From NCBI GenBank assembly GCA_021432655.1, contig MU271592.1, positions 1 through 41,010 on the forward strand: a stretch of 41,010 nt of DNA, written 5' to 3'. The notes beneath the pieces are model-generated. The model saw only the letters and a list, made by a program, of their open reading frames with translations, was not told the DNA's origin and ran no database searches. The translations under genes and the position numbers were made by a program. The stretch comes from Atractiella rhizophila. Taxonomy: Eukaryota. Positions 1 to 41,010 of this stretch are shown in pieces. Numbering within the stretch: position 1 is the stretch's first letter; every line of letters starts with the position of its first letter.

Positions 1-545
1 GGGAATGTGACGAACACCTTAGAAGCAGAGGTCGAAGGGCATGGTGTAAGAGTATTCAAGTTCGTGAATGCTGTTGGAGAGGAAGAGAAGAGCGCGAGGG
101 TGAAGAGGGGGAGATGGGAGAGAGGGAGGGGAGTGGGTAATGGAGACCTTTGAGGCCGGACGTGAATTGGTGTCGCCTTGAGCGAGTGGATTGTATATAC
201 ATACAGCCTTAAAAGGTACGCTGAATGTACGGATACCTTGTTCCACAACATTGATATGATGATAGGAGGCAGATTGCCATTGAGAATAAGACGATGATGA
301 TAAGATTTCTTCATTCTATACCCTGAATTTCTGTACCAACCCGCTTTGAATCATGTTGCGTCCAGTAGCACACTAAGGCATACGACTGAGAAGAAGTGCG
401 TGATGGGGATGATATTGCTTCATGTTCGTTAGCACAAATGCGAAAGAAATACAACAAAACAAAGCACACAACCGACAACGATGAAACGTATATGAACCTT
501 GGCTTGTGAACGAATGTTAACGGAGTGATGAGTCTGAAAGGATGT

Positions 546-1840
546 TCAGTCGATGACGATGATTGTCTTCTCCTTCTTCACTCTTTTAACAGGCGGTTCA
601 TCATCGTCCAAATCAATAGGTTCTCCCTGAACCTGTTCGAGGAAGTGTCAATGGAACAATAACCCAATTTTTCATGGGTGGATATAGAAATGGCGCGTAC
701 CTTTCCCAATGGCCTCTTTTTCTTTTCACGCTTCACTTCCCTCTTTACGTCAACATCCATGAAATCGGTCCCCTTCACCTGATGGATAGGAGCCACTTCC
801 TGTAGTTCTTCAACTGCGTGGGCGACGGTTGGGGGAATGATGCCTTCCAACTCTAGGAGCACTATCCCCAAACACATGGGGTGAGTATCTGCAAGATGAG
901 ATGGTCGAGAAAGGGAGACGCACCGCGAGATCGATAAAAGAATTGAAACTCGAACCAGTGCCTCTTGTCCACCGCATCGTATTCAACGCAACGCTGGACA
1001 CTCTTGGTTGGCACAGTTTTCCCTAAGCTTAACCACAACAATAAGAAATAGATGAGCGTTCCAGATCACTGCAAGAAGGAGGAGGAGACACACCACGTCT
1101 GATGAGACAATCGCGCTTTCTTGGAGTTCTCGTTAAACACATTGTTCTCTCGTTCTGCTTGATGGCGAGTGGAGGGATAGGGTATGTAACGCTTCTTGAT
1201 GACGCGGTAGAGCTTGATCTGGATGCAGCCCAGCTAAATGGCAGATGAAATATCTTGAGCTGAGGTATTTGAAGTTGAAGAAAGATCTAACGGACACGTT
1301 TTATGACTTTTTCCGAGGAACACGCATTATCCTCATCTATCCAAATGAGCGGTAAGGCAAATCGAAGCCGCCCAGAACATAGAACTCACCCGAAAGGGAG
1401 AGATTGGAGAAAAGGTATGGTTGTCTCGATGACTGTGTGACTCGTCGACCTTTCGAAACAGCTCGTTTATGTTTCGAACCAATTACGGAATCCATGCCGG
1501 TTCCATCTAGGACGAACTTGACGCGTAAGTCATAGTCACCCGTGAGGGCTGCAGTGATGGGTTGATATAGGATCTATTCGACCAAGAAAGAGACATCAGT
1601 GCCTCACTTGGTAGAGAACTTGACCTCCTCTCGCGCACCTGAAACTGTTTTCCGCTGGTGGACTCGACGTAACACTTCACTTTGTTTCCGTCAATCTCTA
1701 CTTTGTATTCGTCCAGTGGTTTCCCATCGACCAGGATGGACGCCTCGACACCGTGAGAGGGAACTTGTCTGTACCAACCCGGAACCGTGTCACCACTTTC
1801 ACTTCTCTTCGCTTGATCAGATATCTGAAGCTCACGGCAT
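546..1840 (-). CDS. DUF7918-like fungal hypothetical protein (multi-exon)
   Basis: Manual splicing gives MP|QVPSHGVEASILVDGKPLDEYKVEIDGNKVKCYVESTSGKQFQ ... LGCIQIKLYRV...FNENSKKARLSHQT ... WFEFQFFYRSR|VLLELEGIIPP ... VKKEKTIIVID*. This matches from memory the motif order of this fungal family. Middle exons (~1290-1620) not fully resolved. Confidence 0.7.
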
Positions 1841-2048
1841 GGTTTTGAAGTGTGTTACAATGGTCTTTCAGGATGGCATGTGGTTGCCCTAAAGTATTGT
1901 ATCCTTTGCTTTGTGTCCTTCTGTTGACAATTGAAAATGCCGACGACCAAATAGTGAATTGAATTGTGCATGTCGCGTTGTCGCGCAAGATTGAGACTGG
2001 TAACGTGACTTCTGCGACAAGAAGGCAACAGCAGCGTCATCCCAATCG

Positions 2049-2237
2049 CAACCAAGCCAACACATCAGCATGGACACCCTCTGCCTCGCGTGTTCGAGCA
2101 CCATCTTGCCTTCTTCTTCCAGCTCCTCCGCACCCAAGTCCCAGCACGAGAACCCGTCCCACTCCTCCTACACGACCCCCTGCTGCAGCCGTCCCATCTG
2201 CAACCGGTGTCTCTCCCACACCACACATATACCGTGA
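2049..2237 (+). pseudogene. Truncated duplicate of the 5' end of the Zn-finger/LysM gene (55-codon ORF 2070-2237)
   Basis: 2049-2217 matches 2572-2740 with about 5 mismatches in 169 nt, then diverges into ...CLSHTTHIP*. Confidence 0.75.
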
Positions 2238-2592
2238 GGTTATAGTAAAGGAGGAACCGAATACATCGTCAATCCCCATCTCGTACAACCCAACCACACA
2301 ATAGCCATCGCGATTTAGTAACCCCTCATCCGCTTCTTGCGTTCTACGCCAACATAAATTATAACGGGGATTACCAGGGGCCTTTTTCATATACTTTACA
2401 TTTTCTCGTCGCAATATTCTCGGTTCTGATTCAACCTCCAAGATTACTTAGTTAGACTGTTAACATCTCCATTTTCTCACATGTGATATCCCCAAATGTA
2501 GAGCTACGTTGACTATAGTCTGAAAGCTCTGAAATATGATCACAACAACAACAACAATCATCCCCCAACCACAACCAAGTCAACACATCAGC

Positions 2593-3698
2593 ATGGACAC
2601 CCTCTGCCTCGCGTGTTCGAGCACCATCTTGCCTTCTTCTTCCAGCTCCTCCGCGCCTAAGTCCCAGCACGAGAACCCGTCCCACTCCTCCTACACGACC
2701 CCCTGCTGCAACCGTCCCATCTGCAACAGGTGTCTCTCCCGCGTCAAGTCGCTGCGTTTCTACTGCGTCAGGTGTCAGGACGTGGTCAGGGACACCGGAC
2801 ACGGCGACGGCGAGGTGGATAAGGAGTATGAGCGCGAGAAGTGGAGTCTCGGCGAGGGCGAGGAGGATGAGAGTGAGCTCGATGTCGAGAAGGTGGCGAG
2901 GGGGGACTTTGTGATTGGAGAGGATTCGGATGATGAAGATGCTCGAACAGAAGTGGGAGATGAAGTGGGAGGGAGGTGGGATGCGGACGTCATCACTCTC
3001 TCAGACCCGCCGGCGTATAGCTTACCTCCCTCGCCTCCCACTTCTCCTCCACCACCACCAACAATCGACGATGGAAATCTTATGAATCAGGACCTGAAGC
3101 ACCTCAGCTATGTGGATTTCAAACCTCGAAACTTAGCGGGAGAGCCAGAGGTGCACATGAGAGAGAAGAGTGGGATGGAGGACAGAGTATCCGTGCATTA
3201 CATCCAGCCGAAAGAAACATTGCGAGGCATCGCTCTAAAGTACGGTATAGACGTGCGTCCTTCCTCTCTCCGTCTTTACCACAATTCAGTAGAACAACTC
3301 AGGGTCACCACCTCTGCGTCCTCAACTCTCTTCCTCCCTCCACACTCTCCACCACCCCTGCTCTCCTCCACACCAGACCCTTCCTCCTCCTCCCTCCCAA
3401 CGCCCAATCGTCCTCTCCCTCTCCCACCCACTCCGAAGAGATCGAGCGCACCCGGCTCTTGATCCGTCGCTTCCAAATGGCGACCAAAGTGTCCGAATAC
3501 GCCCTTGCCAAGGTGTATGTGGAACACGTGCTGGCTGGGAGGAGGAAGGAGGCGAGGTTCGTTTGGAGGAATAGGAGGAATAGGGAGGTGGGGTTGAGGA
3601 TGGAAGAGGGAGATGAGGAGGAGGAGGAGGGGATGGAGGAGTTTGTGAGGAAGGGAGGCGAGTTGGAGGAGGCGATCGAGAATTGGAGGACGGATGAG
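2593..3698 (+). CDS. RING-like Zn-finger + LysM domain protein (3' end lost in gap)
   Basis: N-terminal CLAC...CCNRPICNRC...YCVRC and an acidic linker. LysM-like VHYIQPKETLRGIALKYGID|GHHLCVLNSLP is joined across intron 3253-3302 (GTGCGT...CAG) and continues in frame into LLHTRPFLLLP...RRFQMATKVSEYALAKVYV. No signal peptide. Confidence 0.8.
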
Positions 3699-4193
3699 NN
3701 NNNNNNNNNNNNNNNNNNNNNNNNNNNNNNNNNNNNNNNNNNNNNNNNNNNNNNNNNNNNNNNNNNNNNNNNNNNNNNNNNNNNNNNNNNNNNNNNNNNN
3801 NNNNNNNNNNNNNNNNNNNNNNNNNNNNNNNNNNNNNNNNNNNNNNNNNNNNNNNNNNNNNNNNNNNNNNNNNNNNNNNNNNNNNNNNNNNNNNNNNNNN
3901 NNNNNNNNNNNNNNNNNNNNNNNNNNNNNNNNNNNNNNNNNNNNNNNNNNNNNNNNNNNNNNNNNNNNNNNNNNNNNNNNNNNNNNNNNNNNNNNNNNNN
4001 NNNNNNNNNNNNNNNNNNNNNNNNNNNNNNNNNNNNNNNNNNNNNNNNNNNNNNNNNNNNNNNNNNNNNNNNNNNNNNNNNNNNNNNNNNNNNNNNNNNN
4101 NNNNNNNNNNNNNNNNNNNNNNNNNNNNNNNNNNNNNNNNNNNNNNNNNNNNNNNNNNNNNNNNNNNNNNNNNNNNNNNNNNNNNNNNNNNNN
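3699..4193. other. Assembly gap
   Basis: Run of N. Confidence 1.
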
Positions 4194-4293
4194 TACAGCA
4201 AGCGACGTTCGTTCCCGTGCAATCACACCAAGGGAGAGGGTCGGCGGCTACGAGGGCGACGAGAGCAGCGAGGAAAGCTAGGGAGAACTTCAT
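4194..4293 (-). CDS. Small secreted cysteine-rich protein, N-terminal part (rest in gap)
   Basis: MKFSLAFLAALVALVAA signal peptide followed by DPLPWCDCTGTNVACC; TATA box about 55 nt upstream. Confidence 0.75.
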
Positions 4294-4346
4294 TCTGGAC
4301 TTCTTTTTCTTCTTTCTTCTTGCTTGAGGGCAGAAGAGGAGCGTCC

Positions 4347-4355
4347 CTTTTATAT
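4347..4355 (-). promoter_or_regulatory. TATA box of the small secreted protein gene
   Basis: ATATAAAAG on the minus strand, upstream of ATG 4293. Confidence 0.6.
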
Positions 4356-6875
4356 GGATAGGGCTTGGATGTGGGAGTCACTCGCTGTTTCGAATACGGG
4401 ATATTCGTTGTGGGGAAGGATGGAGCTCATCCTTCACGATCCCGATCCTACAGCTCTGTGGCGCTGCCAGTGAACGTTTGTCCGCATCCTCTCCCGAAGA
4501 AATACCCGCAGTGACTGGGTCCACACAGTCTTACAGGGGAAGAACAAGGAATGCAGCGGCCAACGAAGAAAAGAGACACGGTTGTTATTCCGACTCAACA
4601 TCAGCGTTTTGCAAATTGGATTCTTTGGTTTCCTCGATTCTGAATTCGAGAGAAAAAAATCTTTTTCCGGAAGGAGCAGTCTTGCATCTCTAACCGGTTT
4701 GACTAGAGGGATAAAGAAGTTGGTTTGAAAGCGGTTTGGATCAGTTCTAGGAGTGTTCTGGATGTTCTATCAGTCTCATAGCAATAATAATATGCAACGG
4801 TGTGTGACAAGTTGCTTTGATGGAAAATGAATACGTTACGCCTCCTCTGGGAACGCTCATCAGATGCCATTGTTTGTCTCCACTTATGTTCCTGAACACA
4901 GTACTTCCGTAGACAGATTGCTAAGTGTCATCCTAGTGCTTAAGCTGCCTTTGTTCTTTGTTCTCTGACATTATAACTTCTCGCCGTGTATAAAGATAAT
5001 GAATATCTCTAGCACCGACAACATCTTGCAACCGTAGTGATTCTGAAACGGAGCATCCATACGCAATTGGGTGGCCAACGAATCTGCATTTATATTGCAA
5101 TTTGAAAGTACTACTCATGCAGTCAACTTCGCTTTCATTCTGATTTTTCATGAGTATCCTTGGTTATCTGAAAGGATAACGGTCAAACGAAGGTACCCTG
5201 GATCTATAGATCAAGCTTGCGATGCTCGTCACGAAAGGGGTATCAGATTACCGACAATGTTGCGCTTGAAGCTCCATGCGCGACTGACGGTACCAATACC
5301 GTTTAAACTGTCGGCATTAAACTTTCAAAGGTTGTTGTATCTGCAAAGATGAACCTGTTTTGGATAACATTGTTAGTCGCCTCCTCACAGCATTGTGGAT
5401 ACCGCACTGTGCTTCATTCTCCTCTATCTGTTCAACTCCACTCGTTGGGGACATTATTGCAAAATGCCTATTCGAGATCGAATATAGATGAGGGAAACAA
5501 GCCACATCGAGGCTTCGGTTACGATTGAATAAACCAAGCCATCTCATTAGATCCAAGACGTCCAAGACAGAGTTTTATCGCATTATTGTACGTCTCGCAT
5601 GGAATGATGACGACACTTACAGTTTACACATTCGACTTCAGAGCTTCAGCCACCGCAGTCAGGGTTTCAAAGTATGAGGCTTCTTGCTCTGCTTCATATC
5701 CCTCTCCAGGATACCTTTCTTACTCGCGGCACGACTACTGAGTACATGATATTTGAGCAAGCGCGACATGATAAAAGTGTCAAATTTCTTATTTCTTCTG
5801 ATTGGGACGGCGAGGATACTCCCGGAAAGTACTTCCTGGAGTAGATTACCTACAACCATCTAATTTCATGAGGTACAGGATTCCCCTCGCTCGTCAGATA
5901 TGGTAAGTTCACCCTCTGTCCTCCCATGAGGAAGCCATCAAGAAAAATCGAGAAGACAAATCGATTAGAAACATGTGCATGCCTTGTCCCTGTTCAGTTG
6001 AAGAGAGTATCTGAGAGTGGAATGACTTCTGATGGCAAATTAACCAAGAATACTTTATCGTTCGACCTGAACAACCCGTTATATTCCCGCTCACGAGGTA
6101 GGTCGTCCGTCGCGCAACCCATACTCTTCAAAGTCAATGAGCCATCATGCATCATGCTTGAAGCGTGGTCTAAGATGGCTTAAAGCGCTCAAATGTAAAC
6201 TATTGATTGTGTTTACTGCTAGCTGTTCAAATTATGTGTATGAGCTATACGCACTTGCTACGCTTCACAGGTCTGTCCCGTTGTGTGCCGTTTAACGCAG
6301 TATATAGCTAATTGCCCTCGCATAACGATAATTCGACCACTCCGATAATCTTTGAAATGAAACCACTGATGTCCGGTGAAGGAAACCACTAAACCAGAAT
6401 TCTGGATGCTGCGTGTATTTGTACATGTTTATGTTTAGCTTCGATCTGGTAGATCCTTGTGGATCCTGCCGATCACGGCAAAGTTTGTCCTTCGCCCGCG
6501 AGATTCTCGCGCTGACACCTCAGTCCCTCAGCCACCTTCAGCCATCCATCGTAGCAGCACATTCAGCATCGAGGACGCCTGGGACGGTGAGTTGCCGTCG
6601 GCTGCTGGTATCAAAAGTGCAGGTGCGAAGAAATCAAAACAAGCTATCGTGAGTTTCAACTTTTGACGGATTTGGTCCTGGGCAACCATCAATTCTCGCT
6701 GCTGCAGTCCCTCTAAGCTGTGTTGAAATGACGAATATTCTTTCATGCCTCTTGCAATGAGTTTGATTGGGTTATTTCCCACCACTCGAATTCCGCTGCA
6801 TGCAGCGGCAAAGTGCTGACTTTGAACTTCTCTTTTAGACCCAGTCCTCTCATTTCCACTTGTGAATAAGCAACT

Positions 6876-9800
6876 ATGCAAAAAATTGATCTGGAATCAC
6901 AAAAACCAGTCCACAACAGCAGAAAGCGGTCAGGATCCACCAGGGGTTCACGAGTGGACGAAGATGTGAATGGGGAGTCAGCTGGAGTCGTGGGAATGAT
7001 AAAAAGAGGATGGAAACGGTTTAGGACTGGACTGAGAGGTGAGTTTGTTGTTACTTCAGCTGTCGTGCCGGTTTTGGGATGAGGTCCTGGAGAGACCCGC
7101 ATCCGGCCTCCTGCCGCAAAAGTGGCTGGAGCACGCCTTAATCCAGCCTGGGATAGTATAAAAGCCCAAGGTGTTCAGAAAATTATGCTCCCCAGACATC
7201 ACCGACTTTCAGAGAAAGTCACGATGTCTCAGCGTCAAAAGCGCTCTGCTTTCCTGACCCGCCGCCACATAAACCCCTACGCTTACTCTCCTGCTATCCC
7301 AGCTCCTCCCCTACCAGACACCCACTTCGCAACACTCAACTCCCTCGAAAACTCAGCGGATGAAAAAGAGAATCCCTCTCCCGCTCCCATTGTCATCGAT
7401 CTCCCCGAAGTCGACGACAACGAGGTGGATGAGATCATCGTTGACAATGTTCTTCGATCTCCTGACCGCTCTCCACCCCCGCCTCCCACTAGCTGGAAGT
7501 TTGCAAGTTCCAGAGATAACGAAGAGAAGTTGGAAGAGATGGATGTGAATAAGAAGAGCCAGTGGCTAACGATGTCTGAAAAAGTTATCTGGAGGTTCTG
7601 TTGGGGCCAGACGTTTCAAGATCGTGATCGCGAGTTGGCATTTCAGACGGAAGTGTGTCGCCTGTTTTGTCTACTATTCTCGTCTTACAGGCCTTGAGTA
7701 GTGGTGGCACTCGCAGAAAAGGATCGCGTTTTGCGTCTCCCTCTTTCAAGTCGTCATTTGGATATTTGTCCTTGCGCTCCTCCCAGAGCCGTGGACAGAG
7801 GTCGAAATCATCGTCTACCGCTACATCTGCCCGCCACTCCTTGTCGCCTTGCCTGTCTTTGTATACTTCGACTTCCCTCTTAAAAGGTGGTGGATGTAAG
7901 TTTCTCTGACATGTCCCTTCCTTTAAAACTGAGTTGCAAGCAGATGGCAAATCGCTCTCTTCGTTCAAACCTGGTTATGGGCTTCGACCAAGTACATTCC
8001 ATCCCTTAACCCCTAGTTTGTGCTCACTGGGATTCTTAGTTTGTACGACCTGTACTTCTGCGGCTATTACGACCCCAAAAAGATGTCCTGCCATGGTCGT
8101 GACTTTCTTGCCACATTTTTCTACGGCCTTCAAGCTCCGGTACTGGCCCTTCTCGCAATGGGTCAATCCCGATTTTTTTCCATCCTAGGTACGGCTTACT
8201 GGGTTGGACTGACATGCGGTCTCATCCTCCCATATCGGTATACCTGGATTCGACAGTATGTTCGCTTCATCTCATGTTTATAAGGCAGTATTAAGAGATT
8301 TCCTCGGCAGTGTCGTCAATTTCACCATCTTCAACGCTATCCTCGTTCTCCAGGCATACATGCAAGAGACTAACCTACGCAAGACATTCAACCTCAAAGA
8401 ACAGTTGAAAACGCAACATATTGCACTAGCGAAGGCACAAGTCAGAGAACGTAAAGCGTCCGACAGCAAAAAGCGGTTCTTCAACTATCTTTTTCACGAG
8501 ATCAGGGTAAGCTATCAGCGGCATTGAATATTAAGGTGGTTAACGATGATTGGATCAGGTTCCTCTCAATACAGCTCTTCTCGCGGTCCAGGTATGTGGC
8601 TACAGTGCTTTCTTTTCGATTCTCATCTTGTTTCAGAACATGCAAGCGGCTGGAGTGTTCGACAACTTAGACGGAAGCGATCAAAACGTCGAATTCATCG
8701 CTCTTGAAGGCTCGCTTGTTATGGTCCAGAATGTACTGAATGACGTGCTCGACTTCAATCGGATGGAAGCGGGTCGATTCGCCACCTCGTACAACCCATT
8801 CTCGTTCCACAAGCTGATCAAGAGCTTGCTAGGGAGCGCAAGAGTCGGCTGCCAGAACAAAAAATTGACCTTGATCGAAAGTTTGGATGAACGGGTAGAG
8901 CTTTCAGCGAGAGCTCTTGGCTGTTTGGCATTGGGGAGGAAGAATGAGGCGGAGTGTTGCTCAGACGGTTTGGTTTGTGGTGATCAAATCAGAATTCGTC
9001 AAGTAGTAACCAAGTCAGTTTCTTCCGGCGGTCTGCTACTTTTTTTCTAACTTTCTTTGCGGCAGTCTGATCAGCAATGCTATCAAATTCACGCCAGAAA
9101 ACGGAACCATCAACATCGTCACCAAACTTCTCACCCCTTACCCACCCTTTCCGAGTGACCAGTCATCTGGGAGCTCCAATATCCCTTCTCTCCCCTCACA
9201 CATTGGCGTCCGTATCGAAGTACACGATACAGGACCGGGAATCAAAGCAGAAGAGATGAAGGCTAACCGGCTATTTTCTCCTTACGTTCAAACACATCAA
9301 GGATTAGAGCAAGGTGGAAAAGGGACGGGCCTTGGTCTCGCCTTGATTCGAAGTATCGTCCAACACTCGAGAGGTCGACTAGGAGTCCAAAGTAAATACG
9401 GAGTAGGGTCATGCTTTTGGGTCGAGTTCGGATTAGGAATAGCAGACTGCTCCTCGGCTCCTCCCCCTACTCCAGGTTTAGATTATCGTAGTCATTACGA
9501 CTTCAAGCCAGTCAGCGAACTCCTGAGCGAAATATCTGCTGCTACAGAACCTGTTGACCGTCCCAAACGTCCGCCACTACGTCCGTCTTTAACTCCGGTT
9601 GGGTCTTTGTCGAAGATTGGCAGCAGCATCTCGACACCTTCAAGTTACAACACGGAGTATGGTTACCTCCCCATCCTATTGGACAAGGGGTCCAAAGCAC
9701 AGCCTCACGAACGAGAGATAACGTCTGACTCTGAGGTATCGGTGAAGAGGAGATCGATGGATTCGGCTGCCTTCCTCGATCTCAAACGACCATCGACATC

Positions 9801-10297
9801 GCGGACCGACTCTTCTGTCGGAGAGCTAGATCCGAGATCTTCGACTCGCTTGAGATGCCTTATCGTGGAGGACGATCCCGTGACGCGGATGCTCATGGGG
9901 CGAATGCTGAAGCGGTTGGGTTTGGAAGTAGAACAGGCCGAGAATGGGCAAATCGCACTGGATCTCTGTTTGGGCACGAACGGGAGGGAGCCACGGCATT
10001 ATGATGTGATCTTCATGGATAATCAAATGCCGGTACTCAATGGAACGGTGGTTTCAACCAAGATAAAGGAGGCAGGGAGGAAAGATTGGATTGTGGGTGT
10101 GACGGGTAACGCTCTGAAAGAGGACCAAGAGGAATATTTGCGGAAAGGTGCTGACGAGGTGCTAACGAAGTGCGTCTTTGCTGAATATTCCGCTAGTCTA
10201 TGGGCTGATGCAAGGAAACAGGCCTGTGATGGAGGCACAGCTCATTATCAGTATCGAGAAGGTGAAGCGAAGAATTGCAGGATCCCCGATACGGTAG
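6876..10297 (+). CDS. Membrane-bound hybrid sensor histidine kinase (TM region-HisKA-HATPase-REC)
   Basis: Hydrophobic exons ~7700-8360 (e.g. FCVSLFQVVIWIFVLALLP). H-box YLFHEIR|VPLN, N-box GDQIRIRQVVTN|LISNAIKF, G1 DTGPGI, G2 GKGTGLGL, receiver LIVEDD...DVIFMDNQMP...VTGNA...LTK|PV. Last exon ends ...GSPIR* at 10297. Start codon approximate. Confidence 0.93.
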
Positions 10298-10747
10298 CAT
10301 TTTGCCGTTTAGAGCTTCAAGCATCCTCTCCATCCGATGTTTTTCTCCGTCCAGACTCGCACATTTCGCCTCAATTCTAACATCACCCTTGCCAGCCCAT
10401 GCATTGTATAACCAAGCAAATCAAGCAAAACATGTTTATTATATTCAGTTCATACTTCTTGATTCTTTCCCATACGTCGCAATCAAGTTGGATGTTGATA
10501 TCGAGCACTTCAATGTCAAGTAGTAGTTCTCCGCTTTCAGTGCCTACTTCATCTTTGTTGATAATGCTTCGCCTTTGATTGGCTTACCTTTCTTTTAATT
10601 ATCATCAAAAGCGTCAATCAACGTGTAACTAAGTTTGTCCAGTGCATTCTCTGTGCAAAGTGCGAGTGTCATCTCGCCATTCGGTCTTTACAACTGGAAT
10701 ATAATGGTACATCTCTTCTCAACTGTGTTCGTGCCCGGCTTGTTCAA

Positions 10748-12215
10748 TCAATTCTTCAGGTACTTCTTCCCGACTTCCAAACCCCACGCGAAATGAGAAA
10801 GACGAGCATCTACAACATATCCAAGCTTCTCGTATCCCTGTAAGACTTCGTAAAGCTCTGAACACATCAACTTTCAGTCAGCCTTCCTTGGACAAAGAGT
10901 GGGAGCGACGAACGGTTCAACGGGACGCGGCGCTTCTCGATGTGTTCCCCTTTTGGAAGCATGAGAAGTCGTCAAATGCTAACAGAAAAAGCGAGTTTAC
11001 CTTCATCAAGTTGAGCCTTGGGCTCTAACTCTCCGTCCTCGACCGTGACCTTCAAAGTGACCAGTTTCATATTGGCATTCGACATTCCTTTAACCCATCA
11101 GTTACCGTCAGCATCTTCTGTGAGTCTCGAACTGTCTTGTCGAGGGAGAGAATCGTACCAGGATCGGCCCCAATGGCCGCCGATGCGTGAACAACCCCAA
11201 CCCGGTCCTCTTTTCCATCCGCTCCATACCCCGTCTCCTCCCTCAGTTCCCTCACCGCCGCCTGCTCTGGTGTCTCCCCTTTATCGATCAAGCCCGCGGG
11301 GAATTCTACGCAGATGGCTTGGAGCGGGGGTCGGTATTGAAGGATTATTATCGTGCTTGGGGATGTAGAGGGATTTGTGGATTGGAGTAGCGTGAAGATC
11401 GAAACAGCTAATGGTTTTAGAAGACATTTAAGGAGACAGTCTTTGATATAGAAGGAATCGAACGAACCGTCTATCCCGCCTTCTGATCGAGTCTTCCTTT
11501 CGGCTGATTCCCATTTTCTCTGTGGTAACACCAGGATTGGTCTAAATCAGGTCTCTCGTGGGAGGTGACAAGGAAAGGAGACGGGAAAGGCCCAATTATT
11601 GGCATGCAATTAAACACTTTGAAGGAATGCATTGGGGGCGTTAGTATAGGCAGCTTCACAGTATGATAGCCAACAAGGTAGTAACTTTTGTCATGGTGGT
11701 TTAACCTCATACTAAAAAGAAATTCACTTCTTCCTCTTCATCAAAGACCTTTACTTAGCACTCAAAATCCTAAAGACATCACCCTTCTGTCTACCCTAAG
11801 TAAACCAACGAAGAGCGCAGTGATATCCCCTATGCTTTACAATACCGAAACTCGAATGCCAACTAATAGGACAACGGCAAGCATACATCAGAATATTTGT
11901 GCCTGATTTTCACCTATTTTGTTTGACTTTGGCCACCTCTTCCAAATTGGAAATGCACATAACTCCTGACATAACTTATTGCACGAAAAGTGCAGAAAGT
12001 TAGATTATCAGCTCAAATACACATACAGTCTTCCCGTCTTCGTCGACCCAATCGATGCTCTTTAGTCCCACCCACTTCGAGTCGCTCGTCTGCAAATCCG
12101 TCTTCCCTACAATCCTAGCTGCGCTCGCTGAACTGTAAGGTTGCACGAGCGATGGAGAGGCCATTCTGAGCTGGAAATTGCGCACAACGGAGAACGCTGC
12201 TGGTCGGAGATTCAT
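10748..12215 (-). CDS. YSA1: ADP-ribose pyrophosphatase, Nudix hydrolase (Ysa1/NUDT5-like)
   Basis: KWVGLKSIDWVDEDGKT|RKWESAERKTR, QYRPP..EFPAGLIDKGETPEQAAVRELREETGY (Nudix box), DPG|MSNAN, VDARLSHFAWGL...KN*. Six exons; second in-frame ATG at 12164. Confidence 0.9.
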
Positions 12216-13340
12216 ACGATGTCATGACTACGGTTGGTACAATGGGTGGTTGGTTCTTAACCAGAGCACACGTGACAACCTATTCTGGTCGCATATTCGA
12301 GACAGTATTGGGTGTCTGGGAAATAGGTGAGCACGAAGGTGACACGATATTCTTCTCTCTGTGATTTGCCTGCAGAAAATTCCTCGCCGAGTCGTCAGAA
12401 AGTTGATAATACAGGCAGAGTTGTGATTAGTTCATCTAGACAGTGACACTTGGCGGCTGTTTCAGCTCAAGCAGTGATCCCCGCTTGTCAGAGGAGGTTC
12501 TGTGTCCAAGTTTGACATTGGGTCATGTTTTAGATGCAGAGAGATCACCTTAAAGCCTGTGACGAGAACTCCGTCGAATATTTTCAGCTCCTCTGCCTCC
12601 AATTCGCAGAGGGAGTGGGAAGGACACGTTAACTCCAGCCAATACCATTAACATTGGCATTGGAATCCTCGTCAGCATTTCACCCTGTTTGATGGGGTAA
12701 CTCAATGTAATGAGCTCGGCTATCCGAATTCGAAAGAGACCTGTGCATCAAGCATGCACCTTGCAAACTTATGTTTGGGAGTGCCGCTTCTCTCCCCCTC
12801 TCCACCGAAAACGGTGAACAAGGAAAGATGTCACTCACTTCAGGATATTGTCCTTTCCCAAGATTAAGGCTGGTCGGTCCTCAGCATTTCAGCGCCGAAA
12901 AGTTAATTGATAGTCTCTGGTTTACGTCAAACTTCTAAATTTCGAGCCTGCACGCTGGAAGAGAAAGCACTCGTCGGAGCAGGAAAGATTGAAATGCGAG
13001 AGAGCTTTGATGTGAGCTGCGACCAATCGGAAATATCAGGCCGCATTTTAGTCTGGGAATTGGAAGCTTCGCGGCAAAGGAAACAATTGTTCCGAGTCGT
13101 GCTGATTCGTCCACATGTTTACGGGATGCTTGCCTGTAGCTTACGTTTCCTCGAGTTCGGGGTCGAGTTCGGGTTTTAAACTTCCTTGAACTTGTCAACA
13201 ACACCCGCATTGTATTGCACAAATTTCCTGTCCTTATATAACGCGACCGCGTCGAACCGTTGATGTGCCGACAGACTCGTCAGCAGAGGGGCAAGCTGCT
13301 AACCCTCCCGCAGTTGCATCCTGTCCACTGAGCAGACATT

Positions 13341-13348
13341 TATAAATA
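13341..13348 (+). promoter_or_regulatory. TATA box of MFS copy 1
   Basis: TATAAATA about 80 nt upstream of ATG 13428. Confidence 0.45.
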
Positions 13349-13427
13349 TTGAGCACCTCAAACCAAGCTGCATTCTTCTTCTTCCCATTGTCCCCCCCTT
13401 ATCCACGATACCCGATCACTAGCAAAC

Positions 13428-16097
13428 ATGATCGACGAAGCTGCCACTCTCAAGGATGAGTCCCTCCGTGCCTCAGAGGACAACAATGAAAAGTTACCGC
13501 AATCTCCATCATCTGAAAAGGACGAGAAACAGTTGAAGAAAGATGCTGAAGATGGCGAGGAAGCGAAGGATGGTGAAGAAAATAAAAAGAAAGCAGTCGA
13601 CGATCCAGATTCCAAAGTCCTTCATGGATTTCAGCTCTGGGTCCGTCCTTCCACGCATTCCATGTTTGAAAGAAAAAGCATCCTGAAAGTATGACAGGCT
13701 GTTTACTTTTCTCTCCTCTTCTCCATTTTCCTCGTTGCACTCGATCAAACGATTCTTGCGCCTGCTCTGCCAGTCATCGTCTCTAAATTCAACGCTCTCA
13801 ATGAAATCGGATGGGTATCCTCTGCGTACTTCCTGTGAGCTGGTGTATTTTCTACCATGAAACATGAACTGACCTCGCGTTGATTCAAGGACTCAAGTTC
13901 GTTGGTTTCTTTCACTCATCAGGAAAATGTCCCCTAAAGGGATGTGCTCAGAGTGGCCTTATGCTCTTTTGGGGAACCGTACTGAACGTTTGTGATCGTA
14001 AATGGATCTTCATCAGCTCCGTCATTATTTTCGAAATCGGATCGCTGCTATGTGGTGTATCCACTACTGTCAATGTTCGTTCCCCCTTGCAGTTCTGGTG
14101 ACAAGTTTGACGGATTCATAGCTACTCATCTTTGGACGAGCAGTGGCCGGTGTAGGAGCAGCAGGTATGCGTGCTGTTTCCTCCTTCCCGAGTTCTAACT
14201 GGCCCATTTGATAGCAATATTCGTCTCTATTCTATCGATTATCACAGAGATCACGACACTTGAGCAGCGACCAGTTTTCTTTGGTCGGTCATTTCTTGAT
14301 TTGCTTTTTCTTGCTGACGTACCTCACTATAGGCGGATTTGGAGGTGTTTTTGGGCACGTATTTTCCCTCACTTTTGGAATGTCCATTGGATAACGCGGT
14401 GCGATTCCTCAGGTTATCGAGTATCATTGGCCCGTTGATCGGAGGCGCGTTCACTGACCATGTTAGCTGGAGATGGTGCTTTTACAGCATGTTTTTTCCT
14501 CTTTATTTCCATGATTGCTCAAGCTTACGCTTTTCCCAGTGTAAGCCTTTCATCCGTCTGAAGGAAAACTCAACATTAACTTATTCCAGCAATCTCCGGT
14601 TGGTGCTCTGAGTATTGCGGTTATCGTCGTCATCATCAAGAATGCTGCCGCACCAGCGCTTTCACCAGAAATGGCGGACCGGACCAGGCGTAGGATGGGA
14701 TGGCTCCTTGGTGTCTTTGGAGCCAGAGACGTTTCCGCGACCAACTTCTTCTTCCGATTGATGACACTTGACTGGGTTGGATCCACTCTGCTTCTTGGAG
14801 GTAATGTTTCTGGAACACCGCTAAGGAGTTGAATTGACGAGAGAGCCAGCCGTCACTTGCTTGTTACTCGCTCTTCAATGGGTGCGCCGCTTCTTTACAT
14901 TCAGTGAGATGCATATTAATGAAGGTGAACGGTAGGGTGGCAACGATTACCCCTGGAATGACGGTCGTGTCATCGGTTGCTTTGTAGGTTCGGGGTGATT
15001 CTTGCAGTACTCATCCCGTGTAAGTCTGCTTCACTTGTGTATGCAAGCGATCCGAGCTGGCAACTAATGGTCTGAGTAGACGAGTACTACATCGCTGGAC
15101 CGCAGCGCGTTCTCCCTCTCAACTTTTTTACCCACCGCACACAGGTCGCCTCCGGAGTGACGAGCTTCTTCGTCTTTTTTGCGTTGTGCGTCCTATTTTT
15201 TCAGGACGGCCTTGCCGAAGCGTTGCTGACGAGGGTGTTAGTATTGTGTTCTGTTATTGGATTCCGATCAACTGGCAGGCGGCGAAGAATCACTCTGCAA
15301 CCAAGTCCGGTCTCGACCTGCTCCCTTTCCTCTGCGGCGTCATTGTGTTCACTGCTATTACGGGCATTATTGTTAAGAAAACCGGAAACTTTTACTGGAT
15401 CATTGCTTCAGGGCCTCCAGTTATCTGTATCGCTTCCGGCTTGTTCTTTACAATAGATGAGGTAAGCCAAATGCTCCAAGCTAGCAGCAACAGACTTAAT
15501 TGTGGGCGGGACTAGCATGACGATTCCAAGTTGTACGGCTTTCAGGTGCTCCTAGCATACGGCGTCGGCTCAGCCCTCCAAAACGTGCTCATCTCCGTTC
15601 AAGCGAATACCAAAGATCCCAGAGACCTCAACTTATTCTCAGCTTGCTTTGCTTTCCTTCAACGTCTAGGAACCACCGTTGGAATTTCTATCGCAGCAAC
15701 AATATTTGGCAATAAGCTTTCGACCAACCTGGACCACATTGCGCGAGAAGGAACTTATGATCCCAGCGTTTTAGCTGCCGTCGAGCTTTCAGTGCAAGCT
15801 ATTTACACTGTTGTTCCCGTGGAGCAGAGGCCTGCTATTGTCCACGAGTATGTCAACGCGCTAAGCTACGTCTATCTACTAGGTGCGTTGTTAAAACTCG
15901 TTAGGATCTGACGGACTCATTGAGAGCAGGCATTGGAGCCGGAGGCGTTGCCTTTATATCCGCGCTCTGCATCAACAGCGTCAAGTTTGTGTTCATTATT
16001 CCTTTTGGTTGTGCATTAACCTATTTCTTGCAGTATCAAGAAGAAAAACGAAAAACCTAAAGATGACGAAAAAGCCGCAATGCCAATTGATATTTAG
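13428..16097 (+). CDS. MFS drug:H+ antiporter, DHA2 (14-TM) family, copy 1; two apparent 1-nt frameshifts
   Basis: [87 protein letters not shown]; ends ...AMPIDI*. Frame breaks at ~14597 and ~14995. Confidence 0.88.
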
Positions 16098-16569
16098 ACC
16101 GCTAACAGTCAGTAAAGATTCAGTTTTTTTGTCCTCAGTATTATAATGTATTTTTCAGTATCTGTTATGGGCAAACGCAACAATTCGTCAATACATCCGC
16201 ACTCAAAACGATGAAATCCTGGATGCATTTCTTCGAATAATGCATATTTTTCGCTAGCACGATCTTTTTTTCATTCTTAAAGGATAAACCATATAGAACC
16301 TAGTCGCACTCATTTAGAATCGCCTTCCTTTCTCCCAACAATGCCTTTTAATTTCCCAGTGGACATCTGCCAATACTTGAGCAGCGACATAGACTTGCCA
16401 GAAAACCTTGGTTGAAGCAGATTCATCCCACTAATACTCACTGGGCTAGTAGAGTGCACGGCTGACTGTGCTAAGCAGAAGAGCATATCGGATAAGGCGC
16501 CGTAATTGTGGTCACGTTCTCACAGGTACTACAAGCCAATACTGAAGAACAATTTGGTTGAATTGAACA

Positions 16570-16877
16570 ACTTCCAGCAAGTGGATGACACCAACTGATA
16601 ACAGGCTTCTCCAGTTCATGAACAAACATAACATCATGGAATTAATGGATATACATTCCATTAACGTGCCAAAGATGAGTGTTCAGCCACTTCTTCTCGC
16701 TTTGTCTCCTGCACCACCCAATATAAATTCTCAGTCTTTCGATCCTACATACAAATGGCATTACAAACCTTGTCATATCTTCTCCGTTCTTCCCCTTCTT
16801 CTTCGTCCCCAGCTTTTTATGGTCAAGCTCCCCTTTAGTCCTCTCAACCGCTCTGGCACGCGTCTGACATTCCAACT
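16570..16877 (-). pseudogene. Degenerate POP1 fragment
   Basis: Aligns to 23955-24370 with deletions. The conserved WLNTHLWHAKRMHM has decayed to WLNTHLWHVNGMYI. Confidence 0.85.
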
Positions 16878-17260
16878 TTTACAATATCGAATCTCGAATG
16901 CCAACTAATGGGAGAAGGCAAGCATAATATGCGAATAATTATGCCTAATTTTCACATCAACCATTGTGTGACTTGGCCACATATTCCAGAGTAGAAATGC
17001 ACATAACCCCTGACCTAACTCGTTGCACGAAAAGTGCAGGACATGAGGTTATAGGCTCAACGACATACATTCTTCCGTCTTCATCGACCCAATCGAAATC
17101 GATGCTCTTTAATCCCACCCACTTTGAGTCGCTTGTCTGCAAGTCCGTTTTGCCCACGATCTAGCCGCGTTCGCCGAAGTGGAAGGCTGCACGCGCGGCG
17201 GGGATGCTATTCTGAGCTGGAAATGGTGCTGAGTGTGCCGGTGGTCGGAGATTCACACTA
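16878..17260 (-). pseudogene. Degenerate YSA1 fragment (exon 1 plus part of intron 1)
   Basis: Aligns to ~11836-12230. Encodes VGKTDLQTSDSKWVGLKSIDFDWVDEDGR. Both start codons are mutated (ATG>GTG, ATG>ATA). Confidence 0.88.
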
Positions 17261-17379
17261 TGACGTGACTAACACCAAGCAAAGTCCGTCCTGCGAGCTT
17301 CCCTTTACAATCGCGGTTCTTGATGCGACACACATGTGGCACCGAAGTAGTGAGTATTCCCAAGGTATTCTGATGAGTT

Positions 17380-18633
17380 TTGGACAGAGTATTCGGTCAG
17401 CTCGATAAAGCTGTCTTCGTTCTGGGAAGTAGGTGCGCACGGAGTTGACGCTATATTCTTCACACCACACTCCGAGTTTCTTTGCGATTTACCTACGGAA
17501 AATTCCGAAGCCAGTCATCAGAAATATTGAACATATATGGAGATATGTGCAAGCCACTCTGTTGTTCATCTAGACAGTGCCACTTGGCAGCTAAAAGTGG
17601 TATTTCAGCTCATGAATTGATCCCCTCTTGATATCAAAGGAGGCTCTGTGTCCAGGCGTTGGAGAATAGTTTATATTAGATGCAGAGGGAAATCTTCTTA
17701 TGGCAGTGTAAGAACAGAGGCTCCCCTCTTAGCCATGCTTCTTCGTCGAATATTTTCAGCTCCTCTCAGCAATCTGCGCAGAGGAAGTCGGAGATGACAG
17801 ATCAATTCTTGCTGATACCCATTGACATTTGGATTCTTCCGTCAGCATTCGACCCTGTTCGACTGGTTTGTTCAATGTAATATTCAGATAGTGGAATTCG
17901 AAAGAGACTTATCCCAAGCTCGCCATCGCAGTGTCGGGAGCGCCGCTTCTATCTCCTCTCCTACTGAAAATGGTGAACAATGAAAAATATTACTACTTCA
18001 GCGCACTGTCTGTTGTGAGTTCACAAGATTACCGACACAGGTTGCTCAGCATTGTTTTCCAGGGCCGAAAAGCCAATTAGTAGTCCATACTTTAGATCAA
18101 ACTTCCAAATTGCAAGCCTGCAAGCTGGAAGAGAAGCGCGAGCAGGAAAGATTCGGCGATGTTATTTTAAGTAGTTTCGAGCGAGAGCTTTGATGAGCAT
18201 GACAGCTCTCTGACCCAGCGGAAATAAAGCCGCATCGTAGACCAGGGGCGTTCAAAGCGTCGCAGCAAGGGAAACCATTGTTCCGAGTAGTGCTTATTTC
18301 TGCCACATGTTTACGGGATGCTTGCAAGAAGCTTACGTATCCTCGACTTCGGGGTTAAAACTTCCTTGAACTTGTCAAAATACCTCACTGTATTGCACAA
18401 ATTTCCTGATTCCTTATATAATGTAACCGCGTTATATAACGCAACCGCGTCGAACCATTAACTGGTGCCGACAGACTCGTCAGTACAGAGGCAAGCTCCG
18501 GCAGTCAGGTCCTTTTGACTGAGCAGACATAAATATTGGGGCACTTCTGAGCAAGCTAGCATATCATTCTTCTAGCATATCATTCTTCTTCCAATTGTTT
18601 CCCCTTATCCACGATACCCCATCGCGAGCGAAC
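17380..18633 (+). repeat. Diverged duplicate of the YSA1-MFS intergenic/promoter region (~12290-13427)
   Basis: Collinear shared blocks, e.g. GTTCATCTAGACAGTG, TCGAATATTTTCAGCTCCTCT, CCACATGTTTACGGGATGCTTGC, AACTTCCTTGAACTTGTCAA. Confidence 0.85.
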
Positions 18634-19028
18634 ATGATCGACGAAGCTGCCACTCTCAAAGATGAGCCCCTCCGTGCCTCAGAGGATAACAATGAGAAGT
18701 TACCGCAATCCCCCTCATCTGAAAAGGACGAGAAACAGTTGAAGAACGACACCGAAGATGTCGATGGAGCGAAGGATAGCGGAGAAGAAAAGAAAAAGAA
18801 AGCAGTCGACGATCCAGATTCCAAAGTTCTTCATGGATTTCAGCTCTGGGTCCGTCCTTCTACTCCTTCCATGTTTGAGTGAAAAGCATCCTAAAAGTTT
18901 GACAGGCTGTTTACTTTTCTCTCCTCTTCTCCATTTTCCTCGTGCATTAACCTATTTCTTGCAGTATCAAGAAGAAAAACGAAAAACCTAAAGATGACGA
19001 AAAAGCCGCAATGCCAATAGATATTTAG
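18634..19028 (+). pseudogene. MFS copy 2 with ~2.3 kb internal deletion
   Basis: Exon 1 and the start of exon 2 ([12 protein letters not shown]) are joined at TCGT (18940-18943) directly to the last intron and last exon. Confidence 0.88.
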
Positions 19029-19739
19029 ACCCCTAACAGTCAGTAAAGATTCAGTTTTTTTTTGTCCTTAGTATCATAATGTATTTTTCAGTTATCTGTT
19101 ATGGGCAAACAGAACAATTCGTCAATACATCCGCACTCAAAACGATGAAATCCTGGATGCATTTCTTTGTGCGATGCATTGGTTTGTTGACAGCACCGTC
19201 ATTTCTTCAGTTCTTAAAGGACACGGATGGACCACTTACAACATAGTCGCACCTGCTTAGAGTTACCTCTCTCCTCCCTTTGACTCTGCAAACAATGCTT
19301 TCTAATTCTTCCCATAGACATCTGCCTTATACATCGGACAACGAGATAGTTTCCAGTAACCAGCACATTGATCCTGCATCCCCCTAACAGTAATGATCAC
19401 TAGTCCACTGGCTTAATCGCACAGCTGACTGAGCCAAGGGGAAGAGCATGTTATCTTGGTGCCATCAAGTATGGACATGCTGTCACCGATACTAAAAGTC
19501 AATAGTGCAGAACAATGGAGGTCTTCTTTTACACTACGCCTATTTACACTATGCCTAACATTCTGCACATTCTCCCTACAGGACTCTCCCTATTCCTAAC
19601 GACGCAGATCGCTGCTTCCTTCCAAGTCTGCAACTTCACAAATCCAATTCCACCCCCTTTACCTTCGGCTAATAAGTAACCCCCACTCGTTACTCTGCCA
19701 ATGAGATCCAATGCACTTTCAGAATCCACTTCAATCACT
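18940..19739 (+). repeat. Near-identical direct repeat of ~21281-22088 (MFS last exon, 3' region and POP1 C-terminal coding sequence)
   Basis: Only scattered SNPs and small indels differ. The POP1 tail (...GRVTSGGYLLAEGKGG...LGIV*) is repeated at 19544-19739 up to the gap. Confidence 0.92.
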
Positions 19740-20067
19740 NNNNNNNNNNNNNNNNNNNNNNNNNNNNNNNNNNNNNNNNNNNNNNNNNNNNNNNNNNNNN
19801 NNNNNNNNNNNNNNNNNNNNNNNNNNNNNNNNNNNNNNNNNNNNNNNNNNNNNNNNNNNNNNNNNNNNNNNNNNNNNNNNNNNNNNNNNNNNNNNNNNNN
19901 NNNNNNNNNNNNNNNNNNNNNNNNNNNNNNNNNNNNNNNNNNNNNNNNNNNNNNNNNNNNNNNNNNNNNNNNNNNNNNNNNNNNNNNNNNNNNNNNNNNN
20001 NNNNNNNNNNNNNNNNNNNNNNNNNNNNNNNNNNNNNNNNNNNNNNNNNNNNNNNNNNNNNNNNNNN
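19740..20067. other. Assembly gap
   Basis: Run of N. Confidence 1.
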
Positions 20068-21370
20068 TCTGCTTCTCGGAGGTAATGTTTCTGGGACACT
20101 GCTAAGGAGTTGAATTGACAAGAGACTCAGGAGTTACTTGCCTGTTACTCGCTCTTCAATGGGTGCGCAGCTTTTTTACACTCAGTCGAATGCATATTAA
20201 CGAAGTTCAACCTCAGGGTGGCAATGATTACCCGTGGAACGACGGTCGTGTCATCGGCTGCTGTGTCGGTTCTGGGGTGATTCTTGCGGTACTCATCCCG
20301 TGTAAGTTTGCTTCCCTTGTGTATACATGCGAGCTGGGAACTAAGCATCTGAGTAGACGAGTACTACATCGCTGGACCCCAGCGAGTTATCCCTCTCAAC
20401 TTCTTCACGCACCGAACACAGGTGGCATCTGGAGTGACTAGCTTTTTCGTGTTTTTGGCCTTGTGTGTCCTATTTTCTTGCGGAGCCTTTTTGAAGTGAT
20501 GCTGACGAGGATGCTAGCATCGTGTTCTGTTATTGGATTCCGATCAACTGGCAGGCGGCAAAGAACCACTCTGCAACCAAGTCCGGTCTCGACCTGCTCC
20601 CTTTCCTCTGCGGCGTCATTGTGTTCTCTGCTATTACGGGCATTCTCGTTAAGAAAACCGGAAACTTTTACTGGATTATCGCTTCAGGTCCTCCAGTTGT
20701 CTGTATCGCTTCCGGCTTGTTTTTCACAATCGATGAGGTCAGATAAATCCAAGGCAGTAGTACCAGACTTAACCGTGGTGGGACTAGCATGACGACTCCA
20801 AGTTGTACGGCTTTCAGGTGCTCTTAGCGTACGGCCTCGGTTCAGCCCTCCAAAACGTGCTCATCTCCGTTCAAGCGAATACCAAAGATCCCAGAGACCT
20901 CAATTTATTCTCAGCTTGCTTTGCTTTCCTTCAACGCCTGGGAACCACTGTCGGCGTTTCTATCGCAGCAACAATATTTGGGAATAAGCTTTCGGCCAAC
21001 CTGGATCACATTGCGCGGGAAGGAACTTATGATCCCAGCGTTTTAGCTGCCGTCGAGCTTTCAGTGCAAGCTATTTACACTGTTGTTCCCGTGGAACAGA
21101 GGCCTGCTATTGTCCACGAGTATGTCAACGCGCTGAGCTACGTCTATCTACTAGGTGCGTCTTTATAACTCCTTAAGAACCGACGGCCTCAATTGAGAAT
21201 AGGCATTGGCGCGGGAGGCGTTGCCTTTATATCCGCGCTTTGCATCAATAGCGTCAAGTTTGTGTTCATTATTCCCTTTGGTCGTGCATTAACCTATTTC
21301 TTGCAGTATCAAGAAGAAAAACGAAAAACCTAAAGATGACGAAAAAGCCGCAATGCCAATAGATATTTAG
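20068..21370 (+). CDS. MFS DHA2 transporter, 3' half of paralog (5' part missing)
   Basis: Collinear with ~14787-16097 with the same introns; frame intact at VGSGVIL; ends AMPIDI*. Confidence 0.85.
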
Positions 21371-21892
21371 ACGGCTAACAGTCAGTAAAGATTCAGTTTT
21401 TTTTTGTCCTCAGTATCATAATGTATTTTTCAGTTATCTGTTATGGGCAAACAGAACAATTCGTCAATACATCCGCACTCAAAACGATGAAATCCTTGAT
21501 GCATTTCTTTGTGCGATGCATCGGTTTGTTGACAGCACCGTCATTTCTTCAGTTCTTAAAGGACACGGATGGACCACTTACAACATAGTCGCACTCGCTT
21601 AGAGTTACCTCTCTCCTCCCTTTGACTCTGCAAACAATGCTTTATAATTCTTCCCCATAGACATCTGCCATATACATCGGACATCGAGATAGTTTCCAGT
21701 AACCAGCACATTGATCCTGCATCCCCCTAACAGTAATGATCACTAGTCCACTGGCTTACTAGTAATCGCACAGCTGACTGAGCCAAGGGGAAGAGCATGT
21801 TATCTTGGTGCCATCAAGTATGGACATGCTGCCACCGATACTAAAAGTCAATAGTGCAGAACAATGGAGGTCTTCTTTTACACTATGCCTAT

Positions 21893-24610
21893 TTACACTA
21901 TGCCTAACATTCTGCACATTCTCCCTACAGGACTCTCCCTATTCCTAACGACGCAGATCGCTGCTTCCTTCCAAGTCTGCAACTTCACAAATCCAATTCC
22001 ACCCCCTTTACCTTCGGCTAATAAGTAACCCCCACTCGTTACTCTGCCAATGAGATCCAATGCACTTTCAGAATCCACTTCAATCACTTCCTTCCAACCA
22101 GTCTTCGTACCTTTCTCACGGTAAGGAGAAGTCTTGGGGTTCCGAATGGAATAGACGAAGGCAAAGGGTTCGACCGTGCCTCGGGAGAGAGGTTCAAGGC
22201 GAACGGGAACAATGCAATTGCTCAGGTCTGATGGAGAGAGAGGAGGATCCAGAGGCGGCATATCTCGTGATTTTCGGAGACGAGCTATTTCACCAGAAAG
22301 CATATCTAGCGAAGGATTTTTGGGGAGAGATTGCCAAAGAGCACCGCGGATCCAAAGGGGCTCTTCCTCCTTTTCCTCTGGGGCGAGTCCTTGGTCTACA
22401 TCGTCTTCCTCCTCCCCAACGACATGATCGACATCCATCTCTTCTTCATCTCCTTCGACTGCCTCATCAGGACGTTGGCTCAGAGGCCAGAGCCGAAAAG
22501 CGTCGTCCCATAATTCTCCCAACCCATTCGGCAGCTCGCACTTTCCACGAGGTCGTTTCCCCCACTTCTCCTTCCCTCCCTCATCGAGCTTACTGCTGTC
22601 ATCGCCTAGCCAGTCTGCTGGCCAGGCAGGCTCATTCGCCTCCAGGGCAACATGCCGTACATTGTGAAGCCCTAGTACACGTGGTTGGACGTATACTAAA
22701 GAGTGAAAGAGGGGGACTGTCCAAGGCCGGGGATGTAGGATCGTTATCCTCTTCGAGAACGATGTAGAAGAGAAAAGTAGGAGCAGCGGGAGGTGGTCAG
22801 ATCCATCGGTTGGATGAAGTGGTGCAGAAGGGATAAGCGCCTGAGATTATGGCATTTAGTTTGTCAAGGGAAGGCGCTATGACGACTTACCTTCGACCGT
22901 AATTCGTCCAGGTCTTTCTTCGTCGCTTTTGGACCTTTTCTTTCATCTCGCTCCCATAACCTGCCCATAGCCAACTGGGTACCATTGAACACTTTCGCAT
23001 AATCCAGTTCCCCGTCTGAGCGCTCCGAGGCGTGCTTGAGTTTCGGTGGGAAGCTGTCAGCAGTTTCACCTTTCAAGCTGAAATGAAAGTATTAAAGTCA
23101 CCTGAGTCGAGGATCCCAAACTTGCAATCCGACGACCGTGTTATTGGGCATCGCATCGACACCTAACTTTCTGATCTCCTCCCATTCCTAATCACCGCAA
23201 TGCATCAAATTATCTCCCTTCGCTAATAAAACATACCATGTCACATGCCATGCCTGTGCAGCTTACGCATGCATCCAAAACCTCGAGTGCCCTTTCGCCA
23301 CCAAGATGGAGTACTCCAATATCATCTGACGCAACACGGATGGCAATAGGTCTCTCGACATCTTTCGTGCCAAGCTTCTCGCAGAATTTTGTTGCTCCTT
23401 CAGTGAGCACCTCAAGAAGATGCGATTGCTGGAGCGGCTGTTTATGCAACATGTCAAGACAGCTGCCGCATAGAAGAAAGGTCATTGAAAGGAACAAACG
23501 GACATGAGCAATGATAAACAGTTTGGCAATCTCTTCGTTTTCCTGCTCTGGTTGAAAGACCATCTCTAATGGTCCAACGAGCCCTCTCGGATACGCGTTC
23601 CATTCGTAGGCGGTAACTCTCATCACTCTCTTCCCGCTCGCATCGCTAGCTTGAGTAATCAGCACGCGGAGAATGAAGGAGAGAGGATAGCCACCGTCTT
23701 TCTCCAGGGTCTAAGATGCCGTCTAACAGGTTCAAGAGCCAGGAACGTGGCCACTCAACTTCGATAATGCTGTGGTAGGATGCGTCGTGGACGGTGCATC
23801 CGTGCAGAGAGGCACGATACGTCGCGCGGTGAGTCTTCTCTGTCGGTCGGTGTGCCTGGGATACCATTAGTAGATGATTAAGATCGAAGTATCGAAGATG
23901 GGACTGCGCCAGGAGCCCTTGATTACATGGAGTGCAGCAGATTGATGGAGGTCACCAGCAACAACTACATGATAGCCACTGATAATAGCCTTTCGTCAAA
24001 GATTCATAACATCAGAAGCTCAGGCAGTTGACAGCCAAAGGTCAATATTGCCTCGTTTCATTTTGAAGCATCTTGAATGTAATTAATGGGTACTAAAGAG
24101 ATACTTACTAGTCTAAATCCCCATACGTCGACCATATGCATTCTTTTAGCATGCCACAGATGAGTGTTAAGCCACTTCTTCTCGCTTTGTCTCCTGGCCC
24201 ATCTAATATACATTTCTCAGTCTTTCGATCCTACATGAAGAGGGCCGTACAAACCTTGCCATGTCTTCTCCCTTCTTCCCCTTCTTCTTCTTCGTCCCCA
24301 TCTTTTTATGGTCAAGCTCCCTCTTAGCCCTCTGTCTCAACCGCTCTGGCACGCGTCTGACATTCCAGCTCGCTGCTCTTCGCTTGAGATGTCGAGGAAG
24401 GGTCTGGAAAGCTTGTTTATTCGACGCTTCTTTGGAACTGTGAATGGCGCGGGATAAGGAGGCGAGTTCGTGCGACCGCGAGGATAGAAAGGCTGGGACT
24501 GAGAGATTTGCTTGCGCTGAGGAGGATGGAGTCGTCGACGTCGAGGCACCGGAAGGGATGGACCGTAGCGCTCGCATGCGTTTGCGCTTGTCGGATGCGT
24601 TTGTGGACAT
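21893..24610 (-). CDS. POP1: RNase P/MRP protein subunit Pop1
   Basis: FQTLPRHLKRRAASWNVRRVP, WLNTHLWHAKRMHM..WGFRL, HDASY, POPLD-like HPRPWTVPLFHSL...EPAWPADW...WGKRPRGK, C-terminal IGRVTSGGYLLAEGKGGGIGFV...VVRN. Confidence 0.93.
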
Positions 24611-25301
24611 TTTTTCAAAGAGGCCTATGACACAATTGAATATCAGGCTCATTGAGTTCGGGAGAGATAGAACTAAAAGGGAGCGACCCCGAAGAAACAC
24701 GGCAAAGCAGAACGTTCCTCAGGAAAGCATTTGACCAGACACCTCGTCCTGCTCTTTTATCATTGAATCGATCCATTCCTACGTAACACCAAATTCCAAC
24801 TTGGGCACAGTAAAGAAACAAAGGGATTGTAATGTTAATGTTCGTCGTTCGAGACGTTTAGAGGCAAGCACAATGCCTTTAGTAACAAAAATTCTTGAAG
24901 AACAATCTTTCTGTCGCGAGCTGATCTTCATAAGAGGAAATGCAACTTGCTTGCTTTCGGGCTCCCCAATCGATGGACGCAATATGATGAAAGAAACCGT
25001 CGATTCAGCGCAGGGCTAAACGACCAAACGAGAAATGTGAAGTGAGAAACAACGATGACTGAAAGGCCCGAATGTTAATTTGAAAACACAAGCCAACGTT
25101 ATTTATCCGAAGCTTGCCCCGGATAACGGATTCAAACAGCCGGAGAGTGAACCGAACCGGACAACTTGGCCAGCACGCGACCTGAATTCACGTGAATCCG
25201 GTCAATCCAATAAGAAGACGCGCATTCCGCTCAGCCCAGTTTTCACCAACACTCAGACACTCTTAGACACTACCCATATCGTCATATCAGCAAGAAACGA
25301 C

Positions 25302-27529
25302 ATGGCCGCAGAGAAACAGCTTCGCCAGTTGAGCAGGGAGGAGGTGAAAAAGGTGCGCATCTCTACCAACCTTGGACGGGGCTGACATTTCGTTTGGTTG
25401 CTAGCACAACACCCCGGAGTCTCTGTGGATTATCATTGACACCTATGTCTACGATATCACCAAGTTTGCTGATATGCATCCTGGAGGAGCAGCGGTGCTG
25501 TACGACAAGGAGGTCATGGGACAAGATTCGACGGATGTCTTCTTTGGCCTCCACCGTGCTGAGGTGCTGAAGAAGTAAGCTCTTTCTTTCTAAGTATCGC
25601 TCTGGGAGAAGGTGCGGTGTTGATGCATTGATTTACGAAGGTATCAACGTCTTATTGTCGGACGCATAGCCGGCGAAAAGACCAAGATCATCATCCGTGC
25701 TCCGGGCACACAATCTCAAGTCCCATATGCCGAGCCTATGTGGTTAACGAAGGGATACTACTCCCCATACTACAATGTGAGCTTTGTCGCTTTTTCCTGA
25801 AGAACGGCAAAGGTATTGATGTAGTTTTGTTTGTAGGATTCGCACAGGCGCCTCCAACAGTACATGAGGAAATTTGTGGACGAGCATGTTGTCGAGCACG
25901 CCCAAGAAATCGAGCAGTCGAATGAGCGGCCCGATCCCGAGCTCATCAAAGAGATGGGCAGGCGCTACATCAACCACATGAGGTTGGGACCTGGCAAACA
26001 TCTCCATGGCTTGACATTACCCGGAGATGTGAAGGGAGAGGAATTCGACTACTTCCACGAGTCTGTCTCTCTCTCCAACTTCCCTATCTTTGCTCACCAG
26101 CCACTGCAACAGGCTGATCGTCACCCAAGAACTCTCGCGTATTGCAGCACGTGGAGCGGCTGATGGTCTCCAGGGAGGAATGGTCATTGGGCTACCGCCA
26201 GTTCTCAACTTTGGCTCTCCAGCGGTGAAGAAGGAGGTCATTGAGCCCGTCCTTAAGGGAGAGAAATTCATCTCACTTGCCATTTCAGAAGGTGAGCTTT
26301 TCGTCTTTGAATGCGTGGGACAATCCTGACGTTACATTCCAAAGCCTTCGCTGGTTCTGATGTCGCGCAGCTGAGGTGTACGGCTACGAAGACGGAGGAT
26401 GGAAAGTTTTGGATCATCAATGGAACGAAGAAGTGGATCACGAACGGCCAGTTCTCAGACTACTTCACCACTGTATGTGCCATCCCAATCGCTTACGCAA
26501 GAACCAAATTAAAGGCCTATCTGTAGGGATGCAACACTGGCAAAGGTCTCACCGCCATCCTTGTTCCCCGAATTGAAGGTGTGGAAACGAAGCAGATGAC
26601 GACGTCTTATTCCAAGGCGGCTGGCACTGCGTACATCACCTACGACAATGTGAAGGTTCCAGTGGAGTACACCCTTGGGCAAGAGAACAAGGGTATTTAC
26701 GTTATCTTGTCCAACTTCAATCACGGTATGTCTCCCGTCTCAATTTTCATGACCTGGTGCTGAAGGAATCGGCAGAACGGTGGGTCATGTGCTGTGGTGT
26801 CACCCGTGGAACAAGAGCCATCGTTGAAGAGTGCTTCAAATGGTTAGTCTCCTGCATTCTTCCGTCTTTTTGGGCTCCACCGACACCTGTGGGAAACGTA
26901 GGGCTCATCAACGCAAAGTGTTCGGCAAGCCACTTATCTCTCAACCCGTCATCCGCCAAAAATTCTCCCACATGTTCGCCAAGGTCGAAGCCGGCCAAAG
27001 CTGGCTAGAAACCGTTACCTATCAAAGTGCGTTTTCTTCCTTCTTCAATCTAAGAATCCTTTTGACGAGTTGATTGGATGGATGTAGTGACGCACATGAA
27101 CTACGCCCAACAATCCGATCTGGTCGCTGGCCAGATTGCTCTCCTCAAACAGTACCTCACCAGGATTGCCCATGAGGTGGCAGACGAGGCAGTTCAGATT
27201 TTCGGTGGCAGGTCAGTATCCCTCCTCCATTTTACAGGTGACGAAGTGGACGGTAACTGACGTTGGATTTGCAGAGGAATCACCAAGACCGGAATGGGCA
27301 AGCACGTCGAGATGTTCCAACGAAGTTACAAATTCGATTCAATTTTGGGTTCGTCCTCCCGCTCTCTTCCTCTTCAAAGCTTTAGATTGAACATTTGTCG
27401 TTTTAGGTGGTGCCGAGGAGGTTTTGGGAGACCTAGGAGTTCGGCAAGCAATGAAAAAGGTGCGATTTTAGACCCCTCTCCCACTATATTTGTTGACACT
27501 TTCTGCAGATGCCTCCTGCTGTTCTCTAG
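25302..27529 (+). CDS. Acyl-CoA dehydrogenase with N-terminal cytochrome b5-like domain
   Basis: YDITKFADMHPGG (b5); LAISE|AFAGSDVA, INGTKKWITNG, NFNH|ERW, RKVFGKPL, AVQIFGGR|GIT, ILG|GAEEVLGDLGVRQ; ends MKK|MPPAVL*. Confidence 0.93.
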
Positions 27530-28057
27530 AGCAACTTGCATCACAACCAGTTCTTCTGCTACACGGCGCCGTTCGTTCTATTCCATGTTTGACTCTTTTC
27601 CGTTATCTAGTCCTCACGCACTGTGAATACTACTATTTTTGTGTGCAAGAGAATGAGGATATTTTATTTCCATCTACTAGTTCTAGTTCACGGTGGTAAA
27701 TAAGGCTAGGCAGCAGCGGTAAAGTAGTTATTTGAGTAAACTTCAAACGAGAGACAGTTGTAATGAGTGAATGCTGCAGGCTATATTTTGACAAACAACC
27801 GCTGAACAGATTTGTGACAAGCCAAAACAATGTTTGGCAAGTAAAGGAACGAGTGAACTGTCCATCTTCTCAATCCGAAAAGAGCAAGGGAAAACGAATC
27901 CTAAAATGTCCGTTCAAAGCTGAAGAACGAGGGAAACTCTACGCTGTGCATGAACGAAAGCAGAGATAAGGTTTTGCGAAAGGCACAGTCTAAACCGGTG
28001 AAAGCAGCGAGAAAGAACGAAGTGTCCATAAAAACAACCAGAAAGTTACACAATCAA

Positions 28058-29506
28058 TCAAGAGTCCTTCTCCTCCTCGTCGACGAAGATGTCAATGAGT
28101 ACGGCCTCCGAATCATCATCAGGAAGTCGTATCCGTCCTTCTTCTTCCTCGTCTGTACAAAGGCAAGAAGCGATGATAGACAGGAGTCCGAAGAGGGGGA
28201 GACCGAAGAGGAGAGCGAAAAGGGATAGACGGTAAAAGTAGTTGAAAACCGCTCCCTTTCGTTTCTTCGCGCTAGGAGTGCTCGTGGGAGTGGAAGTGGG
28301 TCGGGAAGCAGGTCTTGGAGACGGTCGAGAAGAGGGTCGGCGATTTGGAGCACCCAACGAGCGCATCCGCTCCATCTCCGCCTCCCACGCTGCGCAATCT
28401 GTATCCTTCTCAACTACTGCGTCACTCTCTCCTTCGACTCGAACGATCCCTTTGCGCCCGTCCTTCCTGCACTGGATCCTCAGAAACTTCGCACTGGAGG
28501 GTAAGAGGTCGGAGAGGTCGAAAGGCTCGTTAGTGGAGAGGGGAGGAGAAGTGTCAGAGAACAGGGAGGAGAGCAGGTACAAGGTGGAGAAATGGTGCCG
28601 ATGGCGATGCTGGGAGCGGGAGAGTGATGAGCGTCGTGGTGGATGGAGAGAGTATGACTGGGTGAAAGGGGAACGTGTGATGTTGAACAATGGAACCGAG
28701 ACAGAAGTTTCCTTTACAATTCCAGTGGGATAAATAATTGCCATGAATGAGGAAAGATAAGTGACGCACAGGGATGGACAATTGCATAGTCCACATCTCC
28801 TTCCTCTTCGGCCTCATGATGAATCGGAACTGACTCCTCTTCTCCATCTCCTTCCATTCAGCATCCTTCTCTTCTACATCTGAACTCAATAGCTTCACAA
28901 GTGAAACTGTGATGTTTGCACGCTCCTCGTTCTCCTCGCGTCGAGAAAAGGGGGAAGAGGTTTCGTAGGTAAGAGAATGGGGAAAGAGGAACAGTGAGTT
29001 GTCTGCGTAGGAAGGGAGTGGGAGGTGGTATGTCTGTTGAGTAAAATCAATTAGCGCGACAAGTCAACATCCAGAAAGGAAAAAAGAGAAGAACGCGAAC
29101 CTTTGTCTCAAAAGTGAGCGAATTGTCAACTGTGTTGAGCGAAAGAAGAATCTCTCTCTCCCCTGTCTCAGTATCTAAGAACTCGTCCACATGGGTCCTA
29201 AGGACGAATTTGATGCCCTCCTCCTCGACGTTCTGCTCCATCCGGATATCGAAGCCAGCATATCCCCCTTCCTCACCCAACCTTCCCGACACAGAACAGT
29301 CAACCAACCCTGCCTTCTGTGCATGTCCAAAACTCACCTGACAAACCCTCCCCCCCCTCTCCCCTCTCTAAGGCTCTCACGCTTCCCCTGACCAATCTCC
29401 TAGCCTGCCTATTCCATGTCTTGACCCTCAACCCGCTTCCATCCTCATCCGACTCATTCAACGATGCAAGATTCAAAAGGTTGAAGAACCACAACGGCAA
29501 CCTCAT
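28058..29506 (-). CDS. Hypothetical protein with C-terminal hydrophobic segment; weak CIA30/NDUFAF1-like resemblance
   Basis: Exons join via introns 29034-29100 and ~28712-28769. Motifs GGYAGF, SVSVPLFNI and PFDLSDL..LRIQCRK, plus TM-like LSLFALLFGLPLFGLLSIIASCL. The first junction (~29280-29360, G8 run) is unresolved. Confidence 0.55.
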
Positions 29507-29937
29507 TGTAATTGGTTTAAGGAAGGAATAAAGGAAGGTAAGGGTGAGAAGGGGGAAGTGATTGGGAAAGAAAAGAGAGACGGATGTTATGTAGACGGTC
29601 GTTTCGTCGCCTGCCTTCCTAGAGTCGGATCAGCAGTGCAAAGTACCGAACGGCCGGTTGTTGCTCTGACACTTGCGTTTTCCGTTACCAACCGCACTTT
29701 CGCTTGTTGCATATCTAATAGCCTGCACTTAGGCACGGGTTCACTCAGAATTACTCTATGCAGCTGGCCACGTTGAAGCATGCCGAGGTAATTGTTTGGA
29801 TCATGAGCAGAACTCGGAACAAGACGATACTGTCTGAAGATGGAGCATAGGCATGATCATACTTTTCACCAGAGTATGGCATACAGAATGAAGAAGATGA
29901 TGGTAATGTAATGGCCTCGAAGACGGCGACCTGCAAT

Positions 29938-30745
29938 TTATACCCTGCATCATGATCAACAAACAGTTCCCTATGAGAGGTAGAATAAACGAACTTGAAA
30001 CCCCGCGACTTTCTTCGTCCCCTGGCCTTCTCGAACTTCCTTCCCTTGGAAATGACGTATGGCTTCTTGTGCTATTCTCCCACAAAACCACCCACTCATC
30101 AGTTCCGTTCCTTATTTTTGCAGCATGCCCAACAAAAATAAACATTTGAAGAGAAGACAAACCTTGTGCGGTCCCATGCCGAAATGTCTAACTGCCTCCC
30201 TCGCCGTCTTCTTACCCCTCAACAAGACGGTATTAGCACCGGTGGGAGCCCTTGTCGCGAGCTGATCGAGCGTGATAGCCTCTCCTCCATTTGCCTCAAT
30301 CCTCGCCTTGGCCGTCTTCGTGAACCTGAGGGCAGCAACGGAGAGCTTAGGAACCTCGTAAATCCTCGCGTCATCAGTGATGGTGCCGACGACGACGACA
30401 GTCTTGCCGTCCTTTCCTTTTGTTTGACGAACGATGTTGGACACTGATACGGGAGGTCGGTTGATGCGGGATTGGAAGAGTCGTTTGAGGATCACTTTGT
30501 TGAAGGGGGCATCGGTACGGCGAGCAAGGAAGCGGTAGAGCTATTCCATCCAGAACTCAACATGGGTTGCAACCCAAAGAGAAGAGAAAAAAGCACCTTC
30601 ACAAGCAGAAGGAGGTATGGGTCCTCCGACGCTGGGGCCTTTCGGTGGCCCGATTTGACGTGGTGTTTCTTGAGGTCGATACCCTGCCATGCACATCATC
30701 CTGTCAGTGCCCTATACACTCCGCTAGCAGCTCACGACTGACCAT
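29938..30745 (-). CDS. RPL18: 60S ribosomal protein eL18
   Basis: [39 protein letters not shown]...SRINRPPVS...[11 protein letters not shown]...[31 protein letters not shown]. Confidence 0.97.
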
Positions 30746-30953
30746 CTTTGCACCGTTTTGCAACTCCAAGAGGGAAGAAAAACAAAAAGCCAAAACCCTA
30801 ACCAGCAAAGTCAATTCCGACCGCTTGAAGATTGATGACGGTCGGTTGATGCAGTGATGAAAGATGATGCTGGTGGCGAGTCAAAGGCAAATAAAAACGA
30901 CCACCAAATTTAATTTTCTTGACTTCCGAAAACCAGGCAAAAAAGGAACAAGG
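30746..30953. promoter_or_regulatory. Compact bidirectional promoter (RPL18 / Tra2-like gene)
   Basis: Divergent ATGs only 208 nt apart, with an A/T-tract-rich core. Confidence 0.6.
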
Positions 30954-32094
30954 ATGGCGGACTACAGCAGGGAAAGGAAGAGGTCTTATTCTCCTCAGTA
31001 AGTTTCGTTCATCACCTTGAAAACTTGAAGGAAAACTGAGATTCGCCTGATAGACCCAAAGGACGCGACGAGCCTTATGAATCCCGTCTCGACTCTAAGC
31101 ACCGTGACCATGGATCACGCGAGAATAGTCCTTCAAGGGAAAGAGAACGAGAACGAGACCGTGACCGCAGCGACAGGGACCGTGACTATGACAGAAGGGA
31201 TGGGGAGAAAGGAGAAAGTGGGAGAGACAGGGACAGGGATAGAGATTCGCGTTATTCCTCTACTGCTGCAAGAGGGACGAGGACGAATGGGTCTGCGTCC
31301 GTATGTCTTCCCTACGCAACATTCTGGCATGCAGGAAGTTGATTTGGGTCCGTTGGATGTGTCAGCAAAACCCGCCCTCCAAGTGCGTTGGTGTATTTGG
31401 ACTCAGCATCAGGACGACAGAGAGGGACCTGGAGGACTTGGTGACCAAACATGGGAGGGTTGAGAAGGTAGTTGTCGTGTACGATCAGCGCGTAAGTTTT
31501 GTATCATTGATAGCTTCGACCGGTCCTTACACAATTCGTCGGCGTCAGAGCGCCAGGAGCAGGGGGTTCGCGTTCGTGTATATGGATACTGTTGAAGACG
31601 CCCGAGCCGTTGTTGATGGCCTGAATGGAGTGGTGAGCTCTCGTCCAAGTTCTTTCTCATTCCACTAACACCTTGAGGATCCAGGAGCTCCACGGCCGCA
31701 ACATCCGCGTTGACTACTCTCTGACGTCGAGTGCGCACGATCCCACCCCTGGCCAATACATGGGTTTCAAGGACCGCCGCCCTTCCTATCGCTCCTCTGG
31801 CCCTGGGTCTTATGACCGCTTTTCGAGGGGTTATGAGTATTACAATGGTGGAGGGGCGGAAGATACGACTCTAGCGCTTCCCGTGGCAGAGGAGGAGATA
31901 GGGGCGATTATGAGAGGGAGAGAGAGAAGAGGAGGGATGACTGGTATGAAAAGCATGGAGATCGCGACCGAGAGAGAGAGAGGAGGAAGGATGACGACAG
32001 GGATGGGAGAGAGGAGAGATATAGCTCTAGGAGGAGGGAAGAATCGCCACCGCCGAGGAGGAGCAGGAGCCCAGCCCATAGGTCCAGGGATTAA
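30954..32094 (+). CDS. TRA2: Transformer-2-like SR-related RRM splicing factor; one apparent frameshift
   Basis: RS/RD-rich N-terminus, NPPSKCVGVFGLSIRTTERDL, RSRGFAFVYM, RNIRVDYSLTSSAHDPTPGQYMG. The RD/RS tail ending RRSRSPAHRSRD* needs one extra G at 31853-31856. Confidence 0.88.
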
Positions 32095-33176
32095 AGCCTG
32101 TGGGCCTGTGTCATGTCGCGTTGTCGAGGATCGGATCGGAAGGAACCATAAACCGAGTGTATTTCGTTGGATCATCTCTCTGACGCGCTTGGACGTGGCC
32201 TATTGCACTCAAGACTACGGTACGGAATTCGGGAGAGGAGAAAGTCAGTTTGCGTTTCGTGAAGAGGAGAAGAAGACTTTCAATTTCTATCATGTATCCG
32301 CCGTCTCGTCCCCAGGCCTTCAACTCCCTGCTTTGTTTCATATCTCATCATCAGATCTTCTGCTAATGGCGTTTGTACCCCTTATTCTTTCCATATTTTA
32401 ACAAAAAAAAGACAGGTATGCAGCTGTTCATGACCGAGGAAGAAAGAGCTTCAGTTATCGAACAAGGTCGAGGTTGTTCAAAGTGATCGTATACGAATAT
32501 GAAGATAATTTCTCGAGATCTTGAAGGTGAAGGTCGTCATGAAGACCCTCAGAACATAAGGAGAAGGTGGTTTCTGTTCTGCTTGAAGCAGAATCAGGTA
32601 CTCGCGTCGGCTGAAGCGTCGAAGAGCAAAACCGGCGCACGCGCAAGTGCTGCATGAAATGCCGACTCGACCCTTTGTCGTCGTTGATTCAAGTGGTATC
32701 GGTCAAAGATGGCGCTACCTTCGCGTCAACGATCTAGGGCATACAACCCTGCTAGCGAAGCGAGCCTCGATGTTGCCCATCTCCCGTGGAGTCCCACCGC
32801 GTGGATGATGCGCTGCCTAAAGCCAGCAAGAGCGGGTTCTTCCACAGGCTCTCTATAACCTGCGATTTGTTGTCCACATAGCTAGCTAATCGACAACTTG
32901 TTCTAGGGCCAGACGACAAATCGTTCCCCTATGTTATGCCCTTCTCAGGTGAGCCTTTTTACCCTATTCTTAAGCAGTTCAAGGTGTATGTATACATCTG
33001 CTTTGTGCAATAAATATTTAATGCACTTGGACACTTTGCTTCATTTCAGCACGTGCCATAATCTGAACCCGCGACTATGACCTAACTTGCTATTTCTCTC
33101 CACTCAATCCCGTCGAGTTCGAACGACCATCTCCTCTACACTCGTTTGCATTTCACACTTCTCGTAACGAACCATC

Positions 33177-36100
33177 ATGCCCTCGGTGCTCAACACGCTC
33201 TTCAGCGTGCCCTCTCAGAAATATTCCATCCCGCTCTACGACCCTGACCACCCGTCTCCCAGCCTAGCCTACCACCAATCCGTCAGTCGCTCACGCTCGA
33301 CTAAGTCAACACGATCGAGGACATCAAGTCTTCTTTCGAACACTGGGATTGGGAAGGATTGGAGGGAGGAGCCAACACTGCCGAATGCCGAGTCGTTGAG
33401 GCTGAGGAATGAGGATGTGCTGGGAGTGGGTTATTCTGGGAATGGGAACGGCCATGTCAGGCAGAGGACGGTGAGTCTAGGGAGCGTCAAGACGGTGAAG
33501 AGCGCTCCTGGCTCTGTAAAGAGGGAGGGAAAGAAGAGCTCGTCGAATCGCACCAGCTTCTTGAGCTCGGGAAGCGACATGTTCATCCCTCCGCCCATCC
33601 CTCCCGTTCCCAAAGGGTATGAGTCGACCACCTCTTCATCCGCGGGACACCCCTCTGTTATCACACCCTCCGCTAAAAGGCATTCCACTCTCGACTTCGA
33701 TAGGAGGCGAGCAACCCCATCTCCCACCCACTCCTCCTTTTCCTCTACTTCGGCTCCCGCTCATTCGCATTCTCGTTCCCATTCTCAAAGCACGAATCAT
33801 TCCCAGAGCACGAGCAATGCACGCAGAGGCTACAGCAGGGACGACTACTCCGCCGCATCCAGCATTTCTGCCGCGAGCTCGAGCACCGGAAAGGTGTCGT
33901 GGAGCAAACGTTTGACTGGTGCGCCGTCGAGAAAATATGCCACTTCCGAGCCGGAGGTTCTACAGGTGGATGTTACCCGAGTGAGAAAAGGGAGGAAGGG
34001 GAAGGAGCGCGAGAGCGTGGCATGGCCGGGAGAAGAATATGAGAGCTTAGATGGACATGCCGCGACACGTTGGTTAGATGATGGCGAGGGGGAGAGGAAG
34101 AGGAAGAAGTCGAAACGGAAGTCTACTAAATCTGTATGCATTTCTGTGTAATGCTGCCTTGATGTCTTGTCTAATGAGATGACGGAACATAGGTCTCGAA
34201 AGCCCTACCTCCCGAGCCGCCACTACCACAATCATCCTCAGCGAAGACCATCACTCGCACTTCCGCAGAGGCAGCACCAGTCACATCTCCCTCCGCCATC
34301 CCTGGGCCTGCACTACCTCCAGAACGTCCGGAACCCCCCGCAACGGAGATGGAGCTCAAGATCCTGCGAGCGCTTACGCGGACGGGGTTGTTGGACCAAG
34401 TGCTGGAAGCGGTAAAGGAAGAAGAAAGCGAGGCAGACCGGACTTCGAAGCTCCCTCCTTCCCCACCTGTTGTCACTCCATCACTGGTCAAGGAGTCGCC
34501 GGATGTTGTCCCGCCGCCTGCATGGCTCGTACCGGCTTCCAGCACTCCTGCGGTGCCAGCGGTGGATGTACAGAACGAGATCCCTCAAATAGAGGAAGCT
34601 ATAGTCGCTATGGAAGAGCCTATCATGAAACCTAAGATAGATCTCGTTCCATCACGACCGATGAAAGAAGGAACCCATGTGCACCTGTCCTCCCTCAGTT
34701 TCTCCCTTCCTCGATCCCTCGCAGGCACAATCTCAGTGCTCAATATCTTCTTCGAAAAGTCTGTTGTGCTGCTTTATTCCTTTGACGGATGGAAAACCAA
34801 TGGAACACTTGAGGGAAGGTGGCAGAAGTCTGCAGAGGATGGCAAGTTGGACGTGTTCGGCTTCAGTGGGGAGGTTGAGGAGGAAGGAGAGGTCGAGCTC
34901 AAGGCGGTTTTTAAGGCCAATGGTGAGGAGTGGATGGATGACGACGGACTTGTCTTCTGGATCGGAGATGTGGGAGGAAGCGAAAAGGGGAAGAAGAAAG
35001 CCCAAGAAATGGAAGTGCCGAAAGAGGAGGAGAAGAAGGACGGGAACACGCTCAAGATCCCACGCCTCAAGCTGACAAGGACGAAATCGGATCAAGAGCG
35101 GTTAGGTCTCGTAGAAGACGAACTGATACCTAATACCCCTCCAATGCCTGCACCGGCATTGGCGACGACCATCGATTCTCCAACCCGTACAGAGGAGCCT
35201 TCCCCAGTACCACCCCCTCGGGCTCGAACGAATCCCATCCCGCCTCCACAACCAGTGTTCCCAGCACCCGTTCGTGAACTCTCTTATCCACCACCGACAT
35301 CCGAGGCTAAACACGATCGGCCCTCCAGCGTGGAACTCCACCAACCAGCACCACTCCGCCCTTCAGCGAATCCCAAAGACCAAAACAACGAGCACGTACG
35401 CCAATCGGTATTACTGCGAAACCACAGTTCCTCTCCTCGAGGTTCGATAGAGACGACGACGGATTCGGTCTTCACTCGCTTCGGGAACGGGAACGCTCCC
35501 TCTGGGTTGACCAGCTTGAGCACAACAGTGGAAAATCTTCCTCCCGCCAATTTAAAGAGGCTTGGACCGGGAGGGAATATCGGTAGAAGGGCTCAGAGTG
35601 TCTTCAGCGAAGATGGAGCTGCACCGTCGCTCTCCAACTTCTCGACAATGACAGCGCCGACTGGGATGTATCGGGCGCCGAAAAATCGGAGTCGAGCGTC
35701 GTTCCTTGGCCAAGACTTACAACATGAATCAACCACAATTGGAACGATCAGTGTGTGCGCCAATGTCCTCCTTCGCCCTTCACTCCTCCAGCGTCTCACC
35801 AATTCAACGCCCAAACGCTTAGCTACTAAACTTATCGATCCTTCCCGTGTACTCGGTTACGGATCCCTGAACCGCCCTCCCAAAAAGTTGGGAGCAGATC
35901 AGATCCTCGTGCAGGTTTGGGCTGTGGGAATCAACTCTTTGGACATCGATATTGCGCGGCAAGTGATAGGGAAAGGGGACGCGTTCGGCTGGATCCCTGG
36001 CCGGAGCTTTATTGGGAGGGCAATCGAACACGGCTATGAAGTTGGGCATGCGAGGAGAGGAGAGGTCGTCATGGGTTTGATGGATCAGAACAAGTCTGGA

Positions 36101-36883
36101 GCGTGCGCGGAGCTCATCATCGTCGATGGTGACCGTGTTGCTCCTGCTCCTGAGGTCAGATTGAACACAGAGGAGATTGCTTTGCTCCCTCTTTACGGAG
36201 TCCCTGCATTTCAAATCGCCATTTCCCTGAGCACTAATTTGCCAAATGGATCAAAGGTCAGAGCAGACCTTTTCGATTCTCCATTCGAATGTATACTGAC
36301 AATACGCTAGATCCTCATCCTCAATGCTCATCAGGGAATTGGTTTCCTCACCCTCCAACTCCTTCGAACAATGCGGTCTGGTGTCCTCTGGATAACCGCT
36401 CAAGCGCCATCACATACTGGCGAATCGCTCGAGTTCCTTCATGCCGTAGGCTCCGACCTCTCTCTAAACCAGCCTCTCGATGCCATCGCTCTCATCCCAG
36501 ATTCTTCCTTCGACGTCGTCATCGACACTGTCGGTGGAGCTGACGTATACCATGCCTCCAGACGAATCTTACATGGAGATGGAGGGAGCTTCATTACGAC
36601 GGTTGGGGATTCAACAGAGCTCCCTACGGTCGGGGCTCAATGGAGGACTGGTGTCAAGAGCTGGAAGAGCCGGTTTTTCAAAAAGGACAATAAGCGGATT
36701 TCCTATTGGTGCGTAAGGATGGATGAGAGGGACGATTGTAAGGAGTCCTTAGTGGAATTGAGGAACCTAGCAGTAAAAGGTGAAATCAAGCCTCCTGTTG
36801 GTCGTGTGGTTCAGTTTGAAAGAGGTGAGACCGCCTTTTCAGATGACATGGCAGACAATGGGGTTGTTATTCGACTTGTTTGA
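33177..36883 (+). CDS. Large protein: low-complexity N-terminus, CBM21-like domain, C-terminal MDR/enoyl-reductase-fold (Ast1/Yim1-like) domain
   Basis: Three ORFs join in frame through introns ~34134-34192 and 36258-36310. CBM21-like GTISVLNIFFEKSVVLLYSFDGWKT...DVFGF...NGEEWMDD; MDR-like ILVQVWAVGINSLD, WIPGRSFIGR, SGACAE, K|ILILNAHQGIG, FDVVIDTVGG. Confidence 0.85.
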
Positions 36884-37281
36884 AGTTTGTCGCGAATGGA
36901 CTTTTAGTTGTGAATGAACTTGGGTTAGCTTTTGGGTGCATTTGTGAAATTTTCTGCTCATCATCGCAATCTTTTTATTCCTCACTCGAGAGAAGCTAAA
37001 CATCTCTTAATATTTGATCCTTGCATAGATTCCTTCAGACAACATCAATGATATTGTTCTTGTATACTGACATACAACGGCCATCGGCTTGCCCGAAATT
37101 CCCTGTTGCCCTGAGTTGCGAAAAAACTCTTCAAGTGATAACCATAATTAAGGAATGGTCCTGGCAAGATGCGCAGCAGAGCTCAAAGCGCTTTAACCTT
37201 CCAATTTACAGGAAGATTTCAACTTGTTTTAGTTGTTTGTGACCTAACTTCGCTCCAGGGAATCATTTCGTATCTTTGAGA

Positions 37282-38265
37282 ATGAGTAAAGAAGGTTAGT
37301 CCTTCTCCCTAATTCGCTAGGACTGACAGTATGCGTCAGCCAAAGCGTTGCCACCGCTATCCCCTTTCTTTAACACAGGTTCGTCTTTAGTTGTGTGCTC
37401 TGTAGTTGCCATTGCTGATGTGATCGCAACACCATAGGGACACCTGTATCTAGTCCTACAGCTCATCAAGGTCGTCAACGGACTCATGAGCACTCAGTCG
37501 GGAGTTGGCCGACGCACGTTTATGCAGACGGTCAGCAGGCTCATTCTTCCTTTGAACTAGACCAACATTGCATAGTGGACCTGTCCATGTCGTTTCTACG
37601 ATTAACAAAGTCTCTAACGGAAGGCGCTAAGAATCTGCTGTCAGCAGACACAGCCATTCATTCATTGCTTCCCCCCCTCTCAGACCACATCCACCTCTCT
37701 TTGTCCAGGCCGCTGATGCTGAGCACCAATTCGAAGAAAGACTTTGTCAACCAGTTGAGGTTGAGAGCGCAAGATCACGACCGGTTCGTCATCTCAAGGG
37801 CTCTCACGTTTATCTGTGCTCATGTAATCTCCATAGCTTTGAAATCGCTTTTGATTCTTTGGCTGTTTTGACAAATGACGACAATACCCGACATTTCCTC
37901 GTCCTGGAGATAAATGAAGGGGCTTCACTCGTACGCATTTCCCCTCAGTTATTAATGCACTGAGGTCCTCCTGAACCGTGATTGACACATAGCTCCGAAA
38001 CCTCGTTTCCTCAATAGACAACCTCTGTGTCACCCACCGCCTTCCTCCTTACTATGCTGAACCGCGCTTCCACATCTCACTCATTTGGTGGCTTCCTTCA
38101 CCCGAGCTTGACCAAAAGGAAGGATGGAAGGAAGAATTGGAAAAAAAACTTGAGCAAACATTTGGGGATGAAATCAGAAGAATTGCGCCATGTGAAGTCA
38201 AGGCAGTAGAATGTAAAATAGGGCAAGAGGTCATCAATATTCAGTTAAGGGACTCATTTACATGA
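37282..38265 (+). CDS. USB1: U6 snRNA 3' phosphodiesterase Usb1/Mpn1 (2H family)
   Basis: Six exons: HQGRQRTHEHSVGSWPTHVY, first HxS HIHLSLSRP, NDDNTRHFL, second HxS YYAEPRFHISLIW, VECKIG...DSFT*. Largely missed by the ORF track. Confidence 0.92.
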
Positions 38266-38609
38266 ACAACGATTTGAATCTGCATCCTCCCACCAAAAAT
38301 TGTCATTCTCAAAGTGTAAAGGATTTATTCTTCCTCCTCCTGTCATTGCACAAACAGCATTAATAGCAGAGCGCCTCTCAATAGGTGAGTTAATGTCAGG
38401 TTTGCATGTCGTGCAAATTGGTACTTGTTCGCCTATTTGCGCTCACATCACTACTTGGCTGATTGTGTCTCCTCTCCTCGTATCAACCCTACATAATCCC
38501 ACTGTTGCTTCCTCCTTTGGTTCTCTTGCATATTTCGTGTAGTCTCTTCTACACTTAGTGGCAGTGCTATTCCACTTGTATATAGAATGGAGAGTCGTGG
38601 AGTTGACCC

Positions 38610-39489
38610 CAGAGTATTCTCGTAGGTATATCTCCACTACAGGCTAGTCTTCCCATGTCACATTATGCCCTTAGGTTTATTGCTGATCAGTTACTGAACA
38701 TAGTGGTAGACATTTGCGCATTCTCATTTCTCACATCCTACAGCATTTTGGTCTTGTGAAATTTCCCTCTCTCTTTCCTCTTCTATTGCTTGATAATTGG
38801 CCCAATGAATGGCAATGGGCTACAGTGATATTTTCTCACAAATCTGCAAGACCCCTGCAGTGCAAGTCCCACTGCTTTTGTGGCTTACGTTTGCAGGTAA
38901 AGTTGTTTCTCTTAAGTATGAATTAACTCACCGCTTTTGTGGCTCACATTTGCAGTGCTTGCAGATCAGTGCCTGCTCTTACAGATAAGGCAGCTTGAGC
39001 TGCAAGACAGAACATTTGATCACAACCGGAGAAGCGGTGTGAACATGAGCGAGGTGTAGAAGACCAGGTTTGTGAGCAAGAAAACGGCTGCAGAGGGCAG
39101 GTGAGCTGTAGCCGGCGCTGGAGTGATGGAGCGTTATCACCTGGTGGAACGGGAACAGGAGCATGACAGTTGCCAACAAGAGGCACGAGGGGATAGACAG
39201 TCTGTGCCCAGAAAGATATCGGTGCCAATGGAATTATGGAATCGATAGAGGGAATCACTAGTACTGCTCAGTATATCTTATTTCCGAGTATTCTCTTTAT
39301 TGCTTTCCTGATCTAGCTATCTTACATGTTTCAAGAAACATATGTTACAGTTTACGGCATTGCTTTTACATATGTATATATACATCGAGATGTAGTGGTG
39401 GTGCCTGGAGAGTATTCTCTTAGGCTTACCTCCACTACAGGTTAGTCTTCTCATGCCATACTATTCACTTAGGTTTACCTCCACTACAG
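38610..39489. repeat. Short degenerate direct repeats, probably mobile-element relic
   Basis: AGAGTATTCTC..TAGG...CTCCACTACAGG.TAGTCTTC.CATG.CA...CTTAGGTTTA occurs at ~38610-38679 and ~39409-39477. TAGG.TTACCTCCACTACAG is repeated at 39421 and 39470. GCTTTTGTGGCT...TTTGCAG occurs twice in ~38870-38955. Confidence 0.55.
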
Positions 39490-40249
39490 ACGCATCGCCC
39501 GTCGGCAACCGCACATAGTGTTTGCCCTAACACTTCCTTGCCTTAACAAGCTGGAACCAATTGGCAGGCAAGATTATTCACATTGGATCCACAAGCTACT
39601 GGAAATTTGTTGAGAGAGGGACAGAAATCCCTGTCTATGAGCTGGAAATACCTTATGGCGTGTATCAATACCAATGGGTCGTAATTTACACTGAAGATTG
39701 TATACGGCTCTTGCACATCTCTCTTCCCAGTTTGTTCACATTGTGCCAAAGGAAATGCTTTACAAAAATGCATCATTACTGGTACCAAACACGCTCACAC
39801 TACAGACACAACTACGACAGCTTCTGGCTGTCCCATGCGCAAGGTTGTATCCAATTCACAAGCAAGACGTACCACTACCACACGTGTTTGATGATGGTAT
39901 GAGCCACCCTCCACAACTCAATTTATCAATTTCTCACAAGTTCAAACACCAAAGTTTGACGTTCGATTGAGTAAAGCCACAAAAGCAAGAAAGGATATGG
40001 AAGAGGAAATGTATCCAATTAATTAGGTCCTTATGTCATGTCAAGTGGAACATACAGCAAGCTGCAAACTTTGAGCGAAGAATATTATTTTGGGCAATAG
40101 CTTCTGTAGTTACTCATGAGCAAGGCAATTATCGGCATACAGCCATGACGAGAAGCTGATAAAAGAAGAACACCCATGCTATAACAACGAGAAAGGAAAG
40201 AACGACTCTATAACTCCTTCCTCTATCTCTCTCAACAGGTGTCCACCCT

Positions 40250-40880
40250 ATCCTTTCTCCTCCTTACCTCGCATTAGCCGAACCCTCTCGCTACGAGTTG
40301 TAAGGCTTTCCTTCTTAAAGTACTTTCCATCAGGATGATTGAACTTGGCTTACGCGCAACAGGTTGGCAATTGGGCTAGTCTGTTGAAACTGCCAACCTT
40401 CCAAGCGGTCGTTTTCGGTGGGTGGCCATCCGATAGCGAAAGAATTGTGTTCCCTCTGGAGGCAGTTTCAGGAACTGACTTTGCGTTGGCAGGTTGAAGT
40501 TGTCACAAGTAAACTGAGGGCAGCCCTTCTCATTGTCAGCATCCGTCCCTATTGCAAGTTCCGGCGGTGTGGGCGCGTCTTTCGACGATTTGGACGCGTC
40601 CTTCAACTTTGCGGTGGCTATCAGAGGCTTTTTCAGGGACTTGGGAGGTGTGGAGTCGGCAGATACAGGAGGAGAAGGGCATTTCGAACGGTTCACGGTA
40701 TCTTTCATACTCTACCACAGAAGGGAGAGGCTCATCTTCTTCGTCATCCACGTAAATTAATTTTAGTGTGTGTGGTCGGGGTGGACGGAAGTGGGTAAGG
40801 AGAGCCACATTGTTGAAGAGTTGTGGGAGTCGGCGTAACTTAGCCTGTATGGACAGTTCATAAGACAGAGTCATCAATGG
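40250..40880 (-). pseudogene. Degenerate coding-like remnant of unknown origin
   Basis: Overlapping ORFs 40536-40877 and 40376-40708 read like one frameshifted protein. No family recognised. Confidence 0.25.
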
Positions 40881-41010
40881 TCAGTGCGTGAAACACGGCA
40901 ATAGATTCCTCCAGATAAGTTCATGAGACGATCCCTGAGCTATCCAAAATCTCACGCCGTTTTCACTTTCCTTTTCAAGATTTTTCAAAGCCTGAACGAT
41001 ATTGGACACC

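Follow-up and report, generated by a model that had tools for sequence, protein, structure and literature searches.

Single-nucleotide exons are very rarely documented, as the first-pass annotation of the DNA studied here had remarked, and the record now includes fungi (PMC12940212, PMC12230235). The single-nucleotide exon of Arabidopsis APC11 has been established by mutagenesis of the base with cDNA as the readout, and a model of intron definition with stepwise removal was put forward for it (Guo & Liu 2015, PMC4674806). The one-base exons of plant APC11 and VPS55 were also studied across land plants (PMC8831610). In Fusarium, a one-base exon in the P450 gene CYP621A has the arrangement AG-G-GT and is supported by SRA reads, and its authors argue that G is the favoured exon base (Nelson & Syed 2026, PMC12940212). 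A long-read annotation of Coprinopsis cinerea contains exons of 1 nt, 13 of them in 13 genes (PMC12230235). In the literature that we found, the transcript- or cDNA-backed examples thus comprise two plant families, one Fusarium P450 family and 13 Coprinopsis genes. Because these examples (APC11, VPS55, CYP621A, Coprinopsis) are already published, the exon described below is not the first of its kind.

The window that we analysed, meaning the whole stretch of DNA, is the complete 41,010-nt contig MU271592.1 of the root fungus Atractiella rhizophila (assembly GCA_021432655.1) and contains a gene for an MFS/DHA2-type transporter (Table 1). Very probably, T14540 is a genuine one-nucleotide exon of this nuclear spliceosomal gene, and the Ile codon of the WRWCFY-I-NLP motif is joined as A-T-C from three exons. 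This adds an RNA-supported case in a distant fungal lineage, the Pucciniomycotina, and two of its traits are unusual, an exon base that is T and an upstream intron of the GC-AG type.

As in Fusarium CYP621A, the lone base lies between two short introns of a nuclear fungal gene and is the middle base of a codon in a conserved motif; the joint "intron" has about twice the usual length, automatic gene models failed and public RNA reads support the exon (PMC12940212). CYP621A differs in that its base is G, both of its introns are GT-AG, it belongs to an ascomycete and 20+ orthologs share its layout (PMC12940212). The Atractiella exon, with its T, its upstream GC-AG intron and its host in the Pucciniomycotina, is at odds with the idea that G is favoured. 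Coprinopsis cinerea, which we compare by counts alone, is likewise a basidiomycete with intron-dense genes, in which gene models break when ultra-short exons are omitted (PMC12230235). The plant cases share with Atractiella a cDNA base that adjoins neither exon and lies within the "intron" between AG and GT, as well as a wrong public annotation, but their introns are much longer (A333 lies in a 422-nt stretch) (PMC4674806, PMC8831610). Fungal stwintrons also pass through two successive splicing reactions within a single intervening stretch; in a stwintron, however, the inner intron disrupts one of the outer intron's splice signals, and the mRNA retains no exon base from between them. We rejected a stwintron at the Atractiella junction, where the two introns abut side by side instead of being nested and the T stays in the RNA.

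Table 1. Coordinates of features at the transporter locus of the window. A slash marks an exon-intron boundary, with exon letters in lower case.
Feature	Start	End	Strand	Details
MFS/DHA2-type transporter coding region	13428	16097	+	ATG at 13428, TAG at 16095-16097; RNA-based model of 609 aa
7-nt exon GACTCAA	13890	13896	+	part of Thr-Gln; composite joint 13835>13947
Second GC..AG intron, 58 nt	14355	14412	+	tgg/GCACGT...CTCAG; joint 14353>14412, the cut can shift one place to the right; X20 and X21
74-nt exon	14413	14486	+	codes (G) + 24 residues + A, the first base of the Ile codon; contigs of X20 and X1
Upstream intron, 53 nt, GC..AG, phase 1	14487	14539	+	aca/GCATGT...CTTAC...TTTTCCCAG/t; absent from RNA contigs
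Probable one-nucleotide exon T	14540	14540	+	middle base of the Ile codon A-T-C; RNA contigs and AG-T-GT setting
Downstream intron, 49 nt, GT..AG, phase 2	14541	14589	+	t/GTAAGC...ATTAAC...TTATTCCAG/c
Next exon	14590	14800	+	211 nt in assembly, 212 nt in RNA; C is third Ile base, then AAT CTn CCG GTT
Base missing from assembly	14595	14596	+	third base of Leu codon; RNA has CTC, CTT or CTA before CCG
Second base missing from assembly	14991	14992	+	GGGGG in X20, X1, X21 and X2, GGGG in assembly (G inserted after 14991)

On the genomic side, the junction is taken from the assembly alone. The last letter of the frame TGG AGA TGG TGC TTT TAC is at 14485, with A14486 next to it, and the exon that begins at 14590 opens with CAATCTCCGG (in a longer reading, CAATCTCCGGTTGG). 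Between these exons the first-pass annotation had described two back-to-back introns of normal size parted by T14540. The letters are as it described them, and both halves lie within the range of 47-60 nt of the 13 simple RNA-backed introns of the gene, against 103 nt for the undivided stretch. No base in 14487-14589 other than T14540 is directly preceded by AG and directly followed by GT or GC. The donors are GCATGT and GTAAGC, and GCATGT has the G at +5 found in 16 of the gene's 17 donors; branch-like motifs, which are motif matches only, are CTTAC in the upstream and (A)TTAAC in the downstream intron. Each flanking intron is thus workable alone in size, donor and branch-like motif. The GC donor assumed for the upstream intron is plausible, and the gene has a second GC..AG intron with joints in two runs. 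A local alignment of the two introns with one another scored 12, a score reached by 918 of 2000 shuffles, which gives no support to one intron being a duplicate of the other.

We aligned four public runs (X20, X1, X21 and X2) as contigs to 13400-16250. Of these, X2 is a recorded RNA run, X1 is an RNA run by guess only, and the record does not give the kind of X20; the X20 contigs, at a depth of about 180-200, are spliced at every intron. Assembled contigs are blind to rare isoforms, to partly spliced intermediates and to constitutive versus alternative use. They give at least 15 joints in the transporter gene, and five joints of the gene recur in X2. Among the joints listed, 13 are simple, 12 of them GT..AG and one GC..AG, and two are composite, having letters between their two sides. 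In all, the gene consists of 18 exons and 17 introns, an intron in the 3'-UTR included, and all of its introns are short.

Three contigs from two runs cross the junction. Both forms in X20 leave the genome at 14486; one (depth 107.8) resumes at 14596 after the letters TCAATCTC, the other (depth 89.5) at 14595 after TCAATCT. The form in X1, at a depth of 3.9, also leaves at 14486 and resumes at 14596 after TCAATCTA, on a contig that includes the 74-nt upstream exon in full and 117 nt of the sequence downstream. All three read TTTTACA-T-CAATCT, then C, T or A, then CCGGTTGG; across the junction the RNA is therefore TAC ATC AAT CTn CCG GTT, or Tyr-Ile-Asn-Leu-Pro-Val. No contig of X21 or X2 spans 14486-14596, and these two runs are uninformative there. 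The k-mer that had been proposed as a search string for the join is present exactly in the RNA-type contigs, as TACA-T-CAATCTC-CCGG (X20 has two forms of the same join, X1 one), and a cDNA fitting the one-base exon would read TACATCAAT.

In these three contigs the T is contiguous in the DNA with neither of the aligned blocks, the neighbouring letters being G at 14487 and G at 14589, so that it adjoins neither exon edge. Since G follows A14486 and G precedes C14590, no single cut can give A-T-C. The T of the RNA was in all probability copied from T14540. We infer the 3' end of the upstream intron at 14539, which has no separate joint of its own.

The product read from the RNA fits the transporter family. 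With the paralog protein as the query, a profile-free search yielded 150 representatives, 75 of which are 450-700 aa long. Among these 75, the pattern W[RKQ][WYF]xFxxNxP is found in 54, with an extra residue in none of the 54, and WRWCFYINLP, the motif named in the first-pass annotation, is present letter for letter in 29; it is the commonest form of the motif and identical with the RNA-based product. We take the WRWxFxINLP stretch to be a marker of DHA2 in particular. The translation of the 74-nt exon aligns to positions 132-155 of the Pfam family MFS_1 with an E value of 1.5e-5, which is under the Pfam cut-off. Searching for homologs with the exon that follows the junction produced 307 candidates, none of which was scored. 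A metagenome scan for related genomic loci went from 433 pattern matches to one locus (L001) and yielded no true relative; L001 was rejected as an ortholog, the tblastn match being a spurious one of 40% with stops.

Beyond the junction, the assembly and the RNA disagree. In the assembly, the A-T-C join continues as C AAT CTC CGG TTG GTG CTC TGA, which is a stop, and the long open frame downstream of the junction is CAA TCT CCG GTT. That one extra base would be needed at CTC CCG GTT had been noted from the letters, and such a base is present in every RNA form. Because it is C, T or A and always gives Leu, it has the look of a genuine codon position with inherited synonymous variants. The second missing base, at 14991, lies in a stretch that the paralog protein P0001 reads through with 12 residues. 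Both are most likely one-base consensus errors of the assembly, since the site at 14991, and the site at 14595/96 when compared with the CTC form, are each changed in the length of a one-letter run. Consensus errors are usually of this sort, altering the length of single-letter runs. When the model uses the RNA joints and the one-base exon and has an N in place of both extra bases supported by RNA, an uninterrupted frame of 609 aa leads from the ATG to the TAG. In all likelihood the transporter gene is itself intact and is expressed. The assembly would thus have one-base consensus faults inside coding exons, and pseudogene calls made in it should allow for them.

The public protein for this gene is wrong. 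A homolog search with a downstream exon led to one partial hypothetical protein of Atractiella rhizophila on the same contig, and the 90% cluster of that protein includes P0151, a 574-aa "MFS general substrate transporter" likewise encoded on this contig. In the public annotation, P0151 stands for the transporter gene that holds T14540. It matches Pfam MFS_1 (PF07690) with 86 bits (cut-off 33.4, E 3.1e-24). With this faulty model as the query, the top NCBIfam match is the DHA2 subfamily profile TIGR00711, a bacterial profile, at E 1.2e-22 and 80.4 bits, well short of the curated cut-off of 230.2. The 74-nt exon is missing from P0151. With splice points deduced from the protein, the model jumps from about 14358 to 14590, which costs 27 residues including WRWCFYINL and a hydrophobic segment, and it leaves out a further 12 residues near 14991. 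At both one-base faults, then, coding sequence is omitted to hold the frame open. A crude hydropathy scan, which is not a proper topology prediction, has 13 peaks in the RNA-based model and 12 in P0151, against an expectation of 14 spans for DHA2; by the same scan, the two omissions take away two hydrophobic segments.

A tandem paralog (copy 2) lies downstream and was aligned only to 12315-13735 and 14787-16553. As the first-pass annotation had pointed out, the region that would match the junction is absent from the assembly; a run of N at 19740-20067 stands in for the middle part of copy 2, which makes this copy useless for checking the junction. X20 contains two expressed forms that differ at 14446, at 14455 and in the Leu codon, and the sole X20 contig covering exon 1 has the variants of copy 2. 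For these reasons, and because the RNA has G for A13896, the copy or allele behind each contig is uncertain. All of this would suit a reading in which the window copy is a pseudogene or dead allele with two true deletions, the RNA comes from a near-identical intact copy or allele, and the one-base exon is carried over to the window copy by deduction; the position of the middle part of copy 2 in an assembly gap would suit it as well. We consider this reading unlikely. A 1382-nt contig of X20 matches 14596-16250 with no other letters at all and a single inserted G, whereas copy 2 as assembled shows only 85% likeness over the same region. Moreover, the G at 14991 is present in all four runs, other strains included, and the run-length changes described above are typical of consensus errors. 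A different use of the same faults is to suppose that the assembly dropped a third base, a T at an exon edge (for example CCAG/T CAAT), so that a single GC-AG intron of 103/104 nt is removed and the inner AG-T-GTAAGC is a coincidence. A third loss is conceivable, given one-base losses both at 14595/96, 6 nt further on, and at 14991, but losing a T in front of C14590 or behind A14486 could not be put down to homopolymer slippage, unlike the loss at 14991 at least, and 103 nt is about twice the length of any of the 13 simple introns. An AG-T-GTnnG[TC] site with both halves of 45-62 nt arose in only 86 of 200,000 shuffles of the interior of the 103-nt stretch. We regard a dropped T as very improbable.

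Five other joins were tried, each with and without the extra base at 14595. Three of them, the single GC..AG intron and the retention of either half, break the frame in both settings and were rejected. The remaining two use a GT donor at 14491, and each opens the frame, at 610 aa on paper, in one setting: one intron 14491-14589 gives Y-S-I-N-L-P with the extra base, and GT14491..AG14539 + T + GT14541..AG14589 gives Y-S-I-Q-S-P, in frame on the uncorrected assembly and with no need of a GC donor. The earlier claim that only A-T-C restores Ile-Asn-Leu therefore fails on paper, where the first of these joins also does so, and holds once the RNA is considered. In each of the three RNA contigs the match to the genome stops at A14486, and none of them contains AGCAT. 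The product expected from GT14491, with TACAGCAT joined to T or to CAAT, is contradicted by the contigs, and it is the AGC missing from the RNA that excludes this donor; the extra residue that it would bring into the motif is seen in none of the 54 homologs that fit the pattern. We attach scarcely any probability to either GT14491 version. Least credible of all is that the DNA is right as assembled and that the T, the third base of Leu and the G at 14991 were put into the RNA by insertional editing, for which the absence of DNA reads is the only point. The third base of Leu is C, T or A in the three forms, as inherited synonymous variants would be, and the T stands in a perfect splice-site setting in the DNA. 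We know of no insertional editing of this kind in nuclear fungal mRNA.

If T14540 is a one-base exon, the pre-mRNA would shed two ordinary short introns of the U2 type, a 53-nt GC-AG and a 49-nt GT-AG intron, parted by one T. Introns this short would each be recognised by itself, by intron definition. The two would probably be taken out in succession, since two spliceosomes cannot assemble 1 nt apart. Either order would leave usable signals, ...CCCAG/T-CAAT if the downstream intron goes first or ACA-T/GTAAGC if the upstream one does.

Going beyond this locus, the one-base exon may be constitutive and present in both tandem copies and in other strains, with a pyrimidine as its base and a GC donor, and may belong to a regular class in intron-dense basidiomycetes beyond the mushrooms (Pucciniomycotina); we put this forward tentatively, at a little less than an even chance. 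Were it true, gene finders would be missing one-base exons systematically, behind models that look frameshifted or skip an exon, and the exon base need not be G nor the donor GT.

The transporter gene has another very short exon, the 7-nt GACTCAA, which lies between two 55-nt introns (13835-13889 and 13897-13951) and is represented in P0151, which has FLTQSG there. Its last base is G in the RNA (GACTCAG) and A13896 in the window. Together with 14595/96 and 14991, this brings the disagreements between the assembly and the RNA at the transporter locus to at least three.

The 7-nt exon upstream of the one-base exon in the transporter gene is present in the public model (P0151, 574 aa), whose protein has FLTQSG at this place. 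At this exon the RNA contigs of three public runs (X20, X1 and X21) carry GACTCAG, with G at 13896 where the window has A, and because of this difference the aligned sequences give an odd TG..TG joint with an 'A' between. A difference between copies or alleles may account for the mismatch, as may an erroneous base. A further discrepancy lies at 14991-14992, where all four runs have GGGGG and the assembly has GGGG, one G fewer. The public model omits 12 residues at this shift, which are retained in the paralog protein (P0001); the omission sidesteps the frame shift.

Features of the transporter gene and its surroundings (window positions)
Feature	Position	Strand	Remarks
7-nt exon GACTCAA	13890-13896	+	flanked by two 55-nt introns; whole region 13835-13951
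Second GC-AG intron of the transporter gene	14355-14412	+	RNA joint in X20 and X21
51-nt GT-AG intron, 3' untranslated region	16108-16158	+	joint in X20 and RNA run X2
Tandem paralog, assembled in pieces	17421-21865

The 5' part of the tandem paralog breaks off within exon 2, at approximately 18943, and is followed by a stretch (18934-19516) that is 76% like the 3' end of the gene (16003-16553), then by 328 N (19740-20067) and by the 3' half of the paralog at 85% identity. This piecewise layout looks like a repeat-induced misassembly. For exon 1 (region 13400-13640), the sole X20 contig bears paralog variants, comprising at least 11 substitutions and a 3-nt insertion. In the region 14446-14596, the exon preceding the one-base exon is represented in X20 by two forms, with depths of 107.8 and 89.5.

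GC donors are found in 2 of the 17 introns of the transporter gene, a high share for a single gene. The intron in the 3' untranslated region begins 10 nt past the stop codon (TAG, 16095-16097).
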